Shown: positions 1 through 64,000 of the stretch, in pieces | Position numbering within the stretch: position 1 is the stretch's first letter | Layout: every line of letters starts with the position of its first letter | DNA from: Octopus vulgaris | Taxonomy: Eukaryota | NCBI GenBank assembly: GCA_951406725.2 | Contig: OX597818.1 | Span: 6,758,001 to 6,822,000, forward strand | Length of the DNA stretch: 64,000 nt | Direction: 5' to 3' | Notes under the pieces: generated by a model | Told to the model about the DNA's origin: nothing | Databases searched by the model: none | The model's input: only the letters and a program-made list of their open reading frames with translations | Position numbers and translations under genes: made by a program

Positions 1-553
1 GTCTGTTCAGGAGTCAAAAGGCGAGGGATCCACCTTGCAAAAACCTGTCACAATGTTGTCTGCTCTTTCACTTGAGATGCCCAGTCTCTCGGCTATCTGA
101 TGACATGATATTCAGCGATCTTGCATTATCATACCAAGAGCAAGGTCAGGGTTGTCCTTGATGGTTGCATTTGGAGGTTTCTCTGGTCTGGGATCATCTT
201 CCACACACTCCCTGCCACGCTTGAATTCATTTACATAGCGTTTGACTGTTGCATATTAAGGAGAATTGTCTGTTAAGTTTCTCACCATATCTTCATAGAT
301 TTCTGCTGGAGTCATGGCTTTCAACTGAAGGTACTTTATGACAGCACCATACTCAGTTTTCTCTATTTTCCTTGTAAACTCGAAACTTGTTTATTCAAAA
401 ATCTGCAACAAAAAGAAAATTAAAATATCAGAATCATATAAATGAGCAAGAATCCTCCGAAAAAATTGTACTTACCAGAAAAAACTGTTTTAGCTATTCT
501 AGCTATATAGAAGCCCCGTTTCTAGGTTAGGCTCAAAACTTTCATGGACCCCC

Positions 554-558
<5 letters not shown>
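1..558 (-). mobile_element. Mariner transposon 5' half (decayed transposase about 1-366, TIR about 526-558)
   Basis: Minus strand reads EKTEYGAVIKYLQLKAMTPAEIYEDMVRNL..S.*YATVKRYVNEFKRGRECVEDDPR...ARWIPRLLTPEQ, i.e. the mariner HTH region and a WVPxxL-type linker, with an internal stop. The TIR-like end abuts (TA)n. Confidence 0.85.
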
Positions 559-607
<49 letters not shown>

Positions 608-1017
608 ATCTACGGACATTTATGTAAGTAAAATTACGTAATATGTTAATAGTGAAACATGTATGCGAATAATCTATATTTTTATTGCTTTTTCTTTTGT
701 CTTTGCTCGATTACGTTTCGCTTGTTTTGCTAAATGTTTCTTGAGAACATTTCTTAGTGGTAAGACCATAGCGGATCTATTTCTAGCATAAGGGTGTCCA
801 CATAGTGGTTTCCCTCTAATATATACATGGTATATTCCGTTAGGAACGTAATAGAGTGCAGAATAAAGCCCTTCAGAATTGCTCAATGCTATCCAGTAAT
901 ATACTTCCAAGTTTATGTTTGGGCGTTCATCTTGCGTGAATATATTTATCTATGTGCGTATGCCTATGCTTATATTCGTATATATACATTTGTGTGTGTG
1001 TGTGGGGGGATATATAA

Positions 1018-1058
<41 letters not shown>

Positions 1059-1071
1059 TGGATTTATTATA

Positions 1072-1372
1072 TACAGGATGCGTAAGCTATTAAAGAACAC
1101 ACGTTATTTTAGTTATTGCTGCATTTTTTGCTAACTCTGTACAATCTTTGTTTCAGTAAATTATAATTGTAGGCCTTCAGCTTACTCAAGAAATGAAGGG
1201 GCATGCTGTTATTGTGGTTATAAAGGCTGAGCAGAGCGATTTAGAAATATCTCGATTTTTCAAAGTTGCCTGATCTTTCGTCTACAAAATGTGTAAGGTG
1301 CTAGAGACTGAAGACGAAAACGTATCACCAGTATCAAAGCATAAAAAAGCATTCTAAACGCCCTGAAATCAG
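1072..1372 (+). mobile_element. Tc1/mariner-superfamily transposase N-terminal remnant
   Basis: Starts TA-CAGGATG; frame from 1181 reads LTQEMKGHAVIVVIKAEQSDLEISRFFKVA*SFVYKMCKVLE, an HTH-like N-terminus with a stop. Confidence 0.55.
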
Positions 1373-1629
1373 TGTTTTCTTCGGAACATATTTTGGAAGT
1401 ATAAATATTTGAATTACACCCGCGTTTAACTTCATTTATTTATTTATCTAGCTATATAAAAACATTTCACCAAAACCTGGAGTTTCTACCTATATAATCA
1501 AGCTGTTACATCCTTGGTACTTGTGTGATTTTTGCCACCCTGGTAACTATTTATTTTTTCGTGTTATTTGTAAGCATTGAAAACATACATATACATTTGT
1601 GTGTGTGTGTGTTTACATATTTATATGTG

Positions 1630-1775
1630 TCAATCATTTGACTGCTGCCATGCTGGATCACCACCTTAATGCGTTTAAGTCTACCAGATCGATACAGAAT
1701 TTATTGTGTAAGCGTTATACTTATTCTCTCAGTTTTTTTACCGAATCGCTAAGTTACGGAGACATAACACACACA
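1630..1775 (-). mobile_element. SINE 3' portion
   Basis: Diverged reverse complement of the SINE body at 42840-43015 (CCAGCATGGCCGCAGTCAAATGA motif). Confidence 0.7.
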
Positions 1776-1917
1776 CAAAGTGTGCGTGTATATTATGTAT
1801 GTATGACTGTATTGAATTAGATACTGAAGTTGAAGCACCAAGTCGGTCCGGGATTGTCCGCACAGCTTGAAGTAAGGTGAAGAAAATCAAAATCAGCAAC
1901 AGTATATCAAGTAGTGA

Positions 1918-2003
1918 TGCAGTACAACCGTTTCAGATGGTTCCATTTAATTGAACAATGCAAGCCTTGCATCAATTTAAACGCAGTGCTATCTTCAGCT
2001 GCA
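1918..2003 (-). ncRNA. Degenerate type I hammerhead ribozyme motif
   Basis: Minus: UGCAG-CUGAAGA-[long stem II]-GAAAC-GGUU-GUA-CUGCA. Stem I has 5 bp; the base of stem II pairs poorly. Confidence 0.55.
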
Positions 2004-3023
2004 GAAATAAATAAATAAATAAATAGAATTTTAACAAGTAGGACACATTAATACAATTGTTCTCAAATATTTTAACAGAGCAAGAAGAATGAAGAAATTC
2101 ATGTTATTGCTATTGTAGCTAAGAATTGTCTATTATTAGTTAGTGTGTCCGCTTGAAACACTCGTACTGCATCACTACTTGATATCCTGTTTCTTATTTT
2201 GATTATATATATTATTATATATTATATATAACCCCTTTTGTTCCCTGTTACTTCTAGAAAGAGAATTGTCTTGTCAGCTGGACAGGTGTCAATTTAACTT
2301 CACAGAAAGTGTTTTGAAAGAGGTAAAGTGTTCAATATGATTTATAGACTTATTTAATTTCATTTGATTTTGTTGTCTCAGTTATAGAGTTCTTAATATT
2401 CGCGGATTGAAGACATCATTTTGAGGTAATTGAAACTCCTAAGTACGCAGCAGGAAAGGATTTATTGATTACTCTATCATATTTACATTACGGAAGAACT
2501 GAAATATTTTGACTAAGAGGCAAATCATTGTACTTCACTGTTCATTAGTTGTGTGCATATTTATGTATAAAAATATGGTCATATACACGATCGTTTTATA
2601 TACATATTATATCAGCGAAATTTCTTTGAATCCCAATCTGCCGCCTTCGAAAGCAAAGACGTGGTTCTTGATATAATATCTTTACTTCAGAATGTGAAGA
2701 CGTGAGGCAACTAAATATATTAAATACAAACTTCCCAAAAGATAAATTCCCCTGCTCAAACACATCATATACAGTGTAACACATGGAAGTAAATAATTCC
2801 GTACTATCAAAAGATATTGCACGTATGAAAAACTTGTATTGCAATGCACACCCAAATCATATTTTACCAAACGATTATCACCACTTAAATTTTGTTTTCA
2901 CTAATTCGCAGTGTAATTAACTGATTGTAATAACATAAAAGATAACTAACTATGTAACTCCCAGACGATCGTTCGCATTTGTATCTTTAGGAGGTACATT
3001 TCTCTGAAATTTCACTCCTCTTA

Positions 3024-3057
<34 letters not shown>

Positions 3058-3347
3058 AATCTCTAAATCAGACAATTAGGCTTTATATATAACAAATTAT
3101 AGAATTTTCGCAATGGGATCTTTTTATAGAGGACGATTTGCTCAAATTTCACATAACTTTAAAAAGCAAAATGTATCAAAACTGGCATAAAACATAATTG
3201 GAACTCGACTCATCCATATTTAAACGGATAATTTTGTCCTTAATCTTCTATGTCAAATTATAATAAAAAATAAAATCATGGCTATCTAAAATTATAGATC
3301 TAATCGACCAGGGAGAATTCGGAGCCGAATAACAAAATCAATAACAT

Positions 3348-3750
3348 TGGTTTCATATTTTGGTACAAGGCCAGTAATTTCAGGAGAGAGGGTAAGTCGA
3401 TTACCACGGCCGTACTGCTCACTTAGAACTTATTTTATCGACCTCCAAAGTAGACGAAAGGTAAAGTCAACCTCGGCGAAATTTGAACTCACAACAACGT
3501 AAAGATTGACGAAAAGCCACTGAGCACTTTGCCCCGAGTGGGAATGCTTCTGCCAGTTCAATAACATTAATGGTTTCAAATTTTTCACAAGGAGGAAAGC
3601 AAGGCGACTACGTACACCTCAATATTTAAACGGTACTTATTTTATCGACCCTGAAAAACAAAAAAGAATAAAAGTCGAACAGCACCGAATTTGAATTCAC
3701 GATATTAACTTCAAGGATAAATACGGATATGAATTTCATTCGATGCGCTT
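3348..3750 (-). mobile_element. Two tandem decayed tRNA-derived SINEs
   Basis: Two copies of the TTTTATCGAC...AAAGTC(A/G)AC...ATTTGAA(C/T)TCA module (reverse B-box GAGTTCAAAT). Same family as 31575-31790 and 50057-50470. Confidence 0.7.
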
Positions 3751-4215
3751 ATATGAACAGTGCACTTGAGATCCGAGGGTTTGTATTTCCGCATGGTATA
3801 TCAATGCATTTCGAATTCTAAATTGCAATATTGCTTTGTCTTTATTGGGAAGATGATATAGCAGATGATATAAAGCATTTTTTTCAATACTGAACATAAC
3901 AAAATATGTGCTCAAAGGTTATATTATACAATAAATTTGTTGCTACCAGGTTTTATAAAAATTTCAAAACTGAGGACATATTACTTTACTTTTACACCTA
4001 TAATTTACTGTGGTTCATTAAATATTGACACATGTATAAATATCAAATTTTTTCCTTCATTTGTTCTTATCGTCAATAATCAACTCAAACAAATGAAATT
4101 TAGGGAAATATAATGTTATCAAAAATGTCTCTCAACAAATTTATATACATATGTGTGTGTGCGCGTGTGTGTCTATATACGAGTATATGTATGTAAATAT
4201 GTATATACATATGTT

Positions 4216-5023
4216 TACGAGTGAAAGTCAAACGTTATCCACACTTTCACCATAATATATTATTATTATGATTGCCACACTGCCTTCTGCGCATGCCTGC
4301 TTATAGTTAGTACAATTGTGGTCACGTGACCGAAGTTTGAGCCTGATCGCGCCAATCCTTTTTTTTTTTTGGTTGTAAAGTATAAGCGTAGCAACTCCAC
4401 TAGCAATGTGCACCAAAGAAAAACAAAGAGCAGTGGTCGGAAGGTGTGTTAGGTGCTGAAAATCATTGGCAGCTTTTAGTACAATTGGTTATTGATTTCA
4501 ACGGTCCGGACGGCCAATGCATGCATTGTCATGCAATAACAAAATTTCCATCGACAATAGACTTAGCATTTGGTGCGCACTGCGGGCTTCACTTTGTTGG
4601 CCCCCAAAGCACTGTATATTGCACTGTTGATCGTACACCCCTTTTCCATGTAGACTTCCATTATAGGCCCTTTCGAGTCTCAAAAAAGGGTTAACATCAC
4701 CTTTTCCGCAGAAGACTGAGTCTTGAATTTCTTAGTCGCTGGCGTGCTCTGCAGTAAGGTTTCTTGGCGCCTAACTTACACCGACTCTATGGTAGCTGAG
4801 CTCATCGTAGATGATTTCAGTACCTTGACCCAGATTCCGACTAGAGAAATCGGATCACTGCTCTTTGTTCTTCTTTGTGCACATTGATAGTGGAGCGGCC
4901 ATGCTTATACTGTAGTATAGTGACCACAGCAGTAACAACTGTGAGCAAGCATGCGCAGAAAGCAGTGTGACAATAATAAAAACATTCTATGGCGAAAGTA
5001 CGGTTAATTTTTGACTTTCCCTC

Positions 5024-5028
<5 letters not shown>
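4216..5028 (-). mobile_element. Rearranged, internally deleted mariner bounded by two inverted 5' ends
   Basis: Ends TACGAGTGAAAGTCAAACGTTATCCACACTTTC and GAAAGTACGGTTAATTTTTGACTTTCCCTCATGTA. Minus strand gives KKFKTQSSAEKVMLTLF*DSKG...ILLLHDNA, part of the mariner catalytic domain. Confidence 0.8.
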
Positions 5029-5062
<34 letters not shown>

Positions 5063-5515
5063 GAGAGAGAGAGAGGGGGGAGAGAGAGAGTCAAACAGAT
5101 AGATAGATATACATATATGGCGGGCCCATGACTGAGTGTCGGTTTATCTCTGTTTAAACCGAAGTGAGTGACTGTATCAAATTCTTCATTTCAGATTATA
5201 TACGGACAGAAATATCATATAAAACAAACCGTAAGCAAAATGGGAAAAATCAAGAAAAGTAAATTTGGAATTCTACAAGTACTAGGCTTACAAAGAGTAA
5301 GTCCTGAGGTTGACTTCTTCGAGACTAAAATCCTTTAAGACGTTCCTCCAGCATGGCCGCAATCAAATAACAGAGAAAAGTAAAAGAATAGAAGTAAAGC
5401 ATTAAAAAACATACACCATGTGGAAAATAGACTGATTACAATACTTTTATATTTGAAATTATTTCTATCAAATTATTACTAAAAGTACAATATCTCTTAA
5501 GGAAACACACACACG

Positions 5516-5561
<46 letters not shown>

Positions 5562-5596
5562 TGAATACATACACGTACATACATATACACAAACAC

Positions 5597-6064
5597 TGTG
5601 TTGAAGAGACCTGCTTTGCTATATTTTCTAACAGTGGTCGAGTGTGGGTCTAGAAACTCTGTAATCAGGAATTTGACATGAGAATCTTACTGTCAACAAC
5701 GAAGCAAGGCAGCTATTCTGTGATTGTCTGGGGAGCAATTTGGAGCAATGGTCAATCACAGCTGCTGGAGTATGATGGAAACATAAACTCAGATAAATAT
5801 ATGTCCATATTGCAGGAAGGACTCTTTCAAATCCGTTCCAGGGATGAAATGATTCAAGAAGAAGCTTTATTTATGGAAGATGTGGCTCCTTGTCACTCAG
5901 TTAAAATAACTAAGATTGATTGGAAAAGAATGACATTTAAAACTTTACGTGGCCAAACCAGTCGCCAGATATTAACCCTATTGGACACACCTGGGGCATT
6001 ATGGACAGGACACTTCGTAAAAAGAACAAGAGAACAATCTCAAAACAATTTCTTTTCAGATTTC

Positions 6065-6066
<2 letters not shown>
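5597..6066 (+). pseudogene. Tc1 DDE transposase fragment
   Basis: ORF 5678 reads SVIVWGAIWSNG...GNINSDKYMSILQEGL...LFMEDVAPCH, followed by a frameshifted xQSPDINPI. Same family as 49702-51297. Confidence 0.85.
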
Positions 6067-6121
<55 letters not shown>

Positions 6122-6207
6122 ATTAGAGACAAAACCACTATTTTGCAAAACAAACAAGGAAAGACTTAATCAATACATAAAATTTTAATAAAAAGTCAAA
6201 AAAACCG

Positions 6208-6250
6208 CCACTACAATTGTTTCTTGTCTTGATCGACAATCTTCAGGTGG
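6208..6250 (-). ncRNA. Minimal type I hammerhead ribozyme
   Basis: Minus: CCAC-CUGAAGA-UUGUC-gaucaa-GACAA-GAAAC-AAUU-GUA-GUGG. Intact core, stem III palindrome ACAAUUGU, GUA triplet. Confidence 0.85.
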
Positions 6251-6285
6251 ACTTCCAATAAGTCAGTTTCAAATAATGAAACTGA

Positions 6286-6315
6286 CTAACCTAAACCCTA
6301 ACCCTAAACCTAACC

Positions 6316-6356
<41 letters not shown>

Positions 6357-6405
6357 CCCTAACCCTAACCCTAACCCTAACCCTAACCCTAACCCTAACC
6401 CTAAC
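6286..6405 (+). repeat. Interstitial telomeric repeat (CCCTAA)n, about 20 units
   Basis: Read directly; a few variant units (CCTAAA, CCCTAAA). Confidence 0.95.
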
Positions 6406-6621
6406 TCAAGACAAGAAACAATTGTAGTGGCGGTTTTTTTTACTTTTTTATTAAAATTTTATGTATTGATTAAGTCTTTCCTTGTTTGTTTTGCAAAATA
6501 GTGGTTTTGTCTCTAATAATATTATATAATATTTTACTATAAAATTGGATTTAATCCTAAATCTGATTTTTTCCCTGTAAATTTGGATTTATTCCCTAAT
6601 ATTTATTATATATTTATATAC

Positions 6622-7415
6622 AGAATTTACAAAAATTAAAAAACAAAAGACGAAGACAGGTGGTGTAGACAACAATCGGCTGCATTAGTTTAACGCTCGG
6701 GGAGTGAAAAAGTCTTTAACATTTCGAACCTACGCTCTTCCACAGAAAGGAACACTGAAAGAAACGGAGAGAAAATAAAGAATGTGTAGTGGCTAGCGAA
6801 GTATCATGGCGAATGCCGGACAGAGGGGTCACACGGGAGAGCTAGGAAGAAGAGATAATAAAGTAGTGGTGATCCAAAAACGAAGGTGCGCGTGCATGGG
6901 TATATGAGAGCTGGTGACATTCACTTGTGCGTGTGTGCATGTGCAGGTGTGTGGTGATGGTGTGAGGCTGCAAAGTGGACAACGCTAGTGTTGGCGTGGT
7001 GGTGTGATGTGATGTGGTGTTGCGTGGTATGGTGGTGTTTGGTGTGGGGGTGTGTGATGTGGTGTTGGGATGTGGGGCAGATGAGAGTGGAGAAACAAGG
7101 TTGCGGTGTGGGTTAGGCTGAGGGTGAGGGTAGAGGTGGGGTATGTAGGATTAGTTGTAAGGGATGGGGTAGGGTGGGATGGAATCGATAGGGAAGGTGG
7201 CGTTGGCTTGTGTAGAGGTGGGGTTACTATGGAGGGGTGACGATGAAGGGAGGGGGGAAATGAGAAAGTGGGTAGGAGTGAAGAGAAGTAGGAGTCGGAC
7301 CAAGAGAGGAGAGGTGGGTGGGAGGAATAAGGTGTGAGAGGAAGAGAGGAGAGGGGAGGAGAGTTGAGCCCATATGGCACAAAGGATCGAAGAGAGAAGA
7401 CTAATCCCTACCAAG
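6622..7415 (-). mobile_element. Penelope-like element 3' end (endonuclease C-terminus, pyrimidine-rich UTR, pLTR)
   Basis: Minus strand near 7410-7360 reads LVFSLRSFVPYGLN, resembling the C-terminus of PLE GIY-YIG domains. A hammerhead-like motif lies downstream. Confidence 0.65.
6714..6749 (-). ncRNA. Variant minimal hammerhead motif (CUGUGGA core)
   Basis: Minus: CUUU-CUGUGGA-A-GAGC-guag-GUUC-GAAAUGUU-AAAG. Related to the motif at 8778-8812. Confidence 0.55.
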
Positions 7416-7503
7416 ATTGGAAGGATATAGAGAAGATTAGCAGATTAACATCACCCCTGTGCAAAAATGACACGCAAGTTCGTAAAGCGTTCTATATTTT
7501 TTA

Positions 7504-7645
7504 GGCACAGTCGTGGTTGTGTGACAAAAAGCTTCCTTCCCAACCACATGTACCCGGGTTCAGCTCCACTGGCTGACCTCTTGCGAAAGTGTATTCGATT
7601 ATAGCTTGGGGCCGACCAATGCCTTGTTTGTGAGTTGATTTCGGA
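7504..7645 (+). mobile_element. SINE 5' tRNA-derived head (decayed)
   Basis: Similar to 41119-41255 (GGGTTCAG.TCCACTG and GGCCGACCAATGCCTTG). Confidence 0.7.
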
Positions 7646-7738
7646 TCTATATATACACGACGGGGTTCTTTCCATTTCTACGAAATCCGTGTATTTGCAA
7701 AAATGATAGGAGCAAATGTTAGTTCTTGGCTGGTGGGC

Positions 7739-7793
7739 TTGGCTGATGAGAATCAGGCACCGTTTGGCGCTAAATTCGAAATTATGATATCAA
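7739..7793 (+). ncRNA. Type I hammerhead ribozyme motif in a ~350-bp (TA)n-flanked element (about 7660-8008)
   Basis: UUGG-CUGAUGA-GAAU-[20 nt]-AUUC-GAAAU-UAUG-AUA-UCAA. Intact core, AUA triplet, stem III one change from the palindrome AUCAUGAU. Confidence 0.75.
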
Positions 7794-8008
7794 ACTAACA
7801 ATACTTTTGGTGACCTAGCAGAGGTAAGACTATTTTACTGTTCACTGGAATTTTTTCCTATCATGTTTGTATTAATTTTGCGACGAATCCGTATTTTTGG
7901 CTTCTACTTTTATCGATGCCGGTGTATTTTATTAATATTGCCTGTACAGCTGTTATTCGCTGCCCCTAGTGATGGTATTTTGACACTACTCTCACTCTCA
8001 TATTTGCT

Positions 8009-8087
<79 letters not shown>

Positions 8088-8237
8088 ATATTTCGGAATG
8101 GTCATATTGCCAGTTTAGCCAATAAAAACACACGCACTATATATTTGGTGTTATTTTGCTTCAGTGATATATATATACATGGCGGTGCCCCAGCATGGCC
8201 ACAGCTCATGAGCTGAAACTAGAATCAATCAATCATG

Positions 8238-8280
<43 letters not shown>

Positions 8281-8622
8281 GTGTGTGTGTGTATATATAT
8301 ATAATACAAAATGGGACGAGAACGCAAAACATCCGGACAGTTAGGTGATACAAAAAGAGACAACCAAACATCCAGATAGACGATACAAAGAAAACAAAGA
8401 CGGGCCTCTATCCTCAGTCATGCACCAGATTAGGCTCGCAATTTCGGTTGATTATTCTTGAGATTGCTCCAATCTGGCAAGCCCCAAGGAAAATCTAAGC
8501 TAAAAGCATTAGATTTCTTGGAAGAAAGCAGTGAATGTATACAAAAACAAGGACGGAAAAACGGACAAATTTACACAAATATAAATACAATAACAAATGC
8601 AATCAAAATAATATATATACAT

Positions 8623-8678
<56 letters not shown>

Positions 8679-8683
<5 letters not shown>

Positions 8684-9290
8684 ATCCAAACAAGAAAACA
8701 CAGAAAAAAAACACAGCAACGCGAGGACGTGGAACAATTAAAGTATTATTTGACGCTCAGGAAAGAAGGGAAGGAGGGTTTAACGTTTCGAGCGGAGCTC
8801 TTCGTCGGAAACAAGGAGAAGGAAAGATCCCGAGAAGGGAAGAGAGAGGAAAAAATATTTTTGCTGGTGGTGCTCAAGAGATAACATGTTGAATGAACAG
8901 AGGTTGAGAGGTAGACGAATCATGATTTTTAAAAACAAGAGAGTTTCAAAGACAAGGGATGTGTGTGGGTGCGTGTGCAAGGATGACAAGTGTGTGTGTG
9001 GGTGCGTGTGCAAGGATGACAAGTGTGTTTGTGCGTGCGTGCGTGCGTGTGTGTGTATGTACGTATGGTGAATAATAGGCATAGCAAGCTAGCTGTCATA
9101 AAGGAGTGGCACTTGTTGTATCCAACCAGGTCAAAACCAGGTAAAAAAACAAAGGGGTATATGTGTGTGCGTGTAAGTATATGTATCATGTGTGTGTGTT
9201 GTTTGTAGTGTGTGTGTGTGTGCATGTGTGTGTTCGTGTGTGTATGCGTAGAGTTTGGGTGTGTGGCGAGTAACTGTGCTTAACCTAGTG
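8679..9290 (-). mobile_element. Penelope-like pLTR/3' region
   Basis: Same layout as 6622-6800 (TTA.T..(G/A)ACGCTC.GG, then the hammerhead-like motif, then a purine-rich stretch). Collinear with the RT fragment at 11075-11762. Confidence 0.55.
8778..8812 (-). ncRNA. Variant minimal hammerhead motif (CCGACGA core)
   Basis: Minus: GUUU-CCGACGA-A-GAGC-ucc-GCUC-GAAACGUU-AAAC. Stems I and II pair perfectly; AACGUU palindrome; U4C substitution. Confidence 0.65.
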
Positions 9291-10927
9291 TATGTGTGCG
9301 TGTGTGCTTGTATGTGCGTGTATGTGTGCGTGTGTGTACAATGTAGAGGCTTATATGTGTGTTTATATGTTTATATGTGTGTATGTATGTATGTATGTGT
9401 GTATGTGTGTAGGTGTGTGTGTGTATGTATGTGTATGTATGTATGTGTGCATGCGTGTATGTGTGTGTGTATGTATGTATGTATATGTATGTGTATGTAT
9501 GTATCTATGTATGTATGTGTGTACGTATGTGTGTGTATGTTTTGATGTGTGTATGTGTGTATGTGTATGTGTATGTATGTGTGTATATGTATGCGTGTGT
9601 GTATGTATGTATGTGTGTATGTGTATGTATATGTATGTATGTATGTGTGTGTGTGTATGTGTGTGTGTATGTATGTACGTACGTATGTATGAATATGTGT
9701 GTATGTGTGTAAGTGTATGTGTCTATGTATGTATGTATGTATGTATGTACGTATGTGTGTATGTATGTATTTATGCATGCGTGTATGTGTGTATGTGCGT
9801 GTGTGTACGTATGTATGTGTGTGTATGTATGTATGTATCTATGCGTGTAGTGTATGTATGTGTGTGTGTGTGTATGTGTGTATGTGTGTATGTATGTGTG
9901 TGTGTGTGTGTATGTATGTATATATATGTGTGTGTATGTGTGTGTATGTGTGTATATGTGTGTGTATGTATGTGCGTATGTATGTATGTATGTATGTGTG
10001 TGTATGTGTATATGTGTATGTGTGTGTATGTATGTACGTGTGTGTGTATGTATGTGTGTGTATGTATGTATGTGTGCGTGCGTGTGTGTGTATGTGTGTG
10101 TATGTATGTATATGTATGTTTGTGTAGGTGTGTATCTATGTATGTATGTGTGTATGTATGTGTGTATATATGTATGCATGTGTGTGTATGTATGTATGAG
10201 TGTGTGTATGTGTATGTATGTATGTATGTATGTATGTATGCGTGTGTGTATGTATGTATGTGTGTATGTGTGTAAGTATGTATGTATGTGTGTGTATGTG
10301 TATGTGTATGTATGTATGTATATGTACGCGTGTGTGTATGTGTGTATGTGTGTGTATGTGTGTATAGTATGTATGTGTGCGTATATGTATGCGTATGTAT
10401 GTATGTATGTATGTGTGTGTGTATGTATGCGTATGTATGTATGTGTGCATGCGTGTATGTGTGCATGTGTGTGTCTGTATGTATGTATGTATATGTATGT
10501 GTGTGTATGTATATATGTGTCTATGCATGTATGTGTGTATGTATGCGTGTGTGTATGTATGTATGTGTGTATGTGTGTGTGTATGTATGTATATGTATGC
10601 GTGTGTGTATGTAAGTATGTGTGTATGTATGTATTTGTGTGTATCTGTGTGTGTATGTATGTGTGTGTATGTATGTGTGTATGTTTGTTTGTATGTACGT
10701 GTGTGTGTATGTATGTATGTATGTATGTATGTAATGTGTGTGTGTGTATGTATGTGCGTATGTATGTATGTGTGTGTGTATGTATGTGTATATATGTATG
10801 TATGTGTGCATGCGTGTATGTGTGTATGTGCTTTTGTGTACGTATGTATGTATATGTATGTGTATGTGTGTGTGTATGTGTGTATGTATCTATTTATGTG
10901 TGTATGTGTGTGTGTATGTATGTATGT

Positions 10928-10965
<38 letters not shown>

Positions 10966-11074
10966 ATATGTATGTGTGTGTGTATGTGTGTATGTGTGTA
11001 TGTGTGTGTATGTATGTATGTGTATATGTGTGTGTATGTATGTGTATGTATGTTTGTATGTGTGTGTGTATGTG
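9290..11074. repeat. ~1.8-kb compound (TG)n/(TATG)n microsatellite
   Basis: Read directly; accounts for all overlapping YVCM/HTYI ORFs. Confidence 0.97.
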
Positions 11075-11762
11075 TTTTGTCTCGAAATCCTGGTCGCGGC
11101 TGCACAAGCGTCGGAGGCGGAGGAACTGGGAGTAGGGGATGTCCCGTTTGGTGTGGAAGGGATGGGAGGAGGAGAAGTTGAGATAGAGGTGGGAATCTGT
11201 GGGTTTGAAGAAGGCGGAGGTGGTGAGAGAGTGGGAGGGGTGGTCGACGCTGAGTGAGATATCAAGGAAGTTAACGGAAGTATTGGATATAAATAGAATT
11301 GTAGAGAAGGGTGGAAGTTAGAGGGGAAAGAGATGAAGTTGTTCGCGGGAAAGGGAGGTGGCGCCTATACAGTCGTCTATGTAACGACCTATAGTTCTGG
11401 GGTCGGCCCGGAGAATTGGGAGAATACTTGGGCCTCATTGTAGCCAAAAAAGAGATTGGCGAAATTGGGGCCCATTCTCGTTCCCATCGCAACCCCAGAC
11501 GTTTCCCCGGCGAACGTGAAACAGTTGAGGGTTAGGACGAGCTCTGCCAGGCGGAGAAGGGTGGGGTGCTAGGGGGTGGGGTCGGGACGACGGTCGAGGA
11601 AGTGTTGGAGAGCTAGGAGACCGTCGTTGTGGGGAATTACCGTATACAGGGATTTAATGTCAAGGGTGAAGAGGAGGTGTGAGGGGCTGGAAGGGAAGGA
11701 AAATGAATTGAAGAGACGGATGGCGTGGTTGGTATCATGTATGTGGGAAGGGAGGGAGGGCA
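11075..11762 (-). pseudogene. Penelope-like reverse transcriptase fragment
   Basis: PSHIHDTNH...LFTLDIKSLYTVIPHNDG...GVAMGTRMGPNFANLF...RYIDD (11372-11383)...FLDISL...FKPTDSHLYLNFSSSHPFHTKRDIPYSQFLRLRRLCS; frameshifted. Confidence 0.92.
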
Positions 11763-14700
11763 TATTTACATTTATATTTACTAATTATTATCAGCTGAAG
11801 GAATTGTGTGATCCGATTTTTACCTTCCATTCAACTACTATTGTATTTCTTTCTAATTTTCGTATTCTTTTAGTATAACACTATTAACAAAGATTGATGA
11901 AATCATGAAATTGTAACAATTACATTGATCATATTATCTTTAATATTTGTCGTGCATAATATATGAATAGTTGTTTCATTCGTTCCATCATTAAGATTTC
12001 AATCTTGTCCCATTCTACAAATATTGAAGATCTTCCCGATTATGATTAAGGTGATTGTAATAATTTTCACTATATCATAAATTGCTTTTCTTGGTATTCT
12101 TGTCATTTGTTAACTTCACACCAAGAAAGGATGTAATAAATGTGAATAAATGTTGAAGAGGTCGTCAAATATAGTTATTTATGCACTGAATACAAAAAAT
12201 TTTAAATAGATATAAGGACTTTTTTTCCTACAAGGTGAAACTCCCACTCGCTTATAATGCAATCGATGAAGCGTTAATAACGAGCCCGGCTATAACATAG
12301 TGACAAGAGCCACAAATATTTGAAATGAGCAAAGAGAGCAGGAAAAGGGTTATTGATATTTCATACTTTTCATTATTTACATTTCAATAATAATCAATTA
12401 AGCATATTGATATCAGATCATTTCAATTGACGAGAGCACTAAAATTAACGCAGTCCATATAAATGAGTATTGCCAACTGATATTTAATTAATGCTATATG
12501 TGAAGTTGCAATGATTTTTGTTTCGTTTTTAAAGCGCCAGAGAAAAAAAAAAAACACTACATTAGCACTGGCTGGAGCATCTGGAAGCATCATCAATTTT
12601 GTCTTGTTCATACCCGTGGATGAGAGTGTATGTTTCTAGAATATCGCGGTACAGGATTCAAGACTGTTGATATATCCATGAATTACATCAGTAGACATTG
12701 AATTCGAAGTTCAGCTATTGAATTCGAAGTTTCGATCTCACTTCTTGTAACATTATCGAAAATAGTTGTTTTATTCCGTCATTATTCTTTATTACAATGC
12801 ATTTAAAACACACACACACACACACACATGCGCACGCACACACACACACATACGCACGCACACACACACACACACACACACAAATGAACAAACATACACC
12901 ATCACGTACTCACACGCATTTATCCACATAAACTTTCATGTTTTGGAATTCATGAGTGTGTATGTCTGTGTATGTGTGAATGAGTGTGCGTTTGTGTGTG
13001 TGTGTGTTTGTTACGCTTACAACACACGTTTACTAACTAATACCCCTGTTGTATTCTTTACTTTATTGCCCAAAGTAAAGTAAACACAATTCAAAAATTT
13101 TCCTGTTCATCACAAAATTAATTAAAAGGTCTTGGTTGAAATCCCTGACTGAGCAAAAACAAATAAAGCAGCTTCTGTTCAAATATTGCAGCTACAAAGT
13201 GCTACGAAGGAAATTAAATCTCAACATGTTTAGTGTAGTAAGATATCGAATCTTAGGCATGCTCGTTTTTGCAAGAGCTTCATGCACACACACATACGCA
13301 GTCTGTATTTGTCTGATTACTTTCCACCCTAATCCAATTCCTTAATTCCACAATTCCCGGTTTTGGTTTGTTTTATGTTGTTTTCATTTTAAATCTGTTC
13401 GTATATTTCCAATTTGCCAGTAGAACTTTCTCGTCGAAAAACAAAATTAAAAGAATTGCAATAAAAAATATAATCCACTTTTTTTCATGCTTTTCTTTTT
13501 TGTTAATAGAGTTCCTCAATCTATAAATGGTTTTCTGCTATTTTCAGCAGTCCAAAACAAATTAAAACAATATGTAATGGAAATGCTTAGAAAATTAATT
13601 TTATTGCTAGTTCCTTGTAGATTTAATCTCTGCTTGGGGAAATTCCTGAGGATAATAAATGTTTTTATCGTAATATTATTTTGTTTATTTGCAAATCATA
13701 TTGTTATTTACTTGTTACTTATTTGTTTCAGGTTTTAAAGTGTTTATACTCTATGTTCTCTTGTTATCTCAGTTAAAATGTTGAATGCGATGATTCCAAT
13801 GCAGAATTTAAAAATTCAAATATTGATCTCTATGGCTAATGTCTTCCTTCGGCGCCATAAAATTTAAAATACGAATAACTATGTTATTGCTTAGAAAATG
13901 TAGGGATCACTAAGTTTTTATTGTAATGTCTTTCTATGAGTAATGTTCCTGAGAGCATGAATTTATGTAACATAAGAGTAACTGTATACTGTATACTTAG
14001 ACCATCAAAAGTTTAAAAATAAATCAGACATGGGTTTGAGAATATCCATTTTTAAATTACTAAAAGGAGTCCAATTCCTTCCTCGACCCACAAAAATGAT
14101 CTCATTAAATGAACAGTTAACCATGTGGGGGTAAAGTATAAAATCAGTAATAGCAACAACTGTCGTAATCTAAGCGGAACTGCTTCCCTGAATAGTGTGT
14201 CAGTTTATTATTTTCTTGTATTCAAATTAAATGAGCACAAAATTAGTCTTTGTTTCAGTGACCACACACTTTCAGTGAAGAATGCTCTAGAAAAGGACTA
14301 TGTAAAAATTAATTTCGCTCGTGAATTTCTACCTATAAACGTATGACAATTCAAGTAGCTCCTTCCGTAGTAGATCGGAAATTCTGTCTCCCGCAATAAA
14401 CTTTTTGCTTCTTAGTTTGCATAACGGTAGGTCGGAAACAAATTCTTCAATTCAGGTTATACTCTGCTCCGTAAAACTGTCGCTTTCTATCTGTCTTCTG
14501 TCTGCATATGTACATCAATTCTCATAACATGAGAGTGTGATTAAGATGTGTAGACCCAAATGAGCTGTCATCGCGTGACACTCGGTTCAACAATGATTTG
14601 TGATGCTTTATGTATATAATGAACCTCACTTTAAGTATGTCGCTGCCAAGAAGTGTATGATATGGTGATATCACTATGTGGGGGTCTTCTGCATTGTATT

Positions 14701-16699
14701 CTATAACTGCACATTACTAACAGCATGATGAATTCAATGCAGTGTTTGCACACCATTGTTGCTGAAGTTGGTCCGATAAAGTTCAGCTCGCATTGAGCAA
14801 GGTTACGGCGATATGCATTCTAGCTAGGAACATTGTTGCTTACAGTATATTTTATCTCTCCTTCCGTTTTCAGATAAGTTATATTTTGAGTGATATATAA
14901 TTGTTATTCCTAGTAAGACAGGCATTGATTCTGTCTCTGCCTTGTTTTTTTATTTACTTGGCATATCTCCTGTGTTTTGTGAATGTTCTGGGTTTCTTAA
15001 ATTTAACTGCTAATCTTCTTATGTGTATATGCGCTTATGTGAGTGTGTACATGTTTCTTTCTGTATATGTATGTCTGTATGTGTATATGTGTGTGTGTAC
15101 GTGTGAGTGTGTGTCTGTGTATGTGAATGTACGTGTATGTGTATTGAACAGTGACACCATAGGTTGTATATGAAATTCTCTATAATGTTGTTTAAGAAAG
15201 AAGCGAGTGGAAACGGTATCTGGTATTTTAAAAGGGTTGGTTTGGAATCAGAATTTATTTTATGTTGGTTTGATCACTGTACCTGAAAAATGTTTTGAGA
15301 ATGTGAGTTTTGACGTCTTCTGGGTATCGTGCTTTGCATTATTAAGAGTACAAACACGGACAAGTAAAGGCTTTCAAATTAAGTTAGCCAAGAAAACTCA
15401 ACCACAAACGACATGGCTGCAAACGATAAAATCACCCTCACCAGAAAAAAAGGGAAGCAAATACCTAGAAATGTAAAGAAATCTTTTCAGTCGTCGCTAT
15501 AGAGGAATCACAATTTTAGAATCCAATATATTATTCAGTTTTATAAACCTCTAATTCATGGCCTAATTAACTGCTATAAAATGGTAAAGACAATCTTTTT
15601 GTTGGATATATGAAAAGAGTAATTATTTTTTCTGTGATTAACTACATCCAAAATTAAATTATCCTCCGGCAAATTAAGTACGTCTATAAACGAAATTTGA
15701 TGAACACAAAAGAAAAGTCGTTTGTGGCCATTTTTCCCGAAAACTGGCGAGTCAAATTTTATTATCGAAAATGTAGTAATATGCAAATAAAATCACATAG
15801 ACATTGTTCAATATCAAGCAGGAATTCAATAACAAACGAAACCATAACTATTACTATGTTGTCTAACAATCAGGCTGGCGCGAAACCGCTAGTTACCAAC
15901 AGCATGAAATCAGAAAACCAAACAAATGAACTAGTTCCAACAATGTATAACCAAATTGGAGAGCATATTATAAGTGTAGCAAACCCTCCTTTTGACAAAT
16001 ACTTAAGTACACGCCCTCTAGGGCGTTACAGAAATACGAATTACTCTATCGGAAATTTATAAAATGAGTAAAGGATCGTTGATATACGGAGGAGTGTCAG
16101 ATATGTGAGGTTTCTTACCACATGCAAAGGGACAATAACTACACTCATAAACACAGTAGCAACATTAGAAAGCAAGGAAAATAAAATCCCGTCTACGGAT
16201 TAATGAGTCTGAAATAGAAAATAAGAGCTGTAAGTTAAAATGTTAATTTAACCGAAACCTATCGGTAGTATGCATAGATAGAAGACAATCAATGGATAAT
16301 GCAGAATTTTGCCGAGAAGATTACATAGTCTTTCTGGGGCAAAATCAACGAGCTATAGAAATGCAGCGCACAGAGAAGAAATATCAAAAATAGTGTTGCA
16401 TATTATAATAATAGCATACTGTATCGGTGGTGAGGTCATGAAACAAAGACTACAAGGAAAAAAGAAAAAAAAGACACTGGTATATAGAAATGACCTTCTG
16501 TTGGAGGCGATATTTACCTTTACCGACAAGTTCTAAATAGAGATATAAAAGTAACAAGACAGCTGACGCTAGCTGAAACAAAACTGCAATTCAAAACCAG
16601 TGCTGTACATCCCGTAGAAAGAAAGCTTACAAGTCAATTCCATACTCGAATATCTTTATAAATTGTATGTAACCTATCTTAGTATATTCTTCAACAGCT

Positions 16700-18200
16700 C
16701 AGGGGTATTGATAATGTCTCCATTAAACAAATAGCTAGGAAAGCAGTTTGGTTTTGTTTCGAAAATCTTTGATTAGCAACCTGTAATGTCAAATATACAG
16801 TAGCATACGTCACAGTTCTATCGGGATGCAAGAATTTATTCGATTTTGTTTCCCACCCGTGCATGCTAGAGTAACTTTGATTTGTTAAAATTCAGCATGT
16901 CAATATCAAAGCCACCGGAACCTCTTAAATACAGGAACTGGTTCTATTATTGTTATTGTTAGAATGCAATATCGGAGAGGTGTAATTCAAGGAGACAAAC
17001 CCTCTGTTTACTGATTACGCTTTCAGTAAATCCCCTATCATTTTCGTTAAGATCATCTCGGGAGCACGCATCTGGTTTACAGGAAAACTGTAACATCAAC
17101 CTAACACATTGTGTTTTTTTTTCATTTTCTTTCTTTTTTTGTAACATCTGACAATGTGTGCCAGTGTAGGAAAAATATGAAGAAAAAAGTAAAGCGTAGA
17201 ACTAATTATACAACATCGAAAGATATGGGAATGTATTTAGCAAAGATTAATGTCGTTACATAGTCGTAAAACGAGAGGGAATTATAAAGGAGTCTTACAA
17301 TATATCTACCAAATTTTCCTCTATTTCTCTGATATCGGATGAGGAATGAAAGAGGGATCTCCGGGTGGATGAACATATTGTATGATACAACCTGTAACAA
17401 GAGCAGGAAATCAGTGAATATATCACCAGAATAAAGGAAATATAGCTCGCGGAATTTTCAGCATACTATAAATTAATACACTTTAATGTGTTTGCTGAAT
17501 ACTTACACTCCGGTTATTTGATTGGATAATCCATACGATTTGAACTCATGATGTTAAAGATCGAAAATCATTTACTCATACTCGAAATTTCCACATTGAC
17601 TTAAAATACATACGGGGCAGCAGATGTTGGACATGAACATAGACAGTCTTTCAATGTATCATCATATCCCTTGAATAAATTCTACTTGCTACCAAAAGAC
17701 AAAGTCCAGCTATAGATCATGTCTGCATACATAAGATCAAGAAGACAATTATGAAAGGACGTCTTAATCAGCACCCACTGACCGATAACCAGGAATGTAT
17801 ATCCAAAGAATGTGTACAATTCTACCAGAATTATCATCAGAACAGTTACTGCCTTTCATATCAGCAAAAAATTAATGCATGGCTATATTCCTAGAAAGAT
17901 TTAAAGTGACAGCAGCATTGATACATGAAGTAGTCTTTCGCGGAGTAACAATAAGAATATCAGTTCTCATTTTGGAGGATATTCTTTAACAATGTAGGTG
18001 TAGGAAATAACAACAAATCTCATGATGTCCATAAGTATAGGAATGCATCTCAACAACTTAAATGCGACAATCATTGCAAATTGTGGAACTGACACTGAGG
18101 ATGTCATCCATATCACAAGTGGCTGTCCGAAATATCATCATGTATGAGACATGAAGTTATAGTGAAATGATTATATAGAGAAAACTGTAGAAGGGGTAAT
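16700..18200. mobile_element. Heavily decayed, scrambled RLE-type LINE remnants
   Basis: YRRGVIQGD near 16970 (+), and a frameshifted CCHC-knuckle-like HCKLC..EDVIHITSGCPK..RH near 18070-18155 (+). Confidence 0.45.
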
Positions 18201-20415
18201 TCTATAACATGTGTGCATGAATGTTTATGTGTATTTATGTATGCATGTATATGCCTATATATGAAATTATTATGATATGGGGATAGGCACAATTGTATAA
18301 TATGAAGAATTACAAGATAGCATAATATTAAACATTAATACCAAACTGGTGCGAAATTTGCATTGATTCCGACTGGAATATGTATTGAGTTTTTTACCGA
18401 TACTTATTTTTCTCTTAAATACGTGACTATTCAGTATCAATCTTGATAAACTGTTTTTCGCAGAATGAGAAAGAACACGATGTATTAGGAGGATACTGTA
18501 ACTTGCTGTCGAATACATTATCAAAATAGGTGAAATATCCACAATTTTTATATGTAGTAAGAGTCACATATTGGATAACATACTTGCCTGTACAACATGA
18601 GTATGCATGCATATACATATGTTTATGCATAAATGTGTGCATGCAACCATACATAAATACATACACGTTTATAAAGAAAGTGCTGCCTATGTTTCAATAA
18701 AATGCCTCCTATCTAGACAACTAGGTTAGAAATCCCTTTCTCCATTGGTGATATGTTCGGCTAACAAAGGAGGAAAATAAACAAAACAACATACATGCAT
18801 ACATAAATACATACATACATGTATACATACATGCATGCATGTATGCGTGCACACATGCATACATACATACGTACGTACGTTCTTACGTACGCAGGCACAT
18901 ATAAACGTGCATATGCTATATTTGCACACAGGACAAAACATTTTCTTTACAGACGAATTTGTATGAGTCACAATTTATAATTATTTAGCGAAATATACAT
19001 ATAATTAGAGTGTTATTTGCCTGGTAACAATTAGTCGAACCTATACATGACATAAGTCACACGAGCTGAAACTTAAATCTTGTTAATAAAACTATATTGA
19101 TACGGGTTCTGTTTTTGACCTCGGTGAAGCACATAAGGTTAAGTTTCTACATTGGAGTACACGTATATTTAATGTAGGTATTTCTCTGTAGATATGTTAT
19201 CTAAGGTTAAATTAAAAGTGATTGAAACCGTTCGGAATAACGCATTTTTCTCTATTCCTGTCGGAGAAAATAAATTACTCTTTTGTTTATCAGGATACAG
19301 TAATGACATTCATTTTGCTTTAGCGGTCATTGTAATTACTTACGAGGAATTTTGATTATAATTCCACATAGCTGTAACATCTCTATATTAAATTGAACAA
19401 CTGAGACTTCCTCGTTGTCAATCAACCTGCAAGAAATAACAAACTAATTTCCTTCACTCTAATTTAAGTGCTTGAAAAATGAAATGCATATATATGTCAT
19501 TGTGACCTAAGATACGATATATTTCTGATAAGGGACATATATAACGCATTTTATCAAACATTCTTTCAGTTAGAGCTATTCTGGAGTGAAGCCAAGAGTT
19601 GTATCACATATTAGGTTTAATCCCCTATAGAAAAATATGACTCTGCTTCTACTTTTATTTAAATTAATGATACCTTGACCTATTGCACACTCTCATTCAT
19701 ATAGCATATTAACATGTGACCATATGTCACACAATAAAGTGTTATCAACTTCGTGTGGATTAATGCGGGGGAAGAGAGGCAGAAATGTTAAATCGAGAGA
19801 ATAAACGATTTTGTGCAATTTGTTCCGATTAGCCATTCTGCAGTGAAATAAGCTTGGATGTGGAACAACTTTCATTCTGAGAGAATAGATAATATAATAA
19901 TCAGCAATATATGGTGCGAAATTCAATCAACTATTTGTATCCTTTCCAATGCAAATAAATATTAGTATATATTGATGTTTAAGGTAGCAAGACATATCGT
20001 TTTAATTTCTCTTTTCCTAGAATGAATGTGACGTATTCAATTCCTCTGACCGATTTTAGATAATGCAACATTATACCTAAAAATTACTCTCAGTAATGCA
20101 AATATGGGCAAATTTATATATATAAATCATATATATTATATGAAAAGGGATTTGTAAAATGCAGGTGGTTACCTCAGTCAGTACTCGTGCAGACACTGCA
20201 TAACAAGACCGGTGGAAGGAAACCTAAAAGGAGAAAATGATCGAGGCAAACAAAAAATCCAAAAAATATCTTTGTCAATCACAGAGCATACCATAAGTAA
20301 AAGAATGAAGAATGGGGTTATTGGTTTCACACTGTTTGTAATAATATATAAGTCATATAAATCGCATAACGTGAATATTATGATTACATATATAAACTAA
20401 TGATTTGCGCATACA

Positions 20416-20452
<37 letters not shown>

Positions 20453-22419
20453 GCACACACACACCTATATGTATTCTTTTCATGCATACGTAAATCCATA
20501 TATTGCATGTAGCTTTATTTAAAGTTGGTGCGATTACATTCTTCACGCTTGATTAAAAAACTTTCATACTTAAATTTTAATGACAATGTTTTTGCTTCAA
20601 TTCAGGCGTAGTGTATATCTTCTTACTGATTTCTCATATGGGGATGTTTTGATAACGAATGGTCTATTGGTTATGTATTAATGTGATCATTTTGACAGCG
20701 ACGTTAGTATGGCAATCCAGTAACTATAACTTGATTGTTAAACTACCATACGAGAAAAGGATTCACATAATCGATTGTGTGTCACTTGTTGGCATTGATC
20801 AATAACATCAGTATCGAATTTTTAGATACATTTGTAGCACATATTTTAAGTAACTGCGGCTGATAGTGTAATCGGTAAAAAGCATAAATCTTCATTTTCA
20901 TGTAAAGATTACTTCTGGAGTGATAATATACAGGCGTAAATATCTGTTATTTACCAGTCAGAAAATACATTTTCTGGTTGGCCAGAAAAATAACATGAAA
21001 TGTTGATACACATCTTTGCAACTATGTTATGCTGTTTGTTGAAACCATAAAATATTTGGAAATCTTGAAATAAATCCACATCTTTTTTCACATTTTTGTC
21101 ATTGGTTTCCAATGTACAAGACATTCAAGTGTTATTCCAATATACATAGGTCAACAGTTTAACTTACAAATCTTTGTATAACAATCTGCCGTTTTATTTT
21201 TTTCATTCAGTCTATATCCAATTCCCGATATAAATGATAAAAAATAAATATAAACTTTAATGATTTACTAACGGGGATATTTGATGTTTATTTGCTGTAG
21301 TGATGCATCTTTATGCCCTAGATTCATTTCATTTCGTCCATCTCGGTTACAATCATCACATTCCACTTGTCAAATACAAGTATTATACTCATACTTGTTA
21401 ATTCATACACGTAAACGTTCTCAAACAACACAAACTTTGAAAATGTGTATAAACACTGTTTACGAGTTTATACACAGATTCAATGTTTCTTGAGTCTTAT
21501 TTACATTCGTTTTCGTTAGTTTTATTTATTCGATCATTTATAGTTTCCAGGTAGTCATAAGCTTACTGATATTATCTCAATATACTAGAAAATGTTTGAT
21601 TTATTTTACTCTACGGATTCACTGTTTGCATTAAACTGCCTTTAACTTACAAGAAATCTACTGAAGTATTTTTAAGAAGGATTTTCACATGTAGATCTAA
21701 ATTCTATTAGAAAACTATAATTATATGTAATCACAAAAATAATCAATGTCAAAGATAAAAAAAAACAAACGTCAGTAACGCTGATTTTTCATTCGCCATT
21801 CGGAAAAAATATCTGATGGAGAGGTTATATTTTAATTCAAATTTTGCCATAAGATTTCGAAATCAAAAGAGAAAAACTAGTACAGCAAAATAACGGTATT
21901 AGTATACGAATATTAATGGATCGATCTACTTTTTTGTGACATAGATATGAAAGAGCTGCCTGGAGAATCTTTTCTATGAGTGTTGGTTTAATAAAGATAA
22001 TGTTATATTCAGACGATGGCTATAGGTAAAAATATTTATAACAGTCTGCACTCATGAAAAGATATGCAAATGTCAAGTGGTGTTGATGAGTATGCAACGG
22101 AGTAAATCTAAAATGCAAGAATTAGAGGGGTAGTTGTTTCTAATCTTCACACAGTTTCTATCTAACAAACTTCAATCAGAAGATTATGACGAAACTGAGT
22201 AAATTGCGGAAAGGATGTCGCAGAGTGTGACTCAGTGGCTTCGAAGCATAAATCACGTGCTTGCGAAGTGAAATTCTTTATCATGCCAACATGATATTAG
22301 AAATACTAGGTAAATATCACTCAAACGATAACCTTGGGAAGGGGTTGCATAAATGTGTATACCAAATGGGCAATATTATTTACTTAGGGATAATTTTTAT
22401 TATTAGTTTCAATTTATAT

Positions 22420-25400
22420 TAGTACAAAACTTCAATAATTTTTAGTCTCTCATCCAAAGTGTTCATAAAAGATTGCAACTCTGTAGCGCTTACATATTTT
22501 CCAATGTAAATATTGTCCTAAGGCGGTTTTTATATTCACTTCGCGTTAGCACAGGACTGCCCGAAAATTTGTTTCATCAAATGTGTTGCAGTCTCTGCAT
22601 TTTGGGTGAAGACCTTTTTACTGAGCATTAGCCGGTAATTTCTGGTAAACAAGATTGGATCAGTATGAAGCCTTCAATCTCTGCCTTTAATACGGAACTT
22701 TTCAGCCACTAGTAGGATGTTGTTTGGTCTAATTTGCATTTTGAATTCGAAGAATACATTTTCCACGCAGGGATTTCTGGCTCCACCGTTCCTCAATTTG
22801 TATTTACTCGTTCTTTTTAGCAATATTTTTAATTCGCTTTTCTGCTTTCAAGACATTTTGCTGCTTTCAAGTTCACACGCAAGCCCCAGCATCCAGCCTT
22901 CTATACTAGGTAAGTGCCTGTTTATTCTTATAGTGGATGTTTTATAGCAGACTTCTCATTATATCATTTCTCTTCCCCCACTGCTTCTATGTATTTACTG
23001 CCAGTAAGGATCTGCCTTAGGGTGGTGCTACTTATTAGATTTCAATGATATTCTTGCCTTCCCGCCCATTCGTTGAAGTTCCATCGTATTCCAGTTAATG
23101 GCATTAAAATTGCACTGAACTATTGAAAGTGTTATGGTTTTGATAGATTCAAGTTCAATCTTCAGTACAAGTGTTTTCCTTCATAGTATTTTCCTTCATA
23201 GTAACATGACTTACGCCATCTCATTCTTTTATTACTAGGTATTTATAAGATTCTTGTTGGCCAAGTTCCTTGGTGATAGAGGTGATATCTAATGGATGCT
23301 GTTGTTCTGAGACAGTTTTCAAAGATTTACCAAGAACTAGACGGTCTGCTCACAACTGTTAAAGAGTTTAGCAATGATTTCAGTATTGATTCTGGCCTCG
23401 ATAAGTATGCTGAAGCAACTCTTATAAGATGCTATCTCAGACCAACAGCGTCCATTAAATTAGATATCACTTCTACCACCAAGGAACTTGGCCAACAAAA
23501 ATCTTATAAATACCTGGTAATAAAAGGAGATGGCGTAAGCCATGTCACTATGAAGGAAAATATAAGAGCACTATAGGAGAATAAGACTTATACTGAAGAT
23601 TAAACTTAACTATAAAAATGGAATCTATGAAAACCATAACACTTTCAATAGTTCAGTGCAATTTTAATGTCATTAACTGGAATACGATGGAACTTTAATG
23701 AATGGGCGGGAAGGCAAGAATATCATTGAAATCTAATAAGTAGCACCACCCTAAGGCAGATCCTTACTGGTAGTAAATACATAAAAGCAGTGGGGGAAGG
23801 GAAATGATATAATGAGAAGTCTGCTATAAAACATCCACTATAAGAATGAGCAGGCACTTATCTAGTATAGAAGGCTGGATGCTGAGGCTTGCGTGTGAAC
23901 TTGAAAGCAGCAAAATGTCGTATTCTATAATCATGGAAAATTGTAAGTTCGCAAGGTAACCGAATTAGGTGAAAAACTGTTTCAGATCGTTCACGTAAGG
24001 CAGAAAGTTTTTTCTGTTGTTAAAAATTTTATACTCATATCTGGTGTTATTCCAGTCATTAGTCATTGGGATCAGTGCCATATAAAAAAGTTATGGAGAA
24101 ACGTAGTTATATTGAAATGTGCCTCGTTTGTTGTTGATGCTGTTGGATTGGCTCATCCCTTTACAATAGTTTAGAAAGAGATGTGTTCCATTTGGCCATG
24201 CTAATTTGTAAGAATTTGGAGGTGACTGTAGAGGCCTTGCATATCTCAAGGACTTTGAATACCCATTTATGTGGGACACTATCAATCACTTTCCTGTATT
24301 CTACCCATGCCACACTCAGGTTCTTGTCTTTGCTCCGACAATTCTCTAAAATCATTCCATTTGTGAGCAATTTGTCTTTGCTCCCATTGGAGTATTTTTC
24401 TCATAGAATATATTTCTTTTGAAAGAGAGCACATGTTCCTTCAGCTATTATAGATCTTTTACGAGAAAACATTGGTCGGTAATTATTCACGTTCATTGTA
24501 TCATCAGTTTTTTGTTAGTAAGTAGGTAACTCCTTCAATCAGCCAACTAGATATTTTCTCTGGGTTCTGAATGATATCAGTGAAGAGATACAGTTAAATT
24601 TTCGTATACTTCTGTCAAACAATTCAGCCAGATATTAGGGATCCAGTCTACTTCTTGGGTTCTTTCATTTATCCGACTTTTTAGTCCCTATTGCTTCTCA
24701 CAACGGTTCTTCAATTTCATTCAGTCTCTCTTATACGTTCCAAGTTGCTGAGTTTTTAACTCCATACGCTGTTTCAAAGAGTTCCTCAGTCGCAAGGAAG
24801 TTTATAAGATCGTTGATTTTATAGGTTTCTTTCATTTTTCTAGCTTTTTCTGTTTTGATATTTGCTCCACTAGCAAGTTCATCAAGAATTGATACGTCTA
24901 CACTCAGAATTTCAATGTCTTTTCGTACTTTTACTTTTCACTTAGGAAGCTTATTGGCATGATAAGATTACTTAATGTTGTTAGATGATTACCTTTATAT
25001 CTTAAGATCTGTCTTAGAACAACGTTAAAGGTCCTGATTTTGTTGTTAATTATTTGGGCAGTTTGTATACTTTGGTAGTGCTTCACTACTAACCATGTCA
25101 GTAAACTTAATCTTGCTAAATTCTCTCATAAGGCTTTCTTTTGCTTCTGAAATCTTTTCTCTATTATTTACTTCAAATTCTGTGTCGTATCTATTTTGAT
25201 GTTGTGCAGGGAGATCTACTTTATTCTCTTTTACCAATTCTTTGTTCACCTTCGTCGTGGTTCAGTGTTACTTCACTTACAATAGGTTCTGTGTTTCTGC
25301 TACCTATTTCATCTATAAGGTTGTTGCTTTCATTCCCTCGACTATGAGATATTTGTGTCTTAGTTTCGTTAATTTCAGCGTCAGTTAGTCTTTTGTTCTT

Positions 25401-25510
25401 AATTATAAGTCTGCGTACGCTAGTTAATTTATTTGAATTTATATAGCTTTATACTTCATTATCTACTACATTTCTCCATGAGGTGTATGTTTGTACAATG
25501 GTATTATTTT
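22420..25510 (-). mobile_element. Decayed R4/Dong-like LINE with internal inversion-duplication
   Basis: KNLSVAWVEYRKVIDSVPHKW (ORF 24161-24370 -), YVNDLKQFS near 23975, and inverted QELDGLLTTVKEFSND...KSYKYL (ORF 23292 +). Homologous to 58893-60722. Confidence 0.8.
22852..23919. repeat. Inverted repeat, ~460-bp arms (22852-23311 and 23436-23919)
   Basis: Arms are reverse complements with scattered transitions and a few indels; spacer about 125 bp. Confidence 0.9.
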
Positions 25511-26309
25511 GATTTAGTTGGGGTATGTAAAAGACTTTCGAACAACAAGAGAAAAAGCAGCAGGAGAGATCCACCCAATAACATCAACAGCGACACCAGT
25601 ACCACACAATAACATCACCTGCACCATCGTAACGGCCAGAGTTTTCAGGCTCACCTGCCAACCTAACCACCAACTTAGAAATCTGCGATTGTACAAACAT
25701 ACCTCTCCCTCCTCCCACAGATTTCTCCAACCGTGAAAATAGCCTCTGGGGAGGAAAATAGTTACGGAATGCCACCAGAATAGATCCTGGTGAAAGAAAG
25801 AAAAACACATCATAAAATGAAGAGCGCCGTACGAGACTGTAAACGAAAATGTTTAGCGGAAGAGAAACAGAAACAAACAACCCTTCACATACCCGCACAA
25901 TATACCAATGTAATTACAAAAGTCTCCAACACTACAAACACCACCAACATTACAAGCATGTCAACAAACTAAAATACATAGCAATTCAGACCAACAGCAT
26001 GAACAGCAGTCCCAAGGCGTCATCAATTACACTGCGATAGTCACAAATATAAAGAACTTCATAAAATATATTCAAAACAATTCAGACATTACTCGAAGTG
26101 AATAGATCGAACCCTCCCATCACACATCAATTCATATAAAAATTATAAAAACAGCGCAAGAATCATACCCCAAACTGAAAGCAAAACATCCTGGAGGCAT
26201 GTGAGATTTTTGTGGAACCAGAAAGAAAAGATTCTACAAAGAAATGCTTGTGGATTCACCAACAAATAACCAGATGGACAGACACCTGTCTCTCCGCAGA
26301 AATAGGGTT

Positions 26310-26900
26310 AATGACTCTCTTTATTTTCTAGTCTTACAAACATAACCTTGTTCAGGAGAGGCTGTATAAATACATCCGGACTAATGTTGCCTTGGAAACT
26401 GGTCCACCTATTTAATGACCACAGGCCTCTAGGCCTAGATGTCGGGGCTATCAGTGAGACCAGACTTTCCAATCAACAAGCTTTCATTCCCGTTTTTGGT
26501 AGATACGAGATCTGCTTATCACCATGTTAATGAGGAATGGAGGATGTAAATGCGGATCTCAAGTTAAAGGTCATCTTTCTGGATCCAGTAGGCAAGTTGG
26601 TGCTCTTGTAAGTGAATAGTGGCGACTGAGGTACTTTCAGGCTGGTGGATGTCTATGTTCCAACAGAGACAGAACAGCCGGATTCTTCAGACGTCTGGCA
26701 GTTTTCCTAGGAACGTCTCTACCTTTAGTGCTATTGGGTGACTGAAATGACAACTTGGGCACGCATTTAGATTTGTGGGGCTAACTGTTACAAGAGGTGG
26801 GTGCAAAAGTCTCACAAATCTGCTCAGCCGTTTTCAACTGTCTGATAGGTACCGAATAGAGTTCCATAATATGCAAGTCTGGATATAGACGAACTAGAGA
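26310..26900 (+). pseudogene. Tx1/L1-type LINE AP-endonuclease remnant
   Basis: GCINTSGL...LDVGAISETRL (ORF 26348), then disrupted DPVGKLVLL..FRLVDVYVP..PLVLLGD*N. Confidence 0.7.
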
Positions 26901-27449
26901 ATTAGAGAATTAGTTAAACGGACGGTGAAAGGGGGCACTCATCAACAACAAATACTGGCTTGTCCTCAAAAGGACTATTACAGTAGAATCTATTAGGTTT
27001 CGTATGGCATGAGCGAATAGTTGGAAGCTTGACATTACAACCATCGTGCTCGCAGCAAGATTGGCCTGGACCAATTCTTAAACGATCAGAACAAAGGATG
27101 CATTTTCAGAGATGAAGTTCATGCACTAAGAAACGAGAGAATGCATGCCCCATCGATGGTCCCGAGTTACATTTTATTCACCCTACGCTTCATTGTATTA
27201 CAAGGTCTTACGCAGTCTTTTGTACCGCTTCAACCGCATCTGGCTTTCTTAAATAGTCTAATTAGTCTTTATGAAGAAAATCTATAATAACCATAATTAG
27301 CACTTACCATCACACTTTCCGGCTCATGTTCCTATTTCTAAAGCACACACTAGACTAACATGCCAATGCACACTTTTACCAATACCATTATATCTACGCA
27401 TATTACCTTACTGCATACTCTGGCGAGATGTTTAATGCTTTACTATCCT

Positions 27450-28990
27450 TTTTCAAATATTCTGTATTTGCTGTCTGAGTTTTATCAATATTTCATTCTT
27501 TTTCCAGTATTCTATCATCCTGCACCACGCCTAGTTTCTTGTATCCCTCATTATTTCTCAACAATCTAAAGATATCATCTTGCAACTTTATACTATCAAT
27601 CTTAATCTTTGAACCTCTCCTCCTAATTAAATCTGCACACTTGTCTACCTCAAACTGCAAGCCACCATCCTTGTTATGCCTTCTTACTCTTTGGATTAGA
27701 GAAATCAGCCACTTTTCATGTTTTGTAAACTATTTGCTGTTATTCATATAAACCAGGTGGTTTATTTTTGCCCTCGTTTTGACAAATTCATAGGAAGACC
27801 TGTATTTTCTCAGTATTCTTGTCAAAATGATCAATACAACGATGAGTGTGTGTCATCGGAATATATCTCAGCTAATTTCTATATCTTTTACTGGCTCGTT
27901 TTCGCATTTTATCTTCACTTCCTCTGATAATTTTTCTTTCCCGAACAACCATTAATTTTCTACGTGACTCGGAGTGTCATCAGACATTGAAAAAGTCAAC
28001 AGTCAGGAATGCTATCGTTGTCTTTATTGCAGCTCAATCAGGTAAGTTATTTCCTATTCGTATCTTATTTCATATAATGTTATCAATTTAGAGAATCGTG
28101 GCAACCAAGTAATGGGCCCATAAATACTAACTTACCGTCCCAGTTTTTGTCAGTTAGAAACGATTATATATAGCTGTATATGCTTATGAAGAGATTTTAA
28201 GCTTGAATCCCTGAACATTATCTGGTCCACTGACTTTCCAATTTGGTATTTACTTCCATGTCTGTTTCGCTTTCTCGCCTATAAAATTTATATTCCTTCT
28301 AACCATTTTTTTTTCAACTATTTTCCATTTCACTTTAAATTTCGGTTTCCAGTCTGCTTCCCTGTTATAACCGAAAGTTCTTCGCAGCTTCTCCATATGA
28401 TAGCCCATGCCTTTATGTTTATTCTCACTTTTAGCTGCTAAATTTTTCTTCCTTCTTCTGAGGAGCTTGTTTTAATAATATTATTCCAATATTTGTCAAT
28501 TTATCTGGCTGTATTTGTGTGTGGTAAATGTTATTTCTTTGGTGGGGTTTTCAGTGTCTTTCCTTTCAATAACGTTTTCGTTATTTATTCTTCCAAAATC
28601 TCTATTGAGGACTTCATTTCCACCACGGGCATTTGCCTCATGCTTTTCCTTGGGTTTTAATCCCAAGAATTTCTACAGCAACAGTTGACTTGTAGTAATG
28701 AGGTCATTTACTTATTTTATATTTACAACATAGGCAATTGTTAATAGCACGACCAGCTTCTTTACTTCTAACTCATTTTCTTTCGATTCCTAGACTAGAC
28801 TCTGCTATTTAACGATTAAATTTTTCTGGTTGAAAAGTTTTAGGTCTGTAACTGGGATCGTGTCTTTTTCTTTTCATATTTTATATATCCATTTATCGTA
28901 TTCTATTATACCAGGCTCGCTGCTCTAGTAACTTTCTATCACAATTTTATTGTTCATTTGTGACAGTCTCTGTGTTTTCAAATACTTTTG
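27450..28990 (-). mobile_element. Decayed R4/Dong-like LINE fragments
   Basis: Minus: IPNWKVSGPDNVQGFKLK near 28250-28195 and GLQFEVDKCA near 27665-27633. Confidence 0.55.
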
Positions 28991-29539
28991 TTATATGTAG
29001 TTGTTTTTGGTGGTGATGATGAGGAAGACGACGACGGCGATCATGATGGACATGAGGAGGAGGATTATACTGATGATGATGTTTCACTGAATTTTGCGAA
29101 ACATGTAGTGATCTAGAATGAGGAGTGTTTTATATAAATCTGTTGTTTATTCTGCTCATATGTGATTTTCACTGGCGAATTTCCGAATATTTCTTACTGA
29201 ACCGAGTTAACATGTTTTATGAACTTCACTTTCTCCTAGATCGTTATCATCCCAAGTTGTTCTCATATTTTTCTCTTTGCCCAATAATTCACATCTGTAT
29301 CAAGAACTTAGTATTTTGTTTTCTATCCTTCTTTCGGTTTAATTAGAAAAATTCCACAATTTCATCTTTCTATGGTTTGCATCTTTTTACCTGTAATATA
29401 TTTATAGATTTTTCTCTGTTTACAAAACCAAATGCCTTAACAAAATATTGCTAAAATCTTATGATACATGAAATTTTAATTTTAATTTTTCATTTCGTTA
29501 CAATAGGAGAAATATTCTCATCTAAATAAGAGCATATTC

Positions 29540-30500
29540 TACATTTGGACGCAGAGTCTGTCAATTACATCTTCGAAACTCATTAATCTTCATGCTTCAG
29601 ATTTTTTCCAGTGTGAAAGTTCGAGATGCGAATGAAGATGAACACGTCTGTGCATGGTGAGATGTTTCCTAATATTTTTGCGGATATCTACCGGTTCATA
29701 CGTTCTCCAGATGTATCTATCCCCCCTTTATCCAATCTTTTGTCACCAGTACTTATGTAATATCTTCCACTGCGTGTAGACAGTATTGCTAACTTTGTGA
29801 AGCACGGTCTCTTCTGTAGATTTAAAGATTTTCGCCTACGCGCTCCAGTAGAAGCTTTCACAAGTCGTCGGTAATGTAGTTGGAGACGTGTAAACCTAAG
29901 TGATACCTACTAAATCTATTCACGAAAAACACAATCTCATCCGATGCATCGGAGAGCGAAGCTAGAATAGATATAGTTTTGATGGGATGCAGATCATTTT
30001 CTCAGTATGTGTCTAATGCATTTAGTGTTTTCCTTCACACAATGTTTATGATTGTAATTCAACAATGTTATCGATGTCACATGTCACATAATTTGTTTTA
30101 AATTGCTATTTAGCAGGACACATTAACATCAAAGTGGTCAGGGTACAACAATCTCCAGTCTCTCATATAACCTCAAATGCAATAATGTACATGTCGACGA
30201 TGATATTGCACTAAACAATGAAAACTAGAGACCTGACCTGAGTGGATATTAGAAAAGTGACTAGTTGACAACAATTACTGGAGATTACATGCACTGTGAT
30301 GACTCGGAGAACTCGTTTCTAGTCAACCGATCCTTCCAGGCAACAATACTGCTCCATCGTCTGGTGAGAATAGACATAAAGTGGAATCTAAGGTGTAGGT
30401 ATGAAGAACTCCTTAAAAAGGCACGCCTAAAAGAATTAGCATTGACCCCCACAAAAAGAATGAAAAACGTAACGAGAGGACGACGAGTACGGCTATAAAA
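29540..30500. mobile_element. Very decayed RTE-like LINE fragments
   Basis: DDIAL near 30198-30213 (+) and weak C-terminal RT-like text on the minus strand. Confidence 0.3.
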
Positions 30501-31574
30501 TGAAATGAAATCATTAAAATGTTTTAAATCCGTTCTCAGGAAACTGAATAAATCGAACTGTTGCGAAGAATGTACTATAGAACTAAAATCAAATAAGACA
30601 GGAAAACTAAAGATAAGCAATAGATAAAGTTTTGGTGAGTATATACCAGGACATTATCATTAGTAGAAACAAAAATTTGAAGGTCTAGGAAGACATTTGC
30701 CTTCTCTCCCTCAAACGTTTTAAATTTGTACTTATACAGCCACCACATATTGGTTACTTTGTATTTTTTTAATAATGAATTGAAGGGTGACATGTATTCA
30801 GTGATGGTGAATATATTGTTGCTAAATAGGCAGGACAGATTGTATGATGCCAGTAATATTCGAAATTATCCAAGTGACTTGCAAAACATGAATCACAGTG
30901 TAAATCCATGAGACATCAAGAGAAAAGTATTGACAATTTGAACCCACACTCCCTTAAAACAAATCAAATATTACTCTTTGTAAGATAGAAGAGAATGTTC
31001 TTATTAAAATGTTGTAGGACTGAATCTTGTAGGTTCAAACTGCACTAATCTTCATACCGGTGTGTACATCATCTCAGGTACATAAAATATAGGTCATATT
31101 TGGAGAGCTGAATTCATATTCCTTTCTCAAATTAGGTCTTTAGGCATAACAAATCAAATTCATTATTTCCATATGAGCAAACTTATCTGTAATTCAGTTT
31201 TTTTATCATTTTATTTTTCTGAAATTAAGTCATAACAGCATATTCGCCTCTTTCCCGACCAAATCCTCATTATCAGCATGCTCCATTGATGCATTAATGC
31301 TAGTAATTAGCATCTCATGAAATTCATATTATATTGTAAACATGTTTTCATTCATCAGGGGCGGAGATTTTACAGAATAATTCACAAAGGTTTCTATATC
31401 AGTATTTACTGCTGCAAGTGTTGTAATGTAAAGTTAAGCACTCGGTTAGTAGAGTCTGTAAAGCTGATCCCCTTCACGTTTCATTCATTTATACTAATTC
31501 GGTATTAGCAAATCCCTATAGGAATGAAGAAATGCCACAATATCTCAGTTTTATATGTCATAAGATAATTGATA

Positions 31575-31790
31575 CTTTGTGTCGAGAAGAAAATTTCATA
31601 TTACGGAGAATCATTAGTAAGTTTGGCAACACAGCCCTTCCTCCACATTCAACCTCAGGGGCTGACGTTTACTTTGATCTATTCGGGGTCAGTAAAAAAA
31701 GTACTAGTTGGGCACTCAGGTCGACATAATTGACTTTCTCTCTCTCTCGATATTGCTGGCCTTGTGCGAAAATTGGAATCCAATGTTACA
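31575..31790 (+). mobile_element. Decayed SINE
   Basis: GCTGACGTTTACTTTGATCTATTCGGGGTCAGTAAAAAAAGTACTAGTTG matches the family at 50057-50470 in the opposite orientation. Confidence 0.6.
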
Positions 31791-32008
31791 CAGAGATTAC
31801 CAGCTGGCAAACAGTGTATAATGAACTAAACATTAAATAGCCATCGATTTCCGTAAATTCAAATACCACATGCATTTCCTTTGATTTTGCATTTAATCCA
31901 TCAAGAGTTAGTGTATATGTATATGAATATATACATACATATGCATATAGATGCATACACATGCACACACACACACATACGCACACACACACACACATAT
32001 ATATATAT

Positions 32009-32066
<58 letters not shown>

Positions 32067-33637
32067 AGGGCTACCTTTCCCAGTGTGTTCACTTCTTTAA
32101 GAGGATTGAGTGTGATTTAAGGGATACTTTTTCCCTTATTCAAAAAGCAGTGATGTTCGTCTGGTTGTCAATTGATCGTATACAGTTTCTCTTCTCGGCA
32201 TGATTGATGAGTAACATATATTGAGATGTGCAACTGAACTATATTCAATCGCTACAGTTATTAGCATTGCGATTATTTAAAAGTTGGTATATAAAATAAC
32301 GTATTGTTGCCGAGTAACATATCTAAAGAGGAGACTATTTCTTGACATGCAAAATATTCCAACACTTTTAATTCGTTTGTTAAATTTTAATTCTTTTACA
32401 CCGGCATATATATTTTTCCTAAAGCATTCAATTAATGATATAACGTAGCATTAATGGAAAGCGGCTCATATAATGCTATTGTTTATGCTTCCCTCCTTTA
32501 TGTAGAAGTATGTCAAAATTTATTTTATACTAAATCGTATATCATTCAACGTTGATTCATACATAATACTTACATATGTCAATAAAAGACGTTTGTTATT
32601 TTCCCCTCTTGAGGATTTTAACTCGCCCCTATAAACAAAAACATATTTTAACTTTGCTTCACCTTTTCTCATTGGTAATTATCCAGAGTAAAATTTAATT
32701 TTTGTTATGCAATGTTATTATAATTCACATTGTGATATATAGAAGTATCATAATTTCCTATTTTCTACCAAACGCGATACAGCACTACGGTGGATTTGTA
32801 TGAAAGCACATAATAGAAATGTTTGATTTACATAATGCAGGCGTGTTGAATGAAATCATGGATTAGAAAATATTCTGGCTTAAAATTATGTTTTACACTG
32901 ATCGCTCATAAATGTAACACACGTTTACTTTTTCAGCTCGTCTGCTAATCTTCCATGAAGAGACCAACAACGTAGTCGCTACAAATGTCATCCACATTTC
33001 ACATGTTACTAAATTTAGCAATAATCAAAGATTTGTAGTCCTAGATAGCTAAATCAAAAAATCAAAGATGGCCATGACTGTAATGTTATTCATAATGTGT
33101 CTACCCAGTTGGTTAACTTTGTTCAAATCCTTAAATTTAAAAATTTTCCATTGAAATTAAATATCTTCTGCTACAGACATAGTACCATGTGAGCAAAACT
33201 ATGATAAACAGAATCTAATCTGTGAATATCATACATATTTAGACTGTATTTTTGAATATTAAATTAATATTTGTGTAGTTTTTTAGATTTTTATAATTTT
33301 CACTTTCTTTTAATTATTTTGAAGCTGGTAGGTTGACTGAGAAGTTAAAACCCCTTCACAAATCACAGAATGTTACACAAGTATATACGAGGGTAAATAG
33401 TATACAAAACACAAATATAATAATATTATACAATATAAAAGAATAACTAAAATAAACTAAAGAATAAAATCATCAAAATGAAGAACTATTTATCTAAAAT
33501 TTCAATACCAAATTTATAAAGTGTAAAAATAGACATAAAGATGTGTTACTTTGTGAAAGCCATAAGATACATACTTGATGTAAAAAGAGTTTAAATATTG
33601 TTTTTTTAAATAGGATAAGTCGAGGTATTCTAAACAA

Positions 33638-33730
33638 AAGCAAATTAGATAATAAATAAAGATAAATATACCATTATAAATATAAGCAAATTAGATAATA
33701 AATAAAGATAAAGATACCATTATAAAATAT
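33638..33730 (+). repeat. 46-bp tandem duplication
   Basis: AAGCAAATTAGATAATAAATAAAGATAAA(T/G)ATACCATTATAAA occurs twice. Confidence 0.85.
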
Positions 33731-35568
33731 TTGTAAGATGTAATACTGCAAGCACTGGTGTATATAGAATCTTATAGTTCCTAGGGGGTGTAGAGTAGCA
33801 TTAAGGGAGGCGTGAGATCTAGTAATTCATTGTAAATATACCTATCATGACTGATAGGGAAGAAAGTCTTAGAGCTGAATGAAAAACAGTGCAATAAATG
33901 TAGAGGATGAATGCAGACTATACTGGTAAGGTTTAAAAGAGGGCAATATTATATACAATATATAATTTTCTACACGCGACGGTGCGTTATGAAAGATATG
34001 ACACCCCAGGTAATTTCTACCATCAAATCATAGTATGATAATATATGATAATACCTGGACATCCTTGTTAATTATTTTTAATAGAAACCGAAGTTTGATT
34101 ACAAAATGTAGGAAACAAAAGTCTAACAATTTTATTACATACTTTATCTACTGACACGCTGTCAAGTCAGGGATCAAACATCGCATTATATGATTCAGTA
34201 GGGGTGATGAGAAACGCATGTTTTGTGTCAACGGCTGAAGGTGGCAAAAGCATTTATTGTTTTGAATTCATGCAATATTCCGGATATAGTGAATGGTTCC
34301 AAAACAGAGAAAATAAAATTTCGAAATTGATATTTGCAACTATGAGAATAGAGTACATCCCTTATTTGGAGCTATTTCTGAAATGGATCGGAAAAAAGAA
34401 ACGTTAAAAAAATAAACAAACAAGGTAGGCTGGTAGAACGACATGTTAGCCTATGTTGTGTCTTTCGGCACTGGAACTAGAATCACTCTAGATTTTAAAA
34501 TCGGAGAAACATTGCGCGAAACAAAATTTAAAACTAAAGTAAGAGAACAAGAATTCTGATCTTTTTATACTAATTAGTAAGTCATACCCACTTAAGAAGC
34601 CACTATCGAAAGACTCAGTTGACTTATATTTTTAACTAATATAGTCCCCTACATGTCTAAATTAAATTCTAAAATAGCACTTTATTTAGATCATTTTTTG
34701 TGGTTTGAAAAGCACTTAGCAAAATCTCTTTCTATAAAGTGAATATGGAGACACTTTATTTAAATTTTCTTTGGTTATCATCAAATAAAATAATATCTTC
34801 TGAAACCTTCATCACGTTAAACATACTTCTTCGTAGTCAGTAGGGCGTTTCTTAGCAATGAGTCTTTATTTTTATGCAGAGGTGAGGATCTCTAGATTTG
34901 CACATTATTTATGACACAGATACTGAGATTCTCTGTCACCATGCACACCAAACTGTTTCTATATTGTGAACTTTTTATAATTGTACGTGCATACTGTGTG
35001 TATTTTCTTATTGTCTGTATATAAATATCCTTACACATACTTGCTATATGTATAAGTGTGCAAGAACACACGAACCCACTATTTCTGGGAATGATTTTGT
35101 GGCATACTCCACGTTTGCTACCTATGAATATAAATAGCATTTCGTGCATGCGCACATTTCTATATATGATAATCTGTATATCTATGTCACTGCTTTTCTG
35201 TATATGTGAATTTGTGTCAATATTTTATCCTGAAGCAATACCTCTGCGTGAAGCTCCATTATCCCCATCACCGAATAACGTTCCACTCTATTCGCATACA
35301 CACAGAAAGAACCACACAAGCTTCAAATTTTAAACAAAAGGAAAATATCTTTCACACTAGACACACTTTCACTTTCTTACTCACCACTCAATTACCTTTA
35401 AGTGAAATGTACCATTATATATCAACATCTTACATTTCCCAGGACTTGTTAATTGCGAAATTAACATTTATAAAAAACATGTCATATAAATCTAGGCCTA
35501 TATCAATTATAAAAATATCACCGTTGTTTAAAATAACATCCACACAGAAACACACACACATATATATG

Positions 35569-35639
<71 letters not shown>

Positions 35640-35734
35640 GGGCTCCTAAATAAAGATGCCGAGTGCTGGGAACACAAAAAGGGGATGAATTTATCGAGAG
35701 TGAAAATCAAAAACGTTTACCGATAACTTTAACA

Positions 35735-35808
35735 ACTCGTACCGCGGTTTCTGCTTCTTTCTAGCAAAACACAGAATATGTTTGCTAAGGCCAGCTTCAT
35801 CAGCGAGT
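35735..35808 (-). ncRNA. Type I hammerhead ribozyme, unit 1
   Basis: Minus: ACUCG-CUGAUGA-AGCU...UAGCAAA/UUUGCUA hairpin...AGCA-GAAAC-CGCG-GUA-CGAGU. Palindromic ACCGCGGU stem III. Confidence 0.85.
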
Positions 35809-36179
35809 CGCCTAAATTTAATCGAGGTCTGAAGCGATGTGGGACTATGTGTTGAACCCGACTACTAGCAGATCTTAACTTTTCAAATCTCTGCGCAGAC
35901 GCAAAATTTACACGGGCATGCCGGGAAGAATTTTACGAATAAATCCATCATGTAGTATGCGAATATAAACAAGAAGGGTAGTAATATTATTTACTACCAG
36001 GTGCCCAGCACAAAAGACGAATTAGTCATAAGACAAAAATATTATTCATATAGAAAAATATTATTCATGTAGTTATACAATTAAGGGCTCCTAAATAAAG
36101 ATGCCGAGTGCTGGGAACACAAAAAGGGGATGAATTTATCGAGAGTGAAAATCAAAAACGTTTACCGATAACTTTAACA

Positions 36180-36253
36180 ACTCGTACCGCGGTTTCTGCT
36201 TCTTTCTAGCAAAACACAGAATATGTTTGCTAAGGCCAGCTTCATCAGCGAGT
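36180..36253 (-). ncRNA. Type I hammerhead ribozyme, unit 2
   Basis: Same sequence as 35735-35808, offset by 445. Confidence 0.85.
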
Positions 36254-36624
36254 CGCCTAAATTTAATCGAGGTCTGCAGCGATGTGGGACTATGTGTTGA
36301 ACCCGACTACTAGCAGATCTTAACTTTTCAAATCTCTGCGCAGACGCAAAATTTACACGGGCATGCCGGGAAGAATTTTACGAATAAATCCATCATGTAG
36401 TATGCGAATATAAACAAGAAGGGTAGTAATATTATTTACTACCAGGTGCCCAGCACAAAAGACGAATTAGTCATAAGACAAAAATATTATTCATATAGAA
36501 AAATATTATTCATGTAGTTATACAATTAAGGGCTCCTAAATAAAGATGCCGAGTGCTGGGAACACAAAAAGGGGATGAATTTATCGAGAGTGAAAATCAA
36601 AAACGTTTACCGATAACTTTAACA

Positions 36625-36698
36625 ACTCGTACCGCGGTTTCTGCTTCTTTCTAGCAAAACACAGAATATGTTTGCTAAGGCCAGCTTCATCAGCGAGT
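36625..36698 (-). ncRNA. Type I hammerhead ribozyme, unit 3
   Basis: Same sequence as 35735-35808, offset by 890. Confidence 0.85.
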
Positions 36699-37482
36699 CG
36701 CCTAAATTTAATCGAGGTCTGCAGCGATGTGGGACTATGTGTTGAACCCGACTACTAGCAGATCTTAACTTTTCAAATCTCTGCGCAGACGCAAAATTTA
36801 CACGGGCATGCCGGGAAGAATTTTACGAATAAATCCATCATGTAGTATGCGAATATAAACAAGAAGGGTAGTAATATTATTTATCTTTATTTAGGAGCCC
36901 TTAATTGTATAACTACATGAATAATATTTTTCTATATGAATAATATTTTTGTCTTATGACTAATTCGTCTTTTGTGCTGGGCACCTGGTAGTAAATAATA
37001 TTACTACCCTTCTTGTTTATATTCGCATACTACATGATGGATTTATTCGTAAAATTCTTCCCGGCATGCCCGTGTAAATTTTGCGTTTGCGCAGAGATTT
37101 GAAAAGTTAAGATCTGCTAGTAGTCGGGTTCAACACATAGTCCCACATCGCTGCAGACCTCGATTAAAGTTATTGGTAAACGTTTTTGATTTTCACTCTC
37201 GATAAATTCATCCCCTTTTTGTGTTCCCAGCACTCGGCATCTTTATTTAGGAGCCCTTAATTGTATAACTACATGAATAATATTTTTCTATATGAATAAT
37301 ATTTTTGTCTTATGACTAATTCGTCTTTTGTGCTGGGCACCTGGTAGTAAATAATATTACTACCCTTCTTGTTTATATATATATATATATATATAATTTA
37401 TTTACCATTGCTTCTAGTATTGCGAAAGGACATTTGGAGAATTCTTTAGTGTAAATTCATTCACGAAAGCTATTTTCTGTTC

Positions 37483-37536
<54 letters not shown>

Positions 37537-37559
37537 TGTATACTTATGTGTCTATGTAT

Positions 37560-38190
37560 ACTGACATCGCTCCTTTACTCATGGGAGAATGAACCTTTAC
37601 AAACGACTTGTAAGGGTTTTTGAACACTTTCATCAGAGATGTCTCAGACACATTCTTAATGTTGTCCGGAATTTAAAAACTCCAGACACACAGGTTCTCA
37701 GGACAGGTGATATTTTGAGTACTGAGGCGATGATGCACAAGTACCTGTTACACTGGACTTAACACCGTATTAGAATGAAGGATAGCAGGATACCTAATCA
37801 GATGTTATATGGGGAAATTGTGAATGGAAAGAGAACCTGGCAGAGGCTGCGATTTAAGGACTGTATCAAGTCCTCATTAATGGCATGTGATATGCAGGAA
37901 ACTAACTGAGAGAGCAATGCCTGTCATCGCCACAGATGGTGGAAGCAGGTTAAGGGTGAGGTCTACACCTTTGACAGAGCACGTATTCTGTATGAAAAAC
38001 TTAAGCGTGCTGCTCGAAAGCGCACTGCTGGTGTAGTGAATTGGCTTGTAATGTTTGTAGTCGTGTATGCTTGTGAAGAGTAGGTCTCATTAGCCACCAA
38101 CGGAGCTGCAAAAAAAATATAAGTTAGTCCTAGAGCGCACAATGTTCCTGAAGACCAGCAATGTCCTTCCTCGGTCAGGAGTGAACGGTC
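37560..38190 (+). mobile_element. RTE (BovB-like) LINE 3' fragment
   Basis: FHQRCLRHIL...RMKDSRIPNQMLYGEIVNGKR...RFKDCIKSSL, with stops and frameshifts. Confidence 0.8.
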
Positions 38191-38205
38191 ATCATATATG
38201 TGAAT

Positions 38206-38245
<40 letters not shown>

Positions 38246-38385
38246 CTGCTCACTTAGCCAGCGGGGTGGCGTCCTTTGAAGGCTAAAACAATGCGAAGCG
38301 CATTGTGACCAGCGATGTGTAGCAACATCTGATAGCCTGGTCGATCACGTTGATCACGGTGATATATATATATATATATATATAT

Positions 38386-38928
38386 AAACAAATTCAAAAT
38401 GCGATAAAATAAAATTAATTATTATCGCTGGTGTTTCTAGCACAGGCCATATATTTTTCATATATAAGTACATTAAAGGCGAAGTATGTACTAGAAACAC
38501 AGAAGCTTGATAAATTTAGTGAAATGAAGATAAAAACTTTTACTAACTCTGTTCATCTTAGACTGCAGTTTCGCCTTTTTCAGCAATAAAAATAATATTT
38601 ATTTACTCAGGTAGGCTCTTCAGTAAGATTCCTGTTATTATGAAGCGCAACTCGATAGACACATGTGCGTCTACTAATTTGCTCTTTCTAACTAATCAGA
38701 TCACTGCGCAGACGCAGAACGAACCCGACAAACTAGGGATTTCTGGTATATAGTCTAACGCTCAAAATTTATCGAGAAATATGTAAATAAATTCAAAATG
38801 CGATAAAATAAAATTAATTATTATCGCTGGTGTTTCTAGCACAGGCCATATATTTTTCATATATAAGTACATTAAAGGCGAAGTATGTACTAGAAACACA
38901 GAAGCTTGATAAATTTAGTGAAATGAAA
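38386..38928 (-). mobile_element. Retrozyme/pLTR-like partial tandem, about 1.35 x 399-bp unit
   Basis: 38391-38528 is repeated at 38790-38927; (TA)n flanks; carries a hammerhead. Confidence 0.85.
38555..38629 (-). ncRNA. Canonical type I hammerhead ribozyme (GUC triplet)
   Basis: Minus: AUCUUA-CUGAAGA-GCCU-[A/U-rich hairpin]-AGGC-GAAAC-UGCA-GUC-UAAGAU. Fully consensus core, 6-bp stem I. Confidence 0.92.
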
Positions 38929-38935
38929 TATAGTG

Positions 38936-38971
<36 letters not shown>

Positions 38972-38974
<3 letters not shown>

Positions 38975-39180
38975 TCTTTTACTTGTTTCAGTTATTTGAC
39001 TGTGGCCTTGCTGGAGCACCTCCTTTAGTCGAAGATATCGACCCTAAGACTTATTTCTTGTAAGCTTAGTACATATTGTATCGGTCTCGTTTGCCGTACC
39101 GCTATGTTTCGGTGACGTGAACACATCATCATCAGTTGTCAAGCAGAGGTGAATACAAACATAGACACACAGATACGCAC
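38972..39180 (-). mobile_element. SINE 3' portion
   Basis: Diverged reverse complement of the 42840-43015 family. Confidence 0.7.
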
Positions 39181-40398
39181 AAATATATATATATATATAT
39201 ATAGATATATATATATATAGTCATTTTCCGTGTATATGAATGTTTGTTTTGTCTGTATGTATATTAGCGTGACCCAGTAACATTCGCCAGTTGGGACAGG
39301 AAAGAATTGCCGTTTCTATGCATTTATAATGATGTTAATTTCTCAGAAATAGCATACGCGTCAGTAACTAGAAACACCCATCCCAATGTTAAATTCTATG
39401 TTATGCTTCATCCAAACAATATAGATATATATGTATGTAAGTGTGTGTGGAGGAGCGTGTATGTATGTATTTCTGTCTGTACGTTAATGCGTATGAATGT
39501 GTGCGTACAGTCTCGCTTTGAACACATATGAATATGCATGCTTGCACATGCCGTTATACTCATATAGAGACATATATGAACACAGACACAACCCACTTAC
39601 ACACATAAATATGCACACATAGATTAACAAACTAGCATAGACTTATGTACGTACCTGCTTACAAGTGTATACAGATGAGTAACCTTGCAGAAAACGTGCC
39701 GTTGAATATTTCCATGACGTGCTGAGCAAAAAAAAAAGTAATAATTCTGTTACTCTATAAAGTGGCATCCGCTTGAAAAATAGCTTCGAATGTACCAAAG
39801 AGTAAAAATGAATAAATAAGTTTATCTTCCCCAAATACGTCTGGTTTTCACAAAGCCAGAAGAGAGACTCTCAAAGGATTTTCGTTTTAACGAATTCCCA
39901 AAATTCTTTTCCATCTAATTGTCTTTCGGTCGATATTTCTTTTACATGAAAACTCTCACAATCGTTTTACTCTTATTCTGCATGCCAAACTCGAATGAAC
40001 ACCTCTTACACACGCACACACTGACAGAGTTGAACAGAGACATATATAGATTCAAAGATGCAGACCCAGATACACTCAAAAACACGAACATCTATACAAA
40101 TTTCTTCTACTTTATTATTACCATTTTACACGGTAATCTATTCATTTTATTTCATTTGTCAAAATAGCTTATTTATCTTCTCTAAAGAAATTCATTTCTA
40201 TTTCACACACTCAATTCTTTCATAGCGTTCCTTTAACCATTTCTTCTAAATCTTCTAAATTTCTCTCATGATAATTGTTTGTTTTTTTTAAAAAAAATTT
40301 TCTCTATTCTCTAAAAATATTTTCTTCATTTTCTTCACTCGAAGCTTTTCTTTCGAGATGCATCTCTCATTATATTTTTACATGTATGAACAGGGAGA

Positions 40399-40434
<36 letters not shown>

Positions 40435-40706
40435 CACACACACACACACACACACACACATCCAGGCACAAATACACGCACAAATACACACGCACACGCA
40501 TAAATACACACACACACCACACAAATATTTATATATACATGTGTGTGTATATAAATTGATTTGTATCGTCGTTTATGCATTTAAACATATATAAGTGTGT
40601 GATTATGCGTGCATATACACATCAGATACATATACATCAGATACACAGGCGCATCTGTTCATATATGTATAAGCGTATATGCCGGTATGAATATTATGTG
40701 TGTTTA

Positions 40707-41256
<550 letters not shown>

Positions 41257-41302
41257 TATATATATATATATATATATATAAAGTAAACGGCAACCAAAAT
41301 CC

Positions 41303-41776
41303 TTGAAAAGGATTTTAACCCAAGCTACACTGCACTCAACATCAACCACAAAACCAGCAGTTAGAAAATGTGGAAGGCCCAACTGCGGAATCTGTGTCAT
41401 CTTGAAAGAAGGATCAGAATTTATACTGGAACAAGGCCACCAGTTTACCATTAGAACAAACTTCACCTGCGCATCAGAAAACTTAATTTACGTCATAACA
41501 TGCGCAGGCTGCAATAGGCAGTATATAGGCCATACAAAAAATAGCTTACGTAACAGGATGGCGGTGCATAAATCACAAATTAGAAACCCTGAGTACCGCA
41601 AAATACCAGTCAGCGGACACATAGATAGATGTACTGGAAATGTAAATCCGAAATTTACAACTAACCCGCTCTATAAATTCAGTGACAACGCAACCTTCAC
41701 ACAACGCCAAAATAAAGAACTATATTTCATAAAAAAATTTAGACCAAGTTTAAACACCCTGGGCCAGGAATACTAA
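41303..41776 (+). CDS. Penelope-like (Neptune-type) GIY-YIG endonuclease domain, 5'-truncated element
   Basis: CGRPNCGIC...FTCASENLIYVITCAGCNRQYIGHT...LRNRMAVHK...VSGH...KELYFI...LN: Cys-rich linker plus LIY/YIG motifs and conserved R, H, E, N. The frame is open but the element is truncated at (TA)n. Confidence 0.9.
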   Translation: MKRILTQATLHSTSTTKPAVRKCGRPNCGICVILKEGSEFILEQGHQFTIRTNFTCASENLIYVITCAGCNRQYIGHTKNSLRNRMAVHKSQIRNPEYRKIPVSGHIDRCTGNVNPKFTTNPLYKFSDNATFTQRQNKELYFIKKFRPSLNTLGQEY

Positions 41777-41945
41777 AACAAAAGATAAGTCCTCCGAAAA
41801 GGAGAAGCAAAATTCCACCACGGCCGCTACCTTAAACAGACACTCGCTCTGACAGAAATATGCCTTAGTAAAAAAGGAAAAAAATTCTTTCGTGCAAATC
41901 TGACCCTGATACATACGATACAGCTAAGGGCCAGACCCGATTCTG

Positions 41946-42316
41946 ATTGGTCAACAAGTTGATGACGTCTAGTTCTGCTAGAATGGACAGAATACAAACA
42001 GGGGACAGTCATTAGTCAGAATATTGATGACGTCCTTTTCTGCTTGACTAGTCACCTAACAAGTACAGACAGGGGGCAGATCTAATGTAGCTATAAGTCG
42101 TGATTGGGCAGAATCTGGATGACGTCCCGTTCTGCTTGACTAACGAAGCGACTGGTCAAAACAGGAAACAAACAAGAGGCAGTTATAATGCAGCGATTGG
42201 TCAAAATGATGATGACGTCCCGTTCTGCTTGACTAAAGCCACCTAACGAAACGATTGGTCAAAACATTGAGGACGTCACGCTGCGCTGGACTGACCACCT
42301 AACAGGCATTATAAAA
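41946..42316 (+). promoter_or_regulatory. Candidate Pol II promoter in the PLE 3' region: five ATTGG-N12-TGACGTC modules then TATAAAA
   Basis: Modules at 41946, 42011 (ATTAG), 42103, 42196 and 42254 (GGACGTC); TATAAAA at 42310; CCACCATGG at 42359; AG/GTAA at 42387. Confidence 0.6.
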
Positions 42317-42650
42317 CCGAGCACTTCACAAGACCCACTAGAACCACCCAGCGAACATCCACCATGGGTCATCACAATTGCTTAAGGTAAAAATGAATTC
42401 CTCGCTCTTTCGGAAACATCAATCTTCTGTATTGACTGCTTTCCACCACTTTGATCTGTTTTTTGTATTGAATACGTATCGCCACCGTGGGCCACTGCAT
42501 CGAACACTTTGAACATATAGCATGAATGAACTTACTTCAAACTATATATCAACTATACATGAACTCTAAGATGTCTGACTCCGTTGTGTATTATAAATGA
42601 ATTTCTTGTGTTTGACGGCATGAGCTGTCTTTTTTTATATATAACTTTTT

Positions 42651-42690
42651 TTGATAAGGTTCATTTCAGGAACTGAAACATGTTATAATG
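42651..42690 (+). ncRNA. Degenerate hammerhead relic in the PLE pLTR
   Basis: UUGAUAA-GGUUC-auuucag-GAACU-GAAACAUGUUA; two core changes, stem I not recoverable. Confidence 0.4.
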
Positions 42691-42746
42691 TATATATAAA
42701 AATTAAAAATTGTATAATATAGCAGCATTTTCGAACTTCATTTTTT

Positions 42747-42794
<48 letters not shown>

Positions 42795-42808
<14 letters not shown>

Positions 42809-43015
42809 TTGTGTGTCTGTGTTTGTACCCCTAGCATTGCTTGACAACCGATGCTGGTGTGTTTACGTTCCCGTCACTTAGCGGTTCGGCAAAAGAGACC
42901 GATAGAATAAGTACTGGGCTTACAAAGAATAAGTCCCGGGGTCTATTTGCTCGACTAAAGGCGGTGCTCCAGCATGGCCGCAGTCAAATGACTGAAACAA
43001 GTAAAAAAGTAAAAG
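42795..43015 (+). mobile_element. SINE 3' portion (probable continuation of 41119-41256)
   Basis: TTGACAACCGATGCTGGTGTGTTTACG...CCAGCATGGCCGCAGTCAAATGACTGAAACAAG. Confidence 0.8.
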
Positions 43016-43029
43016 AGTATATGTGTGTG

Positions 43030-43131
<102 letters not shown>

Positions 43132-43694
43132 CATATATTTACATTTATATAAATATATAATGTCATATAAAGGACCATGTTAGTGTTGTTTTAGCTTCAG
43201 GAAAACATCTTTTCCAGCTGGCTATCGACACAGAGCGTGAGTCCGTATAGCATTCGCAAGGCAGGTGATCACTCCCATTTCTAGCCTTACGTGATACTCA
43301 AAGACCTGGGTTTCTGAGTGGTTACCCGTCCTCGGTGTGAGACGAAAGCTCTCTCCACTCACCTGACAGACAGCAGACAGACAGATAGAGAGATAGAGTT
43401 TTATATATACATACATCCGTATCCTTAGTATTCATATACCAACAAAGTATAGGCTGCTGGCTTATTGGAACCTGATTTGTTACAGGAGAAGGTTGCAGCA
43501 ATACAAGACTTATTACAATGAAATTGTGTTTGATTAACAGGTGAGCTTCTGAGAGATGCCCTGGATTGTCGTGATTAATCTAGCAACAGCAACGTCGAAA
43601 TGAAACGCCATTGCATGGAAAAATAATTTCACCGCTACATAGAGATTAAGGACGTAAACATAACATGCCTGAATAGATATGCACCTGTGTGTGT

Positions 43695-43732
<38 letters not shown>

Positions 43733-46120
43733 TGTAGTGTATTCGTTTATATGTGTACGCTTGTGTTTTATAGGATTCAAGGTGCTCGTGGCTTTTGAAA
43801 ACCCTGACGACTGCAAAGCACATATTTCTATACGTCCAAACATAGTTAGATAACTATTATCTATTTCAGCTATGAGATGAACACATAAGGCAAGAAACCC
43901 ATTCTATTACTTTTTTTCCAATTCACTGATAAATAAGGAAAAAACGAACAATGAGAGAATACCGCGTAAATGAAATGATTAAAGTAGCATTCAAAACGAA
44001 GATGCTTTCTCTGCTTAAAAAACAGACTCTGACTAAAACAAGCAATGGTAAACGTATGACAATATAAAAGCGTGAGTATGCTTATACATGTGCATAAACT
44101 GATATATCCATGCATGTAAATGTATACCTATGCATATATATATGTATATATATATACAAAGAAAGAGAGAGAGTGTGTGTGATGTATGTGTGCGTGTGAG
44201 TGTGTGTGTGTGCCTGTGTCTGTGTGTAAAATTTTAATTTTAATTTTAACCACTCACCTTCTTGGTAACGTCCTATAATATAGTTTTTTTTACTATCTTT
44301 TCTTATTCTTCCTTTGTCCACTCCTAATCGATGGGTACGTTATAGCTGACATTTTCTTCTTAGCCACGACATGTGTTGCCTTCACCTATCAAAGTTGCAT
44401 TCATACTATCAAATACAGTTTGGCGGTCACATCACAGTCAAGTTTCTGTGTATCTCTTTATATATTAGCAGGTAATCAATAAACACTATACCTCGTTTTT
44501 TTCCACCAGCTTGTTCAAGATATAAATATTGTTGCAGGTCAAATGATGCTGTAAAATCAGGTTCAGGTATGCAGCCTAAGTTAGGAGATCTTCATTAGCA
44601 AAAGGAATTTAATTCTAGCATTGATGTTTTGGTTATATTTAGAGATGGGAAGTATAACGACAGCTGAAAGCCATGTGAGTACGTTTAATGTAAACTTAAT
44701 ATTTATTCTATATGATGTTATTAAATCGCCAAGACAAGTATTTTGAATCAATGTTATTCTGTAAGATATTCATTTATATGTGTGTGTATGCGTTTGTACA
44801 CACACACACGCACACATACACATACACACACATACACATGCACACATACACATACACACACACGCACACATACACACGCACACACACATACAAAATACAC
44901 ACATATATAGATACAAAAGTTAAGGAAGATTTGAAAGACAATATATAATTGGAATATATAAAACATTTATATAAATCTACTTATACTGATTTTTTTACAT
45001 ATTTATAGAGAAAAAACGCATAAAAAGAAAGCTTTTACACGTCTCGCCCACATGCGAATGAAAGAAAAAATGGAACGTCAGAATACGGCTCTCCATATCT
45101 CTCACACACCCCTATAATGTCCATAATATTCGATTTGAATTTTCGCCAGGATAGTCTTTATTTTCCTATATTTCTGTGACGATACAAATTGCCTTTTATG
45201 TCGTTCAGTCGGATTTTGAATCTATTAGACATACCGTGATCTAACCTAGATATTTGGTATTCCTAATGTGGATTATTTGTAGCATTCTAATTGCATTATG
45301 TTCACTTTATATTCGTGATAGACATAAATCTGTATTTTTCCTCAGCTTTTGGGCGGTGAATTCTAAATACAGTAATTATTTTTCGCTTGTTTAACACTAA
45401 TTAATTCTCTTGTTTCTATAAACAGTTAATTACATATCTTGTCTAGTCACACTACCTTATTTAGCATTCAGTTGAGCGCATTACAACTATGAATTCTTTA
45501 AAAGTCTGCTACAATCCTATTTATTAATTTAGATTTTTAGCCTTCAGTTGTGATTTAATCATTAAACCAATTTGGATATAATATTCCTTTCCAAATTTTC
45601 CGACATTTGCATGTCATCTTTAAATACTAATTATTTGATAATATACAAATATTATTTTTTAATTAGTGCGATGTTTGTTTTATTTGTACTTGCTGTGGGG
45701 TTTAACTTTTTTACACTAAATCTCATATTGATTCATATTGTATACTTTCTGAAGTGGCATTTTCTGTAGTCTATCATTTCGAGGGTGCAATTTAAAATCT
45801 TTCATATCCAACAATAACTTGATGGTCCTCGCGTACTAAGCATATTATTATTCACGACTTTGTCTGTACAGAATATAAACTGCGTATCTTTTTGCCGTTT
45901 CCTCTTCATCTTCTTCTTCTTTGTCTCTTGCCTCGTCGACTAACCGTTGCTCACTTATTTCGAAGAGTCTTATTTCATTCCATTTTGCTTTCACTCGTTG
46001 TCGGAATCTCCTGCTACTGAGTTCACTCCTGATCCAGCATTTACAGTTCGATTACATTTGGTATTGTCCATCTACTATGTACTGTGAATAGCATAATGCA
46101 CATATTCCATTATTGGTATT

Positions 46121-46121
<1 letters not shown>

Positions 46122-46207
<86 letters not shown>
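46122..46207. repeat. (TAA)n microsatellite
   Basis: Read directly. Confidence 0.95.
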
Positions 46208-46208
<1 letters not shown>

Positions 46209-46471
46209 TTAATAGTTTTGGTAATGTAATTCAATGAACTTTGGAATTTGTATATGTACCCTTTGATGTGGATATATATGTATACTCCAGTATATATATT
46301 TGATTATCTGTAACCCATGTGTATGTATATTATTATATATATACTTATATATATATATGTATATATATGTGTGTATATACACTTATATATACATATATAT
46401 ATATTCTTGTGTATGTGTATTTTGTTTCATATTTATATTTGCATTTTATATCTTCATAATTGTACTTTATA

Positions 46472-46597
46472 ATTTCTGACGAGGCCTTGAGATATATATA
46501 TAAATAACACATTTTTAACTGCATATTACCTCAATACATCTGACTAATACAGGCACAATGAGATACCTTTATCTACAGGCTGAAACAGCTGTAAGAT
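46472..46597 (+). ncRNA. Type I hammerhead motif with a very long stem II
   Basis: AUUU-CUGACGA-GGCCU-[~90 nt]-AGGCU-GAAAC-AGCU-GUA-AGAU; palindromic ACAGCUGU. Lies in an AT-rich element ending at about 46950 at (TA)n. Confidence 0.7.
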
Positions 46598-46948
46598 CCA
46601 TTTTATATGTATTATTTTTATGGTATTATCTTACTTATTGATGTATATTGTTTTATTCTGTTTTATTCTGTTGGATTTGGATGTTTCTATTTAATTAGTT
46701 AATAAATTATATGAATTGGTATTATCTGTAAGTTGATGATTGAAAGGAATTTGTTCCTCTATTTTCTTATTTGTATTAGGATTTTGAGATAAAACATTTT
46801 ACCTTCACCTATCTAATACAATAACTGAAATAATTGCATTGCAATTGTAAGCATTTATCTATTAGCCTTTTGGGTACTTCACTGGCAGTATATTGGATAA
46901 CTGATATCCCATACTAGGTTTCACTCATAACCGCTATCTCACTTTGTA

Positions 46949-47025
<77 letters not shown>

Positions 47026-47026
<1 letters not shown>

Positions 47027-47408
47027 TGGAGGCGCAATGGCCCAGTGGTTAGGGCAGCGGACTCGCGGTCGTAGGATCGCGGTTTCGATTCCCAGACCGG
47101 GCGTTGTGAGTGTTTATTGAGCGAAAACACCTAAAGCTCCACGATGCTCCGGCAGGGATGGTGGTGATCCCTGCTGTACTCTTTCACCACAAACTTTCTC
47201 TCACTCTTACTTCCTGTTTCTGTTGTACCTGTATTTCAAAGGGCCGGCCTTGTCACTCTCTGTGTCACGCTGAATATCCCCGAGAACTACGTTAAGGGTA
47301 CACGTGTCTGTGGAGTGCTCAGCCACTTACACGTTAATTTCACGAGCAGGCTGTTCCGTTGATCGGATCAACCGGAACCCTCGTCGTCGTAACCGACGGA
47401 GTGCTTTC

Positions 47409-47413
<5 letters not shown>
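47026..47413 (+). mobile_element. Apparently full-length tRNA-derived SINE
   Basis: A-box TGGCCCAGTGG, B-box GTTTCGATTCC, ~390-bp body, TTTCA-repeat tail, inserted in (TA)n. Confidence 0.85.
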
Positions 47414-47450
<37 letters not shown>

Positions 47451-47490
47451 GATAAATCTCAGAGCGAAGTATAAACAGTAGCGGTAACAC

Positions 47491-47609
47491 AACGTGATGC
47501 ATATATGCCATTTGAATATGGCTAACCCAAAAGGGTGGATGCTACTGTAGTTTGTAGCCCCAGGAAGACACCTCCTCCCGCTGGCTATAGACACACTATC
47601 TGTGTCCTG

Positions 47610-47654
<45 letters not shown>

Positions 47655-47907
47655 CACTGGAAAAAGTATATGTATTTGTGAAGGAATCTGACTTCTCGTC
47701 GACAACCATGATTGTCACACGCTGATGAAAGGTAAACACCTTGAAACTCGGGTACGTATGTATCATGTGTTGAAGACGGGGAGGATGACTCTCCTTCACA
47801 AATACTGACAGGACACAGATAGTGTGTCTATAGCCTGGGCCTATAAACTACAGTAGCATCCACCCTTTTGGGTTAGCCATATTCAAATGGCATATATGCA
47901 TCACGTT
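47491..47907. mobile_element. pLTR/retrozyme-like element with inverted arms (47491-47612 and 47806-47907)
   Basis: Arms are reverse complements with one ~20-bp indel; they enclose (TA)n and a hammerhead. Confidence 0.75.
47719..47757 (+). ncRNA. Minimal type I hammerhead ribozyme
   Basis: ACG-CUGAUGA-AAGG-uaaaca-CCUU-GAAAC-UCGG-GUA-CGU; stem III one change from the palindrome ACUCGAGU. Confidence 0.8.
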
Positions 47908-48204
47908 ATAGATATATATATATACATATACGTATATATATATAAGTTTAACAATTAAGGATAACCTCTTAATAAGGGATCTTAACAAGAAATTATCGGG
48001 TAGTTAGCGTGAAAACCTCATAAAAGAAAAGAATTCGAAAATAATTTTTTTTCTCTTGAACAAATTAATTATATCTATATTGTATAGAGGGCATTATTAC
48101 ACATAAATGCCTCACACTAAGAGGGACAAAGTCATTACTACCAAAATTATACTAATCATACCCAAATGCAGTTTTTCAAAGCAAGACATTTAAAAAATGA
48201 ATTT

Positions 48205-48262
48205 AGTTCTGTATCACCGTGATTTCACATTCAACTTACGTCTTATGATCATCAGCAGAACT
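48205..48262 (-). ncRNA. Type I hammerhead ribozyme, copy 1
   Basis: Minus: AGUUCUG-CUGAUGA-UCAU...AUGU-GAAA-UCACGGUGA-UA-CAGAACU. 7-bp stem I, U-U mismatch at the base of stem II. Confidence 0.8.
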
Positions 48263-48683
48263 GATTCTGAACACATCATAAATAAACTACCAACCTTACG
48301 TAGCGAAGACGAACAGACAACTGCTCACTCCGGCCAAGCACATGGAATGTTTATAAATCATATATCCGGTAAATGGCGGGCTTTTTACGAACTGCATGTC
48401 GGGTAATAAAAAGTATTTCGGAATAAGTTTAACAATTAAGGATAACCTCTTAATAAGGGATCTTAACAAGAAATTATCGGGTAGTTAGCGTGAAAACCTC
48501 ATAAAAGAAAAGAATTCGAAAATAATTTTTTTCTCTTGAACAAATTAATTATATCTATATTGTATAGAGGGCATTATTACACATAAATGCCTCACACTAA
48601 GAGGGACAAAGTCATTACTACCAAAATTATACTAATCATACCCAAATGCAGTTTTTCAAAGCAAGACATTTAAAAATGAATTT

Positions 48684-48741
48684 AGTTCTGTATCACCGTG
48701 ATTTCTCATTCAACTTACGTCTTATGATCATCAGCAGAACT
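48684..48741 (-). ncRNA. Type I hammerhead ribozyme, copy 2
   Basis: As copy 1 but with UCAU/AUGA fully paired; AUA triplet. Confidence 0.88.
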
Positions 48742-48845
48742 GATTCTGAACACATCATAAATAAACTACCAACCTTACGTAGCGAAGACGAACAGACAAC
48801 TGCTCACTCCGGCCAAGCACATGGAATGTTTATAAATCATATATC

Positions 48846-48896
<51 letters not shown>

Positions 48897-48924
48897 ACGT
48901 GCTTCTTTTATATATATATTAACA

Positions 48925-49111
48925 ACGTGCTTCTTTCAGTTTCCGTCTACAAAATCCACTCACAAGGCTTTGGTCGGCCTGAGGCTATAGTAGAAGACAC
49001 TTGCCCAAGATGTGTAACGCAGTGGAAGTGAATGCAGAAGCATGTCATCTGAAACAAACCTCTTACCACTAGACTTCGCTTGTGTGTGTGCTTGTGTGTG
49101 TGTGCGCGCAC

Positions 49112-49167
<56 letters not shown>

Positions 49168-49690
49168 GTGTGTGTATGTGTGCATATGTGCGCGCATCTA
49201 TGTGTATCTGCGCCAACATTTATCGTTTGTTTGATATATATGACTTCGGTCATGCTGGGTAACTGTCTTAGAAAATTTAGTCGAACACATCTACCACAGT
49301 GGTTACTTTTTAAGTCTGGTACTTATTCTAACGTTCTGTTTAGCTGAACTGCTATCTGCGTGTATTACGGAGACAGAAACAAAACAATATGGTTTGACAA
49401 CCGCTGAGAACAACTTAAAATACAAGGAAACTCAGATGTAGACATATACAAAATCATATAAGCAGAGAGACAGACAGACAGACAGAAAGACAGACAGACA
49501 GACAGAAAGACAGACAGAAAAATAGATAGAGAGAGAGGGAGAGGGAAGGAGGAAGAAAGAGAGAGAGACGGACTTCTTTCAGTTTCCTCTGACAAGGCTT
49601 TGGTTGTCTGGGACAGGAACAGAATATAGCTGCTCAAGGCACCACGCAGTGGTATTGAAAACAGAACATTGTTACTGGGTAGCATGCATT
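48925..49690 (-). mobile_element. SINE fragments (head 48925-49080; tail ~49230-49405 with head ~49570-49690)
   Basis: Reverse complements of the 41119 head and the 42840 body. Confidence 0.7.
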
Positions 49691-49701
49691 TGGGAACATT
49701 A

Positions 49702-51297
49702 CACAGACATGACAGAAGTAAATAGACAACCCATAAAACGACGTTTTATGTTTATTCTAACTTGTTAAGGTATATTTTTTTATTAATTGACATTTTTATG
49801 TTTAAGGTTCTGCGTGTGACTGTTTAATCATGCCATGTACGAAACATTGGAACTGTCTGAATTTCAAAGTGGACAGCGTAAACTAGCAGAAAACCTTGGG
49901 ATACCGCTTTCTTCAGATAATTGTGATTGTGCAATTCACCAGAGAAGGGAAGGAGTTCACATTACCTCACCCAGATCAACCAGGACCCTTTGCTTTGTTA
50001 AGAGAAGTGTGGAGGATCAACCTCGTTGCAAACCCTCTGACATAGCAGAATAAGTTAATTATTTCTTTCCTGCCCACAAGGAGCTAAACATAGAGAGGAC
50101 AAACAAGGACAAGGGAATTAAGTCGATTAGATCAACCCTAGTGCGTAACTGGTACTTAATTCATCGACCCCGAAAGAATGAAAGGTATAGTCGACCTCGG
50201 TGGAATTTGAACTCAGAACGTAAAGATAGACGAAATACCTATTTCTTTACTACCCACAAGGGGCTAAACACAGAGAGGATAAACAAGGACAGACAAACGG
50301 ATTAAGTCGATTATATTACCCTAGTGCGTAAATAGCATTTAATTTATCGACCCCGAAATGATGAATGGCAAAGTCGACTTCGGTGGAATTTGAACTCAGA
50401 ACGTAGCGGCAAACGAAATACCGCTAAGCATTTCACCCAGCGTGCTAACGTTTCTGTCAGCTCGCCGCATATGTTAATGTCAGTTCCACAACAGCTGTCA
50501 GGTATGTCCACAAATTTGGTTATCGCAGAGCAGCAAGAAGGAAATTACTTCTTCGACCAGCCAACATCAAGCGGAGAGAGGATTGGACCAGTGAGATGGT
50601 GGAGAGACCATTAGAATTTTGGGACACTGTCATATTCTCTGATGAGTTCAAATTTGCTGTATTTTCTGAGTGGCCGAGTGCGGTTCTGGAGACACTATGA
50701 TTAAGGATTTGATGTGAAAAGTTTGCAGTCAGCAATGAAACAGTGCAACTATTCTGTGTTTGTCTGGGGAGTAATTTGGAGCAATAGCTGATGAGAACTG
50801 GTGGAGAGTGAGGGAAACATAAACTCAGATATATATGTGTCCATATTGCAGAAAGGACTCCTACCAATCTTTTCCAATGGCGAAATGATTAAAGGCACTT
50901 TATTTATGGAAGATGTGGCTCCTTGTCACACGGCTAAAATGACCCAAGATTTGTTGGATGAGGATGACACTAAAAAACATCCATGGCCAGGCCAGTCACC
51001 AGATACTAACCCTATTGAAAACCTCTGTGACATAATGAACAAGATACTTCTTAAAATGAACAAGAAAACATCCTCAAACCAGGTCTTTTGAGATTACTGC
51101 GTAAAACTTGGCAAGAAATTCCGCAAGAGAATATTCGTCATCTGATCGGTAACATGCCTAATATGGGCCTTGCATCGAAAAATGCAAAAGGAAGGGCATG
51201 TCTACTAAAAATTAATAAATAATTTGAATGTATAATTTCAGATTTAAATGAATTTTAATGATTATAATTTTCTCTATTTACTTCTGCCATGTGTGTG
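49702..51297 (+). mobile_element. Tc1-family transposon with both TIRs and TA target duplication, decayed
   Basis: Left TA-CACAGACATGACAGAAGTAAATAGA and right TCTATTTACTTCTGCCATGTGTGTG-TA. Reads WDTVIFSDEFKF, LFMEDVAPCH, WPGQSPDTNPIENL. Confidence 0.9.
50057..50470 (-). mobile_element. Two tandem SINE copies nested in the Tc1 element
   Basis: Duplicated TTTCTTT.CT.CCCACAAGG.GCTAAACA.AGAGAGGA...GGTGGAATTTGAACTCAGAACGTA module. Confidence 0.8.
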
Positions 51298-51765
51298 TAC
51301 ATATAATTCCGCAGATTTTACAAAAGTGATGCAAATATGAAAGATTCAGTGCCTCTCTCCCCACCTTCCTCTTTCACTCACTCCCACTCTCTGTATATAT
51401 CTATATGTATGTTTTCATACACACGTACATTAAGTGTCCATTTGTTGGACGGAGGATTTCGGCAGTTTTATAAAGTGGCCTTAAATATGATGCATTGTAT
51501 TGTGCATTCAAATAATCACATGCTCATTCACATATGCGCACAGTTTCATTTCATCTTTTCAGCTCTATTCACGCTTTTGACTAAAAGCGACACACATATA
51601 TAAATCAGTCTGATAATATATTGACTCTGCGATTTAAGTCACTCAAATACACACTTGCATGTATAATTCCATTGATAGCTATATGGATAAATACATGTAC
51701 ATGCGTATATACTATATATTAGGAGCTGTTGATGTAGCGAATCACGAAACATGGTTGGTTAGAAT

Positions 51766-55918
<4,153 letters not shown>

Positions 55919-56076
55919 GTTTCATTTCATCTTTTCATCTCTATTCACTCTTTTGACGAAAAGTGACACACATATAAATCAGTCTGACAACATACTGACT
56001 CTGCGATTTAAGTCACACAAATACACACCCGCACATAGAATTCCAGTGATAGGTATATCGATATGTACATACTGTA

Positions 56077-56207
<131 letters not shown>

Positions 56208-56384
56208 CGAATATTTGGGATTTAGTTCACTGGTGATGTAAACGAATAGGTACGCTAAGTGCTATAGTTGGTCAATTGTTAAGTTCCAAGTTCACAGCTG
56301 AGGTTAGAGCTAGGTATCTGTATTAGACTTCCATGTTAGCAGGTATATATAAGAGGAAAAGTTCAACAAAAAGCAAGGCAGGAT

Positions 56385-56645
56385 GAGTATCTCAATTTAT
56401 TTATAGTAAGGTGATTTGGAATGTCACAGCTGTTTCTGGGATATCCCAAGTGCTAGGCTAGCATGTCCCTACTTCGAGTATTCCATCATCAGAGGCAAGG
56501 TGAGTATGAGGTTACCTTGACGCTGATGTCAGAATGCCCAGTGGATGACCATGCTAACCTATCACTTGAAACATCTCACAAACAGCTGTAAGACTTTAAA
56601 TTCACCTTACCCTAATTTAATTATTATAAATGACTTGAGATACTC
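56385..56645. mobile_element. Imperfect palindrome made of two diverged head-to-head hammerhead relics
   Basis: Minus 56423-56496: CUGAUGA-UGG...CCA-GAAACAGCUGU-GAC. Plus 56519-56594: CUGAUGU...CAAACAGCUGUA-AGAC. Outer arms GAGTATCTCAA and TTGAGATACTC. Confidence 0.65.
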
Positions 56646-56681
56646 GTCGACTTCGCTTTTTTTGTCCTTTTCCTTTTAGTG

Positions 56682-56751
<70 letters not shown>

Positions 56752-58152
56752 CTAATATATATGTAAACATGGATACATATGTATGGCTGATTTTTATATC
56801 TATCTCTATCTCTCAATCTCTCACTCCTCCCTCTTACTCTCTCTCTCTCTCTCTCTCTCTATTGATATGTGTATGTTTGTGTGTGTGTGTGTGTGTATAC
56901 ACACATGTGTGTACTCTGAAATGGATTTCTAAGACATGATAATCATTATTCACTGGTTTTTAACAAAATACAATTTTACTTTGCATACATTAAAAACAGT
57001 ATAATTTTTATTTTCCCAACGTTATATTATGAAATTACTAAGAAAGTAATACATAAGTTTATATAATGTTAAGATCAAGGTTCATACAGAAATAAATTGA
57101 TTGGGATAAATGTAAGAAAGAGAAAAACATGTACGAGTAGTTGTGTGTGTGTGTGTGTGCGTGCGCGCAGAGTGTGTGTGAGTGTAAGTGAGTGCTTACG
57201 TACGTATGTGTGCGTATGCAGGGATACATACAAATTACACACATTTGGCGAAAGAGAGGGAGAGGGGAAGAGAGAGAGGGAGAGAGAATTATTGGTAAAT
57301 AACAGCGAATGTAAAAGTAACTGGTTGTAGAATCCTGTCTAAATTTCTCGAGATGAGTCACCTGTTTCAAAGTTACTTCATTTCACGATAAAAGCTTGTC
57401 TACCCTTCTGAGTCATAACATAACATCTCTAGCTAAAGGCAAATTGGAAGATATTGATTTAAGAAAACTACGGTTGTTTCCTAAGAGGGCTGTCACCACC
57501 TTCTACACAAACCTACACACCGATGTATACACAGACACACGTACATACACATAAACACACACACACATAAATACACACAAATATATACATACTTACATAC
57601 ATACAAACATACATGTGGATGTCTGTATATCGATGTTTATGTGTGTATAGCTACATGTATAGATATATAAATGTACATATGCGTGTGTGTGTATGAGACC
57701 GAAAGAGAGAAATCGTTTGTGAGAGAGAGCAAATGTGTGTGAGAGAGGGAGAGTGAAAGAGGGAGATAAATGCGTGTGTACTGAAATCAACAACAGGCAT
57801 TTCGGCTCCGATGAATTTTTTCCTTAGTTTTCGTCAATACGAGGCAGTTATTTTTGAAGCAGGCCCCTTATTAATTAGTGTTGTTACTGATTTTGTAACA
57901 TTATAAAATCTACATCCATTATAAAAATGTATGTACTTGTTGACGTTATCGTCATATATATGAGTTGTTGATGTCTCTATGCGGGATTTAGTTCACTGGT
58001 GAAGCAAACGAATAGGTACGCGGAGTAAGTGCTATAATTGGTCAATGGTTAGAATATATATATGTATATATATATACCGGAGTAAGCACATAAATGTGAA
58101 ACAAGGTGGAAAAAGAGTACTCAAATACCAGAGGTAGAGTAATATGCTTTAT

Positions 58153-58193
<41 letters not shown>

Positions 58194-58379
58194 ACCAATA
58201 TATATGTAAACATGGAAGTTTTCCACTTTGAAATATTAGTAAATATTCTGCTTGTCCTTTTAGAAATGGCATGCATCTCAGTCGTTCCTCTATGTGGAGG
58301 AAAAGTGACAATAATACAAATGCCAGCAATTTTCCTTGAGATGTTATTGATGCTTTAATATCATCACCGTCATCATCCT

Positions 58380-58469
<90 letters not shown>

Positions 58470-58523
58470 TAATAATAATCATAATAATAATAATAATAAT
58501 AAATACCCTGATGCAGTACCAGT

Positions 58524-58803
58524 TGATTGGAAGTGTTATAATGTACATTGTTAAACGAAACACCCATTTTTACAGAGGTGAATTATCCAAACTCCAAAGA
58601 ATCCCTCGCGACACGTGGCTATAATGCTCTCCTACTACTTCTGCTCGTGATCACAAATGCACATATCGTCAGCCACTAAGAGACATACTCAACTGGTTAA
58701 GGTCAAACAGCTGAGAAGCAAATTTGTGGTACTGAGCAGAATATTTGTGTAGTCCATTTTTTATACCAAGACTAAACAATGTACATGATAACACTTCTAA
58801 TCA
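58524..58803. mobile_element. MITE-like element with ~29-bp inverted repeats
   Basis: TGATTGGAAGTGTTATAATGTACATTGTT and AACAATGTACATGATAACACTTCTAATCA; non-coding; lies between (TAA)n tracts. Confidence 0.55.
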
Positions 58804-58844
58804 GTTAAAATCAAAAGGCATGTGAGCTTTTATTATTATTATTA

Positions 58845-58892
<48 letters not shown>

Positions 58893-58893
<1 letters not shown>

Positions 58894-60722
58894 GTTTTTT
58901 CCTTCTTTCTTCAAATTTTCTTCCGCTTCTCGCCGAGTGTTTTCCATACAAATAGAGCAGAGAAGCTCATTGTATGCATTCCCAGATTACACACGCAAAT
59001 TCACAGATATAATATGTATTTAAAAATTAATAAATAAATAAATTCATGGATGGATGTTGTTTTCACAGCGATAATGCTCTTCTCAGTACATGAGCCGTTC
59101 TAGTTAATACGAATTTTTGCACTTCCTGTAGGGATGGTAAGCCTGGAATCATTTTCAAAAAGGTTTCAGTACCTTTTTTTTTATCATTCCTAGAGATCCT
59201 ACAATCACTGGTAGTGTAGTCGCTTTGAGATGCCACATTTTTTCAATTTCTATTTACTAATCTTGTCAAATTCTTTCGCCGCTATATTGTAATCGCAAGG
59301 GATACTCATGTCAATTAATAAACACATCTTTTTTGTCCGATCTTTTATAATAATATCCGGTTTATTAGCTTTTATAGTCTTGTCGGTCTGTACGGGGAAG
59401 TCCCATAGAATCGACACATTTTCTCCCTTAGTCACAGCTTCAGGATGGTGTTTATACCATTTGTCAGCGGTTTTGATTTTATAATACCGACATATTGTCC
59501 AATGTAAATACTGGCCGACTCTGTCATGTCTTGCTTTATATTCTGCAGGTGTTAAGACTCTACACCCTGAGATTAGGTGGTCTATTGCTTCAATCTCATC
59601 GTTACAGAATCGGCATTTTGGGTCAGCTCCATTTTTTTTTATCACATTGGTTTGGTAGTTCCGGGTTAATAAGCTTTGGACTTGAGCAGCTAATATGAAA
59701 CCTTCACTCTCTGCTTTTAGCTCTGAGCTTCGTAACCATTGGTGCGTGTGTTTCTGGTCGACATCAGCTTGGTTGCTACGGGTCATATACTTGCCATGGA
59801 GAGGTTTCTGTTCTCATCTGCTAGCTAAATTTCCATATGCTTTTTTCTTTGCAATTAATTTTATTTTCTTTGCAGCTGCAGTTGGCGCATTTCCTTCAGC
59901 CTGATCAATCTGGTGGGTATCTAAGAGATCAGCAGCGAATTTCTTGCTCTCTTTGAGAATAGAGTGAAGTCTTTTCAGTCTTTCATGTTTTTCAACAAGT
60001 TTTAGCATTCAATCGTTGGTTGCTTGAAGGTATTTGACCAGTCCGATTGTGGTAGTTGTGTATGTAAGTTCAAGCTGGATCAAACCTCGACCTTCCTGAG
60101 CTCTGGGAAGGTAAAGGCGATCCACGTCTGCCTTTGGATGTTGCATCTTATTACAAGTCAGTAGCTTGCGGATTTTTCTGTCAATTTTCATTATTTCACT
60201 GGTATTCCAGTTAAGCACATTGAAGTTATTAAGAAAAACTGGTACTGCTAAGGAATTTGAGGCTAACACCTTATTATATGCATTCAGGACTGCTCGAACT
60301 CTTCTATAACATTCCTTCCTAACCTTCTCTTTCATGCTTGCATGCTAGATACCAGGGCCTTAATTTTTCCTAGGTATTTATAGGTTTGTTCCTGCTCAAG
60401 TTCCTTTATTACTGTTTCGACATCTAATTCGATTGAACTAGACTTTACCAATTTCCCTTTCTTAAAAGTGGCTTTGGCACACTTTTCAAGGCCAAATTCC
60501 ATCCCGATATCATCACTGAATCCTTTCACGGTATGTAATAATCCTTCAAGCTCTTCATCATTTTTGTCATATAGCTTTAAATTATCCATATAAAATAGAT
60601 GGCTTATTTTCCTGTTATCAATTTTGTAGCCATATCCTTTTCTATTCAGTTCGTTTGAGAGTAGTATTAGTGCTATGCAGAAAATTAGTGGTGAAAGTGA
60701 GTCACCTTGGAAAATTCCTAGT
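58893..60722 (-). mobile_element. 5'-truncated R4/Dong-like LINE (RT C-half, CCHC knuckle, RLE)
   Basis: GIFQGDSLSP, FYMDNLKL, FGLEKCAK, HPKADVDRLYLPR..GRGL, CRFC..DHLISGC, RHDRV, ILWDF..KPDIII..IDMSIP..K. Bounded by (TTA)n and (TTG)n/(TTA)n tracts. Confidence 0.92.
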
Positions 60723-60728
60723 TAACGA

Positions 60729-60991
<263 letters not shown>

Positions 60992-61019
60992 TAATTTTAT
61001 TCAGTAATTTTATTTTTAT

Positions 61020-62680
61020 CAAGTGCTGTCAATGCAATACAGAGCGCAGTTCTGTGTGCCCTGGATATGTGCTGTGTTCCTTGTGGTGCTCCTATTTTCA
61101 CTGTATTGAAAGTGTTTTGCGGTGTCTAGTAGTGTTATTTTCTGTATGTTGTATATACTTGTAATTCCTGGCGTTTTTGTTATGTATATCTGTCACAAGT
61201 TTTTTTTCATACCTAATTGTTTTTGTTTTTAGACTCTACATTTCAGTTACCTATATTTTGAAATTTACTCCATTTCTTTAAGGGAAACATTGCCATCTGT
61301 TGGTATTGATACATCGATTAGAAATAATTTTTTTCTTGGTGATCTCTGGCAACTATATCTGGTATATTGGCCTTTACTTCTCTATCTGTGTGTATTGGCA
61401 TATATGCTTTATCACTTCTGTAGCCTTTTCTGGCGTGTGCCTACACCATCGTTTTTCTGTTGTTATTGCATAGTGTTGGCATATATTCCAGTGTATATAT
61501 GCCCCAACTCTATCATGTCTGAATATATTCCATCTTCGCCTGGACTGGAAAGCCAGACACAGTATGAGTTACATTCTGCAGTTACTCCATCATATTCTGC
61601 AGCTACTTGTATTTCTTTTCATTGCGTATTTTTGGTTGTTTCAAGTGCGAAAGTTCTGGTCTTGTGCCGCAACTAAAGATTTCATTTCTGTTTAGCTTAA
61701 ACAAATATTTGCCATGTACGAGCTCTGACAATTATTGGTACTACTGTTACCTTTTTCATCGACCACAATTGCTTAACTTCCGAAGCTAACCTGTCATGTC
61801 TCTCGAATTTCCTTTGTTCCCTATCGCATACCTTGTTCTCAGCTGGGCATGCTATATCTGATCGAGTATAGTTTGATTTCTTTCTCAATTAAGACTATTT
61901 CTGGCTTCCTATTCTCTATTTCATGGTCGCACTGAATCATAAAATCCCATAGGATCTATGGATTCTTATTTTCGATGATGTCTTCGGGTTTGTGGTCGTA
62001 CCAATTTTTGCTCTATCAAGTCCATACTTGTTGCAAGTATCTAGGGTACCCACAATAACAGAAACAGTTCTCGCTTCCAGATGACACATTTTTTGCATTT
62101 CAATTTCCAGTGCTTGACCTTTACTTAATTTGACAAATTCGTTTACAGATATGTTTTTATCAGTCGGAATACTTACATCTATTAGTCGACAAGTATTTCC
62201 TTCTCTGTTTTTAATGACTATGTCTGGTTTATTATACTGGATCGTTCTGTCGGTGCTGAATAGAAAATCCCAGAGAATAGTGACATTTTTACCTTTAACG
62301 ACTGGCTCGAGATGATGTTGACACCACTAAGCAGGAGTGCTGATTTTGTAGTGTTTACGTATTTTCCAACGTAAGCACCATCCTACCCTATCGTGGCGAT
62401 TTTTGTATTCGTTTGGTGTCAGCACAGATCATTCCGAGACGAGAAGGTCTATTCTTTCATCAAATATATCGCAGAATCTGCATTTAGGCTCAGAACCATT
62501 CTGAAGAAATTTAGCCTGGTAGTTTTTGTGAGCAAGCTTTCTATATTGTGCCGCTAGTATGAAATTTTCAGTAACTACTTTCAGTCTTGTGTTTCTCAAC
62601 CATTAATGGGTTGTTGCTTGGTCTACATCAGCATTTCAGCTTCGAAGTATATATTGTCCATGCAGAGGCTTCTGACTCCA
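61020..62680 (-). mobile_element. Three stacked 3' fragments of R4/Dong-like LINEs (~61020-61660, 61680-62040, 62040-62680)
   Basis: Each has a WD..PDI..ID-type RLE region, e.g. RPDIVARD..LIDVSIP, DIACPAENKV, ILWDF..PDIVIKN..LIDVSIP. Confidence 0.75.
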
Positions 62681-63056
62681 CTGCTCCTCAATTTGTTTCT
62701 GCCCATCCTTTTTGCAGTCCGTTTGATCCGTTCTGTAATTTTCTTGAGAGTGGTTACAGGTTCTTCATCTAATTCAGGGTTTCCTTCATCATCCTTCAGA
62801 AACCCAAGCACCAGATATTCAAGAACCATTTGAAAAGGATGGCCTAGTCGACCACAAGAAAATTCTAATTAGGCTTCACCTGCAAGGTTGTGCGCTGTTT
62901 GTCTTGATCTGAGGTCACCATGTTGTGCACACATGGTTGTGATGTATGTGCCATGCGTGCCCTTGCCAGACGGTTAGTTGTTGTGGGTTTATCAGAGATT
63001 GTATATTTATGATGATGATGATGATGATTATTATTATGATGATAATAATAATAATA

Positions 63057-63113
<57 letters not shown>

Positions 63114-63149
63114 TTAATAATAATAAATAAAAAATTAATTAATTAATAT

Positions 63150-64000
63150 ATAGAGAAGACACCGGCGACGTTTAACAGAGAAGACTTCGGAGACGCTTAA
63201 CAGAAGACACCGGGGACGTTTAACAGGAAGACACCGGAGCCATTTAACATGTGAGAGCAATAAAACACTGCTCCGAAATCTATTCAAAACCATCGGGAAT
63301 AAAGACATCACATGAAGTCAAAGACAGTTGACGAAGGGTTAGACTATATTCTGAGTAAGTCATACTCATTGAAATTTATTTCTATTTTCCAAATGAAATG
63401 ATGTATTTTAACTGGATATCATCTCCACTGCTCGCACATCACATATAAACACGCTCGACACATTAATATCAATTACCACCAAATCATCTCTATCCCAAAA
63501 CATCATGTACGAAAAATTATAAATTAATTAATTAATACCGGTATTATTCAACCCAAGAATATCAATCAGGATGTACGATTGTTACGCGAAACAAACTACA
63601 CGTGAAAAACAATTCAACACCAGAAATGAACGGACCGGTACCCTACGAAAATGATGACCGTCGGAATAAAGGGCCGGATGTTGTTCCTCATATCCCGCAA
63701 ATAAAACCAAAAAAGCATAAATTGACACGTGAGGAATATTTCAATCCTACACGCTTATTTTACAGCAGTGATCTACCCGAAGAACGAAAACACCTCAACA
63801 TATACTTATAAAATCTGGAAGAAAAATAACCAAAATAAACACTTCGATATAACAATGAACCCTAATAAACTAGCTAACATACGAAGATATATACTCAAAA
63901 GAAAGAAAAATATTAGAAATAGAAATAGAACATTTAAAAGGAAAAATACATGAAGAAAATGTACAGAGTAGCCGCATAACAACGCCAAAAAATATAAGCA
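63150..64000 (+). mobile_element. Probable 5' end of an R4/Dong-like LINE (5' UTR and disrupted ORF start), continuing past the window
   Basis: Begins right after (TAA)n. ORF pieces KHKLTREEY and TYKIWKK..MNPNKLANIRRYILK resemble N-termini of this group (recalled similarity, not searched). Confidence 0.55.
63152..63248 (+). repeat. Four ~24-bp tandem units (GAAGACACCGG.GACGTTTAAC)
   Basis: Read directly. Confidence 0.85.

What the first reader, a model, noticed from the sequence alone, without database searches (positions are those of the whole stretch)
6117..6612. Telomeric (CCCTAA)n tract at the inversion point of a hammerhead element
Seen: left arm with a full hammerhead (6208-6250), a perfect 11-bp hairpin (AGTCAGTTTCA/TGAAACTGACT, 6261-6287), about 20 CCCTAA units, then the right arm restarting inside the ribozyme stem II loop (6406). 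The relative at 40752-41023 has no such tract. Known: PLE RTs are the sister group of telomerase RT, and endonuclease-less PLEs associate with telomeric repeats. Inference: telomeric repeats were captured by template switching or added during integration, or they are an internal part of this subfamily.
Basis: partly seen in the sequence, partly recalled or inferred. Interest (0 to 1): 0.72.

Follow-up and report, generated by a model that had tools for sequence, protein, structure and literature searches.

The report
Telomeric patch in a Penelope palindrome
A 118-base run of telomere repeats replaces 28 bases near the centre of one mirror-image stub of a Penelope-type jumping gene, and none of the sister copies checked has it, so it is likely a one-off repair patch, probably added by telomerase as the element inserted, and not a feature of the family.

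Summary
The sequence is as described, but two labels are wrong. The element is a head-to-head pair of short, intron-less front ends of an endonuclease-bearing (Hydra-type) Penelope-like element (PLE). The family has at least 978 exact hammerhead cores. The 11-bp hairpin is the ordinary palindrome centre, intact in 73 copies. The tract (6288-6405) starts 11 bp beyond the loop and replaces 28 nt of the right arm, destroying that arm's hammerhead. It is unique: 1 of 131 insertions examined, and genome-wide patterns find no second case. It is therefore not an inherited microsatellite, and it lies 6.76 Mb inside a 147.5-Mb scaffold. Two sister copies carry non-telomeric fillers at the same joint; one is a 147-nt copy of the local flank that breaks at the same base. 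Seven other isolated telomeric tracts occur, none in an inverted repeat. Best reading: a telomerase-type filler added to a truncated cDNA end while the two arms were joined (0.5); a later break in the palindrome is the main rival (0.28). Reads did not settle whether the junction is real. One event of a known kind.

The parts
6068..6117 (.). (TA)25 target microsatellite left of the insertion
   Evidence: sister copies also lie in (TA)n
6117..6280 (-). Left arm: tail-less, spliced front end of the PLE transcript, inverted; 157 of 157 aligned bases identical to family copy L087
6208..6250 (-). Complete minimal type I hammerhead motif; cleavage predicted between 6212 and 6211; activity untested
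   Evidence: sequence; 978 exact cores genome-wide; not detected by Rfam
6259..6260 (-). Exon 1/exon 2 junction: long copies carry a GT..AG intron of about 1.2-2.4 kb here
6261..6287 (.). Palindrome centre: 11-bp stem with 5-nt loop (6272-6276, the true inversion point); 6277-6287 is the surviving stub of the right arm
6288..6405 (-). Telomeric tract, 118 nt, G-rich on the minus strand, replacing 28 nt (positions 23-50 of the short copy); no base in register at the 6405/6406 junction, 2-nt match at 6286-6287
6406..6521 (+). Right arm, 5'-truncated in the stem II loop; its hammerhead lacks stem I 5' strand, CUGAAGA and stem II 5' strand
6522..6609 (+). About 88-nt tail present on this arm only, as in sister copies

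Best explanation
The tract is a one-off telomeric filler that host repair, likely telomerase, probably added to the 3' end of a truncated cDNA while two cDNA copies of one spliced Penelope-like RNA were being joined head to head in a (TA)n site. Shown: the insertion is two intron-less front ends of an endonuclease-bearing PLE, one with and one without the tail; the tract replaces 28 nt of the tailed arm; its G-rich strand continues that arm's cDNA strand; no other copy examined has it. Inferred steps: (1) both arms were reverse-transcribed from two internal start sites towards the RNA 5' end; (2) the left cDNA gained the 11-bp stub by fold-back at the short TTCA/TGAA repeat or by an aborted fill-in on the partner cDNA; (3) the right cDNA ended, or was trimmed, in the stem II loop; (4) about 20 TTAGGG units were added to that free 3' end; (5) the ends were joined through a 2-nt match. 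The tract has no evident function; it breaks the palindrome and removes one ribozyme core.
For: Unique: 1 of 131 distinct insertions examined within 400 nt of the hammerhead; one place genome-wide for C-rich repeats before the hammerhead 3' half; none for the other orientation or before the core. Joints of this family are end-joining products: many pairs have unequal 5' truncations with overlaps of a few bases (L090, L100, L121, L123, L126, L136). Other fillers occur at the same joint: L147 has the same 11-bp stub plus 147 nt copied 100%, inverted, from about 400 nt away; L196 has 237 nt and restarts one base from the window's restart. The arms are very young (157/157 and two differences in about 200 nt, both in T runs), while 73 exact centres survive intact. 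The deletion spares the hairpin tip. The polarity is that of healing a 5'-truncated element, as stated for endonuclease-less PLEs at chromosome ends (PMC3846280, passage). Two internal RT start sites that explain the tail: PMC11167929. Telomeric insertions at breaks needed telomerase in human cells (PMC5388398, abstract).
Against: n = 1, and timing cannot be read from one haplotype. A break after insertion gives the same sequence, and the polarity fits it half of the time. No base is in register at the G-strand start, whereas 31 of 40 informative horse tracts had one or more (PMC7215372). No telomerase-RNA fragment flanks the tract. Four of about 20 units are variants, more than the young arms predict. 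Multi-copy contigs resembling 6285-6312 exist in public runs (depth 1211 in X1), so copying from degenerate telomeric DNA is open, although the assembly holds no donor within one mismatch. The genome also makes such tracts away from any joint (L152). No listed record bridges a junction.
Confidence: 0.5

Rival explanations
1. Break after insertion: the finished AT-rich palindrome (arms about 165 bp) formed a hairpin or cruciform and broke near its centre; 28 nt were lost and a telomeric filler was inserted, as for ordinary short interstitial telomeric sequences.
For: Deletion plus tract is the commonest class of modified site in horse (30%; PMC7215372). Long AT-rich palindromes are break-prone (PMC7999016, passages). 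The window's centre equals the intact centre of L002. In L147 the 4-nt self-complementary centre is most simply made by two already joined cDNAs (inference). L152 shows a 36-nt tract replacing about 11 nt in the middle of another PLE-like ORF.
Against: The hairpin tip is spared. The copy has had little time to break. 73 exact centres are intact. None of 7 other isolated tracts lies in an inverted repeat.
Confidence: 0.28
2. The PLE reverse transcriptase itself switched onto telomerase RNA or C-rich telomeric RNA, or repair synthesis copied a telomeric DNA donor, and then returned to the element.
For: PLE RTs are related to TERT (PMC8557442, abstract passage). L147 shows that templated fillers occur at this joint. 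Large interstitial arrays exist on the same scaffold. Variant units and multi-copy look-alike contigs would fit a degenerate donor.
Against: No donor with the tract's variant pattern in the assembly (only the window's own place). No non-repeat sequence came along with the tract. A property of the enzyme should recur, yet 0 of 130 other insertions show it.
Confidence: 0.13
3. Assembly artefact: a chimeric join, or a consensus error at a hairpin.
For: No listed record bridges either junction. Some arrays in the assembly abut gaps or degenerate into TTTTAA runs, which I recall as a nanopore miscall pattern.
Against: Both sides are collinear parts of one correctly built insertion (tail-less arm, tailed arm, TA-rich ends). 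The family sequence resumes after a clean 28-nt gap. Analogous fillers exist at other copies.
Confidence: 0.07
4. The tract is an inherited internal microsatellite of a subfamily, or a piece of another repeat family that carries CCCTAA units.
For: Two related repeat families in this genome carry a fixed internal tract of about 5 units.
Against: 0 of 130 other insertions and no second genome-wide hit. None of those families' flanking sequence is present, and their tracts are much shorter.
Confidence: 0.02

Closest known systems
Short interstitial telomeric sequences inserted at repaired breaks (PMC7215372, passages; PMC2246262 and PMC8537989, search listing only)
   Same: Short TTAGGG tract at an internal site with a small deletion of the target; the empty state can be read from paralogues.
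   Different: It lies at the joint of a retroelement palindrome; no base is in register at the G-strand start; no telomerase-RNA fragment was seen; the comparison is with paralogues, not with an empty allele.
Hydra-clade EN+ Penelope-like elements (PMC8557442, section 11 and passages)
   Same: C-terminal GIY-YIG-type domain, DKT, CxCX5C linker, CxxC and CxH, hammerhead, (TA)n target, inverted 5'-truncated copy, tail on one end.
   Different: RWK reads KWK; units are longer than 3 kb because of a large 5' intron; the tail is about 88 nt against 30-40 nt; about half of the sampled cores are intron-less; no tree was built.
Endonuclease-less PLEs Athena and Coprina (PMC8557442 and PMC3846280, passages)
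   Same: C-rich telomeric repeats on the sense strand beside a hammerhead; telomeric repeats on a truncated 5' end have the same polarity as here.
   Different: Those elements lack an endonuclease, carry the repeats as a family feature and sit at chromosome ends. Here the family has an endonuclease domain, the tract is in one copy only, destroys the ribozyme and lies 6.76 Mb inside the scaffold.
Minimal hammerheads of metazoan PLE pLTRs (PMC4209133, part 1 of 4 and passages)
   Same: Minimal type I motif with short palindromic helix III; pairs on opposite strands 100-700 bp apart; an intron ending just 5' of helix I.
   Different: No telomeric tract between such pairs appears in the parts read.

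Membership tests
Hydra-clade EN+ PLE | Single ORF with RT and C-terminal GIY-YIG domain | tested here: inconclusive
   Long copies show RT-like motifs (GAP, YRDD) and a C-terminal VVY..YIG segment by eye (frameshifted in the copies read). Pfam gave no RT or GIY-YIG hit for L045.
Hydra-clade EN+ PLE | DKT in place of DKG; CxCX5C linker; CxxC and CxH motifs; no CCHH | tested here: met
   SDKT, CTCRDKSNC, CYLC and CRH in the translations of L040, L045 and L052, compared with section 11 of PMC8557442; the absence of CCHH was judged by eye.
Hydra-clade EN+ PLE | N-terminal RWK motif | tested here: inconclusive
   L045 reads RIKWK.
Hydra-clade EN+ PLE | Hammerhead in the terminal repeat; (TA)n target; inverted truncated copy with one tail | tested here: met
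Hydra-clade EN+ PLE | Phylogenetic placement in the clade | not tested
   No reference proteins were fetched; the paper's supplements were not opened.
EN-deficient telomeric PLE (Athena/Coprina) | No endonuclease domain | tested here: not met
   C-terminal GIY-YIG-type segment in long copies, by eye
EN-deficient telomeric PLE (Athena/Coprina) | Reverse-complement telomeric repeats as a family feature; terminal location | tested here: not met
   1 of 131 insertions; copies dispersed over many scaffolds; this one 6.76 Mb into a 147.5-Mb scaffold
Short interstitial telomeric sequence from break repair | Short tract at an internal site, absent from the ancestral state, often with a deletion | tested here: met
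   118 nt replacing 28 nt against 98-99% identical paralogues
Short interstitial telomeric sequence from break repair | [quoted passage not shown] | tested here: not met
   None at 6405/6406; only a 2-nt match at the far junction. 9 of 40 horse loci also had none, so this is typical rather than obligatory.
Short interstitial telomeric sequence from break repair | Empty allele or orthologue; dependence on telomerase | not testable with these tools
   No relatives are held for this genome; the read tools could not resolve the locus.
Minimal PLE hammerhead | Self-cleavage | not testable with these tools
   Motif only; the monomer fold is not the lowest-energy structure.

The most novel reading that the evidence does not exclude
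Telomerase can heal the free cDNA end of an endonuclease-bearing Penelope element during integration deep inside a chromosome, after which the healed end is rejoined. PLE insertion would then be a source of interstitial telomeric repeats, and this locus a trapped two-cDNA joining intermediate.
Probability: 0.35. Interest if true: 0.55.

Novelty: new member of a known kind. Interest (0 to 1): 0.32.

Why it matters
As it stands it is one repair scar. Its value is as a fossil of how head-to-head PLE insertions are finished: free, truncated ends joined by host repair with fillers of different origin (local flank, unknown, telomeric). If timing at integration were shown, it would tie telomerase to the cDNA ends of endonuclease-bearing PLEs and add a route to interstitial telomeric repeats. 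It gives no evidence that the PLE enzyme acts like telomerase.

Tried and rejected
Rfam scan: no hammerhead hit. Reality of the junction from public runs: one search skipped the repeat; one search listed 24 of 473 pieces, none bridging, and the raw-read run laid 0 reads. This is inconclusive, not evidence of absence. A depth-11 contig over 6285-6312 in X24 could not be traced leftwards. Degenerate two-orientation pattern: it missed the window's own tract and returned one AT-rich false hit, so it is not counted. Donor search: only the window's place. The one other match is a variant inside a large array and was treated as chance. Truncation hotspot in the stem II loop: rejected; 2 of 11 hits were true breaks there, against 2 of 3 at one control position and about 5 of 18 at another (read by eye, because the script labelled indels as breaks). 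Whether breaks after the 11-bp stub are enriched was not tested at neighbouring bases (2 cases). Pfam did not recognise the family's ORF. Literature searches showed no report of a telomeric tract inside the inverted joint of an EN+ PLE in their listings; the library lacks most subscription papers, and the 2007 paper on telomere-associated PLEs was not held.

Full report
Observation. It holds a minimal hammerhead motif on the minus strand at 6208-6250, an 11-bp stem with a 5-nt loop at 6261-6287 (z -7.5), a CCCTAA-type tract at 6288-6405 (19.8 units, 93% matches; 118 nt with 15 perfect and 4 variant units) and a right arm that restarts at 6406. Rfam does not see the hammerhead and the monomer does not fold into it by energy, as expected for the minimal PLE motifs of PMC4209133 (part 1 of 4 and passages read). 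The window is G000:C5:6,758,001-6,822,000 on a 147.5-Mb scaffold, so the tract is interstitial. The first 6 kb of that scaffold has no telomeric run; an array lies at about 0.21 Mb.

The family. The left arm finds 1035 candidates, of which 40 were scored, the best at 98-99% identity. The exact 32-nt hammerhead core occurs 978 times. Typical short copies are palindromes: two arms head to head, one with an approximately 88-nt tail, in (TA)n. Against these copies the tract begins 11 bp beyond the loop and replaces 28 nt of the tailed arm, including its CUGAAGA core. The relative at 40752-41023 is a diverged sister (85% over the mirrored arm).

Parent element. Copies of 1.3-15 kb with the same inverted ends were fetched. 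[quoted passage not shown] This matches the description of the Hydra clade in section 11 of PMC8557442; RWK reads KWK, no tree was built and the supplements were not opened. Long copies have a GT..AG intron of about 1.2-2.4 kb just upstream of the hammerhead, and short copies have the exact exon junction. Of 98 cores (the first 100 listed less one pair), 43 were spliced, 4 spliced at a donor 4 nt further on, 41 unspliced and 10 other. The window's left arm is spliced (6259/6260). Short copies are thus front ends of the spliced RNA, and the inversion point lies at or near its 5' end; L194 extends further 5'. Two internal RT start sites that explain the one-sided tail were shown for another PLE (PMC11167929, parts 1-2 of 4). 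Earlier scan notes reached the same reading; they are not counted as support.

Is the tract a family feature? No. C-rich repeats within 30 nt before the hammerhead 3' half occur at one place, the window's. G-rich repeats there, or either orientation before the core, occur nowhere (exact patterns, so diverged copies are missed). Of 131 distinct insertions in hand, only this one has two or more units within 400 nt. One search failed its own positive control and is not counted.

Other fillers at the same joint. Only two places break right after the 11-bp stub: the window and L147. In L147 the filler is 147 nt copied perfectly, inverted, from about 400 nt away. L196 has a 237-nt filler with no source among the loci held and restarts one base from the window's restart. 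Many pairs have unequal 5' truncations joined through a few overlapping bases. A truncation hotspot in the stem II loop was tested and not found.

Background of telomeric repeats. Two end-phase patterns gave 46 and 31 hits, of which 76 of 77 were examined. Most lie in large arrays or in two related repeat families with an internal tract of about 5 units. Eight, the window's included, are isolated tracts; the other seven are 31-72 nt and none lies in an inverted repeat. One, L152, replaces about 11 nt in the middle of another PLE-like ORF with 3 bases in register (paralogues only about 82% alike), a textbook repair insertion by the criteria of PMC7215372 (passages). My rough extrapolation is some tens of isolated tracts genome-wide. 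A chance hit on this family's roughly 0.1 Mb of palindromes would then be well under 1%, but this is after the fact and the genome has other palindromic families.

Mechanism. The tract is a filler at an end-joining junction; only its timing and enzyme are open. Its G-rich strand continues the cDNA strand of the truncated arm, which is the polarity of telomeric addition to 5'-truncated endonuclease-less PLEs (PMC3846280, passage). The arms are nearly unmutated, the hairpin tip is spared, and every insertion of this type must pass through free single-stranded 3' ends (inference). I therefore favour addition during the joining step (0.5). A later break in the finished palindrome gives the same sequence (0.28; PMC7999016, passages). 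Telomerase is inferred from precedent (PMC5388398, abstract only). Against it are no base in register and four variant units; contigs resembling 6285-6312 occur at high depth in one run, though no donor is in the assembly. Copying from telomeric RNA or DNA keeps 0.13.

Artefact. Public runs did not settle it: no listed record bridges a junction, but the tool skipped the repeat and showed 24 of 473 pieces. The collinear anatomy and the analogous fillers argue against a chimera (0.07).

Verdict. A real-looking, single interstitial telomeric insertion in a Hydra-type PLE stub. It is not a subfamily trait and not evidence of telomerase-like behaviour of the PLE enzyme. The listings of seven literature searches showed no such case, within the limits of that library; the bioRxiv retrozyme paper was seen as abstract only. 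Interest 0.32.

Noticed in passing
G000 family-wide; L039-L053 against L085-L142: About half of the sampled hammerhead cores (47 of 98) lie in intron-less copies, with two alternative donors 4 nt apart, although PLEs are known for keeping introns; spliced head-to-head pairs argue for a sense template.
   Followed up: yes
L118 (G000:C1:213,270,873 region): A single-arm copy has one extra G between the (TA)n target and the first base of exon 1, which could be a reverse-transcribed cap.
   Followed up: no
L147 (G000:C12:11,655,337 region): Same 11-bp stub as the window, followed by a 147-nt inverted perfect copy of the nearby flank.
   Followed up: yes
L152 (G000:C5:9,248,871-9,248,907): 36-nt telomeric tract replacing about 11 nt inside the ORF of another GIY-YIG PLE-like family, with 3 bases in register.
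   Followed up: yes
L178 (G000:C28:28,510,574 region): A 55-nt telomeric tract lies between a (TA)n run and the truncated end of what looks, by eye, like a LINE restriction-like endonuclease segment; possibly another junction filler.
   Followed up: partly
L055-L059, L065-L067, L077-L082, L084, L149, L181, L182, L184, L185, L187, L190: Two related dispersed repeat families carry a fixed internal tract of about 5 CCCTAA units; some copies are themselves palindromic with opposed tracts. They are the main source of short telomeric matches in this genome.
   Followed up: partly
G000:C5:28.44-28.47 Mb, C5:55.06 Mb, C7:59.7 Mb, C8:17.86 Mb, C9:100.41 Mb: Kilobase-scale telomeric arrays far from scaffold ends, one beside an N gap and some running into TTTTAA repeats: true interstitial arrays or misjoined chromosome ends.
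   Followed up: no
window 41303-41776: GIY-YIG endonuclease fragment (Pfam PF01541, E 2.6e-07) with a cysteine-rich linker, likely from another PLE family.
   Followed up: partly
window 7390-7501: Diverged U6 snRNA copy (53 bits, above the gathering score), probably a retrocopy.
   Followed up: no
window 35629-37378, 22852-23919, 47942-48847: Other tandem and inverted units (445-bp and 479-bp repeats, 304-bp inverted arms), some starting in (TA)n, that may be PLE ends of other families.
   Followed up: no
L039-L045, L052: The family's ORF has a long asparagine-rich stretch between RT and endonuclease, recalling the N-rich inserts of rotifer Penelope ORFs (PMC3846280, passage).
   Followed up: no

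What the first reader, a model, noticed from the sequence alone, without database searches (positions are those of the whole stretch)
37141..37200. Inverted array copy has lost precisely its ribozyme through a TTAAA microhomology
Seen: the inverted unit reads CCTCGA-TTAAA-GTTATTGG, omitting 89 bp (equivalent to about 35733-35821) that contain the whole hammerhead and its extended stem I. TTTAA occurs at both deletion ends, at the foot of the stem. Inference: a polymerase, plausibly the RT, skipped across the folded ribozyme, which would be indirect evidence that the structure formed on the template. Alternatively a ribozyme-less variant co-propagates.
Basis: partly seen in the sequence, partly recalled or inferred. 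Interest (0 to 1): 0.72.

Follow-up and report, generated by a model that had tools for sequence, protein, structure and literature searches.

The report
One-off ribozyme skip in retrozyme copy
One copy of a young, ribozyme-bearing jumping repeat lacks its whole ribozyme motif between two short identical words, likely because the copying enzyme slipped across a predicted fold in the RNA; it is a single accident of a known kind, not a spreading variant.

Summary
The deletion is real in the assembly: 89 bp (unit 105-193, equal to 35733-35821) lost at a 5-nt TTTAA repeat, removing a type I hammerhead motif. It is private: 1 of 217 anchored units genome-wide, so no ribozyme-less variant co-propagates. 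The 'inverted copy' is one arm of a two-arm Penelope-type insertion, an architecture this scan already found on other DNA. For a structure-guided skip: of 109 possible repeat pairs of 5 nt or more, this one lies closest in the predicted fold of the element-sense RNA (rank 1), but not in ssDNA (19, 22) or antisense RNA (38). Against: n = 1; 13 other deletions in the family are not structure-bridged; stem I shows no two-sided compensatory change; the junction lies inside the predicted helix, not at its foot; stem I also forms in the non-catalytic fold; raw reads were unavailable. Best reading (0.6): reverse-transcriptase slippage across stem I during insertion, the known hairpin-plus-direct-repeat ('falsitron') mechanism. 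A second family shows one ambiguous ribozyme loss. Modest interest.

The parts
37164..37168 (+). Deletion junction: single remaining copy of the TTAAA/TTTAA microhomology; 89 bp (unit 105-193) missing
   Evidence: unique in the assembly
36883..37378 (+). Right arm of the insertion (element RNA sense is + here). In inferred cDNA order from 37378: unit 335-445, 1-104, gap, 194-445, 1-29
35634..36883 (-). Left arm: 2.8 tandem 445-bp units (element RNA sense is -), from unit position about 6 to 365 of the third unit; three intact hammerhead motifs; no ATG ORF of 40 aa or more inside the element
35731..35812 (-). Type I hammerhead motif, copy 1 (stem I 35731-35739 with 35804-35812; core 35740-35803; predicted cleavage between 35740 and 35739)
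36176..36257 (-). Type I hammerhead motif, copy 2
36621..36702 (-). Type I hammerhead motif, copy 3
35728..35732 (+). First TTTAA repeat of an intact unit (unit 100-104)
35817..35821 (+). Second TTTAA repeat of an intact unit (unit 189-193); these two are the only TTTAA words in the unit
37174..37174 (.). Private substitution (unit 94, CpG transition), 6 nt from the junction
37087..37087 (.). Private substitution (unit 270)
35560..35634 (.). Left (TA)n target microsatellite
37374..37395 (.). Right (TA)n target microsatellite

Best explanation
This is a one-off 89-base deletion in one arm of a retrozyme insertion, likely made when the reverse transcriptase, copying the element RNA, slipped between two TTTAA words that the predicted stem I of the hammerhead would hold side by side. 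Shown: the deletion, its microhomology, its uniqueness among anchored units, the two-arm anatomy of the family, and that the junction lies 7-11 nt before the predicted cleavage site in copying order. Inferred: a Penelope-type enzyme primed both strands of a cut (TA)n target at two fixed points of the RNA (unit about 1 and 328/335); on the right arm it paused after about 215 nt on entering the paired region, the cDNA end released, re-annealed at the only other TTTAA of the unit across the stem, and went on. The copy cannot regenerate a ribozyme from that unit and has left no detectable descendants.
For: Rank 1 of 109 repeat pairs of 5 nt or more (2 of 352 of 4 nt or more) for closeness in the predicted circular RNA fold and 1 of 109 in the linear fold (1.1% with 1/length weighting); rank 22 and 19 in ssDNA folds and 38 in antisense RNA. 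Stem I pairs predicted at 0.72-0.98 for 8 of 9 pairs, 0.64 for the last. The left arm of the same insertion holds three intact ribozymes and shares subfamily alleles with the right arm; 13 loci have a locus-private substitution in both arms, so arms often copy one template. The locus is young (3 differences in 1690 compared bases). Arm ends at unit 100-108: 10 seen, 4.3 expected, nominal p 0.013. Run-off at the cleavage site would give 71- or 85-nt deletions, not 89, and 0 of 194 arms end at 109-114 (2.8 expected). The mechanism is shown in vitro for hairpins flanked by direct repeats (PMC8240250, passages).
Against: One event, picked out after the fact; with 6 deletions of 27 nt or more in the sample, the chance that one ranks in the top 1% is about 0.06 (my arithmetic). 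13 of 13 other tested deletions have 0-3 nt microhomology and are not structure-bridged. The other 107 sampled units that carry both TTTAA words did not skip. The 100-108 excess of arm ends is not significant over all windows (p 0.75) and arm ends do not track predicted helices overall (p 0.64). The isolated 126-nt region folds no better than shuffles (z 0.23). Stem I and its extension have 0 of 19 pairs with a two-sided change. Two private substitutions fall in the 216 nt of this arm's singly copied part, against one in the rest of the locus, which could point to error-prone repair or another template. Microhomology deletions in Penelope copies have been ascribed to DNA repair (PMC3846280, passages).
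Confidence: 0.6

Rival explanations
1. DNA-level microhomology deletion (end-joining repair or replication slippage), during resolution of the insertion or afterwards, landing on the ribozyme by chance.
For: Other family deletions lie anywhere in the unit; 19 of 109 possible repeat pairs would also remove the core; arm junctions show short overlaps and inserts typical of end joining; a partial stem still forms in the minus-strand ssDNA fold of the short region (-10.1 kcal/mol); PMC3846280 (passages) reports such deletions in Penelope copies.
Against: The pair ranks 22 and 19 of 109 in ssDNA folds against 1 in RNA; the locus is young; among loci that could be dated, those with deletions are not clearly older than the rest (p 0.21).
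Confidence: 0.22
2. The right arm was copied from a separate RNA molecule that had already lost the ribozyme (a rare 356-nt variant made at RNA level or at an unseen locus).
For: The arm crosses the ribozyme site only once, so a deleted template cannot be excluded; two private substitutions lie in the singly copied part; the deleted monomer keeps the rest of the predicted rod fold.
Against: No second copy in the assembly; arms of one insertion often share private alleles (13 loci), and the left arm here is intact three times.
Confidence: 0.08
3. Assembly or library artefact.
For: The junction could not be checked in raw reads; the locus is a long inverted repeat between microsatellites.
Against: Clean junction with microhomology; the surrounding anatomy matches 60 other loci with the same pair of start classes; the other 214 anchored units assemble at near-full spacing.
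Confidence: 0.06
4. A ribozyme-less variant that co-propagates as a subfamily.
Against: 1 of 217 units, 1 of 100 with other anchors, 1 exact junction, no second full-length hit among 40 of 494 candidates scored.
Confidence: 0.02

Closest known systems
RT template slippage across a hairpin flanked by direct repeats ('falsitrons', e.g. CD19 exon 2; PMC8240250, passages read)
   Same: Segment between two short direct repeats lost, one repeat kept, repeats brought together by a predicted hairpin, no splice signals.
   Different: There an in vitro artefact of retroviral RT seen in many molecules; here one genomic copy, inferred to come from a Penelope-type RT in vivo, with 5-nt repeats.
Metazoan non-LTR retrozymes (PMC7229834, passages read; 10.64898/2026.07.22.740005, parts 1-2 of 5 read)
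   Same: ORF-less short tandem repeats, each with a type I hammerhead; low GC; dispersed monomers to multimers.
   Different: Expression, cleavage and circles not shown here; the core has an unpaired A on both sides of stem II (A168, A124); the parts read do not describe ribozyme-deleted units.
Penelope-like element insertions (PMC3846280 and PMC8557442, passages; PMC11167929, parts 1-2 of 4; PMC4209133, Results)
   Same: Head-to-head inverted arm, extension at one end only, AT-rich or (TA)n target, internal RT start sites, palindromic helix III, extra nucleotide after A9.
   Different: No RT or endonuclease ORF; the one-sided extension is about 111-118 nt rather than 30-40; the autonomous partner was not identified.

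Membership tests
Type I hammerhead ribozyme | Core CUGANGA and GAAA, conserved across copies | tested here: met
   Pileup of 208-231 units: U174 207/208, G173 208/208, A172 210/210, A169 212/212, GAAA 230-231/231; C175 190/208, G170 198/211
Type I hammerhead ribozyme | NUH cleavage triplet (H not G) | tested here: met
   Position 17: A 123, U 91, C 18, G 1 of 233; U16.1 232 of 233
Type I hammerhead ribozyme | Helices II and III supported by covariation | tested here: met
   One pair each with two-sided change (U-A/C-G in II, C-G/U-A in III) on 18 chosen haplotypes plus the junction row; related sequences, so weak; stem III mostly palindromic
Type I hammerhead ribozyme | Helix I supported by covariation | tested here: inconclusive
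   0 of 19 pairs with two-sided change, 3 one-sided, 13 invariant; predicted pairing only
Type I hammerhead ribozyme | C11.1 directly followed by G12 | tested here: not met
   An invariant A (228/228) lies between C125 and GAAA, facing A168: a variant core; no Rfam hammerhead hit at gathering score
Type I hammerhead ribozyme | Self-cleavage | not testable with these tools
   Needs an in vitro assay
Non-LTR retrozyme | ORF-less tandem units of a few hundred bp, each with a type I hammerhead motif | tested here: met
Non-LTR retrozyme | Expressed as linear and circular RNA | not testable with these tools
   Only assembled contigs were on hand
Penelope-mobilised non-autonomous element | Inverted arm with fixed ends and one-sided extension in AT-rich targets | tested here: met
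   76 of 133 loci two-armed; 60 of the 64 with both starts classed pair a start at 1-21 with one at 322-339; 181 of 194 canonical starts follow TA-rich DNA
Penelope-mobilised non-autonomous element | Homology to the pLTR of an autonomous PLE | not tested
   No search made
RT hairpin slippage (falsitron type) | Direct repeats at both ends, one kept | tested here: met
   TTTAA
RT hairpin slippage (falsitron type) | Repeats juxtaposed by RNA structure | tested here: inconclusive
   Met in prediction (rank 1 of 109); structure not shown experimentally or by covariation
RT hairpin slippage (falsitron type) | Recurrent product from the same template | tested here: not met
   1 of 217 units
Spliceosomal intron loss | GT-AG, GC-AG or AT-AC ends | tested here: not met
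   None in any of 6 registers on either strand

The most novel reading that the evidence does not exclude
Stem I of the hammerhead is a real roadblock for the Penelope-type RT in the germ line: the enzyme pauses on entering it and either stops or hops across, so retrozyme insertions carry a fossil record of RNA folding on the template. The window's deletion, the mild excess of arm ends at unit 100-108, and locus L225 of a second family (ribozyme replaced from stem I arm to stem I arm by 22 AT-rich bases) would be three traces of it.
Probability: 0.2. Interest if true: 0.55.

Novelty: new member of a known kind. Interest (0 to 1): 0.3.

Why it matters
If the skip is RT-made, it is a small in vivo hint that retrozyme RNA is copied folded and uncut (or re-ligated), which agrees with the in vitro result that unprocessed RNA is the Penelope template (PMC11167929). 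It gives a defined, cheap test substrate. As a single dead-end copy it changes nothing about how the family spreads. I found no report of a ribozyme-deleted retrozyme unit in the listings of paper searches (open library only; most listed papers and all supplements unread), nor in look-ups of the scan's notes.

Tried and rejected
Read support: the look-up of sequencing runs listed no holder on record as RNA and only assembled contigs. Runs X1, X4, X6, X10 on the forward array listed no joint; X1, X4, X6, X14 on the junction showed no crossing piece among the 32 of 289 pieces printed. Contigs drop rare variants and it is unknown whether any run is the assembled individual, so this is no evidence either way. 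Rfam gathering scan found no hammerhead. Splicing rejected. Run-off at the cleavage site followed by a jump rejected: wrong predicted sizes, no arm ends there. General link between arm ends and predicted helices: none (p 0.64). A pattern for a sister ribozyme cassette seen as loose ends in public contigs found nothing in this assembly. Of 24 deletion rows, 10 were dropped or merged before the control: four losses of one 19-bp internal repeat unit, three 8-nt alignment artefacts of a divergent subfamily, one ambiguous row (L114), and two duplicates of one event (L161, L215). Fifteen of 209 arms with non-canonical starts were left out of the arm-end test. Loci were found partly with ribozyme-flank patterns, so the 133 are not a random sample. 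No denominator was obtained for the 479-bp family. PMC3774820 (passages) gave nothing on ribozyme deletions.

Full report
Observation. The window holds a 445-bp unit repeated 2.8 times (35629-36883) and followed by an inverted arm to 37378. Against the unit (36074-36518) the inverted arm has one 89-bp gap with no inserted bases, at a 5-nt TTTAA repeat; the remaining word is at 37164-37168. The lost piece equals 35733-35821 and holds the hammerhead core (unit 112-175) and both strands of stem I (103-111, 176-184). Microhomology of 5 nt or more is expected in 0.7% of random 30-250-nt deletions of this unit.

The ribozyme. On the minus strand of the forward units the motif reads CUGAUGA ... GAAA-C-CGCG-G-UA. 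Across 208-233 aligned units the core is conserved and the cleavage base is A, U or C in 232 of 233. Stem III variants are mostly palindromic, and stems II and III each show one two-sided change. Palindromic helix III and an extra base after A9 are described for PLE hammerheads (PMC4209133, Results read). An invariant extra A before GAAA makes the core a variant, Rfam gives no hit, and activity is untested.

The element. I gathered 221 stretches that merge into 133 loci. Read on the strand opposite the ribozyme, 194 of 209 arms begin at a few fixed positions (1-21, 322-339, 409-420), 181 of them after TA-rich DNA; 76 loci have two head-to-head arms, and 60 of the 64 with both starts classed pair a 1-21 start with a 322-339 start. 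This is the inverted, one-sided-tail anatomy of Penelope-like insertions (PMC3846280, PMC8557442, passages) and fits internal RT starts with extension of both target strands (PMC11167929, parts 1-2). So the 'inverted copy' is inferred to be an independently primed cDNA arm starting at 37378. I had this reading, which show the scan reached it on other retrozyme families.

How common is the deletion? The exact junction occurs once in 2.8 Gb against 154 intact left flanks. With anchors on both sides of the ribozyme, 99 units have near-full spacing, none is intermediate and one, ours, is short. With better-conserved anchors, 214 are near full length and 3 short: ours and two units of one locus with flank deletions that keep the ribozyme. 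A DNA search with the junction found no second full-length hit among 40 of 494 candidates scored. Diverged copies that miss the exact anchors are not counted. A co-propagating variant is not supported.

Is the position special? The unit offers 109 direct-repeat pairs of 5 nt or more spaced 30-250 nt; 19 would remove the core. Ranked by path length through sampled structures, the observed pair is first in the circular and the linear fold of the element-sense RNA (2 of 352 at 4 nt), but 22nd and 19th in the ssDNA folds and 38th in antisense RNA. That favours an RNA template. The junction is 7-11 nt before the predicted cleavage site; run-off there would give 71- or 85-nt deletions, and no arm ends at 109-114. 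The left arm holds three intact ribozymes and shares subfamily alleles with the right; 13 loci have a private allele in both arms, against 91 private alleles in one arm only. This test was prompted by note e1-8662707. The locus is young.

Results against. It is one event chosen after the fact. The 13 other deletions tested have 0-3 nt of microhomology and ordinary fold distances (dropped rows are listed under Tried and rejected). Of 198 intact passes in 116 loci, 107 carry both TTTAA words. Arm ends show 10 against 4.3 expected at 100-108 (nominal p 0.013), but 0.75 over all windows, larger excesses lie at 28-44 and 345-375, and there is no overall link to helices. The isolated region folds no better than shuffles and stem I lacks two-sided changes. 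The predicted helix continues about 8 bp beyond the junction, so the cut is inside it, not at its foot. In the minimum-energy fold the core's CUG pairs with stem III bases; the hammerhead-constrained fold is 2 kcal/mol higher and shares stem I. A skip would therefore report stem I, not the catalytic fold. Two private substitutions lie in this arm's singly copied part. No raw reads were available.

A second case. One gapped search with the window's other hammerhead family (479-bp unit, 47942-48847) returned 2 short hits. L226 is an old, 75% identical copy. In L225 unit 265-320, from one stem I arm to the other, is replaced by 22 AT-rich bases. The left piece is degraded (90% over 39 nt) while the right is 100% identical, so it may instead be a new arm primed in a TA tract beside an older fragment. 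No denominator was measured. It is a lead only.

Mechanism and verdict. Best reading, 0.6: the RT paused on entering stem I, and its cDNA end re-annealed at the only other TTTAA of the unit, across the stem. This is the hairpin-plus-direct-repeat slippage shown for cDNA synthesis in vitro (PMC8240250, passages). Rivals: DNA-level microhomology deletion 0.22, pre-deleted RNA template 0.08, artefact 0.06, propagating variant 0.02; splicing is excluded by the end dinucleotides. The element works like, and by the features testable here fits, a non-LTR retrozyme moved by a Penelope-like element (PMC7229834, passages; 10.64898/2026.07.22.740005, parts 1-2), with a variant core. The deletion is a private accident of a known kind. 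Interest 0.3.

Noticed in passing
window 47942-48847: Second, unrelated hammerhead-bearing repeat (479-bp unit, 1.9 copies, between TA tracts); ribozyme on the minus strand at 48205-48262 and in the second unit.
   Followed up: partly
L225:1512-1545 (G000:C3 near 37517238): Copy of the 479-bp family in which the hammerhead, from stem I arm to stem I arm, is replaced by 22 AT-rich bases; ambiguous second ribozyme loss.
   Followed up: partly
133 loci of the 445-bp family: 60 of 64 two-arm loci with classed starts pair one start at unit 1-21 with one at 322-339; none pairs two 1-21 starts, one pairs two 322-339 starts.
   Followed up: yes
445-bp family, unit 28-44 and 345-375: Arm ends are in excess 20-45 nt past each start site (21 vs 9.5 and 24 vs 14.7 expected, windows chosen after seeing the data); both arms of the window's locus end there (29 and 365).
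   Followed up: partly
L175, L157, L004, L091 (arm ends at unit 101-105): Junctions carry short repeats or fold-backs of the sequence just copied; such inserts also occur at other junctions and were not counted.
   Followed up: no
445-bp family, unit 124 and 168: Near-invariant unpaired A on both sides of the base of stem II, a variant hammerhead core.
   Followed up: partly
loose ends at window 35727 and 37169 in runs X6, X14: Public contigs show a sister element with a different ribozyme cassette joined at unit about 99; not found by one exact pattern in this assembly.
   Followed up: partly
window 7390-7501: Degenerate U6 snRNA copy with an 8-nt insertion.
   Followed up: no
window about 38390-38540 and 38790-38935: A piece of about 150 bp is duplicated between TA tracts (seen).
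   Followed up: no
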